A stretch of 64,000 nt of DNA from contig OZ219790.1 of the NCBI GenBank assembly GCA_964291215.2, forward strand, positions 1,504,001 to 1,568,000, read 5' to 3'. Within the stretch, counting starts at the first letter, position 1; every line of letters begins with the position of its first letter. The notes beneath the pieces were generated by a model that was not told where the DNA came from, did not search any database, and saw only the letters and a list, made by a program, of their open reading frames with translations. Positions 1 to 64,000 of this stretch are shown here, in pieces. The stretch is from Alphaproteobacteria bacterium (GTDB taxonomy: Bacteria > Pseudomonadota > Alphaproteobacteria > MPNO01 > UBA830). Made by a program: the position numbers and the translations under genes.

Positions 1-427
1 CGAGGGCGTTGAACGAGGTGAACGGGCCGTCGGCGACACGCACCTGCTCGCCGATGTCGAAGGTGATCGACGGCTTGGGTCGCTCGACGCCCTCGCGGAT
101 CTGGTTCTTGATGTTCAGGATGTCGCGCTCCGACAGCGGGCTCGGACGGTTGGCCGAGCCGACGAAGCCGGCGACCTTAGGCGTGTCGTTGACAAGATGC
201 CAGGCATCGTCGGTCATGTCCATCCTGATGAGCACGTAGCCGGGGAAGATCTTGCGCTCGGACTGGACCTTGGCGCCGCGGCGCATCTGCACCACCTCTT
301 CGGTCGGCACCATGACCTCCTCGATGACGTCGTCGAGGCCGAGCTGGCGCGCCTGGTCGCGGATCGATTCGGCGACCCGGTTCTCGAAGCCGGAATAGGT
401 CTGGACGACGTACCAGTGGGCGGTCAT
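1..427 (-). CDS. nusG: Transcription termination/antitermination factor NusG (3' end runs off window)
   Basis: Manual translation from ATG at 427: MTAHWYVVQTYSGFENRVAESIR...RKIFPGYVL...TPKVAGFVG; start overlaps secE stop (ATGA). Confidence 0.96.
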   Translation of the reverse strand, partial: MTAHWYVVQTYSGFENRVAESIRDQARQLGLDDVIEEVMVPTEEVVQMRRGAKVQSERKIFPGYVLIRMDMTDDAWHLVNDTPKVAGFVGSANRPSPLSERDILNIKNQIREGVERPKPSITFDIGEQVRVADGPFTSFNAL

Positions 428-627
428 GCGGCGCCTCCGAGTCCGAGAATCGCCTTGACGCCGACCGAGAGGACCTGGTCGACGGCGAGGAAGAAGATGG
501 CGGCGATGGTGACGAAGATGAACACCATCACCGTCGTGACCAGGGTTTCGCGACGCGTCGGCCACGTCACCCTCGACATCTCGCGCCGTACCTGCTGGAC
601 GAATTCGCCCGGATTGGTTCTTGCCAT
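424..627 (-). CDS. secE: Preprotein translocase subunit SecE
   Basis: 67 aa, F..QVRREM.RVTWPTRRE motif plus single TM helix; lies between tRNA-Trp and nusG. Confidence 0.96.
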   Translation of the reverse strand: MARTNPGEFVQQVRREMSRVTWPTRRETLVTTVMVFIFVTIAAIFFLAVDQVLSVGVKAILGLGGAA

Positions 628-692
628 CGGCTTTCCGTGCCTTCCCGGCCCCGGCGCGTCGCCACGGGCCGTTCCCGGCGATGTCCCGGAGG

Positions 693-768
693 TGGCAGGA
701 GTGGAGGGATTCGAACCCCCAACCCCCGGTTTTGGAGACCGGTGCTCTGCCAGTTGAGCTACACTCCT
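693..768 (-). tRNA. tRNA-Trp (CCA)
   Basis: 76-nt cloverleaf AGGAGTGTAGCTCAACTGGCAGAGC...CTCCAAA...GGTTCGAATCC...GCCA with encoded CCA end. Confidence 0.97.
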
Positions 769-804
769 GAGGTCATCGCCCCTGACTGCCGGCGTCTTGG
801 TGTT

Positions 805-1995
805 TTATTCGGTGATGGCGGCGACGACGCCGGCGCCGACGGTGCGTCCGCCCTCGCGGATTGCGAAGCGCAGCCCCTCGCTCATCGCAATCGGCGCGAT
901 CAGCTCGACCTCCATCGACACGTTGTCCCCCGGCATCACCATCTCCGTGCCCTCCGGAAGCGCAACCTGACCCGTCACGTCCGTCGTCCGGAAGTAAAAC
1001 TGCGGACGGTAGTTCGAAAAGAACGGCGTGTGACGGCCGCCCTCGTCCTTGGTCAGAACATACGCCTCCGCCTTGAACTTCGTGTGCGGACGTATCGAGC
1101 CCGGCGCCGCCAGAACCTGACCTCGCTCGACGCCGTCGCGGTCGACACCGCGCAGCAGACACCCGACATTGTCGCCAGCCTCGCCCAAATCCAGAAGCTT
1201 GCGGAACATCTCGACGCCCGTGACAACCGTCGACGACGTGTCGCGAATGCCCACAACCTCCACATTGTCGCCGACATTGATCACGCCGCACTCGATGCGG
1301 CCCGTCACCACCGTGCCACGGCCCGATATCGAGAACACGTCCTCGATCGGCATCAGAAACGGCTGGTCGCGCGGACGCTCGGGCTGCGGAACATACGAAT
1401 CCACAGCCTCCATCAGCGCAATCACAGAGCCCCGACCCTGCTCGCCGTCGCCGCCCTCGAGCGCCTCAAGCGCCGATCCCTGAATAACCGGGATGTCGTC
1501 GCCCGGAAAATCATACGAACTCAGAAGCTCGCGCACCTCAAGCTCCACAAGCTCCACAAGCTCCGGATCGTCAACCTGGTCAACCTTGTTCAGATACACG
1601 ACTATCGCCGGAACACCGACCTGACGCGCCAGAAGTATGTGCTCGCGCGTCTGCGGCATCGGACCGTCCGCCGCGCTCACAACCAGAATCGCCCCGTCCA
1701 TCTGCGCCGCGCCGGTGATCATGTTTTTCACATAGTCCGCGTGACCCGGACAGTCGACATGCGCGTAGTGACGATTCGACGTCTCGTACTCGACATGCGC
1801 CGTCGCAATCGTGATCCCGCGCTCGCGCTCCTCCGGCGCCTTGTCAATCTGGTCGTACGCCGTAAACTCCGCGCCGCCAGACTCCGCCAGAATCTTCGTA
1901 ATCGCCGCCGTCAACGTCGTCTTCCCATGGTCAACATGACCAATCGTACCGACGTTGCAGTGCGGCTTCGTACGCTCAAACTTCGCCTTCGCCAT
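805..1995 (-). CDS. tuf: Elongation factor Tu
   Basis: [48 protein letters not shown]; 396 aa. Confidence 0.99.
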
Positions 1996-2072
1996 TGCCG
2001 TGTTCCCGTCTTCGAGTAAGCTTCAAACGCCTGACATCCCCGTCGCGGCCGTCAGGCGGCATTCCGTATGGC

Positions 2073-2146
2073 TGGAGCGGGTGAAGGGAATCGAACCCTC
2101 GTCGTAAGCTTGGAAGGCTTCTGCTCTGCCATTGAGCTACACCCGC
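2073..2146 (-). tRNA. tRNA-Gly (TCC)
   Basis: 74-nt GCGGGTGTAGCTCAATGGCAGAGC...CTTCCAA...GGTTCGATTCC...TCCA. Confidence 0.97.
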
Positions 2147-2249
2147 TCTGCATTGGTGGAGCCGCCGGTTTCCGGCATGCCAATGGCGCCCGCCCGTCCA
2201 CGCGCGCCGTCCGGCTGCATCCTTTTCTTTTCTTCCTGTCCGGGCGGCC

Positions 2250-2334
2250 TGGTGGAGGGAGTTGGATTCGAACCAACGTAGGCATAGCCAACGGGTTTAC
2301 AGCCCGTCCCCTTTAACCACTCGGGCATCCCTCC
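2250..2334 (-). tRNA. tRNA-Tyr (GTA)
   Basis: 85-nt type II tRNA GGAGGGATGCCCGAGTGGTTAAAGGGG...CTGTAAA...GGTTCGAATCC...ACCA. Confidence 0.97.
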
Positions 2335-2362
2335 AGCTCAGCGACCCGCGCCGGAACGTACA

Positions 2363-2391
2363 AGGATAGGAAACCTGCCGCCCGTTGTCAA
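2363..2391 (-). promoter_or_regulatory. Sigma70-type promoter of the tRNA-Tyr/Gly-tuf operon
   Basis: Minus strand TTGACA (2391-2386), 17-nt spacer, TATCCT (2368-2363), about 30 nt upstream of tRNA-Tyr. Confidence 0.75.
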
Positions 2392-2553
2392 CAAGCAAAG
2401 GCAAAGCAACCGCAGGCCCTGCAGCGCGCCCGACCACAGGGTCCACGGGCCGATTTGCCCGTTTCATGAATGCAGTCTAGGCTGATTCGGTCGCCAACGC
2501 AACCCGAAAATCGCCCCATCGTGAATATTGTCGACGACGGCCCGGCCCGCCGC

Positions 2554-3363
2554 ATGCGCAGGCGCCCGCGGCGGCGCAAAAGCGCGCCGTCCGGCGGCCG
2601 CGCCGGCGCCGCGCCCTACTGGCTCTACGGGACCCATCCTGTCGCCGCGGCGCTCGCCAACCCCGGCCGCCGGGTGCGCCGGCTCGCCACCGCCGGGGGC
2701 GCCGCGCCCGGCGGCGCAGCCGCGCGCACCGAAACCGTGACCGCGGCCGAGCTCGCGGCGCTGCTGCCCCCGGGCGCCGTCCATCAGGGCGTCGCCGCGC
2801 TCGTCGATCCGCTGCCGGTGCCGGCGCTCGACGATATCCTGGCGGCGCTTCCCGCCGACGCCGGCACGGTCGTCGTCGCGCTCGACCAGGTCACCGATCC
2901 GCGCAATGTCGGCGCAGTGCTGCGCTCGGCCGCGGCCTTCGCCACCGCCGTCGTGCTCGCCACCGGCCGCCACGCGCCCGAAGAGGGCGGCGCGCTGGCC
3001 AAGGCCGCTTCCGGTGCCCTCGAGACGGTGCCGGTTGTCCGGCCCGCCAATCTAGCGCGCGCGCTGCGGCAGCTGAAGGCTGCCGGGTTCTGGATCGTCG
3101 GGCTCGACATGGCGGCCCCGCTCGCGCTCGGCAGCGCCGAGCTTCCCGGGCGCTGCGCGTTCGTGCTCGGCGCCGAGAGGCGCGGCCTCCGGCAACTCAC
3201 GCGCGAGTGTTGCGATCTTGCGGTGCGCGTCCCGACACCCGGCGCGATGGAGAGCCTCAACGTGTCGGCGACCGCCGCGGTGGCCCTGTATGAATGGGTG
3301 CGCCAGGCGAATATAGTGCCCGCCATCTCCGGCCCCGCCGCCGCGCCGCGGACCGGACCCTGA
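2554..3363 (+). CDS. rlmB: TrmH/SPOUT-family 23S rRNA (Gm2251) 2'-O-methyltransferase RlmB (start could be 2521)
   Basis: WLYGTHPV, HQGVAA, LDQVTDPRNVGAVLRSA, VLGAE..GLR, ESLNVS; divergent from tRNA-Tyr as in alphaproteobacteria. Confidence 0.9.
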   Translation: MRRRPRRRKSAPSGGRAGAAPYWLYGTHPVAAALANPGRRVRRLATAGGAAPGGAAARTETVTAAELAALLPPGAVHQGVAALVDPLPVPALDDILAALPADAGTVVVALDQVTDPRNVGAVLRSAAAFATAVVLATGRHAPEEGGALAKAASGALETVPVVRPANLARALRQLKAAGFWIVGLDMAAPLALGSAELPGRCAFVLGAERRGLRQLTRECCDLAVRVPTPGAMESLNVSATAAVALYEWVRQANIVPAISGPAAAPRTGP

Positions 3364-3372
3364 CCGCGATCC

Positions 3373-5748
3373 GTGAAGGAGACACGCTTGACCGCCCACC
3401 CCAAGCTCGCGCCCGCCGCCGCCGCCGGCCCCTTCGGCCAGCCCGTCCGCCGCATCGAGGACCCGGCGCTACTCACCGGGCGCGGCCGGTTCGCCGACGA
3501 CATCCACCTTCCCGGCATGCTGCACGCCGCCTTCGTGCGCAGCCCGTTCGCTCATGCCCGCGTCGGCGCCGTCGACGCGGCCGCCGCGCGGGCGCTGCCG
3601 GGCGTGCATGCCGTCTTCACGATGACAGATCTCGCGCCGCGGCTAACCTCTTCCGTGCTCGCCGTCGGCATGCCGAGCAAGGACTACCGCCAGACCCGCG
3701 ACCGACCGATTCTCGCCGACCGCGAGGTCTGCCATGTCGGAGAACCGGTCGCCGTCGTCGCCGCCAAGGACCGCTATGTCGCCGAGGACGCCGCGGCGCT
3801 GGTGGCGGTGGCGTTCGATCCGCTGCCCGTCTCCGCGGATCTGGAGACGGCGGCCCGGCCCGGCGCGCCGCTTGCCCACGAGGATGCGCCGCACAACATC
3901 GTCGCGGAGTTCGAGACCGGCTACGGCGACGCCGCGGCGGTGATGGCGGGTGCGGCGCACACGGTTTGCGGACGGTTCGCGATCCACAAGGGCCTCGGCA
4001 TGGCGATCGAGGGGCGCGGCGTGGTGGCGCGCCACGATCCGCTCGAGGACCTGCTCACGGTGTGGCTGGGGACGCAGATGCCGCACATGGCGCACCGCAC
4101 GCTGGTGCGGCTTCTCGGGCGGAGCGAGACCGACACCCGCGTAGTCACGCCCGACATCGGCGGCGGGTTCGGGCCCAAGCTGGTGTTTTATCCCGAGGAT
4201 GTCGCGGTGGCAGCTGCGGCGCTGGCTCTTGACGCGCCGGTCAAGTGGATCGAGGACCGCCGCGAGCATTTCACGACATCGACGCAGGAGCGCGACCAGA
4301 TCTGGGACATGGAGCTCGGCGTCGACGGCGACGGCCGCATTCTCGGTGTGCGCGGCGCGATGCTGCACGACCACGGCGCCTATACCGCGCGCGGCGTCAA
4401 TGTCGCCCAGAACGCGGCGAGCATCGTGCCCGGACCCTACGAGGTGCCGGCCTACCATCTCGACGTGAAGCTGGTGCTGACCAACCGGCCGTGTGTGACG
4501 CCGGTGCGCGGCGCCGGCTACCCGCAGGGATGCTTCGTGATGGAGCGGCTGCTCGACCGGGCGGCGGCGGCGCTCGGGCTCGGGCGCGACGAGATCCGCC
4601 GGCGCAACCTGATCCGGCCCGGGGACATGCCCTATGTGCGGCCGCTCGCGACCCGCGCCGACCCGTCGGTGACGATCGACGAGGCGGATTTCCCGAAATG
4701 CCTGGAGACCGCGCTGGAGGCGGCGCGGTGGAAGGAGTTTCCGGCGCGGCAGGCGGCCGCGGCCGCCGAGGGCCAGAAGATCGGAATCGGGTTGGCAGCC
4801 TATCTCAAGGGCTCCGGCCGCGGCCCATTCGAGGCGGCGACCGTGCGGGTCGGTCCATCCGGGCGCGTCAATGTCGTCTCGGGCGTTTCCGCCATCGGCC
4901 AGGGCACGCGCACCATGCTCGCGCAGATCGTCGCCCAGGCCCTCGGCGTCGCGATGTCGGAGGTCGATGTCGTGACCGGCGACACGGCGCGCATCCCCTA
5001 CGGCATGGGCGCGGCGTCAAGCCGCCAAGCAGTGACCGCGGGATCCTCGGCGCGCGCGGCTGCCGTTGAGGTGCGCGAAAAGGCGATCCGCGTAGCCGCG
5101 GACTTGCTCGAGGTCGGAATCGACGATCTCGAGATCGTCGACGGTCGCGTGCACGTGAAGGGCGTGCCCGGGATGGACATCGGTCTCGGAGAGATCGCGA
5201 CGCGGCTGGCCGGGGCGGCGACCGGGTTCGCGCTGCCGGCTGGCGAAGGCCCGGGCCTCGAGTTCACCGCCGCCGAGCCCATCGAGGGGCTGGCGTTCTC
5301 CAACGGTGCGCATGTCGCCGAGGTCGAGGTCGACGCCGGAACCGGCGAAGTGCGGGTGCTGAACTACGTGATCGCGCACGATTGCGGGGTGATGATCAAT
5401 CCGCTCGTGATCGACGGGCAGGTCGCAGGCGGCGCCGCGCACGGGCTGGGCTTTGCGCTGTTCGAGAAGATGATCTGGGACGGCGAGGCCCAGCCGCAGT
5501 CGACCAATCTCGCGGAGTACCTTGTGCCCGGCTCGATGGAGGTTCCCGATATCGCCATCGAGCACATCGTCGTGCCGTCGTCGCAGAATCCGCTCGGCGT
5601 GAAGGGCGTCGGAGAAAGCGGGCTGGTGCCGGTGCCGGCCGCAATAGCATCCGCGATCGAGGATGCCCTGTCCGATGACGGCGTCGGCCTGTCGACAATC
5701 CCGCTCGCGCCTGGCGACCTGCTGGCGCTGATGCAGGATTGCGCCTGA
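3373..5748 (+). CDS. Xanthine dehydrogenase/CoxL-family molybdopterin large subunit (stand-alone)
   Basis: R.EDPALLTGRGRFADD, GGGFGPK, active-site loop PVRGAGYPQ, GQGTRT, GVKGVGE; not the form I CODH motif AYxCSFR. Confidence 0.92.
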   Translation: MKETRLTAHPKLAPAAAAGPFGQPVRRIEDPALLTGRGRFADDIHLPGMLHAAFVRSPFAHARVGAVDAAAARALPGVHAVFTMTDLAPRLTSSVLAVGMPSKDYRQTRDRPILADREVCHVGEPVAVVAAKDRYVAEDAAALVAVAFDPLPVSADLETAARPGAPLAHEDAPHNIVAEFETGYGDAAAVMAGAAHTVCGRFAIHKGLGMAIEGRGVVARHDPLEDLLTVWLGTQMPHMAHRTLVRLLGRSETDTRVVTPDIGGGFGPKLVFYPEDVAVAAAALALDAPVKWIEDRREHFTTSTQERDQIWDMELGVDGDGRILGVRGAMLHDHGAYTARGVNVAQNAASIVPGPYEVPAYHLDVKLVLTNRPCVTPVRGAGYPQGCFVMERLLDRAAAALGLGRDEIRRRNLIRPGDMPYVRPLATRADPSVTIDEADFPKCLETALEAARWKEFPARQAAAAAEGQKIGIGLAAYLKGSGRGPFEAATVRVGPSGRVNVVSGVSAIGQGTRTMLAQIVAQALGVAMSEVDVVTGDTARIPYGMGAASSRQAVTAGSSARAAAVEVREKAIRVAADLLEVGIDDLEIVDGRVHVKGVPGMDIGLGEIATRLAGAATGFALPAGEGPGLEFTAAEPIEGLAFSNGAHVAEVEVDAGTGEVRVLNYVIAHDCGVMINPLVIDGQVAGGAAHGLGFALFEKMIWDGEAQPQSTNLAEYLVPGSMEVPDIAIEHIVVPSSQNPLGVKGVGESGLVPVPAAIASAIEDALSDDGVGLSTIPLAPGDLLALMQDCA

Positions 5749-6007
5749 ACCGGGGCGGCAAGGTTCAGCGCATCGGTTTCTGCGGATTGCTGCATACCTA
5801 ACCGCGATTCCGGCCACATTTGACCACGGTCCCAAGCTGGTCGGATCGACCGCGGCCCCGCTTCTTTCAATGGTACACTGTAGAATCTATGTTGGCGTAG
5901 TCGCGCATAGCCCGGTAGTTTTCAGTGAACAAGATCAGGTATCCTTCCGTCGCGGTAGGAATGCGCATTACTGCGCACCCCCCGCACAGATCCGGACTTG
6001 GACGCTA

Positions 6008-6822
6008 GGTTGTGTACCCAAATGTTGACATTTTGCATGATCTGCCTTATTCCTGTCGAAAGCGATTCACAAGGAAAATGAGGGATTAGCGGCGACCGAC
6101 ACGACATCAGCGACGCGGAATGGGAAGTTCTCCGCTCAGTGCTTCCTGACAAGCACCAGGGCCCGGAGCGGGTGCATGACCGGAGGGTCATGAACGGGAT
6201 ATTCTTCGTGCTTCGCACCGGTACGCCGTGGCGCGACCTGCGCTACGGTTCGTCTGCTTCAACCGCTTCAACCGGTGGAGCAAGACGGCACCTGGGCATG
6301 GAGAAGCTTCAAAGGCTTACGAGCGATGGTGACGGGAGCGACGATGGCCCGCCGGTTCATCTGCGCATGGTCGACTCCTCGTCGGTGCGCGTTCACAAGC
6401 TGGGGTGTCCCGGGACGACGAGCCTTCGCAAATCGGGCCGTGGCGGACGAACGACGAAGGTCCATCTTGGCGAGAACGAGAGGGTGAAGACCGTGTTCCT
6501 GACCCCGGGCCAAGCGGCCGACTGCGCACAGGCGCTTCTCGCCGACCTCGGGCGAGACGGTGGTCGGCGACAAGACACCGACGCCATCTGATCGAGACGG
6601 CAGGAGCAACCGCGATCATGAAATCCAACCGGACATCGCCCCGGCCGCTTGACCGCGAGATCTACAGGATTCGCAACCTGATCGAGCGGTTCTTCGGTAA
6701 GATCAAGGAGTTCCGACGGGTCGCCACCCGTTATGACAAGGAACTTCCTCTCCGCCGTGCAACTGGCTGCCAGCCGATTCTTGCTCCGCAGAATCGTAAA
6801 CCAATTATTTGAGTCCACAGCC
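6008..6822 (+). mobile_element. IS5-family (IS427-like) insertion sequence, frameshifted
   Basis: IRs GGTTGTGTACCCAAAT / ATTTGAGTCCACAGCC, both ends in CTAG context (TA duplication 6006-6007 and 6823-6824); RHDISDAEWEVL, GIFFVLRTGTPWRDL, MVDSSSVRVH, YRIRNLIERFFGKIKEFRRVATRYDK. Confidence 0.9.
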
Positions 6823-6829
6823 TAGTCCA

Positions 6830-8042
6830 TCCGGCCTCGGGTGCTTGACGGCAAACCGCTGGTCCGGCCATGGGTGACGGATGCACGGCCAAAGAAGTTC
6901 GGTCATGCGCTCCAATCGCTTCCAGTTGAAGCGGTGGCGTTGGGAGCGGCGGCGTATCGCCCGCATCCACCGGCGTTTCAGCCTCTGACGGAACGTGTAC
7001 AGCCAGGGACGGCGAAGTAGTTGAGCCAGCCTTGACAGACTCGCCACTTGCCGACCTCCCATATGTCGTAGTGCCATCGTTTGCGAAGCCCCTCCTCGAT
7101 GCGGGTCCTTGCGACCCGTTTTGCGACCGAGCCTGAACCGTCCTGTCCGGGTCCTCGTGCAGAAGTGCCTGAAACCCAGGAAGTCGAACCCGCGCTTCCG
7201 GCAGTTCGCCATGGCGAACCGGCCGAACTCGACAAGACGAGTCTTGTCCGGGTGAGACCAAAGCGGCCTTTCCCGAACATCGCGAAGGTATTGCTCCGCA
7301 TCCCGCTTGTGCTGAAACCCGACCACGATATCGTCCCGGACAATGATCGCTTGACCGTCCGGAACCTTCGGACGCCTTGTGAAACCACAGATCAAGCACG
7401 TAGTGCAGGAATATGTTCGCAGGGACTGACAATCGCGCCCTGCGGCGTCCCGACACCGGTGTCGCTCCATGGACGCCAGCGTTCAGCCACTTGCGGATCA
7501 GCACCCGCCTGTCGCGGTACTCGAGGAACGTAATCAACCAATCCCCGTGTCGAAGTATGCCCGAATGTCCGCATCAACAATCCAGTTGACCTTGCGCCGT
7601 TCGATCCCGAACGCCAGGGCGTCGAGAGCGCCCCTCGGCCCGAACCCGTAGCCAGGGAACTCCACCTCGTAGATCGGTGTCAGGATCACATCCACAACTG
7701 CCTTCCGGACGATCTTGTCCTCCAGTGCAGCAAGCGGTCGTATCCCGGCTTGGACCCACTGGCGACGCCCGGTACGCTCCCCCGCAGGCGCGAGTGCAAG
7801 TCGAGCAGGCGCTCGTCCAGATCTTCGCCGTCACGCCCCCTGCCGCGGCTTCCTTCTTCAGGCCAACCGGAGTGCATCCGGCGTGGTGGAAGAGCGCACA
7901 CTCCTTCGGGTTCCTCTTTGCAGCTCCGGTCCGCCTTCTGTGGCACCCGACTCTGTGTTCGGCGCGTGCTTTGGCGTCCCGAATTCCCCTTGGTTGAGGC
8001 CCTTTCCTCCTCCGCAGAAGCTTCCTTGTTCGCCGCCTTCAC
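6830..8042 (-). pseudogene. Group II intron reverse transcriptase/maturase (multiple frameshifts, no endonuclease domain)
   Basis: Fragments GTPQGAIVSP, NIFLHYVLDLWF, IIVR[YA missing]DDIVVGF, HPDKTRLVEFGRFA, FDFLGF, GWLNYFAVPG, HPWPDQRFAVKHPR. Confidence 0.88.
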
Positions 8043-10365
8043 AGGGCCCCTTCTTCAAACCGTTCGTCACAGGCTTTCTCCTTCCCTACACGGTCCCGAC
8101 AGGCGGGATAGTTTGAAGATCTCCCAGGGTCCCAACAAAAGGCGTACGGACGGGTTCTTGGACACCGCGGGGCTCATCTCACCATACCGATGTCTGCGAT
8201 GTTGCCTTCGACCACTCTGAAAGCCTCGGCACCCCGAATCATCCCTTTTTCGGTGCTCATTAGCCCCGCTACCGACGCTTCGCCTGCCCCCTCACGGGGA
8301 CCGACGCTCGCGGAGAAACGTGGTTTGGTTACTCCTTCGTTTCAGGGGACTTACACCCCCTACCTTCTGCCAGTTCGCCTGGCGCACCAGAGTTTGTGGG
8401 TGCCCGGCTGGCGCGGGATGAATCCGGCGAGGCGCCCGGTGCTGACGGCGAACTCCGCGATCGCCTGGGCCGCGTTGCCTGCGGTGGTTCGGTATGTGGA
8501 CGGCGAGGACATGGATCTCGTGGACGATCGTGCGCGCCGGCATGCGCTCCGCGCGAGGATGACGGTGCATGCAGTAATGGCAGGCGAGGCACTTCTTCAG
8601 GTCGTCGGCGGCGTTGAGCCCCTTGATCCGCGTTCCGGTCTTGACGGCCGCGAACCACTCTCAGCCAGCGTTTCCAGGCGCGGATCGCGTTCTCCTGCGT
8701 GGGCTCACCTTCGGTGGTCAGGAGCAACCAGCCGGTCCTGTCGGCGGCGTCTTCTCCAGGACGCGCACTGCGAGCATGGTGAGTGGGGCCGTGCCCAGGG
8801 CGGGACAAGGTCGACGACCGCAGCTTGTTGCGCCCCTTGCGCGTCCGGGGGCCGCCATAGGTCGATCGCCTTCTCCGCGACGACATCCAATTCGGCCGCG
8901 AACAGGTCTCTGGCCTTGCCGTCCGCCGTGATGGCCCGCTCGAACGGCTGGCGCGGACCAGGAGCCGCCGGGCGCGGCGGCCTCCGACAGAAGAGACCAC
9001 ATGTCGCCCTTACGGTCGCAGACGGGCGAGTTCGTGGACAGGCCAGCTCGGCGAAGGCGTCCGTCCGCTTTCCTCGCCCGCCGTTGCCTTGTCCTCCGCG
9101 CGGAATCAAGGCTGAATACCCCCGGTGCGCAGCCGCTGAACGCAACGCCGACATGAGCCCCTTGCTTCCGGAGCCGCCGATGTCGACAAGGCCCTGCGTC
9201 GCCTCGCTGCAGTTCAGCATCCCTGAACCGCAACAGACTGGCTGCGGCAACGCATCGCCTCCTGATGCGGCTGTCTTGCATGCCGATCCTCGGGTTCGAC
9301 AGGAACCTGCAAGCCGCTCCGCCTCGCCGGGAAAGATCACCGGCGCACCCGGACGACCGAACCAGACCTCGCCCATCGTGACAAGGCGCTGTGCGCGCTC
9401 CGTCCGTACTCCGCCATCCTCCCTCGACGCGGGCCTGAACCGATCACCCGGCCCGCCCGAGAGACCAGTCCGCCGACAGCGGCTTCACGTACACCCGCAA
9501 CCCCTTGCAGCACGCCGCCGCACGGTAGGCTCCGCACCCACGTAGTTGCACCCACGTAGCTGTACGTCAGGCGAACACCGTAGCGCTCCTCCCGGTCACG
9601 CGACCATGGAACAGCGCCACGGACGCAAGCCCGTGGACGCCGGGAAGAAACCTGTCATTGTTGACAACCCGCCCGATGTTGGCGTCCCGCGCCGCCAGCC
9701 GATGTGGAGGTCCCGCGCCTTGTGATGCCAGGACGCAGCGCCAGGCCGCCGAGGACGCCGTGCAGGGACGAGAGAATCCAGTAGCGGATGCCCGGGACAG
9801 GCCGCGTCGGGATGGTGCGATGCCATCATCGACCGCGCCAGCGACTTGTCCTCGTCGGCAACCGGAACCACGCCAAGATCGCCGAGACGGCACGACAGGT
9901 GTCTGTCGGGATAATCCGGCGACGGGGCCAGGGACTCCGGGGTCACCGAGCCTCCGGCAGACCGAGTGCGGCGGAGAACTTCGGAAGCGCGGCCGAGGCA
10001 TAGTTCTCCCTTCGCGTTCCGCCAGTCCTCACGCTCGCAGAGCTCAGGAAGGTCCGCGTGCAATCCCCGGCGCCAAGCCGTGCCTTCAGCCAGTCAACCG
10101 TCTCGCCACCATGATGTCGCAGGCCGATTCTCATGGAACCGTATATACGGCGTCAGTTGATTCGAGTCAATGGTGATAAGTTGAAAGGCTCCGCTTCTCT
10201 CCCGGTTTTCGGTGGTGTTCCTTCCGTAGTTGCTGGCAGCAGGGGCTGGCCGCCCATCGTCTTTGACGGGTCGGGAGCATGCGGACAGGCGCTGTCGGTT
10301 TCAGCCAAATCAGTGGCACCGCGCGACAGCTGCCGTCCGAGCTGCAGTGGCACCGGCCGAAATTG

Positions 10366-10830
10366 TCACTTTGTCTGTTGGTCTGCTTGTCGTTGTCCGA
10401 GATGAGAGACCTCGATGCCTCCCCATTTGTCGTTCAGATACTCCGCTACCAATCGGCGATGGCAATGATGGGGCTTGTCCTCACTGCACAGCAGGCATCC
10501 ATCCGCAACGACTTCCTCGGGAACGGTGCTTTCGATCCGGCGCTGGCGCATGAGCTCAAGAAAGCGGGCCTCATAGGTCTCCCAGTTACTGCCGCCCTTC
10601 CTATACTCGTCCAGAATTTCCTTCGTGGGCGCAAGCTCAGGCAGGTGAACGTACTCCATTCCGCAGATCTTGGCGAGGAAAAATGCGAGGTCGTCACGCT
10701 TTGCAAAACCTGAAAGTTGCGACATGTTGTTGAGCCGAACGTCCACCACGCGCCGCGCGCCGGACGCACGCAGCAGACCAAAGAACCGGTCCGCCGACTT
10801 CCTAGTAAAGCCGATAGTATAGATCTTCAC
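10366..10830 (-). CDS. DUF488-family protein (short form)
   Basis: IYTIGFT.KSA..FF.LL, VVDVRLNN.SQLSGFAK.DDL, CLLCSEDKPHHCHRRLVAEYL. Confidence 0.9.
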   Translation of the reverse strand: MKIYTIGFTRKSADRFFGLLRASGARRVVDVRLNNMSQLSGFAKRDDLAFFLAKICGMEYVHLPELAPTKEILDEYRKGGSNWETYEARFLELMRQRRIESTVPEEVVADGCLLCSEDKPHHCHRRLVAEYLNDKWGGIEVSHLGQRQADQQTK

Positions 10831-11450
10831 GAAGCTGGCCCAACGGCCTCGACGGCCGGCTTATCGTCCACGTACGCAACTCGTTCAGACTGCTGCGCGA
10901 TGGCTGTGGCGATCCGCTCCGCCCGCGTAGCATAGAGATCCTCGCGATGGAGCCGATGCAAGTCGAGCAGGCGGTCCATGGCCTCGTCGTGCGTTTCCAT
11001 TCGACCGTCCGCGTGAATATGCACGACATTGACGCCCTGCTCGTGCAGAGCCGGAGATACCAGGAGCGTCCGGTGGCAGTCGAGTGGCTCCTTCTCCGCG
11101 CAGATCAGTGCGATTCGGTATTTGACGGCACCGCGAACGACGCGGGCCAGCCCGCTCCTGAACGATTCCGTTGTAGCGATACGGTCGTAGCAGACCTGTC
11201 CATCCTCGTAGCAGGCGGGGTCTTCGGACCGGCCTCCGAGCAAATTCCCGAGATACACGTACCGGATCCCTTCCATGCTCAGGGCTTCCGCAAATGTTTC
11301 ACGGTTGAACTGAGGATTGAATCGGCTATAGGGCTTGGAGCGGACATCGGCTACGGCAGTTACGCCGTGCATCTGCAACAGTACAACAAATGCCTTCAGC
11401 GTATGTGTCGAATGACCAATGGTGAACACGCTGTCGCAGACTGCGTTCAT
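10827..11450 (-). CDS. DUF488-family protein (long form)
   Basis: VFTIGHSTH, VADVRSKPYSRFNPQFNRE, YVYLG..LGGR, ALICAEKEPLDCHR; stop overlaps next start (ATGA). Confidence 0.92.
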   Translation of the reverse strand: MNAVCDSVFTIGHSTHTLKAFVVLLQMHGVTAVADVRSKPYSRFNPQFNRETFAEALSMEGIRYVYLGNLLGGRSEDPACYEDGQVCYDRIATTESFRSGLARVVRGAVKYRIALICAEKEPLDCHRTLLVSPALHEQGVNVVHIHADGRMETHDEAMDRLLDLHRLHREDLYATRAERIATAIAQQSERVAYVDDKPAVEAVGPAS

Positions 11451-11455
11451 TGGAC

Positions 11456-12142
11456 CTACCTGCGTTGTTCCTCAATGACTGAGGCGATGAGTTTGTAGAC
11501 GGCGCCACTGTAGGGTTCCGCGAGGCTGACGGTGAGAAAGCACTCGCCAACGGAGTAGGTTCCGTCCAGCTTTGCTAGATATTGCCGCTCGTATGTAGGA
11601 TCAGTGATCCACAGGCCGTATTCGATTCCCTCGTGATTGAAGCGCCCTTGGACACGCCGCTTCGTGTTTCCAAATGCTTCAGTAGGTTTAAATACCCAGA
11701 TTTGAAGATTGTCGACATGAACCAGCTTCAGAGAGCCCTCGACCGAATCTGCAATTTCCTCCGGAATCCTGTCGTTTTGCCCATTGTATGTGCTATAGCC
11801 ATCAAGCCATAGAGGACTTGGGGGATCCACGAACTTCGGCAAGTCAGACCACGACATCCTGCCTACCTTCTCCCAGTAGCACTCGGGATCGATCAGCCAG
11901 TTCTCGGCCTGGCAGCCCCGTGGACGCGGCCCCACCATCGGAATGTCGATCACATCAAGGACTCGCGGGTCGCTACCGTCCTCGTATTGACGCTCGTACT
12001 CCGATACCTCCTCATGCTCGCGATCGCTGACCGGTCGGATCCAGGGGCCAGCTTGGCCGTCGTTCCACTCCCGGCCGGCGACACACCGGCCGCGCAGTTT
12101 CCGGGAATTCGCGAGACAGACGATGCGCTTCAGGTTCTGCAT
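11456..12142 (-). CDS. Dual-OB-domain protein
   Basis: IVCLANSRK..GRCVAG, WIRPVS, QAENWLI, Y.L.ITDP, FLTVSLAEPY...YKLIASVI; 228 aa. Confidence 0.8.
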   Translation of the reverse strand: MQNLKRIVCLANSRKLRGRCVAGREWNDGQAGPWIRPVSDREHEEVSEYERQYEDGSDPRVLDVIDIPMVGPRPRGCQAENWLIDPECYWEKVGRMSWSDLPKFVDPPSPLWLDGYSTYNGQNDRIPEEIADSVEGSLKLVHVDNLQIWVFKPTEAFGNTKRRVQGRFNHEGIEYGLWITDPTYERQYLAKLDGTYSVGECFLTVSLAEPYSGAVYKLIASVIEEQRR

Positions 12143-12158
12143 CGAGTTCGCCGCCTCT

Positions 12159-13406
12159 TCATGTTGCAGTAAGCGCCTTCGCCGCCGGCATCACAAGCAG
12201 CAATTCGGTCTCATCGATCATGGTGTACTCGGGAAGGCGACCGGAAAGCTTCTCGCATTCGTCCCTGATAATAGGCACTCCGTCCCCGCGACGGTCCATC
12301 AGGCGCGAGCGTCCGATATTCGCTGGGGCCTGGCACTGCGCCAACAGGGACACAATAAGTTCATTCCTGCTGGACTGCCGGAGATGCATCGAGTCCGGGG
12401 CAAGCGTATTGGGCAGCGCCCCAGGGACATAGAGTTCGATGCGATCACCGAACATGTGCAATCGCACGCGCGCGCCTGCCAACGAGTAATCCCGGTGTGC
12501 GACCGCGTTCACCAGCGCTTCGAATGCAGCTCTCTCGCTGAACTGCGGTTGTTCGGTCCGCGCGGTTGATTTTGTCGCACGGACAAGCATGTTCCGTTGC
12601 ACGAAATGCAACACTTCCGTGACCTGTTCGTCGAGCGGCCCGCCAATGTCGCGCGTGTCCGTCTGATAATCGATGTCGGTGCGCTCCCCCGTGTAGCTGA
12701 CTGCCTGTATGTACGCATGTGGGAGCCATCTTTGAGGTTCGCGCGTGCACAAGAGAACCCCAGCCAGCGTAAGCCGCGAAACGCCTTGACCATCATCTGC
12801 AACCACGCGAAGCTTGCGTGCTAGCTCCTCGTCGACGCCTTCATCCACCAGCCCTTGCCGCAGGAAACGACGCGTCAGCGCGTAATCCAGATCGCTTGGT
12901 CTCGTACCGGGTACCACTGACTCATCGAAACGGATGATCCGGCTCTGGCTTCGTTGCTCAAACAGGCGCGCCAGAATTCCCGGAGCCATTTCACGCTTCG
13001 AACTACCCAAGCGACGAAAGTAGCCGCCAGGGCTTCGATGCACGAAGAGACTGCGTGAAATTTCGATGCAAATGACGGGAACATCCCTGTCGGACGTATC
13101 TGGCAAGCTCAGCTTGCAAATGTGAGCATCCAGCGCTGGCTCGACGGAATCGTTGCAGATCTCGCGAACCCAGCCTTCCACTGCGTCGAGGCTGTCGAGC
13201 GGTATGCCCATCACCGTTCGCGTCTTATCATCCACCCCAAGAACTACCGTGCCGCCCTTTGCGTTGGCGAAGGCTGCCAGCTCATCCGCGAAATCGTCTC
13301 GGCTCGGCGCCGCCACGCGACCTCCGGCCATCTCGATTCTCTTGAGTTCCAAGACCGAGTCCTCGCCGAGCCGAATACGCTTGACCAAGTCTTCAAACTG
13401 GTTCAC
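12159..13406 (-). CDS. AlbA_2/Schlafen N-terminal domain plus HATPase_c_4 ('RecG C-terminal'-like) protein
   Basis: GEDSVLELK, AFANAKGGTVVLGVDD, EALVNAVAHRDYS, DRIE...PGALP, RNELI, MDRRGDGV; GTG start; no C-terminal HTH seen. Confidence 0.9.
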   Translation of the reverse strand: MNQFEDLVKRIRLGEDSVLELKRIEMAGGRVAAPSRDDFADELAAFANAKGGTVVLGVDDKTRTVMGIPLDSLDAVEGWVREICNDSVEPALDAHICKLSLPDTSDRDVPVICIEISRSLFVHRSPGGYFRRLGSSKREMAPGILARLFEQRSQSRIIRFDESVVPGTRPSDLDYALTRRFLRQGLVDEGVDEELARKLRVVADDGQGVSRLTLAGVLLCTREPQRWLPHAYIQAVSYTGERTDIDYQTDTRDIGGPLDEQVTEVLHFVQRNMLVRATKSTARTEQPQFSERAAFEALVNAVAHRDYSLAGARVRLHMFGDRIELYVPGALPNTLAPDSMHLRQSSRNELIVSLLAQCQAPANIGRSRLMDRRGDGVPIIRDECEKLSGRLPEYTMIDETELLLVMPAAKALTAT

Positions 13407-13716
13407 GTTCGTGGTCTTTCGTCCAAGATTTTATGCGCCCGCTTTCGGCGTGCGACCATCCGCGAAGTTGCTACAACCTTATACCACAAGGTAGTTGAGA
13501 GTGCCGGCCGTCGCTTGTCCTTTCGGGGGCAGAACAGAGACCGCAGCCTCCTTCAGAAAATCCAAAAACGGCAGTTGCCTCGGGCATCGTAGGCAAAGAG
13601 GTTCCATGACCAAGTTGCCGACCGCATTGCCGATCCGTCCACGACAAGCACACCAGTTTGGAAGAAATTGGCAAAAGCGGATACATGAACAACCCCTCAT
13701 TCTCTTTTCTGGCGCC

Positions 13717-13732
13717 GTATCTACTCGCCCCT
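13717..13732. repeat. Solo IS66-type terminal repeat
   Basis: GTATCTACTCGCCCCT differs at one position from the IS66 end GTATCTACTCACCCCT at 27823. Confidence 0.55.
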
Positions 13733-14013
13733 ACTGATCACGAATCGTTTTTCCTGACGACGTTCGGATCAGGCATCTTCTCTTGCCACCTTCACTCGCT
13801 CGCTGCCGATGACCTATGCGGGCTCCGATTGGCAGGAACCGATCCGGTCTTCAGCCTCAGAGCTCCCTTTGCGGCCCGTAGGGACGGATCTGAAACGCGA
13901 TCTGCCAACCCCCGCGCCGACATCGCGTGTCGATCGTGCTGGCCGGTGGTGCATGTTCCGTTGGCTGCCTTTCCATTCCGCCGGAAATTTCCGTTTGACA
14001 CTATAGGAGGAAC

Positions 14014-14029
14014 GTATCTGCTCACCCCT
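14014..14029. repeat. Solo IS66-type terminal repeat abutting IS256
   Basis: GTATCTGCTCACCCCT matches the ends of the IS66 copies at 24457-25988 and 27823-29313. Confidence 0.6.
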
Positions 14030-14030
14030 C

Positions 14031-15075
14031 GATTACGCAACCTGATGTCTGGAAATTGTCGTGAAGCTGATCGAGCTGTTCCCATTTGATCTTGGTTTCG
14101 GTTTCCCATTTTTCGTCGATGAGGACTGCGGTTGAGAGGCGCTCCAACGAGGCGAGGTTCGGAAAGACCCTGACTTTGGAGGTGCGCCGCTTGAGTTCTT
14201 GCTGGATCGGTCGCTCGATGCCGTTCGAGGTTCACATACGTTTGCGGTGAGCATCGGGCAAGGTGAAGACATCGAGCCCCGCATTGTTTTCCAGCCAGGA
14301 AACCTGGACGCTTGTCGCGATAGCTGGCCACGAGGGCGCCCGGTTCAGCCTCGGCGGTTTGGAGTGAGGACGCATGGCTCCGAGCTGTTTTCCGATACGT
14401 TTCCTGATGTCGTTGTTCGGTGCACGGCGTTTTGTGCCAGGTGGAATTGGCAGCGCTGGCACCGCGCCGCTTTCAGCCCGGCATCCGAGACGATGAAGGT
14501 CGTACCATGCAGGCCACGGGCTTGCAAGCTTTCCAGGAAGGCCCTCCAATGGACCTCGGCCTCGGAGAGCGCCACAGAGAGCCCCGGAACGCGCCTGCAG
14601 CCCCTGTTCCGATGGCCGAGAGCACTGCAACATCGCGCACAACGCCGTCATGGCGGGCTTTTCCATAACGCGCATCCAGGTATTTCATCAGGGGCCGGTT
14701 GCGCGGCGAGTTCTTCGTCGAGCAACCTGGTGGCCCCCTGAGAAGAGGACAGGCTCCCGAACTCGCGCATTACATCCTGCCGTGTGGAAACACCCTTGAT
14801 GTACATCTCGGCTACGGCGCGAGAAGATCGCTGGCCGCGTTCAAGCGACTGGGGGGTCGTCCCCGTGACCGGCCGTCTTTGGCACCTGAACGGCAACAGC
14901 GGGGGTGTCGATCCGCTTGTAGCCGTTGGCATAGCCCTGTCGCTCCGGTGTCCGGTGGCCCGCTTTCAAGTACTGCTCGCGCTCGATTTGCATCGCAAGC
15001 TCGAAGAGCTGGCCAAAGACCCGCCCCGGATCCGTTGCTCCGTTTGCCACGGCGATCCCACGCCAGGTTTGTTGG
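14031..15075 (-). mobile_element. IS256-family transposase, degraded (left end probably displaced to about 19230-19257)
   Basis: Fragments LFELAMQIERE..L.A, GYANGYK, AEMYIKGVSTR, YLDARY.K.R.DGVVRD.AVL.AIG, SEAEVHWRAFLESLQARGL, QRCQFHLAQNA; end GATTACGCAACC at 14031. Confidence 0.85.
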
Positions 15076-16338
15076 AAGGGTCGGTTTCGCTTGTTCAGGA
15101 TGATTCGTATTTTCGCTGGCTTTTTGTGAAGCGGCGTAGTATCCGTTGTCGTGGGGGCAGCGGATTTTTTTGAGACGACTCCGGAGGGTTTTGAGCTCCG
15201 GGATGTGGTTGTGCGCCTTGCGCGGCCTGATGTCGCTGGAATCGTGTCGTTGACCGTATCTTGGTTTCAAGCAGTTTGCCGGTCGAGGTCTGCGCTACGT
15301 GTTCACCTGGCGCGGGCGGTGGATTGGTGCTGCGGGCTGGCAGACGGGCGCCCTCAGCTGCGCACCCGTTGGCTGGCGCCGCGAGGAACAGTTCAGGCGG
15401 TTGCCGGGAACAACACGAGGTTTGTTGTTTTTGGTGGTCGTTTCCGGGCCTTGCCTCGTTTGCGTTGTCGCGGATGGTGCGGCGGCGACCGGGAGGCTGC
15501 GTACGGCCATCCGTTGCTTGTTGCGGAGAAGTTTGTCTTGCCGACGAAGTTCAGCGGCACCATGTACAAGGCGGCGAACCGGGAGTGCGTTGGCGGGAGC
15601 CATGAGCGCGCCAGCGGGCGCCGACCGGGGAGGCGAAGGATCCTTACGTGTTTCCGCTGCGTTGTGACGCGGGATCGTTCGCCGCTTCCTGCGGCGTGGG
15701 AGTTGCGGGCGCCGCTGGTCGCGCAGGAGTTGCGCTCGATTTATCAGCGGCGCTTTCCGGCGCGGGGCACCGCATCGCCTCGGCACTGCGCGTGATGGCG
15801 CGGCTTGCGAACCGGCGCGGCGGCGCACTACGACGCAGAAGGAGCTGGAGCAGCGTGGAAGAACAGGGACAAGCCGGCCTCCACCGTGCACCGGGTGCTG
15901 CAGAACACCGACCCGGGATGGATCGAGGATGCGGCGCGCAGCCGCAGGTCGGCAACGCGGTCGACGGCAAGCGCGGCCGCACCGGCGAGGATCATTACGA
16001 GACGGTCTCGCTGGCCGGTATTCGATCCTCAACTGTCACGGCGGGGAGATCGCTGCCGTCCACGCCGCGCCGGCCGTCTGCTCACCCTCGATGCGCTCCA
16101 CACCACCCGCGAGGCTGACCATCGAGACCCATCGCGCGGACTGATGGTCAAGGGCAACGCACCTTCGAGAGAGCATCAACTGGAAGACCGCCAGCGCTAC
16201 AACGAAAAGCCCGCGCATGGCCGCCAGCGCACCATCTTCACCCCGCTGGCGAAGATGATCAACTATGTCAGGCAGATCTTCCGCGTCACCCGGCGCGTCG
16301 AATTCAGGAAATCCGGAAAACGCCATGACCTTATATGA

Positions 16339-17532
16339 CCCCCGTTCCATAGTGAAGTGCAACACATGATGGGCTGTGGCCATGTGTTTTTAGACGCATG
16401 ATGTTGCGGAGCTGTCCAGCAGCGGCGAAAGTTCCTGTACAAGATGGAGGGAGCTTGTTCATGTCCAAAGGCTACCGTCACCTACGAAGAGCGATGCCAG
16501 ATTGAGGCAGAAAAGCGGTCTTTCACAAGGTGCGATTGCTCGGCAGCTGGGCCGATCAACAATTTTCCGGGAGATCAAGCGCAACACCGGGGGACGGGGT
16601 TACCGTCACAAGCAGGCGCAAAGGATGGCAGAAACGCAGGGCCGCCTCGTCTGTTTCTTGGCGGTTGACGCCTCGGGCTGAAGCTCAGAAAAAGCTGCGG
16701 GAGGGCCCCGAGCAGATCAGCGGCCGTTTTCGACTGGAAGGCCGTGGGTCGGCAACGGATCCATGATCGCCGAAGATCGGAGAGCCGGGGGCGTCCTGTG
16801 GAAGAAGCTTCGGCGGCGCGGCAAGAAGCCGAACTGGAAGGGCGGATGCCATTCCGGCCGGGTGGACATTTCCGAGCGCCCTGCGGAGGCAAAGGAACGG
16901 ATCGGCGACTGGGAGCCATCATCGGCAAAGCTCACAGTGGAGCTGTCGTGTCGCTCGTGCCACGAAATACACCTTGCTGGGTGGACAGAAAGACACGGTC
17001 GGTATGAGCCGCCTGCTCGGCTCTGGTGCGCTATTGGTCCACACAATCACAACGGCAAGGAGTTCGCAGACCACAGGCGTGTCGCACTTGACGCAGACTT
17101 CTTCTTCGCCTTTCCATTCTTGGGAGCGCGGCTTGAATGAGCACACCAACGGCCTGGTGCGGGAGTACTTCCCGAAGGGCACGGACTTTCGCGCGACATG
17201 CAACGAAGATGTTCAGAAGGTGCGGCTCAACATTCGGAAAGTCCTGGGATCACCGACGGAGGTAATCTTGAAGTGAAACCGCCCTGACCATCTGCGCCAT
17301 GTTCCGAAGCCGCAACGTGCAGCAGGGTCCATGCCGCGCGACGGCGAAATAGTGGCTTGAAGCCGACAAAGGCGTTGCATAAGCTTGATGTTGAAGGAAC
17401 TGAAGCTGTTCCTAGGCGGAATCGAGAGGGGCAGAGGGGAAAAATTTGCGCAACACCCGGCCCTCATCTCCGTTCGGGCTACGCCCTCACTGCGATGAGG
17501 GCCGGGTGTTGCACTTCAGACTGGAAGTAAGG
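16339..17532 (+). mobile_element. IS30-family insertion sequence, frameshifted
   Basis: 27-bp imperfect IRs CCCCCGTTCCATAGTGAAGTGCAACAC / GTGTTGCACTTCAGACTGGAAGTAAGG; 3-bp TSD TGA (16336-16338, 17533-17535); TYEERCQIE, ISERPAEA..RIGDWE, NGKEFA, PFHSWERGLNEHTNGLVREYFPKGTDF. Confidence 0.92.
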
Positions 17533-17629
17533 TGACTAGGTTTTATCCCCTTGATGATGAAATCATCCACAGCAGTTGGGGGCGGGAAAATGTGGACAAC
17601 CCCGACTGTGGGAGAGCGTCCGGTCCATG

Positions 17630-17796
17630 GTTGCAGAGAGATTCCGCTCCCCTGAGCGAACACGCACAGGGGAGCAAACGATCTCCGCGGAGGTTGCCGT
17701 TTCGACCTTGACAGGGCCGTGTCCGAGTGTGGTCGGCCAACCTCCCTTGACGTCCCTCGCTGGATGCTTGAACCCGTATCATCACAAGGCGAGGAG
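17630..17796 (+). ncRNA. IS110 bridge RNA (5' stem-loop, target-binding loop, donor-binding loop)
   Basis: 5' hairpin GCTCCCCTG/CAGGGGAGC; target-loop stem GGAGGTTG (17689-17696)/CAACCTCC (17738-17745) enclosing TTTCGACCT and CCGAG; donor-loop stem CCTCGC/GCGAGG enclosing TGGATGCT and ACAAG; lies directly upstream of the recombinase ATG (17799). Confidence 0.8.
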
Positions 17797-17798
17797 CA

Positions 17799-18445
17799 AT
17801 GGTCAAGGTAGTAGCAGGAGTCAGCCAGTCTGGACATCTGGCGCATTGTTTTGCGAACGACGCCACGGGCTGGCGGGCAGGTGGCCTCGGGGTGAGCCGG
17901 GTGGTGGGCGACAGGCCGCTATCACCGCAAGGTTCACCAGTGTCTTCATGACCGGGGCTTCGAGGTTGTTCTCGTCAACCCGTTGCGGGCGCTTCGCCGA
18001 GGCGCCAACCGCGTCGACGCCAGGATCGGCACGGTGAGCCTGTGGCTCCTCAAGAGCCTAGAGGATCTCCTGGTGGCGCGCTTGTCGACGCCAGGCAGGT
18101 GAGGTGGATGACGAGACCGTCACAAGGGCCTCGGCGGCCGATCTCGATGATCGCCGGTGATCCCGAGCAGAGGTACGCCATCCTGACCTCGATCCGGTGA
18201 CCGCCGCGGCCCTTCCGGATGCCCGAACTCGGCAGCCTTGATCGGGGTGGCGCCGATGGCCACGGTGCCCGGCACATCCGTGGCGGGCAGGCCACGAGAT
18301 CTCCTGGCCGCAAGCTTCAACGCGGACCTGGTGCGCCTCAAGACCGCCGGCAAGCAAGGTCGCGATTGTCGCCGTGATGCGCAAGCTCTGGCGAACACCT
18401 TGCTGCGACAGCAGCGTTGCTTGTCGACCGAAGCACCGGTGAGTG
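17799..18445 (+). pseudogene. IS110 DEDD recombinase/transposase, heavily deleted (end approximate)
   Basis: RBS GAGGAG, MVKVVAGV..S, VVLVNP..RRFAEA, LIGVAPMA, FN......L..AGK, AVMRKL spread across frames. Confidence 0.75.
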
Positions 18446-18637
18446 AGCGAAGGAGACACGGCCCTGCCGAGAGCGCGACCGGGACTGTATCGACAGTCTC
18501 CCTACTACGACACGACTTGGGGAGAATGTCTGCAGATCATCGTCGAGGCCGACATCGAGGAGATCGAACCGCCTTGGGACACCTGGAACCCGGACGGTCA
18601 CGTGCCCGGGGACGGCAAGGTAGCCGCGTTCACGTGA
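18443..18637 (+). CDS. Small hypothetical passenger ORF in the IS110 right end
   Basis: 64-aa acidic/aromatic ORF (SPYYDTTWGECLQIIVEADIEEIEPPWDTWNPDG) between recombinase and right end; no recognised family. Confidence 0.35.
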   Translation: MSEGDTALPRARPGLYRQSPYYDTTWGECLQIIVEADIEEIEPPWDTWNPDGHVPGDGKVAAFT

Positions 18638-19360
18638 CCAATGGACGGCAACCCGCCGCCGGGACCACAAGCTTCATGCCGCCTCGCTCGCAGAGCAAAT
18701 CCCACACCGCTTGTGGACAACCACAGAAAACATCACCACAGACACCCGCAAAAACCTTGCCAGGAAACATGGATGCTCGGTCGAGCGCGCCTCGCCGCAA
18801 CAGTTGCTCGCATGGGATCGCGGACACTGGGTAGTCGAGAGCCATCATCATGTCCGCGACGCCACCTTCCGCGAAGACGACTCCATGCTCCGAACGCGCC
18901 CGCAAACAACGCGATCACCCTCGCAATCATCATCCACAACAAGCGCAGGCTGCGCAAACCCTTCAACAGCTTCCCACCATGCCGACAAGCGCAAGCAGGT
19001 CCTGCACGCAATCACAAGACCAGGCTGACCGCGCCTCTCTCCCCGACAGAAACCGCAAGCTTTCGAGCCCGGCAACCAAGGCCTCTCGCTCGCCCCGGAT
19101 ACGCCGACCAATCGCGCCCCGCGCCGCAACAGCGCGTCAGCAATCTCAAAATCGCAGCCTCGAACGCGTCGACCCGCGCCGCGATCAGGACTCCGATCAC
19201 GTCACATCAACAAGCATGGGATCACCTTGGTCCTGTCCGCGGGTCCGTTGCGTCTCCCCGGCACAGGAGATACGCTTTCCGGGAACGTTTCCGCCCGGGC
19301 CGCGAAGCGGACGGCGGGGACGGACGCCTGGCCGCGAAACGCGCCCGTGAGAGGAGCAGC

Positions 19361-20047
19361 ATGGTAGACGCCTTCGAGGACCATTGCTGGAAGGACATCG
19401 TTTCCGACGAGATCCTGAAAATCTACGAGCCCTACCGGCACGAGACCGCGGTCGGGGCGCGCCCGGCGCTGCTGGCGATCGATCTCTACAACCTGGTCTA
19501 TCAGGGCGGCGCCCGGGAACCGCACGACCTGGTCGGGACCTGGCCGAGCTCGTGCGGGCGCTACGCCTGGGAGGCGATGGAGCCGACGAAGCGGCTGTTC
19601 GCCGCCGCCCGCGCCGCCGGCCTGACGGTGCTCCACACCACGGCGCCAGCGTCGTCGCGCGTGGCCGCCACCAACCGCCAGGTCGGACTCGGCAGCAGCG
19701 ACGAGGATTACGGCATCTTTCACGAGTTCGCGCCCGAGGACGGCGATGTGCTCATCGTCAAGGAGCGGGCGAGCGGGTTCTACGGCACACCGCTTCTGCC
19801 CGAGCTTGCCCGGCGCGGCATCTTGAGCCTCATCGTCTGCGGCACCAGCACCTCGGGATGCGTGCGCGCATCGGTGGTCGACGCCTATTCGGCCGGCTTC
19901 CATGTTGCCATTGCCGAGGAATGCGTCTTCGACAGGTCGCCACTGTCGCACAAGGTCAACCTGTTCGACATGCACCGCAAATACGCCGACATGCTGCATA
20001 TCGACGAGATCCTGGAGCATCTCCTGGCGTCGAGACTTGCCGCGTGA
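19361..20047 (+). CDS. Isochorismatase/cysteine hydrolase family (N-carbamoylsarcosine or maleamate amidohydrolase-like)
   Basis: RBS GAGGAG, then MVDAFEDHCW; PALLAIDLY, KERASGFYGTPL, TSGCVRASVVDAYS (D-K-C triad). Confidence 0.9.
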   Translation: MVDAFEDHCWKDIVSDEILKIYEPYRHETAVGARPALLAIDLYNLVYQGGAREPHDLVGTWPSSCGRYAWEAMEPTKRLFAAARAAGLTVLHTTAPASSRVAATNRQVGLGSSDEDYGIFHEFAPEDGDVLIVKERASGFYGTPLLPELARRGILSLIVCGTSTSGCVRASVVDAYSAGFHVAIAEECVFDRSPLSHKVNLFDMHRKYADMLHIDEILEHLLASRLAA

Positions 20048-20137
20048 ACCGGACGCGGTGCCGCGCCCGCGAATGCCGGGCCGCCGCCGGCTCGGCGCCC
20101 GGACCGCTCCCGGCTCCGGATGGGAGGTGAGCGGCCG

Positions 20138-21628
20138 ATGACCCCGGCTTCCGGCGAGGAGCTCCTGTCCGTCGACGAGATGTACGCGGCCGACCGCCTG
20201 GCCGTCGAGGGCGGCGTTGCCGAGATCGAGCTCATGGAGGCGGCGGGCGGCACCGTCGCCCGCGAAGTCACCCGGAGATGGGCGAAGCGCCCCGTCTCCG
20301 TCCTCTGCGGTCCCGGCAACAACGGCGGCGACGGCTTCGTGACCGCGCGGCTCCTCGCCGCGGCGGGCTGGCCGGTCACGGTCGGGATGCTCGGCGCGCC
20401 CGACGCGCTGTCCGGGGCTGCCGCGGTCAATGCCAGGCGCTGGCAGGGCGATGTCCATCCACTCTCGACAGAGATTCTCGGTGGAGCCGGGCTCGTCATC
20501 GACGCCATCTTCGGCGCCGGCCTCGCGCGTCCACTTGCAGGCCTCGCGCTCGAGATCGTGCGCGCCCTCGACGGGCTCGGGGTTCCCTGCGTCGCCGTCG
20601 ATGTCCCGAGCGGCGTCGACGGCGACAGCGGCCTGGTCCTCGGCGCCGCGCCGCGCGCCGACGTGACCGTAACCTTCTTCCGCCGCAAGCCCGGCCACCT
20701 GCTGCTTCCGGGCCGGATGCATGCCGGAGAGACCGTGGTCGCGGACATCGGCATCCCCGAAGCCGTGCTCGACGAGATCCGGCCCCTGACCTCCGCCAAC
20801 CGCCCGGGGCTCTGGCAGGCGGCGTTCCGCTGGCCGCATTTCGCGGACCACAAATACACCCGGGGCCACGCGCTGATCGTCGGCGGGGCGGCGATGACGG
20901 GCGCGGCGCGCCTCGCGGCGCGCGCCGCGAGGCGCGTCGGCACCGGCCTGGTGACCGTGGCCGGAAGTCCGGACTGCCTGAACGCCTGCAGCGCGGACGC
21001 GCCGGGCCTGCTGACGCTGCCGTTCACCACCGCCGAGGAGTTCGACGGCATCCTCGAGGACGAGAGGAAGAATGCCGTTCTCGTCGGGCCCGGCAGTGGC
21101 GTCAACCGGACGATCCACGACGTGACGCTGGCCGCTGCCGTCCGCGGGCGGCGCCTCGTCGTTGACGCCGACGCGCTCACGGTCTTCGAGGCGGAACCAC
21201 GGGAACTGTTCGCTGCGGTCAGGGACCTCCCCTGCGTGCTGACGCCGCATGGCGGCGAGTTCTCGCGGCTGTTCCGGATCCGCGGCGACAAGCTCGCCCG
21301 CGCGCGGCGCGCGGCCGAGATCTCGGGCGCGGTCGTGCTGCTGAAGGGCGCCGATACCGTGATCGCCGCGCCCGACGGGCGCGCCGCGATCAACGACAAC
21401 GCGCCGCCGGAGCTGGCGACGGCGGGAAGCGGCGACGTTCTCGCCGGCCTCGTGGCCGGCCTCATGGCCCAGGACATGCCGCCGTTCGAGGCCGCCTGCG
21501 CCGGCGCATGGCTACACGGCGCCGCGGCGCGGGAGTTCGGCCCGGGGCTGATAGCGGAGGACATCTGCGATACCCTTCCGCAGGTGCTGACGGCGCTGCG
21601 GCGCAACACGGCCCATGGCGGCAGATGA
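20138..21628 (+). CDS. nnr: Bifunctional NAD(P)H-hydrate epimerase/dehydratase Nnr
   Basis: LMEAAG, CGPGNNGGDG, DAIFGAG, DVPSG, HKYTRG, DADAL, TPHGGEF, LATAGSGDVLAG. Confidence 0.94.
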   Translation: MTPASGEELLSVDEMYAADRLAVEGGVAEIELMEAAGGTVAREVTRRWAKRPVSVLCGPGNNGGDGFVTARLLAAAGWPVTVGMLGAPDALSGAAAVNARRWQGDVHPLSTEILGGAGLVIDAIFGAGLARPLAGLALEIVRALDGLGVPCVAVDVPSGVDGDSGLVLGAAPRADVTVTFFRRKPGHLLLPGRMHAGETVVADIGIPEAVLDEIRPLTSANRPGLWQAAFRWPHFADHKYTRGHALIVGGAAMTGAARLAARAARRVGTGLVTVAGSPDCLNACSADAPGLLTLPFTTAEEFDGILEDERKNAVLVGPGSGVNRTIHDVTLAAAVRGRRLVVDADALTVFEAEPRELFAAVRDLPCVLTPHGGEFSRLFRIRGDKLARARRAAEISGAVVLLKGADTVIAAPDGRAAINDNAPPELATAGSGDVLAGLVAGLMAQDMPPFEAACAGAWLHGAAAREFGPGLIAEDICDTLPQVLTALRRNTAHGGR

Positions 21629-21707
21629 CGGTGTGCGGCGCGTAACGCCGGCGGCGCACTGGCCGCCGGACGGCGGGGCACGGAAAACCACGGGGAGTGA
21701 CATCCGG

Positions 21708-22571
21708 ATGAACGGCAGAACAAGGCTCAACGGCATCATTCGCGCGCTCGAGGGCGGCGGGCCGGCATTCACCACCTTCGCGCCGATAGACATCCAGTCG
21801 GCGCTCGCGCTCGCGGGTTCCGCCTATGACGGAATCGTGTTCGAGGGCGAGCACGCGCCCTGGGACATCGTGGCGCTGCGCAATTCCCTCCAGTACATGC
21901 TCGATCCGCGGCGCATCGCCGAGTCCGGGACCGTCGCCCCGCCGGTGACGCCGATGTGCCGAGTGCCGGTCAACGGCGTCGAGAAGGGACAATGGCATGC
22001 CAAGCAGGCGCTCGACATCGGAGTGTACGGCGTCGTCTGGCCGCATGTCAGCACGGTCGAGGAGGCCTACAACGCCGTCGCCGCCTGCCGCTACCCGCGG
22101 CTCGCCGACAAGCCGCTCTACGAGCCCCGCGGCATCCGCGGCGACGGCCCCGCGCGCGCCGCGCGCTACTGGGGCGTCACCCAGCAGGATTATTACGCCC
22201 GCGCCGACGTCTGGCCTCTCGATCCGGGCGGCGAGATCCTTGTCGTCATCCAGATCGAGGACACGGCGGGGATCGCCAACCTCTCCGACATGCTGGAGAA
22301 CGTACCCGGCATCAGCGCCGTGCTGATCGGCGAGGGCGACCTGGGGCAGGAGCTCGGCTATCCGCGCCAGTACAACCATCCGGCGCTCCTCGACGCCATC
22401 GCCGAGATCGTCGACATCTGCGAACGCCATGGCGTCATCGCCGGCCATCCGCACGCCGGCGCCGACAACATGCAGGACCTGCTCGACCAAGGATACCGGT
22501 TCCTGATGGCGGCGCCGCGGCCGGACTACGCCGATCTCGAAACAGGCCTAGAGCTTTCGGGGCGGCGCTGA
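21708..22571 (+). CDS. HpcH/HpaI aldolase family protein
   Basis: FEGEH, CRVP, KQALDIG, PHVSTVEEA, CRYP, G.RG.GP, QIED, IGEGDL. Confidence 0.88.
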   Translation: MNGRTRLNGIIRALEGGGPAFTTFAPIDIQSALALAGSAYDGIVFEGEHAPWDIVALRNSLQYMLDPRRIAESGTVAPPVTPMCRVPVNGVEKGQWHAKQALDIGVYGVVWPHVSTVEEAYNAVAACRYPRLADKPLYEPRGIRGDGPARAARYWGVTQQDYYARADVWPLDPGGEILVVIQIEDTAGIANLSDMLENVPGISAVLIGEGDLGQELGYPRQYNHPALLDAIAEIVDICERHGVIAGHPHAGADNMQDLLDQGYRFLMAAPRPDYADLETGLELSGRR

Positions 22572-22582
22572 CGGGGAACGGT

Positions 22583-23656
22583 TCAGGCGCCAGCGCGCTC
22601 GACCAGCTTCCAGGCGGCGCGCGCGCGGTCGCGGCACAGCTCCTTGAAGCGCAGCGCGTTCGGGGTCGGGGTATTCCCCTGAAGCCCGCGATAGTAGACG
22701 CCCTGGACGATGGCAGCGAGCCGGAACAGGGACAGCACGAGATAGAAGTTCCAGTCAGGGATCCCGCCGATCCCGCGGAGCCGGCAATAGCGCTCGACAT
22801 GCGCCGATTCGGAAGGGATGCCCGTGGCCGCGGGATCGTTGTCGAGAAGGTCGCCGCCGCCGGGATCCGCCCCGTACCAGGGCAGACAGTTGTAGGCGAA
22901 GTCGGCCCACGGGCTGCCGAGCGTGGCGAGCTCCCAGTCGACGACCGCGAGCACCCTCGGTTCGGAGACATCGAAGATCAGGTTCTCGAGCCGGTAGTCG
23001 CCATGCACGAGCGCGGTCAGGCTGTCGTCGGGGATGTTGTCGGCAAGCCACGCCATGAGCCCGTCCATCTCGGGGAGGTCGTCGGTCTGGCTCGCCCGGT
23101 ACTGTTGCGACCACCGTCGCACCTGGCGCGTGCAGTAGCCGCCCTCGCGGCCGAAGTCGCCGAGGCCGGCGGCGCGGTAGTCGATGTCGTGGAGGCTCGC
23201 TATGACCTCGGCCATCGCGCCGTAGATCCGGCCGCGTTCCGAAGGCGCGCATCCGCGGAGCTCGACGCCGCGGAACACGCGCCCGTCGACGAACGCCATG
23301 ACGTAGAAGGCCTGGCCGATCACCGAATCGTCCTCGCACAGCGCCAGCGCCGCCGGCACCGGGACACCGGTGCCGGCGAGGGCCGAGATCACCCGGTATT
23401 CGCGGTCGACGGCATGGGCCGACGGCAGGAGCTCTCCCGGCGGCTTCTTCCTGAGGACGTAGCGCTGCCCGCCGCGGTCGGTCAACAGGAACGTCGGGTT
23501 CGACATCCCGCCGTGATACTGGCCGAGTTCGAGAGGAGGGCTGAAGCCGTCCACGCGCGCGGCCAACCAGTCCTCGAGGGCGCCGCTGTCAAAGCGGTGG
23601 GACGGCTGGACGGGGCCGCTCAGGCCGGTCGCCGTGACGGCTGCGCTTTCTTCCAT
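22583..23656 (-). CDS. Phosphotransferase family protein (ACAD10/11 N-terminal, APH-like)
   Basis: GGMSNPTF, YVLRKKPPG.LLPSAHAVDREYR, LVHGDYRLENL, DWELATLG. Confidence 0.92.
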   Translation of the reverse strand: MEESAAVTATGLSGPVQPSHRFDSGALEDWLAARVDGFSPPLELGQYHGGMSNPTFLLTDRGGQRYVLRKKPPGELLPSAHAVDREYRVISALAGTGVPVPAALALCEDDSVIGQAFYVMAFVDGRVFRGVELRGCAPSERGRIYGAMAEVIASLHDIDYRAAGLGDFGREGGYCTRQVRRWSQQYRASQTDDLPEMDGLMAWLADNIPDDSLTALVHGDYRLENLIFDVSEPRVLAVVDWELATLGSPWADFAYNCLPWYGADPGGGDLLDNDPAATGIPSESAHVERYCRLRGIGGIPDWNFYLVLSLFRLAAIVQGVYYRGLQGNTPTPNALRFKELCRDRARAAWKLVERAGA

Positions 23657-23699
23657 ATCGGCCTCCCTCGCCGGCAAGGCGCGCCGCCGGCCGTGCCAC

Positions 23700-24323
23700 C
23701 TATGCCAGCGGCTTCATCACGTGGGCCTGATATCCGGGGCGCGTGCCCAGTGCCTTGAACCAGCGCTCGAGGTGGGCGTAGGCCTCGCGTTCCACGGGCA
23801 GGTTGTACCAGCGCCAGGCGGCGATTCCGACCGGGATGTCGGCCATCGTGAAGCGGTCGCTGGCCATGAAGGCGTGCCGCGAGAGGTTGTCATCCATGAT
23901 TGCCATCATCCCCGACAGCATGTCTCGGGCGCCGGCTATAGCGTCGGCATCGCGCTGTTCGGGCGGCGTGCGCACGAGCCCGCGAAATAGCGGAATCATG
24001 GCCGGGCTTACCCGTGTCGCCTGCCAGTCCATCCAGCGTTCGGCCGAGGCCCGGACCCGCGGATCCGCCGGACACAGCCCGCCAGCGTCGTGCCGGGCCG
24101 CGAGATAACGGACGATGCTGTTGGATTCCCACAGCACGAACCCGTCCTCCTCGATGATGACCGGCACCAGCCCGTTCGGGTTGAGCGCGAGAAACTCGGG
24201 GGTGGTATTGCCGCCGAATGGGCCGCCAGCATCTTCCTGCCGGAACGGCAGGCCGAGCTCGGCGCAAGCCCAGAGCACCTTCATGACGTTGGAAGAGGTT
24301 CCGCGTCCGATGATCCTGAGCAT
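23700..24323 (-). CDS. Glutathione S-transferase (GstB/YliJ-like)
   Basis: MLRIIGRGTSSNVMKVLW, LNPNGLVP, LWESNSIVRYL, ERWMDWQ, FTMADI. Confidence 0.93.
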   Translation of the reverse strand: MLRIIGRGTSSNVMKVLWACAELGLPFRQEDAGGPFGGNTTPEFLALNPNGLVPVIIEEDGFVLWESNSIVRYLAARHDAGGLCPADPRVRASAERWMDWQATRVSPAMIPLFRGLVRTPPEQRDADAIAGARDMLSGMMAIMDDNLSRHAFMASDRFTMADIPVGIAAWRWYNLPVEREAYAHLERWFKALGTRPGYQAHVMKPLA

Positions 24324-24456
24324 AAGTCCCCCGAAGCTTCTCCGCACCTTGCCCGGACCTGTAATACTGTTCAGCCACGCGGTCGGCAAGAGCGCGAGGC
24401 TCCGGCGGTGCGCCTGCCGCTTGTGGTTGCATACATCGACGAGATCATGCGCATTC

Positions 24457-25988
24457 GTAACTGCTCACCCCCTGGTTCCGGCTTGATGTCGGGGTAGAGT
24501 AATGAACGGGTTTTCGTGGAGATTTGACACTGCAGGCCGATTCGTTTAGTGGTGGTCATCGAGAACGACGGGGACCGCCAGTGGGCTACTTTGGATCGAA
24601 GGCGACGAGCGGGCTGTGCCAGCTGCTTCCGGGGCTCCAGCCTCCGCATGATCTGTATGTGGAAACGCACCTCGGAAGCGGCGCGCTGATGAAGCGCAAG
24701 GCGGAGTACCGGAAGATGCCGCCGGGCGAGCGCCAAGCGATGCTCGCGACGATCATGACCGTCGAGGTCGGGTGATGGCGACGGGCGGCGCGCGAGGAGT
24801 TCGAAGCGGCCAAGACCGCGGCGCTGCCGGCAAGGTGGCGGAAGAGGCCGTGATCCGCGTCTTCGTCATCCTGCTCGACATCATCATCGTCGTCCTTCTG
24901 GAGAAGACCACGCACGAGCCGGAACTCCGGTCTACCGCCGTCACAGACGGACAAGAGCGTGCCGGGAGCAACGGCCCGAAGCCGAACCGGCAGATGGGCG
25001 ACAACCTGCGCAAGATCATCGTCGAGGAGACGGTCGCGGCCTGCGACGCCTGCGGCGCTGACGGCCCCGTCGATCGGGAGCGCCGCACGACATCGTGTTC
25101 GAGGTCGTCGAGCGCCGCGCCGAGGAATGCCCGAAGTGCAAGGGCCGGTTCCCCGACAACATCCCGTGCAGTACGGCATTCACAGGCCCTCGTCATCAAC
25201 CTGCTGGTCGCCCAGATGCTGTCCCTGCGCCGTCGCGCTCGTGCAGGCGATCTCCGGCATCAAGCTCTCCGAGGCCTCGGCTATGCTTTCACGATGCGTC
25301 ATGGGAGGAGGCCGCCGTGGCGCACCTCCTGCAACGCCCGATGTCGACGATTTCGGATCAACAGTAAGTGGCTTCATGTCGTGGGACCCTGACGTGCAAG
25401 TTCCCGCACCGCAAGCGCGGGCAAGAGATCGGCCCGTGCTACAAGGGCGTCCTGGGCCTCGTACATGGGCCAGTGTAGCCACCAGCTGTGCGGCAGCCAC
25501 CTGCTGCGCGAACTGACCTTTGTCGTCGAGGCTACCGCGCGACTGATGAAGAGCCTGCTCCCTGCCACAAGGTCAACAAGAGCGCATCCAAGACCCTGAA
25601 CGACGCCGGGCGCAAGCGCTACCGCATCATCAGGGCGCCAGGGAACTGCCCGACATCCCGACGAAAGGAAAACGTGGACGCAAGTCCGACGCGCACAACC
25701 TGCACGAACGTCTCGTGAAACACGAAAACCTGCGCTTCATAGACAACCCCGACGTCAGCTTCACCAACAATGCCGGAGAACAGAAGATCAGGATGGCAAA
25801 GGTCAAGGTGTCCGGATGCTTCCGCTCCACGCAAAAGCATGGTGCCGGGGCTCAAGCTACCTCACCTCCATGGCCGCACTCGGCTACAACCCACTCGTCG
25901 CCACCCAGATCGCCCTCGACGGAAAAGCCGCAGACATCATCAACGAGCACTACGACCAATCAGAACCCAACTAGGGGTGAGTAGATAC
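24457..25988 (+). mobile_element. IS66-family (ISBst12-like) element, copy 1, with methyltransferase remnant
   Basis: IRs GTAACTGCTCACCCC / GGGGTGAGTAGATAC; 8-bp TSD GCGCATTC (24449-24456, 25989-25996); C..CG/CPKC zinc finger, HQLCGSHLLREL, FTNNAGEQKIRMAKVK.SGCFRS; many frameshifts. Confidence 0.92.
24581..24775 (+). pseudogene. Internally deleted Dam-like (D12 class) DNA adenine methyltransferase, passenger of IS66
   Basis: GTG start; motif X YFGSK and SAM motif I YVETHLGSGA joined at KRK to a tail KRKAE..Y.MPPGER.A.LA.IM.VE; catalytic DPPY region absent. Confidence 0.7.
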
Positions 25989-26236
25989 GCGCATTCCTGA
26001 TAGTGTAGCCGGTGTTGTGGCCGGCAAGCGGCACGGCCGCCAGGCCGTTGCACGTGCGAATCCCGAAACGGAACGCTATGCGTCCGGCATGCCCCGGATA
26101 TCGATACGACGGGTACCGACCGGTTCTGCGACGACATGACAGGAGGAACAAACAACCAGCGATTCGGAACCTTGAGAAACTGCTATAAGTGGCAGGAAGG
26201 TGAGCGAAGGAACACCGTTCACCGGGGAGGCGCCAG

Positions 26237-29200
26237 ATGCTTGCCAAGCTCACGATCCGCAATTTCAAAAGGTTTGGCAAGGTTGAAATCGAGCTGGGCA
26301 ATCCGGTCGTGTTCGTCGGGCCCAACAATTCGGCAAGACCTCGGCCATGCAGGCGCTCGCCCTATGGGATATCGGCGTCAGGCGCTGGAACGAGAAACGG
26401 GCGGGGAGAAGCGCGCCGGAAAAACGTCCTAGCGTGACGGTCAACCGCAGGGACCTGTTCGCCATCCCCCATCCGAGCGCCGTTCACCTTTGGCGCGACC
26501 TTCGTGTGCGGGATGTCAGGCAATCGGACGGTCGTCAGCAGACGAGCAATGTGCGGATCGACCTTGTCGTGGAAGGGATCAACGAGGACCAGCCATGGAC
26601 CTGCGGCATGGAATTCGACTATGCCAATGAAGAGTCGTTTTACTGCCGCCCGATGCAGCTTGAAGACAGCAAGCACCCTGGACGGATGCCGATCCCCGAC
26701 CAAGCGGGCTCCGTACGAATCGCATTTCTCCCCCCGATGTCCGGCCTTGCCGTTACGGAGACTCGGCTCGACCAGGGCGCGGTAAACGTGCGGGTGGGCG
26801 AGGGTCGGACGGCCGAAGTCCTGCGCAACCTGTGTTTCCGTATCCTGGAGGAGAATCCCGATCAGTGGGCTGCGCTGGTGGAACGGATCAAGGCGTTGTT
26901 CGGCGCAACCCTCGAGAAGCCCCGCTATGTGGAAGAGCGGGGCGAGGTCACGATGGGGTACCGGGAGGATGGCCCGGTTTTCGACCTGTCGTCGAGCGGG
27001 CGCGGACTGCAACAGACCCTCCTGATCCTCACCTACATGTACGCCAACCCCGGAGCCGTGATTCTGCTGGACGAACCCGACGCCCACCTCGAAATCCTGC
27101 GTCAGCGGCAGATCTACCGCCTGATCGCCGAGGTCGCCCGGGAGAGCGGCAGCCAGATCATTGCGGCGAGCCACTCGGAAGTGCTGCTGAACAAGGCCGC
27201 GGGAGAGGATACGGTCATCGCCTTCGTCGGCAAACCGCACCAGATCGGAGATGGGCGAGGTCAGGTCCGCAAGGCGCTTGCCGAAATCGGGTTCGATCAA
27301 TACTCTCAGGCCGAACAGACCGGTTGGATGCTCTATCTTGAAGGTTCAACGGATCTCGCGATATTGCAGGCTTTCGCCGAGCGTCTCGGCAAAACCGGCG
27401 CCATCCAAGCGCTGGAGCGGCCGTTCGTGTGTTACGTTGGCAATAGCCCTTCAGCCGCCGCACGTCATTTCCACGGCCTGAGGGAAGCGCGGCCCGATCT
27501 CCAGGGAGTAGCTCTCTTCGACCGCCTGGATCGCGAAACGCCGAATGACCCCGTGCTCAGGTATCTGGTCTGGAAAAGGCGGGCAATCGAAAACTATCTT
27601 TGCACCGAGGCGACTCTCGAAGCCTATGCGCGCGCATCCGCGACGGCAGCAATGCCGATGCCCCTCTTCACGACATCGGAGGTGGACAAGCGACTGACGG
27701 CGATTATGAACGATGAACGAAGCCGTCACCGAAGTCAGCGGGGCCTTGGAGACCCTTGGCAAGGGATCCCCGTGGGACAGCGACGTCAAGGCCAGCGATG
27801 ACTTTCTGACGCCTCTTTTCAGGTATCTACTCACCCCTAGTTGGGTTCTGATTGGTCGTAGTGCTCGTTGATGATGTCTGCGGCTTTTCCGTCGAGGGCG
27901 ATCTGGGTGGCGACGAGTGGGTTGTAGCCGAGTGCGGCCATGGAGGTGAGGTAGCTTGAGCCCCGGCACCATGCTTTTGCGTGGAGCGGAAGCATCCGGA
28001 CACCTTGACCTTTGCCATCCTGATCTTCTGTTCTCCGGCATTGTTGGTGAAGCTGACGTTGGGGTCGTCTGTGAAGCGCAGGTTTTCGTGTTTCACGAGA
28101 CGTTCGTGCAGGTTGTGCGCGTCGGACTTGCGTCCACGTTTTCCTTTCGGCGGGATGTCGGGCAGTTCCCTGGCACCCTGATGGTGCGGTAGCGCCCGGC
28201 GTCGTTCAGGGTTTTGGATGCGCTCTTGTTGACCTTGTGGCAGGGAGCAGGCTCTTCATCAGTCGCGCGGTAGCCTCGACGACGAAGGTCAGTTCGCGCA
28301 GCAGGTGGCTGCCGCACAGCTGGTGGCTACACTGGCCCATGTACGAGGCCTAGGACGCCCTTGTAGCACGGGCCGATCTCTTGCCCGCGCTTGCGGTGCG
28401 GGAACTTGCACGTCCCGACGACATGGAGCCACTTGCTGTTGATCCGAAATCGTCGACATCGGGCGTTGCAGGAGGTGCGCCACGGCGGCCTCCTCCCATG
28501 ACGCATCGTGAAAGCATAGCCGAGGCAGGTTGCCTCGGAGAGCTTGATGCCGGAGATCGCCTGCACGAGCGCGACGGCGCAGGGACAGCATCTGGGCGAC
28601 CAGCAGGTTGATGACGAGGGCCTGGATGCCGATGCCGTACTGCACGGGATGTTGTCGGGGAACCGGCCCCGGGCCTTGCACTTCGGGCATTCCTTGATCT
28701 CGGCGCGGCGCTCGACGACCTCGAACACGATGTCATAGAGGACGCGGCGCTCCCGATCGACGGGGCCGTCGATGTCAGCGCCGCAGGCGTCGCAGACCGC
28801 GACCGTTTCCTCGACGATGGTCTTGCGCAGGGTGTCGCCCATCTGCCGGTTCGGCTTCGGGCCCTTGCTCCCGGCACGCTCTTGTCCGTCTGTGACGGCG
28901 GCAGACCGGAGTTCCGGCTCGTGCGTGGTCTTCTCCAGAAGGACGACGATGAGGATGTCGAGCAGGATGACGAGGACGCGGATGACGGCCTTTTCCGCCA
29001 CCTTGCCGGCAGCGCCGCGGTCTTGGCCGCTTCGAACTTCTCGCGCGCCGCCCGTCGCCATCACCCGGCCTTGCGCTTCATCAGCGCGCCGCTTCCGAGA
29101 TGCGTTTCCACATACAGATCATGCGGAGGCTGGAGCCCCGGAAGCAGCTGGCACAGCCCGCTCGTCGCCTTCGATCCAAAGTAGCCCACTGGCGGTCCCC

Positions 29201-29484
29201 GTCGTTCTCGATGACCACCACTAAACGAATCGGCCTGCAGTGTCAAATCTCCACGAAAACCCGTTCGTTGCTCTACCCCGACATCAAGCCGGAACCAGGG
29301 GGTGAGCAGTTACCTTTTCAGAACCTATTTCAAGAAGCTTGGTATACCGAATTTGCTGCAAAAGAATAAGTTCCACGAACTCGCCGACTACGTTCCCGAC
29401 AATGAAATCGATCTCGAGATTGGCGAAAAGCTGGACGCGATCGCCGGGATCGAGAAGATTGCCATGCCCATGACCGATGGCTAG
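26237..29484 (+). pseudogene. ABC/AAA ATPase with C-terminal TOPRIM-like domain (OLD/AAA_15-21-like); inactivated by frameshift, 7-bp duplication and IS66
   Basis: IRNFKRF, Walker A VFVGPNNS[G]KTS broken by a 1-bp loss, signature SSGRG, Walker B ILLDEPDAHL, ASHS, LYLEGSTDL, LFDRLD, IENYL; C-terminus LFRTYFKKLG...* resumes at 29314. Confidence 0.85.
27823..29313 (-). mobile_element. IS66-family element, copy 2 (inverted relative to copy 1)
   Basis: Same IRs; 8-bp TSD CTTTTCAG (27815-27822, 29314-29321); near-identical to 24457-25988; methyltransferase remnant at 29189-29061. Confidence 0.93.
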
Positions 29485-29876
29485 TCGTCCGCCTTTCGGG
29501 CTGCTGCAATGCTTGTGGAAAACGCTTCGATCCGACATGCACATCCATCGTCAAGGCCGGGGCTTACGGAAATCTCCATGCCTTCGGCGGCAACATTGGC
29601 CAAGCTCCCGGCATCGCACAAGGTGCGCTCTTGTCCGGTATGCGCGGCCGCCTCGATTCCGACCGTCCCGGCGCAGCGCCGCTTCGCCGCCGGATTATGG
29701 TCTCGGTCATCCGGGCCTTGCCGATTCAACCCTTCTGGGAACAGGAGAGTCGGGCCCTTTCCGCATGCTCCTTCCCGAAACCGCGCGATGACATGAGTTC
29801 CGACAGCACGAACGCAGCCCGTTCATCCCGCATCCGCGCTTCGGAACCGGCTGTCGGAAATGGGCCGGCGGCAGCG

Positions 29877-31208
29877 TCAGCCCGCGAGGACTCCGTCGAG
29901 GAGCGACAGCAGGGTGGCGATCACGGCCGATGCCGAGAACACGAAGGCGATGTTCCGCGCCGTGATCAACCGTGTTGGCGGGATCCCGAACATCGCCGCG
30001 CCGGTGGCGATTGACAGGCTGCCGACGGAGATCGCGGTCGACAGGCCCCAGCCCGTGAGCAGCGCCTGCATCAGCACCAGATCGGAGAGCGGTGTCGGGA
30101 TGCTCGTGAACACCACCAGAAGCACGGTCCCCGAGACGATGGCGTGGACGCCGAGGAGCCCGGCAACGTTCATCGCCATGACGACGATGAAGATGATGAC
30201 CCAGGGCGGCGGCGCCTGCCGGGTCAGCCAGTCGAGCAGCCCGGTGCCGGGCAGCGACGCCTCGAACACCAGCCCGAGTGTCGTCGCGAACGTCAGGATC
30301 GAGACCTCGGGCCCAATGCGATGAAGTCCGCGCGCGGTCTCGCGAACCGCCTGCACCGGGCTCGCTCCCCGCTGCGCGAGGAGCACCAGCAGGCACGGCG
30401 TCGGCAGGCCGATGATCAGCGCCTGAAGCGTCGACACTCCGCCTGCGGCCGTCGCCGCAACGACGATCATCGCGGCGACGGCGATCGACGGTGCGACCGG
30501 CGCGAGCGAGCGCAGCGCCGCGACGAAGCTCCGAAGGCCGCTGCGGCGGTCGAAGGCAAAGAACGAGATCAGGATGGCGACCACCGTCATCGTCATGCCG
30601 AGCGCCATGATCTCCCACAGCGGCACGGCGGGCAGGTGCTGGGTGGCGACCGCCATGCCGACGACGAACGGCGACCACAGCGGCACCAGGGACATGCCTC
30701 GAGTGGCGACCACGAAGACCTCGCGCCGCTGCTCGTCCGAGGCATCGCGGCCGAGTATCGGCGCCAGGATCGCGAATACCCCGACCTGGAGGACGGACCC
30801 CAGGAGATGGGTGCCAAGGACGACGGCGCTGTCGCGGCGCTCGGGGTCGAGGGCGCCGAACATGCGCCGCGCGGCGGTGATCTCCGGGCGCTGCTCGGCG
30901 GTGGCGCGAAGAAGCACGATGGTGCTCAGGAAGGGTGCGAATATCGTGGCCCGGGCGAGGCCCTCGGGCACCGCCTCCCAGTGCCCGTAGACGGCGCCGA
31001 GCAGCGCCGTCGCGGCGCCCAGCACGCCGCACAGGATCCGGGTATGCCAAGTCGTCCGCGGCAGCGCGACAAGGACGAAGGCGGCAAGCAGGCCCGCCAT
31101 GACCGGCACCGCGGCCGCGGCACCTTCGGGAAACACGATCGAGAACACGGCGAGGAGCCACAGCACCGCCAGAAGCGCCGTCGCGAGACGTCGGGTCAGG
31201 GCGTCCAT
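29877..31208 (-). CDS. Multi-pass membrane protein, putative transporter
   Basis: 443 aa with about 12 hydrophobic segments, RG....PLWSPF motif; follows the Mo-hydroxylase genes on the same strand. Confidence 0.75.
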   Translation of the reverse strand: MDALTRRLATALLAVLWLLAVFSIVFPEGAAAAVPVMAGLLAAFVLVALPRTTWHTRILCGVLGAATALLGAVYGHWEAVPEGLARATIFAPFLSTIVLLRATAEQRPEITAARRMFGALDPERRDSAVVLGTHLLGSVLQVGVFAILAPILGRDASDEQRREVFVVATRGMSLVPLWSPFVVGMAVATQHLPAVPLWEIMALGMTMTVVAILISFFAFDRRSGLRSFVAALRSLAPVAPSIAVAAMIVVAATAAGGVSTLQALIIGLPTPCLLVLLAQRGASPVQAVRETARGLHRIGPEVSILTFATTLGLVFEASLPGTGLLDWLTRQAPPPWVIIFIVVMAMNVAGLLGVHAIVSGTVLLVVFTSIPTPLSDLVLMQALLTGWGLSTAISVGSLSIATGAAMFGIPPTRLITARNIAFVFSASAVIATLLSLLDGVLAG

Positions 31209-31283
31209 CGCGACGCCGTCAGGCGTCTCCGGAAATCGCGCGGCGGAGGACCTGTCGTCCGTTCGTGCGCCGCCGCTCGCCCG

Positions 31284-33648
31284 TCACGCCGCGCCGTCCG
31301 CGCGCCGCGCGAGGGCGGCGGCGATGTCGCCCCAACGGACGGGCGTTGCGTTGATCTCGAGACCGTACGGGCCAAGCGCGTCGCATACCGCGTTGGCGAT
31401 GACAACGGGCGGCGCGATGGCGCCGCCCTCGCCGAGCCCCTTGACGCCGAGCGCGTTGAGCGGCGACGGCGTCTCGTAGTGGACGACCGTGATCGGCGGC
31501 ACGTCCGAGGCGGTCGGCAGCAGATAGTCGGCAAAACTCCCGGTCAGCAGCTGGCCGGCATCGTCATAGGCGAGTTCTTCCAGCAGCGCCCCCCCGAGCC
31601 CCTGCACGAGGCCGCCCTTGACCTGGCCGTCGGCGATCCCCGGGTTGACCAGCACGCCCGCGTCATGGACCTCGACATAGCGTTCGACGTCAACGCGGCC
31701 GGTCTCCGGGTCGACCTCGATGATCGCGGCATTCGCCGCGTAGGCCCAGGTGACCGTCGGCGGCTCGTAGTAGTGCGCCGCCTCAAGTCCGGCCTCGACG
31801 CCGCCGGGCCGCCTGTTGTCCCAACCCGGGCGGGCAGCGCGCGAGAGCTCCCGGTAGTCCACGTGCAGGTTCGGAACGCCGCGGACGCCGACGCCGCCGT
31901 CGCGAATCTCAAGATCGCTCTCGGCCGCCTCCAGAAGTTCGGCGGCGACCGCAAACAGCTTCTGCCTGACCGTCTCGCTCGCTCCGAGAATCGCGCCTGA
32001 CGCGGTCACGGTGCTGCGGCTCGCGATCGTCCCGTAGCCCATCGTCACCTGCGCGGTATCGGCAACGGTGACGTAGACGTCGTCGATCGGCACCTTCCAG
32101 ATGTCGGCCGCAACCTGGGCGAAGACAGTTTCGTGTCCCTGGCCCTGCGGGCAGGCGCCGGTGGCAACCATGATCCTGCCGGTCGGATCAATCTTGACGG
32201 TGGCACCCTCGAAGGGGCCGACGCCGGTACCCTCGGTGTAGCAGCCGAGGCCGAGCCCGATATAGCGACCCTCGGCGCGCGCCGCCAGCTGGCGTTCGCG
32301 GAACGCCGTGAGCCCGCCGATTTCGTCGAGCGCCCGTTCGAGCGCCTTCGGATAGTCGCCGCTGTCATAGACGATCGGCGCGCCGTCGCGGTAGGCGAGC
32401 CCGACCTCGTAGGGCATGCGCTCTGCGGGGATCATGTTGCGGAACCGCACCTCGGCCGGTTCGAGCCCGAGCGCGCCGGCGACGAGATCGACCACGCGCT
32501 CCATGGCGAAGACGACCTCCGGCCGCCCGGCGCCGCGATAAGGCGCGTTGGCGGTGCGGTTGGTCAGCACCACCTTGCATCGCGCCTCGTAGTGCTTGAT
32601 GTCGTAGGGGCCGAGCATGTGGGCAATCGAGTTGCCGGCGATGCCCGCGCCGACGGGGGTGTAGGCGCCCGAATCGACCACGAAGTCGCTGGAAACCGCG
32701 ACGATCCGCCCGTCGTGGTTGAAGCCGACCTCGACATCGTAGACGTTGTCCCGCGAATGGGCAGCGTTGAGGATGTGCTCGTGCCGGTCCTCGACCCATT
32801 TCACGGGGCGGCCAAGACGGCGAGCGAACCAGGCGACGAGAATGTCCTCCGGATAGACGTGGCCCTTGCCGCCGAACCCGCCGCCGACATCGGGAGCAAT
32901 GCAGCGCACGCGCTCCTCGGGCATGCCGAGCGCCGCCGCGACTTCGCGGCGCACCCAGTGAACGACCTGGGTCGACGACCAGACCGTGACCGTATCGGTG
33001 CGCCGGTCATGATCGGCGACCACGCCGCGGCACTCGAGCGGCATCGCGGCGTAGCGATGATGGACGAAGCGCCGGCGCAGGCGGTGCGGTGCGGCAGCAA
33101 GCGCGGCGGCGCCGTCGCCCTTCCGGGCATGGAGCGAGGCGGCCACGTTGCGGCCGAGATGCTCGTGCACCAGCGGCGCGACGCCGGCAAGCGCGGCCGC
33201 GGCGTCGGCGACCGCGGGCAGCGGGTCGAACACGGCCGCGATCCGCTCCACCGCGTCCTCGGCGACATAGCGGTCCCCGGCGACGACGGCGGCGTAGGCC
33301 TCGCCGACATGGCGGACCTTGTCGCGGGGGATCAACTGCTGTTCGGGGATCACGATGTCGGTGTCGACGCGCTCGCGCCAGCCCTTCGGCGTCACCACCT
33401 GCATGCCGTCGATCGGCGGCAGCACGCCGTGCAGTTCGGCTCCCGACACGGCAAGGGCGACGCCGTCGACGGCGCGTGCGACGTCGAGGTCGACCGAGAC
33501 GATGCGCGCGTGCGCCAGGGAACTGCGCGCAAAGGCGGCGTGAAGCATCCCCGGAAGCCGGATGTCGGCGACGAACTCGCCCTCGCCGGCCAGCAGCCGC
33601 CGGTCCTCGCGGCGCGGCACCGGCTGTCCGACATAGCCGGGAAGCGCG

Positions 33649-33656
<8 letters not shown>
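31284..33656 (-). CDS. Molybdopterin large subunit, CoxL form II-like / xanthine dehydrogenase family
   Basis: YVGQPVPRREDRRLL.G.G.FVAD, GGGFGGK, APYRGAGRPE, GQGHET, GVKGLGEGG. Confidence 0.94.
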
Positions 33657-34139
<483 letters not shown>

Positions 34140-34143
<4 letters not shown>

Positions 34144-35012
34144 CGGCCGGCCTCCGCCCTGGCGATCGCGGCGGCAAGGGCGCGCCGCGTCATCGCCGCA
34201 GTGAGGCGCCGCCTGTATTCGGCGCTGGCGTGAATGTCGGTTTCGGGCTCGACCTCGCCAGCAGCCGCGGCGGCCGCGGCCTCGACGGCATCCGCGCCCG
34301 TGCCGCTGCCGCGGATGGCGGCCTCAGCTCCGGCCAGGCGGCGGGCGGCGGAGCCAACACCGCAGGCGGCGAGGCGGATGTCGGCGACGGAATCGCCGGC
34401 AAGGGTGATCCGCGCCGCGACCCCGGCCAGCGCGAAATCGCCGCGCCGGCGGGCGATCTCGGCGAATGCCGAGCCGCTTGCCGGCGGCATTTCGGGAACC
34501 AGGATCTCGGTCAGGATCTCGTCGGCATCGAGGGCCGTCGAAAACACGTCGAGGAAAAAGTCCGCGGCTGCGATGCGGCGCTCGCCTCGCACGCTCCGCG
34601 CGACCATAGTGCAGCCAAGCGCGATGGCCGCGGCCGGATACTCCGCAGCCGGGTCGGCGTTGGCGAGACTGCCGCCGATCGTGCCGCGGCTCCGGATCGG
34701 GAGATGGGCGACATGGGTCGTCGCCTCGTGCAGGAGCGGCGCCCTGTGGCGCACGAGATCGCTGTTCTCGATCGTGCGCTGACGGGCCATGGCGCCGATC
34801 CGGTAGTGGCCGTCGGCAGCGGCGATGCCGTCGAGCCCGGCCACCCCGTTGAGGTCGATGAGGAGGCGCGGCCGCGCAAGGCGGAAATTCATCATCGGAA
34901 CCAGGCTCTGACCGCCGGCGAGAAGCTGCGCCTCGGAGCCGCCCGACGCCAGCATCTCGAGCGCGTCCTCAATGTCGGCCGGGACCATGTATTCAAAGGC
35001 GGCAGGTTTCAC
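34140..35012 (-). CDS. FAD-binding medium subunit (CoxM-like)
   Basis: GTG start KPAAFEY, LAGGQSLVPMMNFRLA, IRSRGTIGGSLANADPAAE, RRRGDFA, ASAEYRR. Confidence 0.93.
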
Positions 35013-35139
35013 GATATGGTGTTCTGTGTTTTGCGGGCATGCCGCTATAGGTGCACGGTCCGCGGTCGACGTCAATGGTCGGCGCCGTGAGGCCCGCCCG
35101 TGTCCGGGCGGCAGGACCAAATCCAGGGAGGATCAGAAC

Positions 35140-35670
35140 ATGAGCGTTGCGAGACATCCCAGGCCGGCCGAGCTTGAGGGCGTCGGAATCGCGAAGATCA
35201 TGGACCGGTATGTGGCGCGCTTCAGCGAGCGCAAGCCCGACTGGAACGCGTTCGAAGACGCGAAGATCGAGGGCTACAAGCGTGCCCAGCACCGCTTCAT
35301 CGGCGCCGGCGGTTCGGGCAAGCATGACGATCCGTCGGTCATCCCGGCGCGCGCCCACACGCTGAGCATCATGTATGTCGAGCCCGGTCAGGGCAACGCT
35401 GCGCACACCCATGAGGTCGAGGAGACGTTCTTCGTCCTCCAGGGCCTGCTCGATGTCTTCGTCGAGGAGGAGGACGGGAGCCGCATGACCACGCGTCTTA
35501 GCCGGTGGGACTGCATCAGCTGTCCGCCCGGGGTCATTCACGGCTACGACAACAACAGCCTTGAGCCGGTGTGGTTTCAGGTGATGCTGGGACGCGGGCG
35601 CCCCGAAACCATGGGCTATGCCGATTCCGAGCTGTTTCACCGCCGCGACGCCCACCTTCGCGAAGCGTGA
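35140..35670 (+). CDS. Cupin-domain protein
   Basis: RBS GGAGG; PGQGNAAHTHEVEETFFVLQG...CPPGVIHGY (H-x-H-x3-E...H metal site); divergent from coxMSL-like genes. Confidence 0.9.
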   Translation: MSVARHPRPAELEGVGIAKIMDRYVARFSERKPDWNAFEDAKIEGYKRAQHRFIGAGGSGKHDDPSVIPARAHTLSIMYVEPGQGNAAHTHEVEETFFVLQGLLDVFVEEEDGSRMTTRLSRWDCISCPPGVIHGYDNNSLEPVWFQVMLGRGRPETMGYADSELFHRRDAHLREA

Positions 35671-36266
35671 TCGGAGCGCACTGAGCGTCTTCCTGACCGT
35701 CTCTTCCGAAATGCGCTCGACGATCTCCACCAGACGGCCGGCAAGCAGCTTCAGCGTCCACAGCCCTCGGGCGGGGACGAACAGGGCGATCAGCTTCGCC
35801 TCCATCGCCCCCGTTTTGGCCGGCGGTTCACCTGCTCCTTGCGGCTGAGGGCGGCGTCCAGCCCCTCCAGGACGCAGCGCTTGCGCAAGCGCTCAATCGT
35901 CGCCGTGCCGATACCCAGCCCTTGCGCAATGTCGGCATCGACAAGCGCCCCCTCAGCATCAGGACCTGTGCCCGGCGCCAGGCGGCCCCGGTGCCGTCGA
36001 CGATCGCCTTCAGATCCTGGCGCTCCTGCGTTGAAAGGGTCACGCGGTAGAGCTTCCTGCCCCGAGAGTTGGCCATATGCGCCGCTCCTGTCATTGCGCC
36101 GAAGACCTGCGGGCATGCCCGTTGTCCGGATCTGCACATGGGGTTGCGGCTGCCTGCCTGTTCGGCATCTGCCCGTGTGGATATCGGCACTGTCCGGATT
36201 CCAACGAACGCCGACACGGAAATACTACCCACGAAAAACCATCAATACAATGCCGGTAGACTACTA
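35671..36266 (-). mobile_element. IS630-family remnant (N-terminal half only)
   Basis: KLYRVTLS.QER..L, RRAQ.L, DADIAQGLG...ATIERLRKRCVLEGL.AAL.RK, EAKLIAL, WTLKLLA, ISEETVRKTL; end in TA/CTAG context at 36264-36267. Confidence 0.82.
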
Positions 36267-36400
36267 GTTGCCGAGGAGCGGGACGGCGGCTTCTGCGCCA
36301 TCCAGTGCAAGTGTCATGCGCCGGGCACACGGATATCGGCGCGGGCTCTCGATTCCTTCATCGCCGCGTCTGCGCGTGAGCCGTTCACGGCGCGAAAAAT
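36267..36400 (+). pseudogene. Fragment of Mrr-like nuclease domain (Type ISP restriction-modification N-terminus-like)
   Basis: LVAEERDGGFCAIQCK...ISARALDSFIAAS..PF fits the (D)..AIQCK Mrr nuclease motif; cut by IS630. Confidence 0.6.
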
Positions 36401-36479
36401 TGCGATCAAGGGGCGATCTGTAGTGACGCGAGCCCCAACGCACTCGGATTTCGCGTCTCGGAATCAGCATGGGATCGTC

Positions 36480-36720
36480 GTGCAACGACCATTGAGCCGC
36501 CCGGCTTCTGTCCGCGTGAGGCTGACGCGTTCGGCACTCCTGCAAGTCCGGAAGGCGGACGAGGTTGACCCGATGCGCCGCGATCGTGCGCAGCATGCTG
36601 CGCCGGGCGCCTTCTTGCGCGCAGTGCACGAGGGAACTCAACCGGTCACCGAACGACGGCGCGGCGCGGTCCCGCTCTTTGACGGCAAGCGCCGCGCGGC
36701 CATGAACGCCGTGCCGGAGA
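36480..36720 (-). pseudogene. Possible MobC-like relaxosome protein remnant
   Basis: Across frames RAAL...RRIG.NL..L resembles MobC ELRRIGxNLNQ. Confidence 0.35.
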
Positions 36721-36747
36721 CCTGACGCACCACTACCGGGCGTTTTC

Positions 36748-37543
36748 CTACCAGCGGAGCGCACCGCGCAGCATGAGGCTGTCTTCGGGGCCCGGCCGGT
36801 GCGCGCCCTCGAGGCCGAGCGAGACCCCCGCGCCCATGCGGTAGCGCGCGCCGAGCCGCAGGGTGCGTGCGCCCGCCAGGCTCAAGCCGGCCCAGGGGGT
36901 GAGCACCGCCAGCGGCCCCGGACCGGCAAGGCCGAACCCGTGCCCCACCTCGGCCTCCAGACGGCTCTCTGCCGCGCCAGATGCGGCCGCCGGCAAGTCG
37001 AACAGCTGCCCGAGGCCGCTCTCCGTGCGCCCGTGCGCGGGACCGAAGGCGAGGAACGTCCCGCGCCCGTCGGCCCCGGGGTCGAGGCGCACCAGCGCGC
37101 TCACTCGTCGCGGTCCGCCTCATGCGCCGCCAGAAGCCGTGTACGCAGCTCCGCTGTCAGACCCGCCGCCGGGTCATGCCAGGTCACGCCCCGGCCTCGA
37201 GGCCCGCCCCTTCGGCAATGTCGCCGCCGTCATGGCGCACCCCCGCCTCCAGCGCCGGGGTCAGCGTCGCACCGCCCGCCAGCGCGTGCTCGTACGAGCC
37301 CTCCAGCAGCAGCCGCAGCCGCGTCGTCTTCGCCGTCAGGCCGTCATCGGACCCCGTGCGCAGGCGCGCCGCCGAACCCTCGCCCTTCACCGCAAGGCGC
37401 GTCATGCCGCCCCCGATGAGCTCCGCATCCTCGAGCAGGACGCTGCGCCCGCCCGCCGCCGCGCTCCAATGCGTCAGGCCGGCGCTGCGCGCCGCCGCGC
37501 CCTCCTCGGCAATCCGCACCTCGCCGGTCCCGTAGCCGAGGCT
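36748..37543 (-). pseudogene. C-terminal autotransporter-type beta-barrel of a large surface protein, truncated by IS
   Basis: TRLRLLLEGS, LTP.LEAGVRHDGGD...GAGLE, LRLGARY, LGLEG, C-terminal LMLRGALRW; frameshifted. Confidence 0.7.
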
Positions 37544-40262
37544 CAGATGTCCTGACTTCGGGAGTGTTGGCGATCAAGAAGTGTGAACCCTTGGTGGCCG
37601 TTCAGGTGGGCTTCTCGGGCAGTTCGTAGACCATGCGGAGTTCGGTTCCTGGAAAGAGTGTGCGGGTATCGTTGAGTTCCTGCAGCAGCCCTGCGATGGC
37701 GTCATCGCTGGCGTTGCATGCGGTTCCGAGGATGCGCACCCGGAGGATGCCCCGTTCGGGGTCGGGGAGGATGTCGGCGTCGGCCTGCAGGAGTGCGCGG
37801 AGGTGTCTTCGCGGTCGCTGTTTCTTGCCCTGCTCCCTGGCCACGGCCGCCATCATCCGGGTTTCGGCGCGGTAGGCAATCATGCGCAGGATGTCGAGCC
37901 AGTGCCGTTCCCGGGACGCCAGGGCATCGAGGGCTTGATCGTCTCTGAGATCCTTGACCCGGACATGCTTCGGGGTCTCCTTGCGTTCTTGTTGCAGGGC
38001 CTTGATCCTGGTTTCGAGTGTCTCCTTCTCGGCCTGCAGTTGTCCGACTTTCTGGAGGATTGCGTTGGAGGGTTCGGGCTTGCGTTCCAGTTCGGCGATC
38101 CAGTTGCGGAGCGTGCCGAGTGCCTGCGGCGCAGCTCGCGGTCCCTGTTGCGCCAGTCCGGGTTGATGCGTCCGGATCCTGGGGGACCAGACTGTGCACC
38201 GGCAGGGAGTCGAGGTGGAATTCTTCCCGAGCGTACTTGAAGAAGTTCTCCTGGGACCATCGCGAGAACAGGGCACTCGCGACCCGCGACAGGCGGAAGT
38301 CCGTGGTGATCAGGGCGATCTGGCGGCCGTCGCCGACGGCGGATCTGCCGGACCTCGGGACCGTCGTGCAGGCGGATGCGCTTCTCGGCCAGCCAGATGT
38401 CGCTCGTGCGGTCGCCTCCAGGGCCGTGAATCGGCACCGTCTCGAGGGAGAACTCCTCTTCCGGCCAGTCCTTGCCCTTGAAATTCTTGTGCCAGGTGAT
38501 CACCGCGATCCCGCGAGACGACGGAACAGGGCCGGACTCCAGCCCTCCCGGTCGAAGGTCAGGGCCGGCCATGTCGGCAGTGGTGAGGCATCCGGCCCTG
38601 CCACGCCCAACTCCTCCAGCGCCGGCAGAACATCCCGTTCCAGGGCGCGGGTCAGGGCGGGATCGAGGTTCTTGTGCAGGCACAGCAGCGGCCGGCCGCC
38701 AAGCGCATGGACCCAGTAGCTGACCGAAGCCGGCAGGCTTCTGACGAGACACGAAGTGCTTCGGCAGACGCCCCTTGCGGCCGGTATACACTTTCACGTG
38801 ACCGACAGCGTCGCGGTCGCCTCCGGGTCCTCCGCGCACCAGTCCCTCGCCAGAGCCACGCCGTGAGCCATCCGCCGCCAGTGCGCGAACCTTGCTCCGC
38901 AGCGTCTTGACCTCCGGACAGCGGTCCAGACCCAGGATGGCGCCCCATTCCCCCGGAGACTGGTAGCGCCTCCGCGTTCCGCACCCGGGCCAGCAGGAGA
39001 AAGGCCTGCAGCAACAGGATGCTCGTCACCCCGTAGTACCCCAACGACAGGAACGCGTGCTTCAGCAGCCCCTCCCGGAGAAGCGCCGGCAGCGCCGCGA
39101 GCACGCCGCCGTGCGCCACCGCCGACAGGGCCTCGGCAAACCGGGGCTGCGCCTCGGGCAACTTTCCGACTGCGGCCGCGACCCATCGGCGCCGAACGGT
39201 CCCGATCGTCGCGGGCGAGCGGACGCGGCGCCGGGGATCCCTCGGTGTCGCAGGCCGGCATGGACGCTTCTTGCGGCCCTTCTCCGATGCGTCGGACCCG
39301 GCAGTCGCGGCCTCCGGCCGCGACGATCGAACCCTTCCGGCAATGGTAGTTCAGGGTCGCGGCGTTCACGCCGAGTTCGCGGGCCGACACGCTCTTGCCC
39401 TCGGCCAGCAGACGGTCCGCTTCCTCGCGGATCTCCTGCGTGATCAGGCCACTCCCACCCGGACGGACACGCCGGAGCCTGCAACCGGTCCCGCGGAAGG
39501 CAGATGACCCTTCCGGCGGTGGGCCTGCAACATCTCCTTCGACATCCCCAGAGCACGGGCCACCGCCGCATCGCTCCTCCCCTCGGCCAGCAGACCGAGA
39601 GCCTTCTCCTTCGTCGCGGCCGAGAGCGCCGGGACCTCGCGGCACGGACGAAGTCCGCGAGCGGCAGCACCGTCCCCCGAACCCGCGGGCGCAAGATGGC
39701 CGCGCCGGCGGTTGTAGTTCAGCGTCTCCTTCGACAGCCCCAGTTCCCGCGCCACCGCCGCACCGCTCATCCCCTCGGTCAGCAGACGCGTCGCACGCTC
39801 CTTCATCTCCCCCGTGATCGCACTCACCCCGCGTACCGGACAGAACTGCAGGAAGCCGGCCTCGCCCTCATCGCGCAATCGGTTCACCGACCGCTGCAGG
39901 GTCGTGCGAGAGAGACCGAAGGCCATGTCCGCTCGGCGCACCCCGCTCTCGGCCAGGCGGGCCGCCCGCAGGAGCCGCGATCGTCCACATCGTGAAAGTC
40001 GTAGGGTTCGAGGTTCGAAAAATAGACCACCTGACCGCGTTCGTTCTCGGCGAACGAGAAGCAGGAATGTCCGATCGGAACCGCCTCGGGAGGGGACAGG
40101 GAAAGCGTGTACATGGGCCACCTGGAGCAAGAAAGCGGGGTTGCGTACCTTACTCGATAGCAGATTCACTTGTCAAGCCCGCCAAACCCTGAAAACCCTT
40201 GGTTTCCCTGTGGAAAAGGGCTCCGTCAGACCAAAGACGGCTTTCCGAAGTCAGGACGTCTG
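37544..40262 (-). mobile_element. Unclassified large IS-like element (putative transposase with tandem HTH repeats), degraded
   Basis: IRs CAGATGTCCTGACTTCGG / CCGAAGTCAGGACGTCTG; fragments GGVLAALPALL.EGL, GHVKVYTGRKGRLPKHFVSRQK, RW.QENFFKY, RMIAYRAET, LNDTRT.FPGT.LRMVYEL; flanks differ (no TSD). Confidence 0.82.
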
Positions 40263-40673
40263 AACATGGACAAGTGGATGATTCGCGTAGAAGCACCTGA
40301 TTCTGGCGGCTTGACGTGGGCACTCCTCCTCCGTGTGGCTTGTGGTGCTCCTTACCTCCCTTTACGCTCGTGAACGGGTGTCGGGCGGCGGGTCACGGGC
40401 TTTCCGTCGCGCTGCTCGTCGCCACGCCCGGTTGGAGCTTCTCCGGTCAGTCCGATTCGCTCCGAGACCGCGGACTGAACGGGGATAAGAATGGTCCTGT
40501 GGCCGGCCCGGGCTGGACCTCGAATGGCGTGCTGTCGGCCAGCCCATGCGAGATTGCCGCGAACCGCCCTGTCGGCTAGCATGCCAACGTGGCCGGAACA
40601 GGCCGTTTCATGGCGCGAAGAGCGGTTGGCGGGCGACTCGTTGACCGAAACCGGGACAAGGGGAGGTCGGCGC

Positions 40674-42104
40674 GTGGCCAACAAGGATTTGCGGAACTGG
40701 ATCGGCGAACTCGAGGCTGCGGGACAGCTTCATACGGTAACCGGCGCCGATCACGAGGAGGAAATCGGCGGCATCGTCGATATCGCAATGCGCAAGATGA
40801 CCAACCCGGCGGTGATGTTCGACGAGGTTCCGGGTCACGCAACGGGCCATCGCGTGCTTGCCAACATCCTCACCTCCGTGCCGCGGATCAATCTTGCCCT
40901 CGGGCTGCCCGCGGACTCTCCGGAAATCTCGCTGGTCCAGTTCTGGCGCGATTATATGCGCGACCAGCCGGTCCACACTCCGGTCGAGGTCAATGGCGGC
41001 CCGCTCGACGAAAACGTGTTCGAAGGCAACGACATCGACATCACCACGATTCCGACGCCCAAGTGGCACGAGCATGACGGCGGGTATTTCATCGGCACCG
41101 CCTGCATGGTCGTGATGAAGGATCCCGACACCGAATGGATCAACTACGGCGCCTACCGGGTCCAGGCCCACGACCGGAAGACGGCGTCGGTGATGGTATC
41201 CAAGGGCAAGCACGGCAATCTCATCATGAAAAAGTATTTCGAGCGCGGCGAGCCGTGCCCGATCGCCGTCGTCGCCGGCATGCATCCGGCGCTGTTCATG
41301 GTCGCCGGCCTCGAAATGCCGTACGGCAAGAACGAGTACGACTGCGCCGGCGGGCTGCTCGGCGAAGGCGTCGAGATCATCAACATGCCGAAGACCGGCC
41401 TGCCGGTGCCGGCCGCCGCGGAAATCGCGTTCGAGGGGTTCGTCCATGCCGACGATCTGGTCGACGAGGGGCCATTCGGCGAATGGACCGGATACTACGC
41501 GGGCGACATGCACCCGGAACCCGCCATCCGGATCGAGACCTTCATGCACCGCGACAACCCGATCCTGCTCGGCGCCATCCCCGCGGTGCCGCCCAACGAC
41601 GACACATTCTACCGCGGAACCTACAGGTGCGGCGCCGTGTGGAACCAGCTTGAGGCGGCCGGCATTCCGGAGGTCCGCGGCGTGTGGGCGCATGAGGCCG
41701 GCGGAAGCCGCATGTGGCTGACCGTGTCGATCAAGCAGATGTATGGCGGCCAATCGAAGCAGGCCGGATTGGTCGCCTCCCAGTGCCATGCCGGCGCCTA
41801 TGCCAACCGGTGGGTGGTCGTCGTCGATGACGACATCGATCCGTCGAACATGAACGACGTGATCTGGGCGATGTGCACGCGCTGCGACCCGAAGGACGGC
41901 ATCGACATCCTCAACAACTGCTGGAGCACCCATCTCGATCCGATGAGCTACAGCCACGACGACCGCCGCAACTCGCGCGCGGTGGTCGATGCCTGCCGCC
42001 CCTTCAACCGGCGGGACACCTTTCCGGTGGTGGCACGCAACAGTTCCGACCTCGATTCGCGGCTCCAGCAGAAGTTCGGGGACATTTTCGGGAACCAGCC
42101 ATAG
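40674..42104 (+). CDS. UbiD-family (prenylated-FMN) decarboxylase
   Basis: GTG start with RBS; DLR.WI..LE..G.L, PKWHEHDGGYFIGT, NYGAYR, EGPFGEWTGYY, VVVVDDDIDP. Confidence 0.93.
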   Translation: MANKDLRNWIGELEAAGQLHTVTGADHEEEIGGIVDIAMRKMTNPAVMFDEVPGHATGHRVLANILTSVPRINLALGLPADSPEISLVQFWRDYMRDQPVHTPVEVNGGPLDENVFEGNDIDITTIPTPKWHEHDGGYFIGTACMVVMKDPDTEWINYGAYRVQAHDRKTASVMVSKGKHGNLIMKKYFERGEPCPIAVVAGMHPALFMVAGLEMPYGKNEYDCAGGLLGEGVEIINMPKTGLPVPAAAEIAFEGFVHADDLVDEGPFGEWTGYYAGDMHPEPAIRIETFMHRDNPILLGAIPAVPPNDDTFYRGTYRCGAVWNQLEAAGIPEVRGVWAHEAGGSRMWLTVSIKQMYGGQSKQAGLVASQCHAGAYANRWVVVVDDDIDPSNMNDVIWAMCTRCDPKDGIDILNNCWSTHLDPMSYSHDDRRNSRAVVDACRPFNRRDTFPVVARNSSDLDSRLQQKFGDIFGNQP

Positions 42105-42290
42105 GCCCGGCCTGCGGTCCCGCATCGTCCTGATCGGCCGCGAAGGCAGACTTTCCGGAGACCGAACGCTGCGGCTCGCCACAGGCGCCGCCCCGGCCGG
42201 TACGGCCCGTGATCGGGCGCGAGCCCGTCTGGATCATCCGGGACCGGCTCGTTATATTGCGGGCACCGCGAAGCTGGAGGCAGGCATTTG

Positions 42291-43145
42291 ATGTTGCAAT
42301 ACGAGGCACCCCGGACGGTTGAGGCCGCGGTCGCGCTCCTCGGCTCCGCCGGGGCGAAGGCGCTGGCTGGCGGCACCGACGTGCTGGTGCTCCTTCATTC
42401 GGAACTCATCGAGCCGGACATCCTGGTCGACGTGAAGCGGATTCCGGAATTGCGCGAGATCGTCCACGAAGGCGGCGGCTGGCGCGTCGGCGCGGCCGCA
42501 CCCGGAATGACGATACTGGATCACGCGGGGTTCGCGAAGGCGTGGCCGGGCGTGGTCGAGGGCGTCGCCCTCATCGGGTCGATGCAGATCAAGGGACGCG
42601 CCACCATCGGCGGCAATCTGTGCAACGCGTCGCCGGCTGCCGACAGCGTGCCGCCGCTCATTGCCGCGGGCGCCAGAGCTGCCATTGCCGGGCCCGGCGG
42701 CACCCGCGAGGAACCGGTGGAGAACATTATCGTCGGTCCCGGCCGGACATCGCTCGCGAGCGGCGAGATCGTGACCTCGTTCCAGTTCCCGCCCCGCCCC
42801 GCCCATGCCGGCGACTGTTATCTGCGCCTGACGCCGCGGACGGAAATGGACATCGCCGTCGTCGGCGCCGCCGTGAATGTCGTGCTCGACGGCGACGGCG
42901 TCTGCACGGAGGCTCGGATCTCGCTCGGCGCGGTCGCCCCGACGCCGCTCCTGGTTGCCGAAGCCGGGGACCCGCTCGTCGGTACGCGGGTTGACGACGC
43001 GGCGCTCGAGGCGATGGTCGAAGCATGCCGCGCAGCCTGCGATCCCATCAGCGACAAGCGCGGCACCAGCGAATACCGAATCAGGACGGCCGGCGTGATG
43101 GCGCGCCGCGCTGCCCTCAAGGCACTTGAACGGGCACGGGCGTAG
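42291..43145 (+). CDS. FAD-binding subunit of Mo-hydroxylase
   Basis: LAGGTDV, IGSMQI.GRATIGGNLCNASPAAD, RTEMDIA, PISDKRGTSEYR. Confidence 0.93.
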   Translation: MLQYEAPRTVEAAVALLGSAGAKALAGGTDVLVLLHSELIEPDILVDVKRIPELREIVHEGGGWRVGAAAPGMTILDHAGFAKAWPGVVEGVALIGSMQIKGRATIGGNLCNASPAADSVPPLIAAGARAAIAGPGGTREEPVENIIVGPGRTSLASGEIVTSFQFPPRPAHAGDCYLRLTPRTEMDIAVVGAAVNVVLDGDGVCTEARISLGAVAPTPLLVAEAGDPLVGTRVDDAALEAMVEACRAACDPISDKRGTSEYRIRTAGVMARRAALKALERARA

Positions 43146-43167
43146 GGCCCGGCGGGAAAGGACGGAG

Positions 43168-43647
43168 ATGGCGAAGAAGACTTATGTCACGACGACCGTA
43201 AACGACGACAGTTACGAGTATCTATGCGAGCCCGGCCAGACTCTGGTCGATGTGCTCAGGAACGAGCTGGAACTCACGGGGACCAAGGAAGGCTGCTCGA
43301 CCGGCGATTGCGGCGCCTGCAGCGTGATCCTCGACGGCGAGCTCGTCTGCTCGTGCCTGGTGCTGGCGGTGGAGACCGACGGGCGCAACGTCGAGACCAT
43401 CGAGGGCATGGCTGACGGGAGCAAACTTCATCCCCTGCAGCGGAACTTCCTCGAGCTCAACGGCCTGCAATGCGGAATCTGCACGCCCGGCATACTCGTT
43501 GCCGCCAAGGCGCTGCTTGAGCGCAACCCCGATCCCACCGAGACCGAGACCCGCTACTGGCTGGCAGGAAACCTCTGCCGCTGCACCGGGTACGACAAGA
43601 TCGTCCGGTCGGTCCTCGCGACGGCCGAAGAGATGAGAGGAGCCTGA
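43168..43647 (+). CDS. 2Fe-2S subunit of Mo-hydroxylase
   Basis: GTKEGCSTGDCGACSV, QCGICTPG, GNLCRCTGY. Confidence 0.95.
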   Translation: MAKKTYVTTTVNDDSYEYLCEPGQTLVDVLRNELELTGTKEGCSTGDCGACSVILDGELVCSCLVLAVETDGRNVETIEGMADGSKLHPLQRNFLELNGLQCGICTPGILVAAKALLERNPDPTETETRYWLAGNLCRCTGYDKIVRSVLATAEEMRGA

Positions 43648-43650
43648 ATC

Positions 43651-45951
43651 ATGGCGACGATACTTGAGGATAGCAGGTTCGATCCCGACCGGGAACTCGC
43701 AATCGTCGGCACCAACCCGGTCAAGCATGACGGGCTGGAAAAAGTCACCGGGCGCGCCCGTTTCGGCGCCGATTTCTCGCTGCCGGGCATGCTGTTCGGG
43801 CGCATCGTCAGAAGTCCGCACGCGCACGCCGTCATCCGCTCGATCGACGTCAGCAAGGCCGCCGCCGTGCCCGGCGTGAAGGCGATCGTCACCGGCAACG
43901 ACTTCCCCGACATCCCCGCCGGCAGCCCCGCCGGCGACATGACCAGGAACGCGATGGCGCGCGAGAAAGCGCTCTATGACGGCCATCCGGTCGCCGCCGT
44001 GGCCGCGACCAGCGAGGCGGTCGCGAAACGCGCCGCGCGGCTCATCGAGGTCGAGTACGACATCCTTCCCCACGTGATCGATCCGGTCGAGGCGATGAAG
44101 CCGGACGCGCCGATCCTCCATGACCACCTGCGCACCAAGGGGCTCGAGACCGAGGACGACCGGCCGACCAATGTCGTCGAGCGCATGGTGACCGCTATCG
44201 GCGATGTCGAGGCCGGATTCGACGCCGCCGACGTAATCGTCGAGCGGGAGTTCGATACGCGGCCGATGCATCAGGGCTACATCGAGCCCCAGGCCTGCAT
44301 CGCGGATCATTCGGATGACGGCCAGGTCTATCTGTGGTGCTGCACCCAGGCGCCGTTCGTCTATCGCGACCGTCTGTCGGCGATCCTCAGGATCGACGCC
44401 GCCAAGATCAACGTTCAGCAGTCCGAACTCGGCGGCGGCTTTGGCGGCAAGACCGGCTTCTATGCTGAGCCCATCGCGGTGCTGCTGTCGCAGAAGGCGT
44501 CGCGCCCGGTCAAGGTCGTGATGACGCGCAACGAGGTCTTCCGCGGCACCGGCCCGGTCTCGGGCACCAGTTATTCGATCAGGATGGGCGTGACCAGGGA
44601 CGGGCGCATCACCGCTGCCCAGGGCCGCCTGATCTTCCAGACCGGCGCGTTCACCGGTTCGATGTACTTCAACGCGCCGAACGCGATGTTCACCCGCTAC
44701 GATCTCGAGAACGTTCACATCGAATCGTTCGAGGTCGTGTCCAACCGGCCCAAGGTCAATTCCTTCCGGGCGCCGTGCGTGCCGCAGATCGTCTTCGGCG
44801 TCGAGGGGGTGATCGACGAGCTTGCGCGGAAGATCGGCATGGACCCGATAGACCTCCGCCTCAGGAATGCCGCCACCGAAGGCTACACGACCGTCTATGG
44901 CGAGACCTTCGGGCCGATCGGTTTCGTCGAGACACTTGAGGCCGCGAAGAAGTGCGACCACTACAACGCACCGCTGCCCGAGGGGCAGGGGCGCGGGGTC
45001 GCTGCCGGCTTCTGGTTCAATCGCGGCGGCGAAACGTCGACCTCCCTCAACATCGCCCCCGACGGCACGGTGACCATCATCACCGGCACGGCGGATGTTG
45101 CTGGTTCGCGCATCTCGATCGCGATGATGGCAGCCGAGGAACTCGGCATCGATGTCGACAAGGTGCGGATCACCATGGCCGACACCAACTCCCTCGGCTT
45201 CAACCGCGTCACCGCCGGGAGCCGGACCACCTATTCGGTTGGCATGACGGTGGTCGACAACGCCCGCGAATGCATCGGCGAGCTGTGCCGCCGCGCCGCC
45301 CAGATTTGGGACGTGCCGGAGGACGCGGTCGTCTATGAGAACGGCCAATGCCGTCCGGCGAGCCAGAATGTCGGCGAGTTCGACCCGCTGAGCATCGCCG
45401 ACATCACGAAACAGACGACGATGTCGCACGGCGCGATCACGGCGAGCACATCGATGAATGTCACCGGTGCCGGCCCCGGCTTCGGGCTCCACATCGTCGA
45501 CGTCAAGGTCGACAAGGAGACAGGTAGAGCGGACGTCACCCGCTATACGGTGGTCGAGGACGCGGGCAAGGCGATCCACCCCCTTCAGGTCGAGGGCCAG
45601 TACCAGGGCGGCGCCGTGCAAGGCATCGGCTGGGCGCTGAACGAGGAGTATGTCTACGGCGAAGACGGCTGCCTGCAGAACGCGAGTTTTCTCGACTACC
45701 GAATGCCGGTCACGTCCGACGTGCCGATGATCGACACGGTCATCGTCGAGGTCCCGAACCCCAGGCATCCATTCGGGCTGCGCGGCGTCGGCGAAGTGCC
45801 GGTCGTGCCGACCATGGCCGCCATCGGCAACGCGATCGGCGATACCATCGGGATCCGCCCGCAGTCACTGCCGATGTCGCCGCCGAAGCTGCTCGATCTG
45901 ATCGAGACGGCCAAAACCGAGCCCGACCCGGCCTACGCGCGGGGCGCGTAG
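43651..45951 (+). CDS. Molybdopterin-binding subunit, xanthine dehydrogenase family
   Basis: DG.EKVTGRA, HQGYIEP, GGGFGGK, active-site SFRAPCVPQ, GSRTT, RGVGE. Confidence 0.93.
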   Translation: MATILEDSRFDPDRELAIVGTNPVKHDGLEKVTGRARFGADFSLPGMLFGRIVRSPHAHAVIRSIDVSKAAAVPGVKAIVTGNDFPDIPAGSPAGDMTRNAMAREKALYDGHPVAAVAATSEAVAKRAARLIEVEYDILPHVIDPVEAMKPDAPILHDHLRTKGLETEDDRPTNVVERMVTAIGDVEAGFDAADVIVEREFDTRPMHQGYIEPQACIADHSDDGQVYLWCCTQAPFVYRDRLSAILRIDAAKINVQQSELGGGFGGKTGFYAEPIAVLLSQKASRPVKVVMTRNEVFRGTGPVSGTSYSIRMGVTRDGRITAAQGRLIFQTGAFTGSMYFNAPNAMFTRYDLENVHIESFEVVSNRPKVNSFRAPCVPQIVFGVEGVIDELARKIGMDPIDLRLRNAATEGYTTVYGETFGPIGFVETLEAAKKCDHYNAPLPEGQGRGVAAGFWFNRGGETSTSLNIAPDGTVTIITGTADVAGSRISIAMMAAEELGIDVDKVRITMADTNSLGFNRVTAGSRTTYSVGMTVVDNARECIGELCRRAAQIWDVPEDAVVYENGQCRPASQNVGEFDPLSIADITKQTTMSHGAITASTSMNVTGAGPGFGLHIVDVKVDKETGRADVTRYTVVEDAGKAIHPLQVEGQYQGGAVQGIGWALNEEYVYGEDGCLQNASFLDYRMPVTSDVPMIDTVIVEVPNPRHPFGLRGVGEVPVVPTMAAIGNAIGDTIGIRPQSLPMSPPKLLDLIETAKTEPDPAYARGA

Positions 45952-45963
45952 GCGGCGGCCACA

Positions 45964-45990
45964 CGAGGGGCGGCTGTGCGCCGCCCTTCG
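45964..45990. terminator. GC-rich hairpin between convergent genes
   Basis: CGAGGGGCGGC-TGTGC-GCCGCCCTTCG; no U-tract. Confidence 0.45.
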
Positions 45991-45997
45991 GTAGCGG

Positions 45998-46699
45998 CTA
46001 TTCGGCGGCTGCCCTCTGCGCCGTGCCGAAGAGCGACGCGATGTGGAAGCCGCGTCGCGCCAGGTTGGCGTGGAACTCGTCGACAAAATTGGACGGAACG
46101 GCGCCTGTCACGATGTCGTTCGACAGGAGCGCCTCGGCCCACGCCCGAACGGCGGGAAACCCGTCGAGCAGGTTTGTCCGAAGATAGCCGTCGGCGATCG
46201 CGAAGCGCTGCAGGAACGGGGCGTAGGCGGCGTCGACCAGGCACAGTTCCGGTCCGTTGAAATACGGTCCGTCATTGCCGCGCTCGATCGTAATCGCGTC
46301 CTCGAGACGCTGCAGCGCCGTCCTCGCGCCCGCGAGCCCGTCGTCGGTCTCGGCCACGGTCTTCGTATAGTAGACGCCGGACAGCGCCTTCGAGAACGCC
46401 GGCACGAAATCCGTCCATGCGCGGTTGCGGGCGCGCTTGACCGCGTCTTCCGGATGCAGCCTCGGCGGCACGGTCTCGTCGATGAACTCGGCGATGGCGT
46501 TGGATTCGAAGAGGATGTCGGAGCCGACCTTGAGCACCGGTACCTTGCCGTGCGGCGAGATCTCGAGGAACCAGTCCGGCTTGTCGCGCAGGTTGATGTA
46601 GGTGACCTCGAACTTGACGTCCTTTGCGCGCATTGCAATCACGGCGCGCTGAACCCAGGGTCACGTGAAGGAGCTGATCATGTGGTACTTGACGGTCAT
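45998..46699 (-). CDS. Omega/Xi-like glutathione S-transferase with in-frame UGA at the catalytic Cys position (probable selenoprotein)
   Basis: RBS GGAG and ATG at 46699: MTVKYHMISSFT-TGA-PWVQRAVIAMRAK...KPDWFLEISPHGKVPVL..LFESNAI; TGA at 46663-46661 is codon 13. Confidence 0.85.
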
Positions 46700-46746
46700 G
46701 TTCTTTTCTCCGTTGCCGGCTTCGCATTCGCCGGACGGCGCGGCCC

Positions 46747-46971
46747 TCACAGGGAGCCGGCCGAAGGCAGGTCTTCCTCGAGAATCGAGACGGTGAGCGC
46801 GTAGGATTTCTCCCCGTCCTCCTCGTCGCTGTAGAGCGTTCCGATGAACTCTTCACCCACATGGACCTCCACGGGCGCGTCGGCCCGGCCCGACATCATG
46901 ATCCTGATGCGGTTGTTCGAGAATGTCTGGCGCAGGTACTGCTGGACGCGGCTGATCTCGTTGGGTGTCAT
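46747..46971 (-). CDS. DUF3126-family small protein
   Basis: 74 aa: EI.RVQ.YLR..F.N, EV..GEEFIG.LY.DEEDGE.SY...SILEEDL. Confidence 0.85.
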   Translation of the reverse strand: MTPNEISRVQQYLRQTFSNNRIRIMMSGRADAPVEVHVGEEFIGTLYSDEEDGEKSYALTVSILEEDLPSAGSL

Positions 46972-47241
46972 GGCATGCTCCGGGACGGGAAAGCAGACGA
47001 ACGCTGTTTCGCTTCATGTGCGTCGTTACAGGGTCGGGGTCCCGATTGCAACCCGACGGGAGGGCAGCGAGGGCCTTCGGCCGCCTCCCTTCGCCCCCCA
47101 CCCGGCGGCTCCTGTCGGGCCGGCTGGGAGTCTCTGGCCGATTCGCCGCCGCGGGCGGGCGCGGATCGGCGGGAGGTCGGCGGTGCGGCGGCAGGCGCAT
47201 TACTCTAGACTGTCGGTATCAAACCACTCCCGCCGGTGAAC

Positions 47242-47997
47242 ATGCGAACCCTGACGATGATAGCGCCGGACACCGTTCCGGAAATCCGCGCCGGCGACGA
47301 CCTCGCCGCCGTTCTCCTGGCCTCGCTCGGCGACGCCGGGGAGCGGCCGGCCGATGGCGACATTGTCGTCGTTGCCCAGAAGATCGTCTCCAAGGCCGAG
47401 GGCCGCGCGATTCGCCTCGACCGGGTCGCGGCGCGCCCCGAGGCCGTGCGCCTTGCCGCGGAGACCGGCAAGGAACCGGCGATGGTCGAACTGATCCTGC
47501 GCGAATCGACGGAAATCGTCAGGGTGCGCCCCGGGCTGATCGTCGCCCGCCACCGCAACGGCTGCGTCGTCGCCAATGCTGGCATCGACCGCTCCAACGC
47601 GGGGACCGCCGATGCCGCCATCCTCCTGCCCGAGAACGCCGACCGGAGCGCCGCGCGCCTGCGCGCGCGCATCGTCGAGCGGACGGGGTGCGATGTTGGG
47701 GTCGTGATCAACGACAGCATGGGGCGCGCATGGCGTTCCGGCACGGTCGGCACTGCGATCGGCGCGGCCGGCGTGGACGCGCTGCATGACGCACGTGGCG
47801 GCCCCGACCGCGACGGCAGGATTCTCGAATCGAGCGTCATCGCGCTTGCCGACGAAATCGCCGCGGCGGCCTCGCTGATGATGGGACAGGGGCGGGAAGG
47901 GTTGCCGTTCGCGCTCGTCAGGGGATGCGGCTGGGCGGCCGGAGCCGGCCGCGCGGCGGATCTCGTGCGCTCCCGCGACCTCGACCTCTTCAGATAG
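47242..47997 (+). CDS. cofE: Coenzyme F420-0:L-glutamate ligase
   Basis: PEI..GDDL, DGDIVVVAQKIVSKAEGR, ANAGIDRSN, INDSMGRAWR.G, ADEIAAAASL.MGQ..EG.P, DLFR. Confidence 0.93.
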   Translation: MRTLTMIAPDTVPEIRAGDDLAAVLLASLGDAGERPADGDIVVVAQKIVSKAEGRAIRLDRVAARPEAVRLAAETGKEPAMVELILRESTEIVRVRPGLIVARHRNGCVVANAGIDRSNAGTADAAILLPENADRSAARLRARIVERTGCDVGVVINDSMGRAWRSGTVGTAIGAAGVDALHDARGGPDRDGRILESSVIALADEIAAAASLMMGQGREGLPFALVRGCGWAAGAGRAADLVRSRDLDLFR

Positions 47998-48004
47998 CCC
48001 CGGG

Positions 48005-48946
48005 ATGCATGTCGCATTCGCAGGCGGCGTGGGCGGCGCCAGGCTGGCGGTGGGCCTCGCGGCTGAGTTCGCTCCCGATGAGCTCCTGATCGTGGTAAAC
48101 ACGGGTGACGACTTCACCCATCTTGGCCTCCGCATCTGCCCCGATCTCGACACTGTCATGTACACGCTGGCCGGCATAGCCAACCCGGAGACGGGGTGGG
48201 GAATTCGTGGCGACACCTGGACGTTCATGGACGAGGTCGCGGCGAAAGAGGGAGAGACATGGTTCCGCATCGGCGACCGCGATCTTGAAACCCACCGCAT
48301 GCGAACCGCAGCGCTCGCGGCAGGGCGGCCGCTTTCGACCGCGACGGCGGAACTTGCCGCCCGGCTCGGCGTCGGCCACCGGATCGTTCCCGTAAGCGAC
48401 GACGAGATGTCGACGATCGTCGTCACCGCCACCGGGCGGATGCCGTTCCAGGAGTACTTCGTGCGCCGGCAGTGCCGGCCCGAAGTTGCCGGATTCGAGT
48501 TCGCCGGCGCCGCGGACGCGGGCCCGTCCCCGGCGGTCGCCGGCGCGTTCGACGGCGGCTATGTGCAGTCGGTGGTGTTCTGCCCATCGAACCCGTTCGT
48601 CAGCATCGACCCGATTCTCGCCGTGCCGGCGATCCGCCGGTTCCTCAAGCAGAGGTCGTTTCCCGTCGTCGCCGTGTCGCCGATCGTCGGCGGACGGGCG
48701 CTCAAGGGTCCGGCAGCCAAGATGATGCGCGAGCTGGGGCTGCCGGCAACGGCGTCTGCGGTCGCCGGGCACTATCGCGGCCTCGTCGACGCCATGGTCG
48801 TCGACGAGGCCGACCGTGGCGAGGCGGACGGCATCCGCCAGCTCGGACAGGAGGTGCTGGTGACCGGGACCGTGATGCGCTCCGCCGCCGACCGCTGTCG
48901 GCTCGCCGCAGAGGTGATCGCCTTCGCCGGGAGGCTGCAACCGTGA
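48005..48946 (+). CDS. cofD: 2-phospho-L-lactate transferase CofD/FbiA
   Basis: AGGVGGARL, VNTGDDF.HLGL.ICPDLDT.MYTLAG, WF.IGDRDL.TH, FQEYFV, PSNPFVSI.PIL, KGPAAKMM. Confidence 0.95.
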   Translation: MHVAFAGGVGGARLAVGLAAEFAPDELLIVVNTGDDFTHLGLRICPDLDTVMYTLAGIANPETGWGIRGDTWTFMDEVAAKEGETWFRIGDRDLETHRMRTAALAAGRPLSTATAELAARLGVGHRIVPVSDDEMSTIVVTATGRMPFQEYFVRRQCRPEVAGFEFAGAADAGPSPAVAGAFDGGYVQSVVFCPSNPFVSIDPILAVPAIRRFLKQRSFPVVAVSPIVGGRALKGPAAKMMRELGLPATASAVAGHYRGLVDAMVVDEADRGEADGIRQLGQEVLVTGTVMRSAADRCRLAAEVIAFAGRLQP

Positions 48947-49542
48947 TCGACGCCAATGTCATCATCCCGATCAAGGGTTTCGACACCGGAAAGTCGCGGC
49001 TCGCGGCGGCGCTGACCGACGAGGAGAGGACGACGCTCGTGAGAAACCTCGTGAAGCGCACGATCGGCTGCGCCGTCGCCGTTGTCGGACCCGACGCGAC
49101 CTATCTGCTGAGCCCGGACGCCGAAGTCGTCGCGGCCGCCGGCAAGAGCGGCATTCGGGGCCTGCTGCAGAACGGCAGCGGCCTCAATGACGGCCTCAAC
49201 GAGCTGCGGCGGCGGCTGCAACCGGTCAGAACGGTCATCGTCCCCGCCGACATTCCCCACCTCGACGCCAGGGACATCCGTGCCCATGCCCTGGTCCACG
49301 GCGTCGGCATATCGCCCGACCGCGAGAAGATGGGCACCAACGTGCTCAGCGTACCGCGGCCCGGTGCCATGCGGTTCCGGTTCGGCTATGACAGCTTCTA
49401 CGAGCATCACCGCGCGGCGCGGCGCGCAGGTCTCGCGGTGACCGTGATCGATTTGCCGAGGCTGCGCCTCGACCTCGACAGGCCCCGGGACCTGCGGCGC
49501 CTCCGGGCGCAACTCGCCGGGATGAAGCGGCAGGCGACATGA
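48943..49542 (+). CDS. cofC: Phospholactate/PEP guanylyltransferase CofC/FbiD
   Basis: GTG start overlapping cofD stop; IIPIK.F..GKSRL...L...ER, GLN.GL, PADIP, PDR...GTN, F.FG.DSF..H, DLD.P.DL. Confidence 0.9.
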   Translation: MIDANVIIPIKGFDTGKSRLAAALTDEERTTLVRNLVKRTIGCAVAVVGPDATYLLSPDAEVVAAAGKSGIRGLLQNGSGLNDGLNELRRRLQPVRTVIVPADIPHLDARDIRAHALVHGVGISPDREKMGTNVLSVPRPGAMRFRFGYDSFYEHHRAARRAGLAVTVIDLPRLRLDLDRPRDLRRLRAQLAGMKRQAT

Positions 49543-49649
49543 CCACGATTCGGGCCCCGAGGGGGCTGTAGCCGCCAGCCCGGTGCGGCGCGGTCCGGAG
49601 GCCCTGTACGACAGCTTTCCGGACGGCGTCCGGCAAAGGGAGATGTGCG

Positions 49650-52600
49650 TTGAGTGATGACAAACAGACAGACGGCGGCGGGTGGCAGTTCTGGGTCGAC
49701 CGCGGCGGCACCTTCACGGATTTCGTGATCCGGGCTCCCGACGGAACGCTCTCGACGGCGAAGCTGCTGTCGGAGAATCCCGGACGGTACGCTGACGCTG
49801 CGCTGCAGGGCATCCGCGACACGCTCGATGTGGCCGCGGACCAGCCGCTACCCGCCGATCTCGTCGCCGCGGTCAAGATGGGCACGACCGTGGCAACCAA
49901 TGCGCTTCTCGAGCGCAAGGGCGAACGAACCGTCCTCGCGGTGACCCGCGGGTTCGCCGACCAGCTCCGCATCGGCTACCAGAACCGGCCCGATATCTTT
50001 GCGCGGCGCATCGAGCTTCCCGAGCTCCTTTATGAGAGGATTGTCGAGATCGACGAGCGCTACGGCGCCGACGGCGACGAGCTCCGCGCGGTCGACGCGG
50101 AAGGTGCGCGAACAGAGTTGCAGGCCGCTTTCGACGACGGTATCCGCTCGGTCGCCATCGTCTTCATGCACGGCTACCGTTACCACGGCCACGAGAAGGC
50201 GGTCGCGGCGATCGCGCGCGATATCGGCTTTTCCCAGATCTCGGTGTCCCATGAGGTCAGTCCGCTCATGAAGTTCGTCGGCCGCGGCGACACCACCGTG
50301 GTCGACGCCTATGTCTCGCCCATCCTGAGGCGCTATGTCGACATGGTGGCGGGCGAGATCGGCGGCAACGCACGGCTGATGTTCATGCAGTCGAACGGCG
50401 GCCTTGCCGACGCGCATGTCTTTCAGGGCAAGGACTCGATCCTGTCGGGCCCGGCCGGCGGCATCGTCGGCGCCGCGCGGACGGCGCGGATGGCTGGTTT
50501 CGACAGGATCGTCAGCTTCGACATGGGCGGCACCTCGACCGATGTCGCGCACTTCGCCGGCGAGTACGAGCGCACGTTCGACACGCTGGTCGCCGGCGTC
50601 CGCATGCGGGCGCCGATGATGGACATCCACACCGTCGCCGCCGGCGGCGGCTCGATCGTGCATTTCGACGGCGCGCGCTACCGCGTCGGTCCCGAATCGG
50701 CCGGCGCGGATCCGGGGCCGGCCTGTTACCGCCGAGGCGGACCGCTCTGCGTGACCGACGCCAACGTCTTCCTCGGCCGCATCCAGCCCGCCTTCTTCCC
50801 CAACGTGTTCGGCCCGAGCGGCGACGAGCCACTCGACGCCCGGATCGTGCGCGAAAAGTTCGAGGCGCTGGCAGCGCACATCACGGATGCGACCGGCGAC
50901 GACCGCACGCCGGCCGAGGTCGCCGCCGGCTTTCTCGAGATCGCGGTCGACAACATGGCCAACGCGATCAAGCAGATCTCCGTGCAGCGCGGCTACGACG
51001 TCACCGAGTACACGCTCAACTGCTTCGGCGGCGCTGGCGGGCAGCATGCCTGCCTCGTCGCCGACGCGCTCGGCATGACCAGCATCCTCATCCATCCCTT
51101 CGCCGGAGTGCTGTCGGCCTACGGCATGGGGCTCGCCGATCACCGGCTGATCCGCGAGCGCGCGGTGGAGCAGGCGCTCGACGCCGCGCTCGAGGAAGAC
51201 CTCGCGGCGATCGCCCGGGAGCTCGCTGCCGCAGGCACGGCAGAGATGGCGGGCCAGGGTGTCGATCCTTCGCGCATCGAAGCCGGCGCACAGGTGCATC
51301 TCCGCTACGAGGGTACGGACACGGCGCTGGTCGTCGATCTCGATTCCGGCGACCGCATGAGGGCCGCGTTCGAGGCCGCCCACATGCAGCAGTTCGGTTT
51401 CGTGAGCCCGGAGAAGGCCCATATCGTCGAGGCGCTGACCGTCGAGATCGTCGGCGGCGGCGAAGCTGCGGACGAGGAGCTCTCGGCTGTCGACGCGGAT
51501 GCGGTTCCCGAGCCGCTCGACCATGCCCGCATGTTCTGCGGCGCCGGCCCCCGCGAGGTTCCGGTGTTCGACCGTAAGGCGCTGGTGCCGGGCGCCGCCG
51601 CCGATGGCCCCGCCATCATCGTCGACGCCAACGCCACGACCGTGGTCGAGGAGGGATGGCAAGCCGAGATCACCGCCCGCAACCATCTCGTCATGCGCCG
51701 CGTCGTGCCGCGTCCGGCGGCGCAGGCGGCGTCGGGCACGGCGAGCGATCCGGTGATGCTCGAGGTATTCAACAACCTGTTCATGTCGCTCGCCGAGCAG
51801 ATGGGCGTGGTGCTCCGCAACACCTCGTACTCGGTCAACATCAAGGAGCGGCTCGACTTTTCCTGCGCGATCTTCGACGACCGCGGCGATCTCGTCGCCA
51901 ACGCGCCGCACATCCCGGTGCATCTCGGCTCGATGAGCGAAAGCGTGAAGACGATCATTCGCCAGCGCGGCGACACCGTCCGGCGGGGCGACGTGTTCGC
52001 TCTCAACGCGCCCTACAACGGCGGCACCCATCTTCCCGACGTAACGGTGATGACGCCGGTCTTCGACGAGCACGCGGACCGCATACTGTTCTATGTCGCG
52101 TCGCGCGGGCACCATGCCGAGATCGGCGGCAAGACACCGGGCTCGATGCCGCCGGACTCGCGGCACATCGACGAGGAAGGGGTCCTGATCGACAATTTCC
52201 ACCTCGTCGATGGCGGCCGGCTGCGGGAGAAGGAGCTCGAGGCGCTGTTCCTCGGCGCACCGTGGCCGACGCGCAACTTCCACCACAATCTCGGCGACCT
52301 CAAGGCGCAGATCGCGGCCAACGAGAAGGGCGTGCGCGAACTCCGCAACATGGTCTCCCATTTCGGGCTCGACATGGTTTTCGCCTATATGGACCATGTC
52401 CAGGACAACGCCGAGGCGTGCGTACGCGCCGTCATCGACCGGCTCTCGGACGGAAGCTTCGAATACGAGATGGATTTCGGGGCGCGAATAAGGGTGACGA
52501 TCACGGTCCATCCGGAAACGCGGTCGGCGACCATTGACTTCACCGGAACCTCGCCGCAGCAGGACAACAACTTCAACATCACCCACGCGGTTGCCGTCGC

Positions 52601-53282
52601 CGCGGTCCTCTACAGCTTCCGCCTGCTCGTCGATTCGGACATCCCGCTCAACGCCGGATGCCTCAAGCCGCTCGAGATCATCGTGCCCGAGGACTGCATG
52701 CTGCGGCCATCCTATCCGGCTGCCGTCGTTGCTGGCAACGTCGAAACCTCGCAGGCCATCACCGACGCCATTCTCGGAGCGCTCGGCCTGATGGGCGCGT
52801 CGCAGGGCACGATGAACAACTTCACCTTCGGCAACGCCGGCTGCCAGTACTACGAGACCATCTGCGGCGGCAGCGGAGCGGGCGCGAACTTCGACGGCGC
52901 CGATGCCGTGCACACCCACATGACCAATACCCGCCTCACCGATCCCGAAATCCTCGAGTGGCGCTTTCCGGTAATCCTCGAGTCGTTCAAGATCCGCCGC
53001 GGCTCGGGCGGAGACGGCGCCCATCGCGGCGGCAACGGCGTCGTCCGCCGCGTCCGTTTCAGGGAGGCAATGACGGCGTCCATCCTTTCGGGGCACCGGC
53101 GCATCCCGCCCTACGGCATGAAGGGCGGCGAACCCGGACGCACGGGGCGCAACTATGTCGAGCGCGCCGACGGCTCGGTCACCGAACAGGGCGGCACCGA
53201 TTCGACCGAGGTCGGCCCCGGCGATGTCTACGTCATCGAAACACCGGGCGGCGGCGGTTACGGCGTGGCGCCGGAGCGGTGA
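49650..53282 (+). CDS. 5-oxoprolinase (ATP-hydrolysing), fused hydantoinase A/B
   Basis: [86 protein letters not shown]; 1210 aa. Confidence 0.95.
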
Positions 53283-53350
53283 GCGGGCTATGATGCCGCG
53301 CTTGTGGCCGGCTCCGGCGGCCTGACCGGACCGGCGCCCGGAGCAACGCC

Positions 53351-54130
53351 ATGGATTTCTTCCGAACGCCAGCGGAGTTGAGGGCGGCGTGCCGCTCGGG
53401 CGCCTATGACGGACCGACATCTGGCCATGCGCGGGGCTTCGTGCAGGCCAACATGGTGATTCTGCCGGCCGCCGACGCAGCCGACTTCACCGAGTTCTGC
53501 CGGCACAATCCGAAGCCGTGCCCGGTCCTTGAGATCCTCGGGGCCGGCGACCCCGAACCGAAATCCTCGGCTCCGGGCGCCGATGTGCGCTCCGACTTGC
53601 CGCGCTACCGACTCTTCAGGAACGGCGAGCCGGCCGGCGAGGCGACCGATGTCTCGGACTTCTGGCGCGATGACCTGGTGACCTTCCTCCTCGGCTGCTC
53701 GTTCACCGCCGAGGAGGCGCTGATCGCGGCCGGGCTCGAGCCGCGCCACATTGCCGAGACCGGCATCGTACCGATGTACAGGACGACGTGGGCGGCAGTG
53801 ACGGCCGGCCGGTTCCGCGGGCCGGTCGTGGTCAGCATGCGCCCCTACACGCCCGCGGACGCGCGCCGCGCTGCCGAGATCACGGAACGCTACCCGATGG
53901 CCCATGGCGGGCCGCTGCAGATCGGCAATCCCGACGCGCTCGGCATTGCCAACATCGATGCGCCCGAATATGGTGCTCCGGTCGCCATCCGCGACGGCGA
54001 GCTGCCGGTCTTCTGGGCCTGCGGGGTGACCCCCCAGGCCGCGCTTTTGAACGCACGCCCGGAGATCGCGATCACCCACGCGCCCGGGCACATGTTCGTT
54101 TCGGACCTGGCGGCGAGCGACGGGCCCTAG
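53351..54130 (+). CDS. DUF1445 putative hydro-lyase / D-glutamate cyclase-like
   Basis: GFVQAN, FC..NPKPCP, FLLGCSF, VVSMRP, HGGP, PVFWACGVTPQ, ITHAPGHM. Confidence 0.92.
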   Translation: MDFFRTPAELRAACRSGAYDGPTSGHARGFVQANMVILPAADAADFTEFCRHNPKPCPVLEILGAGDPEPKSSAPGADVRSDLPRYRLFRNGEPAGEATDVSDFWRDDLVTFLLGCSFTAEEALIAAGLEPRHIAETGIVPMYRTTWAAVTAGRFRGPVVVSMRPYTPADARRAAEITERYPMAHGGPLQIGNPDALGIANIDAPEYGAPVAIRDGELPVFWACGVTPQAALLNARPEIAITHAPGHMFVSDLAASDGP

Positions 54131-54153
54131 AAGCGGACCGGGGGAGGACTGTC

Positions 54154-55539
54154 ATGGACGGAGCATTTGGCGAGATCCGGGATGCCGTGGACATCCTGAA
54201 GCGGCGTTTCGGCGACCGGCTGACCACCAATGCGAGCGTCTGCGAGCGCCACGGTACCGACGAGTCCTATCATGCGCCCAAGGCACCGGACGCGGTGGTG
54301 TTCCCCGAGACGACTGCGGAGGTGATGGAGATCGTCGATGTCTGCCGGGACCACCGCGCGCCGCTGATCCCCTACGGCGTCGGCACCTCGCTCGAGGGGC
54401 ATATCGCCGCCCTGCATGGCGGGGTCTGCATCGACCTGGGGCGCATGAACGATGTGCTCCGGGTCAATCCCGAGGATCTCGATGTCACGGTCGAGCCCGG
54501 CGTGACGCGCAAGCAGCTCAACGCCTATCTCCGCGACACCGGCCTCTTCTTTCCCATCGACCCCGGCGCCGACGCCACCATCGGCGGCATGACGGCGACC
54601 CGGGCGTCGGGAACCAACGCGGTACGCTACGGCACCATGCGCGAGAACGTGCTCTCGCTGTCCGTCGTGCTCGCCAACGGGTGCCTGATCCGGACCGGCA
54701 CCCGCGCCCGCAAGTCGTCCGCGGGATACGACCTGACCCGCCTCTTCGTAGGTTCGGAGGGCACGCTCGGCATCATCGTCAAGGTCACGCTCAGGCTCTA
54801 CGGCATACCGGCTGCGGTCTCGGCGGCAGTCTGCACCTATCCCACGGTCGACGACGCGGTGCGGACCGTGATCGAGACCATCCAGTCGGGCATCCCGATC
54901 GCGCGGATCGAACTCGTCGACGACATCCAGATGCGCGCGCTCAACAACTTCTCGGGACTCGGCTACCGCGAGCGCTCGACGCTTTTCTTCGAGTTCCACG
55001 GCTCGGAGTCCGGCGTCGCCGAGCAGGTCGAGGATGTGCGCGCGATCAGCGACGGCCATGGCGGAGATGACTTCATGTGGGCATCATCGACCGAGGATCG
55101 CAACAAGCTGTGGCAGGCGCGCCACGACGCACACTATGCCAACATGCAGCTGCGGCCGGGCGCCAAGGCGTGGCCGACCGATGTCTGCGTACCGATCTCG
55201 CGGCTCGCGGAGTGCATCGCGGAGACTCGCGCCGACATCGCCGAATCCGGCCTTCTCGCGCCCATCGTCGGGCATGTCGGCGACGGGAATTTCCACATCG
55301 ACATGGTTCTCGACCCCGAGGACGCGGAAGAGGTGGCGCGGGCGCGGGCGCTCAATGCGCGGCTGGTGTCCCGCGCGCTTGCAATGGAGGGCACCTGCAC
55401 CGGCGAGCACGGCATCGGTTACGGCAAGATGGAGGATCTCGCCGCCGAGCACGGCGACGCCCTCGACGTTATGCGCGGGCTGAAGCAGACGCTCGATCCC
55501 TTCAACCTGATGAACCCCGGAAAGATCGTGACGGTCTGA
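54154..55539 (+). CDS. FAD-linked oxidase, D-lactate dehydrogenase (cytochrome)-like
   Basis: G.GTSLEG, FFPIDPGADATIGGM, KSSAGYDLT.LFVGSEGTLG, GHVGDGNFH, TGEHGIG, MNPGK. Confidence 0.92.
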   Translation: MDGAFGEIRDAVDILKRRFGDRLTTNASVCERHGTDESYHAPKAPDAVVFPETTAEVMEIVDVCRDHRAPLIPYGVGTSLEGHIAALHGGVCIDLGRMNDVLRVNPEDLDVTVEPGVTRKQLNAYLRDTGLFFPIDPGADATIGGMTATRASGTNAVRYGTMRENVLSLSVVLANGCLIRTGTRARKSSAGYDLTRLFVGSEGTLGIIVKVTLRLYGIPAAVSAAVCTYPTVDDAVRTVIETIQSGIPIARIELVDDIQMRALNNFSGLGYRERSTLFFEFHGSESGVAEQVEDVRAISDGHGGDDFMWASSTEDRNKLWQARHDAHYANMQLRPGAKAWPTDVCVPISRLAECIAETRADIAESGLLAPIVGHVGDGNFHIDMVLDPEDAEEVARARALNARLVSRALAMEGTCTGEHGIGYGKMEDLAAEHGDALDVMRGLKQTLDPFNLMNPGKIVTV

Positions 55540-55590
55540 CTGGACGGCGCGCTTCCGCGCGCACCCCTTCTTCACGGAAAAGGCTCGGCC

Positions 55591-56460
55591 ATGCGCTGGA
55601 TGAAGCGGCGGGAGGCATTCCGCGCAGTCCTCGAGGGTGACGACTGCATCTTCCCGGCCTCGGTGTGGGATCCGCTGTCGGCATGCATGGCGGAGGATCT
55701 CGGATTCGAGGCCGGCATGTTCGCGGGATCGGTGGCCTCGCTGGCCGTGCTCGGCGCCCCCGACCTGGTAGTACTCACGCTTTCGGAGTTTGCGGAACAG
55801 GCCTGCCGCATAGGCCGCGCCGCCGAACTGCCGCTGGTCGTCGACGCCGATCACGGCTACGGGAACGCGCTCAATGTCGGACGGACGGTCGAGGAGCTGG
55901 AGATCGCCGGCGTCGCGGCGCTGACCATCGAGGACACCGAATTGCCGCAGCCCTATGGCACGGTGGGCGCGACGCGCCTTCTGTCTGTCGAGGAGCTCGC
56001 CGGCAAGATCGGGGCAGCGCTTGCAGCCCGCCGCGAGCCTGCACTGGCGATCATCGGACGCACGGCGGCTGCCTCGGTGACCGGCATCGAGGACGCGATC
56101 CTGCGCGCCAAGGCGTGTCGGGCCGTCGGCGCGGATGCGCTTTTCTTCACCGGAATCGCCTCCAAGGAAGAGGTCGCGATGATCGATGCAGCTCTCGACG
56201 GGCCGTTCGTCCTCGGCGGAGGCGGTATCGCGGACGCCGGCCGCAACTTTCTCGGGACACACGGCGTCCGGGTCTGCCTTCAGGGGCATCTTCCCATCAG
56301 GGCTGCCGTACAGGCGGCCTGGGACGCGCTGCGCGCGCTACGCGACGGTACGCCGCCCGAAGACCTTGGCGGCATCGCATCCGAGGAGTTGATGAAGCGG
56401 CTGATGCGCGACGCCGATCACAGGGAGCGGATGCGCGCGTTCCTGATGCCGAAGTCCTGA
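55591..56460 (+). CDS. Oxaloacetate decarboxylase-like (ICL/PEP mutase family)
   Basis: PASVWDP.S, AEDLGFE.GMFAGSVASL.VLG.PD, VDADHGYGNALNV.RTV.ELE.AG, TIEDT.LP. Confidence 0.88.
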   Translation: MRWMKRREAFRAVLEGDDCIFPASVWDPLSACMAEDLGFEAGMFAGSVASLAVLGAPDLVVLTLSEFAEQACRIGRAAELPLVVDADHGYGNALNVGRTVEELEIAGVAALTIEDTELPQPYGTVGATRLLSVEELAGKIGAALAARREPALAIIGRTAAASVTGIEDAILRAKACRAVGADALFFTGIASKEEVAMIDAALDGPFVLGGGGIADAGRNFLGTHGVRVCLQGHLPIRAAVQAAWDALRALRDGTPPEDLGGIASEELMKRLMRDADHRERMRAFLMPKS

Positions 56461-56530
56461 GCCGACTGCCGATCCGCCACGCGGCGCAGACAGCGGCACC
56501 GGCGGGCCGAGGCTGACGGCAGACCAGCCC

Positions 56531-58498
56531 CTTTCAACATCCCACACTTATACAGGTATCTCATTCCCGCCTTCTCTCGCCGAGTGCGTCGCGCACCTGG
56601 ATCGCCCGGTGCAGCCGCTCGAGACCCCGCCAGACCTTATTCGTTCCCGGGAGCGATTGCCGCGCGGCAAGAGGCGATCCGACAAGGCGTCCGAGATCGA
56701 TGACCACCGCCCTGATGTCGGGCGCCTTCCCGTTCGCCATCCTCACGACGTTGCGATGACCCTGCGCTTCCGGCAGCGTGTGGAGCAGGCCGATGTCCTC
56801 CTCCGCAAACACCTCGCTCGCCGAGGTCGAGGGATGCTCCCGCGCGAGGACGGTCAGGACGTGGATGGCGAGGCACTTCTTCAGATCGTCGGCCCGCCGG
56901 CGGTCCTTGATCCGGGTCTTCAGCGTGCGGAACCAGGTCTCGATGCGCGTCCGGTACCAGCCGGTCGCCGCATGCACGGCCTCCGCTTGCGCCGGGCGCT
57001 CGGTGGTCAGCAGCGCCTCGTCGCCGTCTCGCTGGCCGCGAACATGGACACAGGCGTCGCCCTCGCGGTGCGGCGGCGCCACCTGTGCGGATCTCGAGAC
57101 GGACAACGCGCTCCTTGCGGGCGCGCGGGCCGCCGGGATCGTCAGCTCCGTCACGGGCCGCGACATGCTCCCGCAGGCACGCCTCGTTGCCGTCCGCACG
57201 CGCTGTCTCGCGCGCACCAGCAGCGCGGCCCTGGCGTCCGCAGCTCCCGGAAGTCGCCCTCGCAGACCACCCGCGTGTCCGGGCAGGCCGCCGCGAGCTC
57301 CCGTGCCCGCCCGGCGACCCGGCTGTCCTCCCCGGGCTCCTGCCGGAAGGCCGCGTCCATCAGGCCCGGGGGCCGGCCCTCCGGCGTCACCGCCAGACCA
57401 GCGAGACCGACACTCCCCTTGCCGCCCCCGTCCGGACCCTTCGTCGACCCCGGGCCGCTGCAGTCGAGTGCTGTCGTGTCCTGTATCGCAAGAGGCTCTG
57501 TCCGACAACGCTCGACGGTCGCCTCGACATGCGCCTCCGGAACGTGCTCCATGGAGATCCTCGGGTTCGACAGCAGGCGGCCTTCTGCTCCGCCTTCTCG
57601 GGAAAGATGACCGGCAGGTCCTCCCCCATGTTCTCCATCCAGGCCCATGTCAACGATGCGCCGCCGCCCGTCGGCGTGCGCCCGTACTCCCGGTCCGCGT
57701 CAGTGCCGTCACAGGCGCCCTCCAGGGCGCCGAGTGGATGTCGCTGTCCCGTGGAGCGCCAGCCGCTCTCCAGCGCCAAGCCCCCTCGCCGCGGCGCCCC
57801 CGCCCGGCCACGGTCCAGCCGGCGCCGTGGCAGCGGTAACCGCTCCGCGCCGACATGAGTACAGGCCGCCACCGGACGCACCGCGGGCCTCCCGATCGTC
57901 GGCGACGCGCTCCGCCGCCATGCGCAGGACCCCAGCCCGCAGACCCGGACGCCGGGAAAAAACCGATGATGGCAGATCACGCGCCTGATGTTGGCGGCGC
58001 GGGCGTCGGCAGACCATCCACTTGTCCCGCGCCCGCCAGGTCGCGAAGCCGATCCCGCGTGCCGTGGTGCTGCGAGCAGACCCGGTAGCGTATCTGGCCG
58101 CCGGGGCGTCCATCCCGGCGGGTGGTGCATCGCCATCATCGCCTCCCGGAGCCGGCGATCGTCGGTGCCGCCCACCGGCGAGACCGGGCCGAGATCCTGC
58201 AGCAGGCAGGCGAGCGTCATCGGACGGGACGGCAGGCACGACGGTCGGGGACGCTCCGCGGCAGCTCGAGACCCACGCGCTCGACGAGCGCCGGCAGCAC
58301 CTGCCGCCGACAGGCACGGACGACCAGGCGCGTTGCGCCAGCCGGTGCGCTCGCAAAGCTCGCGAGCCAGACCGTGACGGGTGGCGGAGCGCGCCGACGA
58401 ACCAGTCAAGTGTCCGTGAATCGAAATGGCGGAGACCGACCTGCATGCCCGCAGCATGCACAAAACGAATCACCTATACAAATCTGACGCTTTGAAAG
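56531..58498 (-). mobile_element. Second IS4-family (Tn5-like) element with DUF4338 domain, degraded
   Basis: Ends CTTTCAA / TTGAAAG as in 5864-10187; TRHGLARELCERTGWRN..G, RAANIRRVICHHRF, EQKAA.RLLSN, IQDTTAL, WYRTRIE.WFRTLK, ADDLKKCLA, LPGT.KVWRGL. Confidence 0.82.
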
Positions 58499-58510
58499 AG
58501 CCGGGGCCGC

Positions 58511-59488
58511 CTATTCGGCGGCGAGGGCGGGGGCCGTGAGTCCGAAGGCGCCGCTCGTTCCGATTCCTGAAGCGTCCATCGCCTGTTCAATACGGCGGAT
58601 TTCGGCTTCGTCGAGCTTGACCAGCGGCGCACGGACGACGGCAGGGCCGGTCATCCGCCCGAGCAGGACCAGGGCTTCCTTCATCCGGTTGTGCATGTCG
58701 CCGAACGGATCGCAGTAGAAGACCTGCGTGGTGTGATAGATGCGCGCCGCGATTTCGCGCGCGGTGCCGAGGTCGTCGTTGCGGACAGCCCGCAACAGCG
58801 CCACATGCAGGTCGGCAATAACCGAGCCCGCGCCCGAAAGGAGGCCGTCAGCCCCCATGACCAGCGACGACATCAGCCAAGCGGAGTTCGTCGACAGCAC
58901 ATTGACCCGCCGCGACAGCCCATGCAGCGTCTGGATGTGGCGGTCGTGGACTTGGGCCGGCGACCAGTCCTTGATCGCCCTGATGTTCGGAACCTCCTCG
59001 CATATCTGCACCAGCGTACCGAGCGGGTAGGCGAGTTCGTTCGCATACTGGAACACGATTATCGGAAGTGACGAGGCGTCGGCGATCGTCTTCATGTGGA
59101 TGACGCCCATTTCGGGACGGTGGCGGATGCCGCCCATGCCGAGCGAATTGGGCGGAAAACACAGCAGCGCCGAGGCGCCTTCGGCCTCGGCCATCCGCGC
59201 AATGCGCGCGGCCTCGAGGCTACCGTCGGCATAGACGCCGCAGATCAGCGGCAGGCGGTCGCCGACCTCCTCGGCCGATTCGGCCATAACGCGCGTCTGC
59301 TCTTCGAACGAACAGGCGTGCACCTCTGAGGCATGGCCGTTGACGGTGATCGCGTCGACGCCGTCGGTGGCTGCGACGAAGGCGAGATGCCGGCGGGTTT
59401 CGGCCCAGTCGAACGCGAAGTCCGCATCGAATGCGGCGAGGGTTGCTGGAATGACACCCTGGGGCACATAGTCCCTGAAACCGGCCAT
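58511..59488 (-). CDS. Dihydrodipicolinate synthase (DapA)-family lyase
   Basis: GVIPA, NGHASE, LPII.FQY, Schiff-base Lys in IRAIKDWS, GADGLLSG, RAPL. Confidence 0.88.
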   Translation of the reverse strand: MAGFRDYVPQGVIPATLAAFDADFAFDWAETRRHLAFVAATDGVDAITVNGHASEVHACSFEEQTRVMAESAEEVGDRLPLICGVYADGSLEAARIARMAEAEGASALLCFPPNSLGMGGIRHRPEMGVIHMKTIADASSLPIIVFQYANELAYPLGTLVQICEEVPNIRAIKDWSPAQVHDRHIQTLHGLSRRVNVLSTNSAWLMSSLVMGADGLLSGAGSVIADLHVALLRAVRNDDLGTAREIAARIYHTTQVFYCDPFGDMHNRMKEALVLLGRMTGPAVVRAPLVKLDEAEIRRIEQAMDASGIGTSGAFGLTAPALAAE

Positions 59489-59669
59489 GATGCCTGCTCC
59501 CTGCTTGCTGGTGGCGGAAACCCTATCGGAAAGCGCGTTTCATGGCAACAAAACGCGACACAAAACGCAGGCCCTGCCGACATGACGCGCGCTTCGGGAA
59601 CGAGGCCTCGAAGAAACCCGTCGGAGTGCCGCCGCTGCGGCGATTCCGGCGGCCCCTGGCCGGACCGCG

Positions 59670-60563
59670 TCATGCGTTCGGGCTGCGGAGGCTCACGCGT
59701 CTTTCCCGATGCCAGACATAGAGGCCGCTTCCGATCACGATTATCGCGCCGGTTACGGTGAATTCGTCCGGAAACTCGCCGAACACGGTGATGCTGATGA
59801 CGGTTACCCATATGAGCTGGGTATAGAGGAACGGCGAGAGGGTCGAGACGGGGGCGACCTCGAACGCGCGGATCAGCAGGTAGTGGCCAAGACCGAACAG
59901 GCAACCGGTGGCGACCATCACTACCCAGGCAAGGGCGTCCGGAGACGACCAGAAGAAGGGAGCGATGCAGGTCATGACGAGGACGCCGACCGCCGAAGTC
60001 CAGAACAGGCTGGTCCGCGTGTCCTCGCTCCGTCCGGCGATGCGCGTCATGATCTGGTAGAGCGCATAGCAGGCGGCGGTCACCAGCGGTAGAACTGCCG
60101 CCCAATGCACGATGCCGAATCCCGGCCGGATGATCACGAGAACACCGCAGAATCCGATCAGGATCGCGATCCAGCGGCGGATGCCCACCCGTTCCCCGAG
60201 GAGCGGGATCGCCAGCGCGGTGACGAGCAGTGGGGCCACGAAATTGATGGCCCCCGCTTCGGGAAGGGAAAGGTACTTCAGCGCGGTAAAGAAGGTCGCG
60301 GTCCCCAGAAGCAGCGTCACCGACCGGGCCAGATGCAGAAAAGGGCGCTTCGTGGCAATCTGGCGCAGCACACCGCCGCGGGAAAAGACCAGCAGGAAGA
60401 TCAGGGCGTGGAAGGTGTAGCGCGCCCAGACGATCTGCACGATCTCGTAGTCGCGGGCAAGGATCTTGACGCATGCTTCGCCGAGGCCGAACAGTCCCGC
60501 GCCGGCACATATCAGCAGGATCCCGAGCGGCGGATTCTCCGCGCGTCGGGCCGTCATCTGCAT
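59670..60563 (-). CDS. DMT/EamA-family transporter
   Basis: 10 TM segments; P.L.T.L....LGERVG.RRW.A...GF.GVL.IIRPG, LSPF.Y.Q; start at 60563 or 60557. Confidence 0.9.
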   Translation of the reverse strand: MQMTARRAENPPLGILLICAGAGLFGLGEACVKILARDYEIVQIVWARYTFHALIFLLVFSRGGVLRQIATKRPFLHLARSVTLLLGTATFFTALKYLSLPEAGAINFVAPLLVTALAIPLLGERVGIRRWIAILIGFCGVLVIIRPGFGIVHWAAVLPLVTAACYALYQIMTRIAGRSEDTRTSLFWTSAVGVLVMTCIAPFFWSSPDALAWVVMVATGCLFGLGHYLLIRAFEVAPVSTLSPFLYTQLIWVTVISITVFGEFPDEFTVTGAIIVIGSGLYVWHRERRVSLRSPNA

Positions 60564-61001
60564 GGAAGGCAGACCTTGGACGGTTTTTGCGCAGAGGCAA
60601 TGCTGTGGGCGGCAGGCGCCGGAGCGCCGTTCAGGATGGCGGCGCCCTGAGCGGATTCCGGATCCGTTGCCGGCATGCCGCCGGAACACTGGCGACCTGC
60701 CAGATATTCCAGGAGGTGTCGGGGCAGTTCGGACAGTGTCGTGTCTCGGAGCGGCGTCATCAAGATTTTCGGCTTTGGATCAGGGCGTCCGGCGGTCATG
60801 TCTTTGCCGACGGCCCTAGCACAAACGGGCGGGCGGGGATCGATGGCTGCCGCAGATCGACCGGAGCGGGTCGACGGGAAACGCTGGCCATGACCGTCCG
60901 AAGGCGCTGTTCGCTATGCTGAATGCCGCTCCGACAGAAAGGACCATATCCGCATGCGCCTGCGATCGCAAGAAACGGCAATTTCCGTACCAGGCGGAAG
61001 A

Positions 61002-61617
61002 GTAATCCTCTCCCGTCGAAGTGGTCCACCCTCAAGTTCAGACGTCCTGACCTCGGCTTTGATTTCTTCCAATCAGGGTGATGCTTCTGGGCCGAGTTTG
61101 CGTGCGTTGTCTGGCAGTTCGTAGATCATGCGGAGGCCGGTTCCGGAGCTTCTTCACCGCCCGCTGCACGGTTGCGCGGCTCACGCCGCCTGCAGATCTC
61201 TTTGAGGAACAGGGTGCCTGGCGATCCGCAGCAGCATCGCCAGCCGGTCGCCCTCATCGTGGCAGGGCTCCATGTTCGAGAAGTAGACGGTCTGTCCGTC
61301 GACATCGGCAAGGGAGAAGCACGAGGTTCCGATGGCTTCAGGAGGGTGAAGCGCGAGCGTGTTCATGGCCGGGATTATCCAATTACAGGCATCATGGTAT
61401 ATTCGGACCATCATGCGGCTATGTTGCCAAGCAAGAACCGGGAAAATCGTTCATTGTGTTGAAAAAAGGGGGCCCGGACTGATCAAGTCAACTCACGAGG
61501 TCAGGACGTCTGAAGTTATGGAAAGAGGAGGACCGACGATAGCAAGGAAACGTTACAAGGCTGAGGAGATCGTGGGGCTGCTGCGGCAGGCAGAGGTCCT
61601 GCACGGGCAGGACATGT
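61002..61617 (+). mobile_element. IS3-family left end and OrfA fragment, interrupted by a MITE-like element and truncated by IS66
   Basis: End GTAATCCTCTCCCGTCGAAGTGGTCCACC; RBS GAGGAGG; ARKRYKAEEIVGLLRQAEVLHGQ. Confidence 0.7.
61039..61512 (-). mobile_element. 474-bp MITE-like deletion derivative of the 37544-40262 element family
   Basis: IRs CAGACGTCCTGACCTCG / CGAGGTCAGGACGTCTG; 5-bp TSD AAGTT (61034-61038, 61513-61517); N-terminal VYFSN.EP fused to C-terminal GLRMIYELP. Confidence 0.85.
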
Positions 61618-62443
61618 GTAAGCGTTCGTTCGTGCGGTGATGACGATCTGCGCTGAGGTTTATTTTGGTGATTCGGAGAAGGGGGGTAATCGGAATTCGG
61701 CTGTACTATCAGGTCGTGCATGGTCATGAGCACCGAGGATTTCGTGTCATCATCGGGTGCGGACGCCGCTGGCGATGTGCCGCAGTCGTCGTGTCGTGAT
61801 TCGGCCACTTGGAAGTCCCGGTACGATCGCGAGCGTATTCGAGCCGAGGCTGCGGAGGGTCGCTGTGAGGAGCTGCGCTTGCAGGAGGTGGAGGGGCGCA
61901 GCCGCACGAATTCCCTGAAGGCGATTTTCGAGAGCAATCGTGAGAAGCTGGTAGCTGCCCGTGCGGAGGTCAGGGAAGTTCGGCGGACGGCGAAGCAGTC
62001 TCTTGCGCTGGAGCAGGAGGTTGCGCGTCTGGGCCAGCTTCTTGCCGAGGCCGGCGTTGATGCGCGGAAGCGGTCGACGGTGGTGTCGCTGCGCATGGAG
62101 AAAGCCTGCCTGAGGGCCGAGACGAAGGCGCTGAAGAAGCGGGTTAGGGCGCTCGAGGCGGAGAACGACAAGCCTCGTTCGAGCAGGTCGTCGAAGAAGG
62201 GGTAGCGGGCGTCATCGAAGCGCGGCCGCGGCCAGCACAGGATGGCGCTCAGCTCCTCCTCCGCAGCGCCGGGACAAAACCGCGACCAATGCGGAAAACA
62301 CGGCATGGCGCCAGTGCTCGCCCAACCTCACCGCGCATCCCGCCCAGCCGTGCACGAAACTGCTCCGGGTGACGCTGGAACTCCCTGACACAAACCCGTC
62401 AAACGGACTGAAACAACACCCCACCGTACCAACGAACGCTTAC
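61618..62443 (+). mobile_element. Internally deleted IS66-family element
   Basis: IRs GTAAGCGTTCGTT / AACGAACGCTTAC; ORF 61720-62205 is a coiled-coil N-terminal fragment; flanks differ (no TSD). Confidence 0.75.
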
Positions 62444-63051
62444 GCACCCGGCGAAACCGCATTGAGCTGAGCTTCGTCCGACAGTTTTGAACTCGCCGGC
62501 CGTGGCGCCGGCACGACCGGTCGGCACTCGACAGACCCCGAACGCTGCGCCCGGCGGCATTTGTTGCCGCTCGCATAGCCCGACCTCGGGCCAAGCGGCC
62601 AGCGACAGCAGAGGACACGCGCACCTCGGGCGCCGGGACAATAGCGAATGCCAATGCGGCCTTGCCCGGCGACGATGGCCGGCCAGATCTGGCCGGCGGT
62701 TGCCGGACAGGAGTTCCGCTGAGTCCCGCCGTCGACATGGGCTGAAAGGGATCCACCGTTTTCGGACCATTGCGGATATCCCGGGAACATTCCGGACGCT
62801 CCCCGACCGTAGGCCATTGCAACGAACGCCGCATTTCGTAGACACCGGGCATTGCATGCGGGCCGCCGCCCGCATCATCCGCCCTGTCCTCGCCACCGAA
62901 CACGCACAACCTGCCTCCGCTTCCCGACGCCTTCCGAAATCCGATCCGCAACCGCACACACCCTGAAGGGCCGCGCCATCTGTCCTCGTGGGCCTTGCTG
63001 CAATACAATTCGGACGGGCCGGACGCGCAGAGCCGCTTGGGGAGAAGGACG

Positions 63052-63738
63052 ATGACTGACCGTTTCGAGGACCACTGCTGGAAGGACATCGTTTCCGCGG
63101 AGATCCTGAAGGTCTACAAACCGTACCGGCGCGAGACCCGGTTCGGCGAACATCCGGCGCTGCTGGCGATCGACCTCTACAATCTCGTCTATCGAGGCGG
63201 AGCCAGAGAGCCCCACGATCTCGTCGATGACTGGCCAAGCACATGCGGACGCCATGCGTGGGACGCGGTCGAACCGACAAAACTCCTGTTTTCCGCCGCC
63301 CGACAGGCAGGCCTGCCCGTCATCTACACGACCGCGCCAACGATGTCGGCCGTGGTCGCCACCAACCGCAGGGTCGGGCACAGCAGCAGTGACGACGACT
63401 ACGGGATATTTGACGAGTTCGCGCCGGACGACACCGACATCCTGATCGTCAAGGAACGGGCAAGCGCGTTCTACGGCACGCCGCTCCTTGCCGAACTGAC
63501 CCGGCGCGGCGTCTCAAGCCTGATCGTCTGCGGCGAAACCACATCGGGCTGTGTCCGCGCCTCGGTGGTGGACGCCTATTCGGCTGGCTTTCATGTGACG
63601 ATCGCCGAGGAATGCGTCTTCGACCGGTCATTGCTTTCCCACAAGGTCAACCTGTTCGATCTCCATCACAAATACGCCGATGTGATGCACACGTCCGAGA
63701 TTCTCGAACACCTGCGGGAGTCGAGCCCCGCGGGGTGA
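63052..63738 (+). CDS. Isochorismatase/cysteine hydrolase family, paralogue of 19361-20047
   Basis: MTDRFEDHCWKDIVS, PALLAIDLY, KERASAFYGTPL, TSGCVRASVVDAYS; same 687-nt length. Confidence 0.9.
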   Translation: MTDRFEDHCWKDIVSAEILKVYKPYRRETRFGEHPALLAIDLYNLVYRGGAREPHDLVDDWPSTCGRHAWDAVEPTKLLFSAARQAGLPVIYTTAPTMSAVVATNRRVGHSSSDDDYGIFDEFAPDDTDILIVKERASAFYGTPLLAELTRRGVSSLIVCGETTSGCVRASVVDAYSAGFHVTIAEECVFDRSLLSHKVNLFDLHHKYADVMHTSEILEHLRESSPAG

Positions 63739-64000
63739 ACGGACCGGTCCGCAGCGCCAAGGCGAGCAGGCGGAATCGCGTCTGGAATCCATCACTCCGT
63801 GTCGCCTGACGGAGGCAGCCCCGTAGCGCGATACCACCATTCGTAGCTCGAGCGGCTCTTCCGGCACACGCAGACTGCAGGCTTTGCCTCTGGCGCCCTC
63901 CCATGATCCGGGACTGGCGCCAACCTGTTTCTTCAGTCGTCGTGGACCAAATTTCCGCCGCCGGAAAACCGCCATGACCGATCGTCAGCAGCAAGGTTCT

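Follow-up and report, generated by a model that had tools for sequence, protein, structure and literature searches.

On the minus strand of the window, by which we mean the whole 64,000-nucleotide stretch of DNA that was analysed, lies a block of four intact, single-copy genes (Table 1), numbered here 1 to 4 in the order of transcription. Genes 1 and 2 are separated by 16 bp and genes 2 and 3 by 5 bp, and genes 3 and 4 overlap by 4 bp. The sequence-only reading that preceded this analysis had described the same three junctions but spelled the overlap as ATGA; because gene 4 starts with GTG, it is GTGA. Gene 1 has a GTG start as well. The description of four co-oriented, full-length genes under purifying selection is borne out by intact ORFs on the same strand and dN/dS values of 0.14-0.24 across the four, and the domains it named are those that Pfam returns (SLFN_AlbA_2 with HATPase_c_4, DuOB, DUF488 and DUF488). 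NCBIfam assigned no family to any of the four proteins.

Table 1. Coordinates of the four-gene cassette and of the DNA on either side of it.
Feature	Positions in the window	Strand	Basis
Gene 1: Schlatpase, 415 aa, Schlafen/AlbA_2 RNase domain and GHKL ATPase	12159..13406	-	Pfam PF04326 and PF13749
Gene 2: PDC-M45A, dual-OB protein, 228 aa, predicted tandem OB folds	11456..12142	-	PF22557, E 5e-75
Gene 3: PDC-M45B, DUF488 protein, 207 aa, C-terminal helical extension	10827..11450	-	PF04343
Gene 4: PDC-M45C, DUF488 protein, 154 aa	10366..10830	-	PF04343 and PF22751
Upstream non-coding stretch, likely promoter region and upstream edge of the mobile block	13407..13544	-	blastn homology with closest relatives
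Downstream flank, decayed remnants of multi-copy mobile elements, some of the IS5 family (context, outside the cassette)	5900..10300
Upstream flank, decayed remnants of multi-copy mobile elements, with Mutator-family and HTH_38 pieces among them (context, outside the cassette)	13600..19300

The cassette has a GC content of 58.3% against 64.1% for the genome, which places it in the bottom 1.8% among 2023 segments of its size, and its GC3 is 0.66-0.69 against 0.88 in a nearby molybdo-oxidoreductase gene. It is indeed less GC-rich than the core, as had been suspected by eye, and this, together with the dual-OB tree described below, supports the proposed horizontal acquisition. Upstream of gene 1, blastn homology extends to 13523-13544 in the relatives L058, L001 and L002. 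On either side (5.8-10.3 kb and 13.6-19.3 kb) lie multi-copy elements, which prove to be broken by frameshifts and stop codons when set against their other genomic copies. The only pieces there to receive a Pfam name belong to the IS5 and Mutator families, plus a single HTH_38, so the claim that every neighbouring insertion sequence is decayed stands for the pieces compared. The cassette was also found in contigs from three public runs of one study, at a flat and low depth; among the rows listed, these contigs hold no indel inside the cassette and one substitution, a conservative K139R in the dual-OB protein. No RNA data carrying the locus are listed among the public runs, and a scan for sigma-70 promoters found 0 where 1.2 were expected.

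Predicted activities of the four proteins

In gene 1, SLFN_AlbA_2 is followed by a GHKL domain (PF13749), both above the Pfam cut-off. The nuclease residues E15-x4-E20-x-K22 and D41 are well kept among relatives (E15, K22 and D41 in 55/55, E20 in 52/55), D41 being, by our assignment, the third acidic residue; AAFAN is the window's version of the SAFAN-type box, with A45, A47 and N48 kept in 55/55. The GHKL part carries E296-x3-N300 (both residues 55/55), HRDY and G374/G376, and, judging from spacing and domain position rather than direct alignment, E296 and N300 would be equivalent to E314 and N318 of RzAgo. The protein shows no C-terminal HTH match and no Argonaute part; it matches the PADLOC pAgo model at positions 57-435 of 1121 only, and in a PDB sequence search Schlafen 8 and 3LMM, weakly. 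With its catalytic motifs intact, this Schlatpase is a predicted tRNA-cutting nuclease; ATP-driven tetramer formation and tRNA cleavage by a Schlatpase have been shown in RzAgo only (Kuzmenko et al., bioRxiv 10.64898/2026.05.29.728809).

The dual-OB protein matches the PADLOC model PDC-M45A at E 8e-99 (model positions 1-227 of 230) and contains a conserved motif, CLANSRK..GRC.AG. Its structure model (pLDDT 92) is almost all beta strand, and the fold matches, mostly spanning residues 1-97, are weak hits to CST, HIN-200 and RPA proteins (best Foldseek E 1e-3; Z 7.3, rmsd 3.3, 85 aligned), with HIN-200 domains in the top Foldseek rows at E 2e-3 to 1e-2. Together with Pfam DuOB, these weak matches are in keeping with the OB fold read from the letters; the protein is likely an ssDNA binder.

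Genes 3 and 4 likewise match PADLOC models, PDC-M45B at E 9e-87 (positions 4-197 of 204) and PDC-M45C at E 9e-75 (1-144 of 145); their DUF488 scores are 82.7 and 90.1 bits against a Pfam cut-off of 22.2, and their profiles align at 28% identity (hhalign 98.6%). M45C ends in a tail of 9 residues, the consensus of its relatives stopping at ~145 aa. The motifs read TIGHS..DVR..C117-x-E-x5-C125-H-R in M45B and TIGFT..DVR..C115-x-E-x5-C123-H-R-R in M45C. Both peptides singled out earlier, CAEKEPLDCHR and CSEDKPHHCHR, are present, and C-x-E-x5-C-H-R is invariant in 109/109 and 91/91 distinct relatives. The classical C-x5-R P-loop of PTPs is absent, nine residues separating the first cysteine from the arginine (C117..R127; C115..R125). 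The M45B model (pLDDT 92) has weak dual-specificity-phosphatase-like matches (best Foldseek E for DUF488 6e-3), of which the laforin DSP (VIA Z 8.6, rmsd 3.6, 133 aligned) ranks level with matches to tetrapyrrole methylases (Z 9.1); a Cys-phosphatase-like fold, as had been proposed, is in keeping with such DSP/PTP-type hits. A PDB sequence search gave no match to the dual-OB protein or to M45C. None of these structural matches is strong (Foldseek E no better than 1e-3; Z <=9.1) and none indicates a substrate, a counterpoint to the composite reading given below.

Recurrence, neighbourhood and fusions

Our dual-OB survey comprised 98 evaluable loci, 5 duplicate or self loci having been removed first and 42/140 excluded for short flanks; intactness over the 98 was counted with trimmed queries. 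Earlier, smaller locus sets underlie the dN/dS values of the four genes, the comparison of distances and the scan of neighbours at 33 loci. A Schlatpase lies directly upstream of the dual-OB gene in 64 of the 98, all four genes are intact in 42, and the four-gene block is present in at least seven bacterial phyla. A reverse search from the Schlatpase gave M45 genes in 34/47 members of its clade and none within 1.5 kb downstream in the remaining 13; M45 lies directly downstream in these 34 of 47 at >=60% identity versus 0/27 below 60%. The AlbA_2 gene therefore recurs with the other three, as the sequence-only reading had supposed. In a dual-OB tree built with a quick method, all 63 Schlatpase carriers fall inside one branch of 76 rows (SH-aLRT 99). 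In the comparison of distances, the nearest neighbour of the Schlatpase is also that of the trio in 25/38; togetherness as frequent as this (34/47; 25/38) is a counterpoint to two separate modules and fits cooperation and linkage alike.

Each half is also found apart. No Schlatpase stands beside the trio in 34/98 loci, among them every one of the 18 rows that fall outside the carrier branch, and the trio without it is intact in 31/98; an intact Schlatpase has an absent or broken partner in 14/56. Eight solo Schlatpases have a dN/dS of 0.10 and retain the nuclease motif; as they come mostly from one Latescibacterota lineage and one shared site, they may reflect a single loss. A dual-OB gene was found in just 4 of the 17 genomes whose Schlatpase has none alongside; the genomes of solo Schlatpases may be incomplete. 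Finally, five loci keep only Schlatpase and M45C side by side (M45C dN/dS 0.10), two of them with a degenerate nuclease motif and an intact M45C.

The trio directly follows HmaB in at least eight loci, and Hma genes lie within 10 kb in 10 of the 18 trio loci outside the Schlatpase branch, often with the trio in the HmaB-HmaC slot. The same interval houses, in an order that differs between loci, cassettes of the PDC-M38, HEC-01, Ppl, Dsr1-like, PDC-S06, PDC-S54 and MNT-HEPN kinds, and CBASS adjoins it; on plasmids, the trio adjoins CBASS and type III CRISPR genes. The PDC-M45 match, the Hma-embedded relatives and the CBASS genes beside the Hma interval thus strengthen the suggested link to defence. 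Away from Hma, a clear PADLOC match lies within two called genes in 4/33 four-gene loci, or 6/33 if SoFic and dGTPase are included (counts made without a control set). Matches to mad3 near these loci span ~100 residues only and were left out of the count, and Sir2 and Fpg genes, which occur close to six loci of the Acidobacteriota type, were read as marking a shared insertion site, not as partners. The scarcity of known defence genes beside four-gene loci of this kind is a counterpoint to a composite defence reading. Around the window cassette, amid its mobile-element debris, we found no Hma, BREX or RM system; the nearest DUF499 match in the genome is ~105 kb away at 29% identity.

M45B and M45C are fused in 107/120 listed longer M45C relatives, 104 of which retain both motifs. 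Among 79 longer dual-OB relatives, 6 are fusions to M45B and 62 carry RecQ-type domains, as counted from Pfam annotations; a DUF488-DUF488-dualOB/RecQ operon was also found. These fusions tie the trio members to each other and to RecQ helicases, which makes DNA ends and a two-subunit enzyme the candidate targets of DUF488 assays. The only two Schlatpase-dual-OB fusions seen, P0121 and P0142, each in one contig, are likely frameshift products: their Schlatpase is cut short and the linker looks out of frame.

Interpretation and relation to known systems

We favour, at a probability of roughly 0.55, a horizontally spread composite anti-phage cassette, in which the PDC-M45 trio would act on DNA and an independent Schlatpase would act as a tRNase, the two likely joined in the Hma slot. 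Because each half persists without the other, two stacked defence modules are likely, not one new machine, and the integrated four-gene system first envisaged looks weak. To judge by folds and fusions, the dual-OB protein would hold ssDNA that a helicase or a replicating phage lays bare. The DUF488 proteins would work as a B-C pair whose first cysteine is the nucleophile on phosphorylated or blocked DNA ends; they would thereby either interfere with the DNA metabolism of the phage or remove ends that a restriction-type attack has produced. By comparison with RzAgo, ATP binding would oligomerise the GHKL domain and rebuild the Schlafen tRNase, which would serve as an abortive back-up, tRNA cleavage shutting the cell down. 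Tree and gene order suggest that the modules became neighbours once, probably between HmaB and HmaC; from then on they would have moved together, in a single transcription unit, and reached at least seven phyla, occasionally losing either half.

Food for discussion is whether the halves are coupled after all. Mammals detect DNA with the tandem OB folds of HIN-200 domains, and by analogy the HIN-200-like dual-OB protein might be the sensor of one coupled system, with the trio filling the role of the Argonaute core in SLFN-pAgo: phage DNA ends or ssDNA would trigger ATP-driven Schlatpase assembly, and tRNA cleavage would abort infection. The HIN-200 rows among the Foldseek matches suit this scheme, as do the dedicated Schlatpase clade, a single origin of the pairing with long co-inheritance, and the five loci that retain M45C beside the Schlatpase. 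The Schlatpase, moreover, has no sensor domain, and such proteins alone gave no defence in E. coli (PMC13056530), an observation that is equally a counterpoint to the composite reading. Nevertheless, we consider coupling rather unlikely: solo Schlatpases are conserved, several in genomes without a detected dual-OB, the trio often lacks a Schlatpase, M45C stays intact in the two pairs whose nuclease motif has degenerated, and the apparent fusions of the halves look artefactual. Unlikely, too, is a DNA repair or stress cassette, in which the dual-OB protein and the DUF488 pair would heal blocked or phosphorylated DNA ends with RecQ-type helicases and the Schlatpase would be a stress-triggered translation brake. 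The dominance of RecQ among long dual-OB relatives and the Cys-phosphatase-like fold would fit, as would the 27-29 of 33 four-gene loci away from Hma that have no known defence neighbour and the lack of any dual-OB match in 50,697 phage records (with one match in IMG/VR). However, a patchy distribution (5/41 relatives) with repeated decay, Hma embedding, and CBASS and CRISPR adjacency are typical of conflict systems and not of housekeeping repair, and the characterised prokaryotic Schlafens are phage-triggered.

A toxin-antitoxin or addiction module, finally, would explain the survival of an intact island inside a decayed neighbourhood by a constitutively toxic Schlatpase that the DUF488 pair or the dual-OB protein restrains. 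The operon structure and intact nuclease motif are as expected, yet intact Schlatpases with a missing or broken partner, the selection on those standing alone, and the wide occurrence of the trio without any upstream toxin gene make it very improbable.

PDC-M45 is a catalogued candidate, and among prokaryotic Schlafens no form is more frequent than the stand-alone Schlatpase. Were the halves coupled, the trio would be the first activator for this largest class, and DUF488 would gain its first function. If independent, as the composite reading holds, they would neatly illustrate how defence cassettes come together in a hotspot and then spread jointly, a useful if unsurprising example. A 3-kb natural block carrying both halves, along with a natural deletion series (trio only, Schlatpase only, Schlatpase and M45C), provides a convenient test kit.

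Genes 2 to 4 match M45A, M45B and M45C nearly end to end and in the same order, adjacent and co-oriented, and the window adds a Schlatpase gene upstream. Being the named PADLOC candidate PDC-M45, these three match an existing entry, an outcome that the sequence-only reading had itself said would remove novelty, and gene 1 has recently been named too, so the composition can no longer be called uncharacterised. In the literature searched, papers on DUF488 being judged by title and abstract, we found no description of the four-gene block and no experimental test of it, which leaves that part of the original claim uncontradicted; nor did we find a test of PDC-M45 there. The PDC set is defined by embedding in BREX/DISARM/RM-I (Payne et al., bioRxiv 10.1101/2024.01.29.577857); relatives of the trio are embedded in Hma.

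The Schlatpase shares with RzAgo the PF04326 and PF13749 architecture, E-x4-(D/E)-x-K, the SAFAN-type box and the GHKL E-x3-N. SLFN-pAgo proteins, in contrast, have a PAZ-MID-PIWI core (1071-1187 aa) and guide sensing, and the window protein of 415 aa is without an Argonaute core. Schlatpases swap between pAgo, type I RM and a stand-alone form, and a GHKL domain occurs in 58.6% of 103,533 SLFN proteins (Kuzmenko et al.). The same catalytic motif characterises the pSlfn-HisKinase class, the most common prokaryotic Schlafen architecture (34%); E. coli was protected by DUF262 and Ig-like fusions only, and the passages and 11/26 supplementary files of that source contain no link of Schlafen to dual-OB or DUF488 (PMC13056530). 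In Hma and type-1 BREX-related (DUF499) systems, the interval from HmaB to HmaC holds relatives of both modules among other cassettes. Such systems would place a helicase, a DUF1156 methylase and a DUF499 ATPase around the cassette; the window cassette lacks this setting and has no adjacent Hma gene. PMC12839542, in whose main text 'DUF488' was not found, describes Schlafen-HisKinase-wHTH RNases as common back-up effectors and reports them at BREX/BR loci of at least 1017 taxa.

Our literature search found no enzyme assay of DUF488. Burroughs and Aravind reportedly placed it, in 2023, in the rhodanese-phosphatase fold and predicted DNA-end processing in conflict systems. The weak DSP/PTP and tetrapyrrole-methylase-type matches of the present models are consistent with that placement in a RapZ-C/DUF488/DUF4326 clade, of which the related DUF4326 has been described as acting on terminal phosphates (Iyer et al. 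2022).

The block and its surroundings

The sequence-only reading had proposed a four-gene operon for defence or nucleic-acid processing, and all four open reading frames were found where it placed them. Of its junctions, the 16-bp and 5-bp gaps stood, while the 4-bp overlap is GTGA and not ATGA. The lower GC content it suspected was borne out by calculation (58.3% vs 64.1% in the 6.15-Mb genome), placing the block among the lowest 1.8% of equal windows genome-wide. The block is single-copy and flanked on either side by multi-copy elements; these had been described as decayed insertion sequences and, when set against their sister copies elsewhere in the genome, are indeed full of frameshifts, with pieces named by Pfam as IS5-family, Mutator-family and HTH_38. 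The cassette was also present in contigs of three public runs (one study), with flat depth and no listed indel within it. We calculated dN/dS from comparisons with the closest relatives and from 16-17 disjoint pairs, obtaining 0.146 for gene 1, 0.17 for gene 2, 0.236 for gene 3 and 0.135 for gene 4. The host genome encodes six AlbA_2 genes, and its only DUF488 genes are the block's two.

Coordinates of the block and of features in compared loci (L, locus; G, genome, G000 being the host; C, contig)
Location	Strand	Feature
Window 10366..13406	minus	Four-gene block: Schlatpase, dual-OB, DUF488, DUF488
Window 5900-10300 and 13600-19300		~10 kb of nested mobile-element fragments with many deletions; tens to >100 partial copies across the genome
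Window ~6.9-8.0 kb		Flank piece, reverse-transcriptase remnant in appearance (by eye; Pfam gave no confirmation)
L241:6237-10605 (G706:C7)		Operon DUF488-DUF488-[dual-OB/RecQ helicase fusion, split into two ORFs]
L185:132-1795 and L186:4998-6686		Short-form cassette dual-OB - DUF488 - DUF4326 on small plasmids (enterobacterial, Acinetobacter)
L122:19610-20671		DarG macrodomain gene and DUF1156 methylase, <=10 kb from four-gene cassette
L242:1874-17787 (G000:C1:831.9-847.8 kb)		Helicase-DUF1156-DUF499 system, then ABC-ATPase gene and different Schlatpase (26% identical); TrwC relaxase adjoining

The PDC-M45 trio and the Schlatpase

Genes 2-4 (Pfam DuOB, DUF488 and DUF488) match the PADLOC candidate PDC-M45A, B and C almost full length; 'PDC-M45' is named in no paper among the literature searched. 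The PDC candidates go back to Payne et al. (bioRxiv 10.1101/2024.01.29.577857), who defined them by their position inside BREX, DISARM or RM-I systems. By sequence, M45B and M45C are paralogues (28% identity), and C-x-E-x5-C-H-R is invariant in 109/109 and 91/91 of their respective distinct relatives. Structure models (pLDDT 92) of dual-OB and M45B weakly resemble OB-fold nucleic-acid binders (CST, HIN-200, RPA, telomere-end proteins; best E 1e-3, best Z 7.3) and dual-specificity phosphatases plus tetrapyrrole methylases (best E 6e-3; Z 8.5-9.1), respectively. Like dual-specificity phosphatases, modelled M45B has its first Cys at a strand end; however, its loop is C-x9-R rather than their C-x5-R, and a classical C-x5-R phosphatase was therefore rejected.

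Both fusion searches scored the best 8000 candidates. Among the matches listed, 107 of 120 longer M45C relatives were B-C fusions (104 with both motifs), while the 79 longer dual-OB relatives included six dual-OB-B fusions and, as the commonest long form, 62 proteins with RecQ-type domains (hand count of the Pfam column). Together with the L241 operon, these fusions indicate that the trio is a coherent unit, which is predicted to work, likely, on unwound DNA. Burroughs and Aravind reportedly predicted, in 2023, DNA-end processing for the clade holding DUF488. The L241 type, a helicase-bearing PDC-M45 variant, merits separate study. The L185 and L186 cassettes place two different members of one predicted phosphatase clade beside dual-OB. 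Two Schlatpase-dual-OB fusions, each on a single contig with a truncated Schlatpase part, were taken as frameshifts.

Gene 1 (SLFN_AlbA_2 and HATPase_c_4 in Pfam) is, by sequence, the 'Schlatpase' of Kuzmenko et al. (bioRxiv 10.64898/2026.05.29.728809). E15, K22, D41, E296 and N300 are kept in 55/55 proteins (gene 1 and orthologues), and E20 in 52/55. SLFN-pAgo membership was rejected because the match is confined to the N-terminal 435 positions of the PADLOC pAgo model. In loci L216 (G685) and L217 (G684) a Schlatpase whose nuclease motif is decayed (D-D-S-P-L-E-V-M) has stayed in frame directly before intact M45C. The host's own L242 region probably represents a mobile island of defence genes and would be a second instance in which a Schlatpase has been recruited. 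In PMC13056530, seven Schlafen genes of four architectures were tried and E. coli was protected only by DUF262 and Ig-like fusions; the HisKinase-type Schlafen alone thus gave no defence there.

Recurrence and coupling of the two halves

We compared 57 loci from metagenomes, the 80 best of 324 matches in genomes, one viral contig and matches in relatives, a set biased to close relatives; 98 of 140 non-duplicate dual-OB loci had sufficient flank for counting. An orthologous Schlatpase (about 60-90% identical) lies directly upstream of dual-OB in 64/98 loci (56 intact, 8 broken); all four genes are intact in 42/98, spanning seven named phyla, and an intact trio has no Schlatpase match in 31/98. 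A quick maximum-likelihood tree was built from 94 dual-OB proteins (midpoint root, SH-aLRT support, no bootstrap); in it, all 63 carriers fall within one 76-row branch (SH-aLRT 99) and none among the 18 rows outside it. This pattern is consistent with a single gain, spread by horizontal transfer and a number of losses; remnants were detectable in two loci. The Schlatpase's nearest neighbour is also the trio's in 25/38 loci. When whole genomes were searched with the Schlatpase, leaving out the window and five seed loci, M45 genes lay <=1.5 kb downstream of 34/47 copies with at least 60% identity and of 0/27 below it. Among the host and 40 relatives, dual-OB is present in 5/41 genomes only. Many carrier lineages are presumably sponge symbionts; one carrier-set record title names Poriferihabitaceae.

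An addiction module seems very improbable: 14/56 intact Schlatpases have a missing or broken partner, which disfavours a toxin-antitoxin pair. A coupled sensor-effector system is the foremost alternative, itself unlikely; long co-inheritance speaks for it and may leave room for cooperation between the halves, but eight solo Schlatpases, mostly of one lineage at one site, keep their motif at a dN/dS of 0.10. Where the Schlatpase has no adjacent dual-OB, dual-OB was found in only 4/17 genomes, which may be incomplete. Schlatpase and M45C (dN/dS 0.10) are kept adjacent in five loci, of which two have a decayed nuclease motif and two a further DUF488 gene ~4 kb upstream. On balance, these sequence patterns favour two modules able to work apart.

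Defence context and relation to known systems

HmaA, HmaB and HmaC are recurrent large neighbours. Hma genes lie <=10 kb away in 18/98 loci (10/18 outside the Schlatpase branch; 6/64 carriers), and dual-OB directly follows HmaB in eight. We mapped 14 selected loci gene by gene around HmaB-HmaC; here varying stacks of PDC-M38, HEC-01, Ppl, Dsr1-like, PDC-S06, PDC-S54, PDC-S35, MNT-HEPN and CBASS accompany the complete block, the trio in whole or in part, or a lone Schlatpase. The interval in L231-L238, L084, L101, L117 and L118, mostly Latescibacterota, is a defence hotspot of shuffled known and candidate systems, often with an unassigned DUF6615 gene directly upstream of the Schlatpase. In plasmid copies the trio adjoins CBASS and type III CRISPR genes (5/23 matches opened). 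Against a defence context count the Hma-free four-gene loci, of which 4/33 have a clear PADLOC match within two called genes (6/33 if SoFic and dGTPase are counted; no control set), and the window's own block, which has no Hma gene nearby; membership of the Hma system was rejected on the latter ground. A DNA repair or stress module ranks just behind the coupled system among the alternatives and is likewise unlikely.

We give a probability of roughly 0.55 to a composite anti-phage cassette, in which ssDNA or DNA ends would be the likely target of PDC-M45, while an independent, predicted Schlafen tRNase would serve as abortive back-up, the two having been joined once, probably in the HmaB-HmaC interval. 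The four-gene block is described in no paper we found, and supplements or Burroughs and Aravind 2023 could contain it. Judged by sequence, it is a member of both PDC-M45 and the Schlatpase family. According to PMC12839542, the BREX and DUF499 loci of at least 1017 taxa have Schlafen-HisKinase-wHTH RNases as back-up effectors.

Follow-up and report, generated by a model that had tools for sequence, protein, structure and literature searches.

The element described here has its closest known counterpart in IS621 of E. coli (Durrant et al., 2024, PMC11208160; Hiraizumi et al., 2024, PMC11208158). Both have a DEDD RuvC plus Tnp-serine recombinase of about 315–326 aa with five aligned catalytic residues (D11/E60/D102/D105/S241), a CT core, no terminal inverted repeats, and a left-end bridge RNA with 5' stem-loops, a target loop, a donor loop and G-U linkers. 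They also share a right target guide of 7 nt that ends in AG and a discontinuous right donor guide, as well as handshake dinucleotides and promoter boxes split over both ends, both of these being predicted in our case. IS621 provides the closest solved structure, but the proteins are distant (E 2.6e-28). The left target guide is apparently one base shorter here (6 nt plus core), and the right donor guide appears to fit with a 1-nt bulge instead of the 2 nt of IS621. Intact elements of the family are 1.76–1.97 kb long, their right end contains a passenger ORF as well as palindromes, their targets are mostly other IS elements and not REP sequences, and a single genome holds at least 16 guide pairs, the copy under study being dead.

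Guidance from an upstream non-coding region into the transposase gene of another IS family is also described for the seekRNA elements ISEc21 and ISMch6 (Siddiquee et al., 2024, PMC11187229). According to that paper, ISEc21 targets a conserved stretch of an IS3-family transposase gene, and ISMch6 has been naturally retargeted by guide substitutions. ISEc21 falls in a cluster of 345–385 aa, whereas the family studied here agrees in length (315–330 aa) with the IS492/IS621/Piv branch; the ISMch6 case concerns two elements at 72% protein identity, whereas here copies with variant guides are about 94% alike within one genome. The IS1111 group, defined in the same paper by sub-terminal inverted repeats and a guide region in non-coding sequence that follows the transposase, was rejected because the guide loops here lie upstream of the ORF. 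Natural IS110 elements above 1.5 kb with extra genes are known (Hu et al., 2026, 10.64898/2026.08.14.744561), but their cargo is described as plasmid-derived and adaptive, unlike the one small conserved ORF fixed across our clade; the accessible sections of that paper mention no small ORF or hypothetical cargo. A literature search returned no account of several bridge-RNA guides in one genome, which is not proof of absence from print. The mechanism is already known. New beyond the IS621 type are the 16 guide pairs on one donor junction with repeated targets mostly in other IS elements, the relatives' conserved 96-codon passenger gene with right-end palindromes, and a deletion peak at 5–7 nt in four IS families.

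In the window, by which we mean the whole 64,000-nt stretch analysed, the initial annotation had placed an IS110 element at 16323–18785 (+ strand, as are all features below) with ends at two CT cores. These ends are fixed independently by the breakpoints of 64 left-end and 70 right-end matches in the genome, which pair into 61 copies with both ends; most break at CT-TATATGA and ATGGATG-CT, with many different flanks. The left target arm CCATGAC (16323–16329) lies inside an ISAs1-family transposase remnant and is identical in empty ISAs1 copies. It is followed by the left CT core (16330–16331) and by the start of the left end, the right donor arm TATATGA (16332–16338), common to intact left ends. 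At the other side, the left donor arm ATGGATG and the right CT core (18769–18777, CT at 18776–18777) adjoin the right target arm CGGTC (18778–18782), again ISAs1 remnant. The remaining motifs originally reported, GACCT (17704–17708), CCGAG (17723–17727), TGGATGCT (17761–17768) and ACAAG (17784–17788), were likewise all located. The ISAs1 right flank has 44 matches in the genome, 21 filled and 23 empty, and most empty sites read CCATGAC-CT-CGG with a single CT; insertion is scarless at one CT, with no target duplication beyond the core. No inverted pair joining both IS110 ends was seen among the 25 longest of the 65 listed. CGGT is kept in 21/21 filled versus 10/23 empty ISAs1 hosts (p 2.6e-5), a comparison set aside because the empty variant stems from one shared deletion adjoining the junction.

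The host is a decayed ISAs1-family element (15800–19230, right end near 19230, left limit nominal) that matches NF033564, with ISAs1 evidence at C1:1522747–1522899; on the right side, homology between filled ISAs1 copies stops some 453 bp beyond the core. Within the IS110 boundaries, 16339–17532 was overlooked initially and belongs to an IS30-family element, itself decayed, which makes up 1,194 of the 2,463 bases. Its insertion into the left end of the IS110 duplicated 3 bp (TGA), and it is recognized by its inverted repeats (16345–16365 and 17506–17526), by NF033563 matches and by comparison of its ends with 28 other copies. This insertion pushes the predicted junction promoter and the bridge RNA 1.2 kb apart. 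The initial annotation was silent on both the split by IS30 and the pseudogene state. Genome-wide, most repeated targets of the IS110 copies belong to multi-copy IS elements, namely ISAs1, IS1634 and unnamed repeats. A Pfam search of 128 host-element frames named only the ISAs1-associated PF13808, the DruA-like PF14236 and neighbouring IS fragments, and gave no name to the hosts of target classes B, D, G and H.

The recombinase gene (17799–18440, 3' limit approximate) is a pseudogene with many frameshifting deletions. The codons for D9, E51 and S232 are hit by deletions, D93 reads AAC beside a deletion, and D96 is kept. All five catalytic residues are retained in 0/58 aligned genome copies and invariant in 21 intact relatives, which identifies the window copy as a pseudogene of the IS110/IS621 type and not as a sign of another family. 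The close relatives were drawn from other Alphaproteobacteria assemblies. Their intact proteins (315 aa) carry PF01548 (N-terminal DEDD) and PF02371, both also matched by fragments of the genome copies, and reach 202.6 bits with NF033542 against a cut-off of 140; the window's own fragment matches PF01548 only (E 0.017). An intact recombinase of this family was not found in the assembly. Two intact 430-aa IS110 genes are ruled out as helpers since they belong to another subgroup and the RNA model does not match them. Among 60 taxonomic relatives, a DNA search did not find the element, returning only three 32–39 nt matches; a protein search of 25 relatives yielded one 54%-identical IS110 (G001) plus weak matches, and a metagenome pattern scan gave a single locus with the right end only.

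The proposal of an IS621-type IS110 with a CT core and a two-loop bridge RNA in its left non-coding end is supported. Downstream of the IS30, the rest of this end (17533–17688) holds the 5' stem-loop region, with one 14-nt deletion. The target-binding loop module (17689–17745) is damaged too, although the donor loop alone had been named: compared with the intact relative L035, a 6-nt deletion took GTCGGA from the outer stem, including a bulged A that is invariant, and a 5-nt deletion shortened the inner stem-loop. Position-wise match rates and covariation define the left target guide as TTCGACCT (6 nt plus core, 17701–17708); T at 17700 is probably a linker, by analogy with the IS621 layout (PMC11208158). 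The right target guide, first taken to be the 5-nt CCGAG, is longer: on the same kinds of evidence it is GTCCGAG (17721–17727, core plus 5 nt, reading CT-CGGAC), and the IS621 layout suggests TG as the handshake dinucleotide that completes 17721–17729. Guides of 9 nt on either side were tried at the start and replaced by 6 nt + CT + 5 nt, as positions −7 and +7 match only at chance level.

In the donor-binding loop module (17755–17799) an 8-nt deletion took away the outer stem along with the guide's first base, and a 6-nt deletion shortened the inner stem, bearing out the suspicion of a shortened stem when compared with L035. The left donor guide remnant TGGATGCT (17761–17768) reads ATGGATGC in undeleted copies. 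The right donor guide TCAT-C-ACAAG with putative handshake GC (17779–17790) presumably carries one bulged base and has one mismatch to the copy's own ends. ATAAG goes along with donor TATAT in L035–37/L056, and ACAAG or GCAAG with TGTAT in other relatives, which amounts to one covarying change. The match of donor guides to rejoined ends holds for the family and for TGGATGCT, but ACAAG fits the TGTAT of most relatives whereas the donor here is TATAT. The putative donor-loop handshake base and the target base before the core are G/C in 48 genome copies, A/T in L028, L038 and L078, and A/C in L032 and two genome copies. Folding of the region, proposed at the outset, gave a fold z of −3.1 in the window and −5.2 in an intact relative, and 17685–17801 scores 57.9 bits (E 6e-11) with an RNA model built from relatives only. 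In the two-loop structure 94.8% of cells are paired, with 13 compensatory cells. Structural covariation is modest: both sides change in only 4/32 pairs, a number reached by 333/500 shuffles.

In the right end, a conserved passenger gene of 96 codons survives as a remnant (18449–18582, limits approximate) that keeps the ribosome site and has lost the start codon and about half of the gene. The ORF is present in the five relatives examined and has 1,415 homologues. At E < 0.02 it has no family match in Pfam, NCBIfam or PHROG, a plasmid search gave no matches, no viral match at E ≤ 0.001 was found, and 400 other genomes of the phylum yielded only two weak matches (E ~7e-4). The modelled protein consists of helices only (pLDDT 87, best VIA Z 6.4). 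Next come two 12-bp palindromes of GGTAACGTTACC type, both degenerate (18596–18607 and 18628–18639, spanning 18596–18639); 23/24 relatives have one to four per right end. Further downstream lies TTGCCA (18757–18762), the predicted −35 box of a sigma70-like circle-junction promoter whose predicted −10 box falls mostly within 16332–16338. The TTGCCA-17 nt-TATGAC spacing across the joined ends is retained in relatives, and a promoter function is suggested by IS621. The joined-end junction ATGGATG-CT-TATATGA is not present in the assembly, as expected of an episomal form.

When the other copies were collected genome-wide (61), their loop sequences predicted their insertion sites, and those of the relatives did so too. 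In the genome (44/61 copies scorable, 26 unique guide–site pairs) the mean match is 8.23/11 against 6.45 ± 0.29 after permutation, reached by 0/100,000 permutations; in the relatives (22/31 loci scorable, 17 unique) it is 8.41 against 4.68 ± 0.50 of 11. These tests overstate significance, given the relatedness of the copies and the possible joint multiplication of composite ISAs1::IS110 units; one left-junction deletion is common to nine copies. Judging from these sequences, target-loop guides covary with insertion sites at the family level. The possibility that the loops match by chance and that the protein drives target choice draws on the absence of any Rfam match in 15500–19500 at E ≤ 1 and on the frequency of a single 5-nt motif pair: in 20,000 dinucleotide shuffles of 17533–17798 the target pair came up 467 times. 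Shuffling produced the donor pair 13 times but never both pairs together, and with one row per guide (n = 7) the relatives' seven independent guides each predict their own sites (1/5,040 permutations), even though their recombinases are 83–93% identical to P0002. Covariation already refutes chance unless the loci are mis-assembled, and we regard its probability as negligible.

The window copy itself fits less well. Its guides read TTCGAC-CT-CGGAC, in agreement with the predicted target near TTCGAC-CT-CGG, and match its own site (CATGAC-CT-CGGTC) at 7/11 programmable positions, or 8 with wobble. The claimed match to the own site therefore stands for GAC-CT-CGG but is not the best available; the initial annotation had itself flagged a 5/9 left-guide match. 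The same guide fits class-B sites (CTCGAC-CT-CGGAC) at 10/11, or at 11 if wobble is allowed. At the window copy's site, the sister guide TTTGAC/CGGTC reaches 9/11. Since its own guide fits another site better, the copy likely owes its position to the guide RNA of a sister, or a sister copy overwrote it afterwards. Non-cognate guides are frequent, the copy's own guide ranking first among those available in just 26/44 scorable cases. The left end of the window copy is closest to copies with class-B guides, and the copies are mosaic: all four LTG × RTG combinations occur, four-gamete incompatibility of SNP pairs climbs from 0.13 (1–25 nt) to 0.31 (over 800 nt), and copy C2:3385609 has its left flank from one host and its right flank from another. 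Insertion by the copy's own bridge RNA, with four mismatches tolerated and the guide unchanged since, would account for the 6/6 match of the core-proximal GAC-CT-CGG, for the same guide in 3/9 copies at ISAs1 sites whose left arm is readable, and for the imperfect sites of some relatives (7–8 of 14). A score of 7/11 is compatible with it, and some relatives occupy sites that score much alike. It sits poorly with the better class-B and sister fits, with the mosaicism, and with the strong preference of IS621 for perfect matches and its poor tolerance of double mismatches as described in PMC11208160; we consider it a decidedly unlikely origin.

A second set of alternatives concerns the damage. 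The window copy has 41 small deletions relative to L035 and is dead as read from its sequence, with both loops damaged, three catalytic codons hit and the left end split by IS30. Measured on five query segments that represent four IS families, deletion sizes peak sharply at 5–7 nt, mostly without homopolymers or microhomology, a departure from the power-law indel sizes of bacterial pseudogenes (PMC6054270). End-joining is not favoured as their source, as Ku was not found and microhomology is near expectation. The 6-nt target-loop deletion occurs in 58/58 full copies of all target classes; as guides still track sites, either conversion spared guide bases 3–4 nt away or the loop works without the deleted segment. 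The latter underlies an account in which the shortened loop remained functional, retargeting and shuffling of guides followed the deletion, and a helper recombinase drew on the dead copies as a distributed guide library. It is consistent with the additional loss of the partner strand TCGGC in 32 copies, leaving a clean shorter stem, with near-identical dead copies (4–6 SNPs) in different hosts, and with a TTCGAC/CGGTC combination at the unique site ATCGAC-CT-CGGTC (10/11). We nevertheless think it improbable: the deleted A is invariant in 11/11 relatives and may correspond to the flipped-out As that, according to PMC11208158, the recombinase binds in the IS621 loops; homoplasy is higher for deletions than for SNPs, which would follow from their spread after insertion; the full loop survives in one truncated copy (C1:1320143); and a helper recombinase was found neither in the genome nor in the 25 relatives' protein search. 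Similarly doubtful is that deletions and guide mosaicism are partly assembly faults, repeats having been polished with each other's reads, in which case the copy in the cell could have less damage and a more cognate guide than the record shows. High-copy repeats do carry most of the damage, and IS ORFs of low copy number are intact (the two 430-aa IS110 genes; 563/571-aa IS1634 frames), and the closest pair of copies is two SNPs but seven deletions apart. Such faults would not readily explain the sharp size peak, or why deletions follow sub-lineages (the 8-nt donor-loop deletion is in 15/19 class-A and 0/14 class-E copies). Another assembly has one 7-nt deletion in all seven fully recovered copies while other assemblies are intact, and the guide–target link across relatives is independent of this genome.

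We consider it likely that the locus is a decayed IS621-type IS110 with a two-loop bridge RNA, whose guide/site mismatch arose via sister copies, either by insertion in trans or by later gene conversion that overwrote the guide region. By analogy with IS621, the ends would join as ATGGATG-CT-TATATGA and build the TTGCCA-17-TATGAC promoter, the donor loop would pair with this circle junction, site choice would fall to the target loop (6 nt + CT + 5 nt), and the 315-aa DEDD/serine recombinase would exchange strands at CT. Because the donor junction is common to nearly all copies, any copy's circle could be captured by a recombinase loaded with any guide variant. Bridge RNA is reported to act in trans (PMC11208160), and donor arms to suffice for IS621 excision in vitro (10.64898/2026.08.31.748434). 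The target loop would have diversified to at least 16 guide pairs, and the family would then have decayed through 5–7 nt deletions, probably spread by inter-copy recombination. In a speculative extension that we hold to be rather improbable, about 60 recombinase-dead copies with one donor junction would constitute a recombining guide library with an active short loop, left and right guides swapped between copies would create new specificities, any sister's guide would mobilise any copy, and the 96-aa protein would bind the palindromes and regulate excision or the junction promoter.

The value of the locus lies in the family around the dead copy, a within-genome snapshot of natural guide reprogramming. 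One donor with at least 16 target guides, carried by about 60 sister copies with like ends, makes guide diversification by point change, swap or use in trans directly testable. The intact relatives (315 aa, seven further guides with matched sites) are candidate bridge recombinases, and as IS621-type elements they also offer a passenger gene along with its candidate operator.

Every motif quoted in the initial annotation was found in place, and its observation of an IS110 element running from CT to CT (16330-18777) was confirmed; its interpretation was partly supported. A search of the source genome (6.15 Mb) returned 64 left-end and 70 right-end matches, comprising 61 paired copies and three left and nine right ends without a partner. 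Intact left ends open with CT-TATATGA (a few with TGTAT or TACAT), right ends close with ATGGATG-CT, and the flanks are many and unrelated. The host interrupted by the window copy is a decayed ISAs1-family element; 23 of 44 matches to it are empty, with one CT at the site, and six other repeated hosts also have empty copies with a single CT. Insertion is therefore scarless at CT, which bears out the two CT-bounded ends proposed initially. Missing from that annotation was an IS30-family insert (16339-17532), seven bases inside the left end and flanked by a 3-bp TGA duplication; a hairpin with 30-bp arms (17450-17512) lies just inside its right end. The ISAs1 host itself seems to start with a decayed extra gene 5' of the transposase (15200-15800), which from its motifs may be DUF4338/DruA-like.

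Joining the IS110 ends creates TTGCCA-17 nt-TATGAC. The five relatives inspected share this layout (TTGCAG in one), which by analogy with IS621 (PMC11208160) may serve as the bridge-RNA promoter. Other IS elements have repeatedly inserted within the first 30 bp of the left ends (four IS30 insertions among them; e.g. C1:1705003, C1:2485186, C2:1496759, C2:868408, C2:1140060 and C2:409873), and such insertions uncouple or destroy this predicted junction promoter.

A search with a fragment of one copy retrieved 654 homologues, led by 315-aa proteins that combine PF01548 and PF02371 and are up to 83% identical. Through one of these, 31 loci in Alphaproteobacteria assemblies were reached, 24 with both ends and the same design as the window IS110. 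The protein of L035, an intact relative, passed NF033542 (202.6 bits against a cut-off of 140), and the nearest solved structure to a relative's recombinase (P0002) is IS621 (E 2.6e-28), with all five catalytic residues aligned; these are invariant across 21 aligned relatives' proteins. The window IS110 resembles IS621 in its predicted mode of action, and its family shows IS621-type recombinase domains, ends, RNA loops and guides; the window copy itself has lost catalytic residues. The clade may already be listed in the large IS110 tables belonging to PMC11208160. One relative carries a 60-nt insertion in the left non-coding end, 5' of the bridge RNA (L027:1220-1290).

In each of the five relatives inspected, a 96-codon ORF that has a ribosome site of its own lies directly 3' of the recombinase (L035:2478-2765), and one to four GGTAACGTTACC-type palindromes follow it in 23 of 24 relatives; the window retains remnants of both (18449-18639). 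The passenger protein has 1,415 homologues, was assigned to no family in the family searches run, and is modelled as helical without a clear structural match. Homologues in four viral contigs are separate from any IS110; one directly follows IS21 istB, and three of the four have a similar palindrome just upstream. This association, together with the protein's basic N-terminal helix, suggests that the protein may bind the right-end palindromes. IS110 cargo genes have been described in a preprint (10.64898/2026.08.14.744561).

The stretch 17533-17798 folds as a hairpin at its 5' end plus two stems interrupted by internal loops (z -3.1), and an Rfam scan of 15500-19500 gave no match at E <= 1. 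A covariance model made from 11 relatives only, with the window sequence left out, gave a single hit above noise in the window, at 17685-17801 (57.9 bits, E 6e-11), which upholds the two-loop bridge RNA put forward initially. When 17533-17798 was dinucleotide-shuffled 20,000 times, 467 of the shuffled sequences contained the target motif pair and 13 the donor pair; none contained both. In the structure alignment 94.8% of cells are paired and 13 are compensatory, a count reached by none of 500 shuffles; covarying pairs number 4 of 32, a count reached by 333 of 500 shuffles, the structure having been drawn from the same sequences. Support from pairing is fair, not strong.

Guides match their sites at high rates from -4 to -1 and from +1 to +5; the rate is intermediate at -5 and +6 and about chance at -7 and +7. 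This profile fits the G-U linker and 7-nt right guide of IS621 (PMC11208158), and 6 + 5 positions were therefore scored. Of the relatives' 31 loci, 22 could be scored; their 17 unique pairs matched at 8.41 of 11 positions, compared with 4.68 in permutations. When each guide was given a single row (n = 7), 1 of 5,040 permutations reached the observed match. In the source genome, guides were read in 60 of 61 copies and form 16 distinct pairs, with a further pair from a truncated copy. Forty-four of the 60 were scorable (13 lack a recoverable left arm, three have disturbed junctions), and their 26 unique pairs averaged 8.23 of 11 against 6.45, a value reached by none of 100,000 permutations, although permutation figures are overstated because copies are kin. 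The loop guides predict insertion sites across copies and relatives. Guide TCCGTC/CGGGA (18 copies; left/right target predicted) occurs at IS1634 and other CGGGA sites, TTTGAC/CGGTC at the window's ISAs1, TTTCAC/CGCTC at a second ISAs1 and TTTGAC/CGATC at a third repeat. The relatives' donor loops show one covarying change (ATAAG with TATAT; ACAAG or GCAAG with TGTAT), and the handshake base follows the target base before the core as a partial trend. The truncated copy L078 (C1:1319400-1320150) keeps a full target loop and the catalytic D9/E51 codons; its guide TTCCGT matches its own left flank and its handshake A fits the T before the core. Another copy (C1:2111783-2112916) interrupts a gene belonging to a different IS110 subgroup; the site fits the copy's guide TTCGAC/CGGTC at 10/11.

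The window copy was initially read as guided to its own site. The loop and family type stood as claimed, but its guide TTCGAC/CGGAC matches that site at only 7/11 (8 with wobble), against 10/11 (11 with wobble) for the class-B target site CTCGAC-CT-CGGAC; its site is matched best by a sister guide, TTTGAC/CGGTC (9/11). Such a mismatch is not unusual in this genome: a copy's own guide ranks first in only 26 of the 44 scorable copies, and of 19 copies whose right arm is CGGTC, 10 have a CGGAC guide. Either of two known processes would explain it; insertion by the copy's own guide, tolerating mismatches, is a less likely possibility. In the first process, a sister's bridge RNA would have placed the copy in trans. 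Bridge RNA acts in trans (PMC11208160), donor arms alone suffice for IS621 excision in vitro (10.64898/2026.08.31.748434), and the donor is common to all copies; a circle from any copy could therefore be placed by whichever guide is loaded. In the second, the guide region would have been exchanged among the copies, which do recombine: SNP incompatibility climbs from 0.13 between near sites to 0.31 between distant ones, left and right guides occur in all four combinations, and one copy (C2:3385609-3387052) takes its left and right flanks from different host repeats, likely a rearrangement via recombination of two IS110 copies.

Alignment of 58 copies to L035 over the first 1,590 nt shows 24-45 deletions per copy (41 in the window copy). 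GTCGGA is deleted from the target-loop stem in 58 of 58 and kept in one left-only copy; in addition, the inner stem-loop of the target loop has lost 5 nt, and the donor loop has lost stretches of 8 and 6 nt. None of the 58 retains all five catalytic codons, and the genome search found no intact recombinase gene of the IS621-type family. Seven fully recovered copies in one other assembly (L046-L051, L057), at five different insertion sites, all lack the same 7 nt in the region of DEDD residue D93, which shifts the frame, possibly an early stage of the same erosion. Of 163 distinct deletions, 78 are of 5-7 nt and only 17 of 1-4 nt, with microhomology close to random. The 5-7 nt peak recurs in IS30, ISAs1 and IS256-like repeats (queries from window 14000-19100), unlike the power-law sizes of bacterial pseudogene indels (PMC6054270). 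In all four families, IS110 included, indels of 2-4 nt are scarce and a second, weaker peak lies at 11-14 nt. The deletions in multi-copy IS may reflect real repeat-linked erosion or, less probably, an assembly fault; low-copy IS ORFs are intact. MutS is encoded and no Ku was found in this genome; MutS is not known to repair loops beyond about 4 nt, a limit that would agree with the lower cut-off and offers a lead.

Published work on ISEc21 and ISMch6 already describes insertion into other IS genes and natural retargeting (PMC11187229); no account of several bridge-RNA guides in one genome appeared among the papers listed in our literature searches. Here guides are matched to sites though every full copy carries a deletion only 3-4 nt from them, and this is the basis for a less likely reading in which the shortened loops would still work and the copies would form a guide library.
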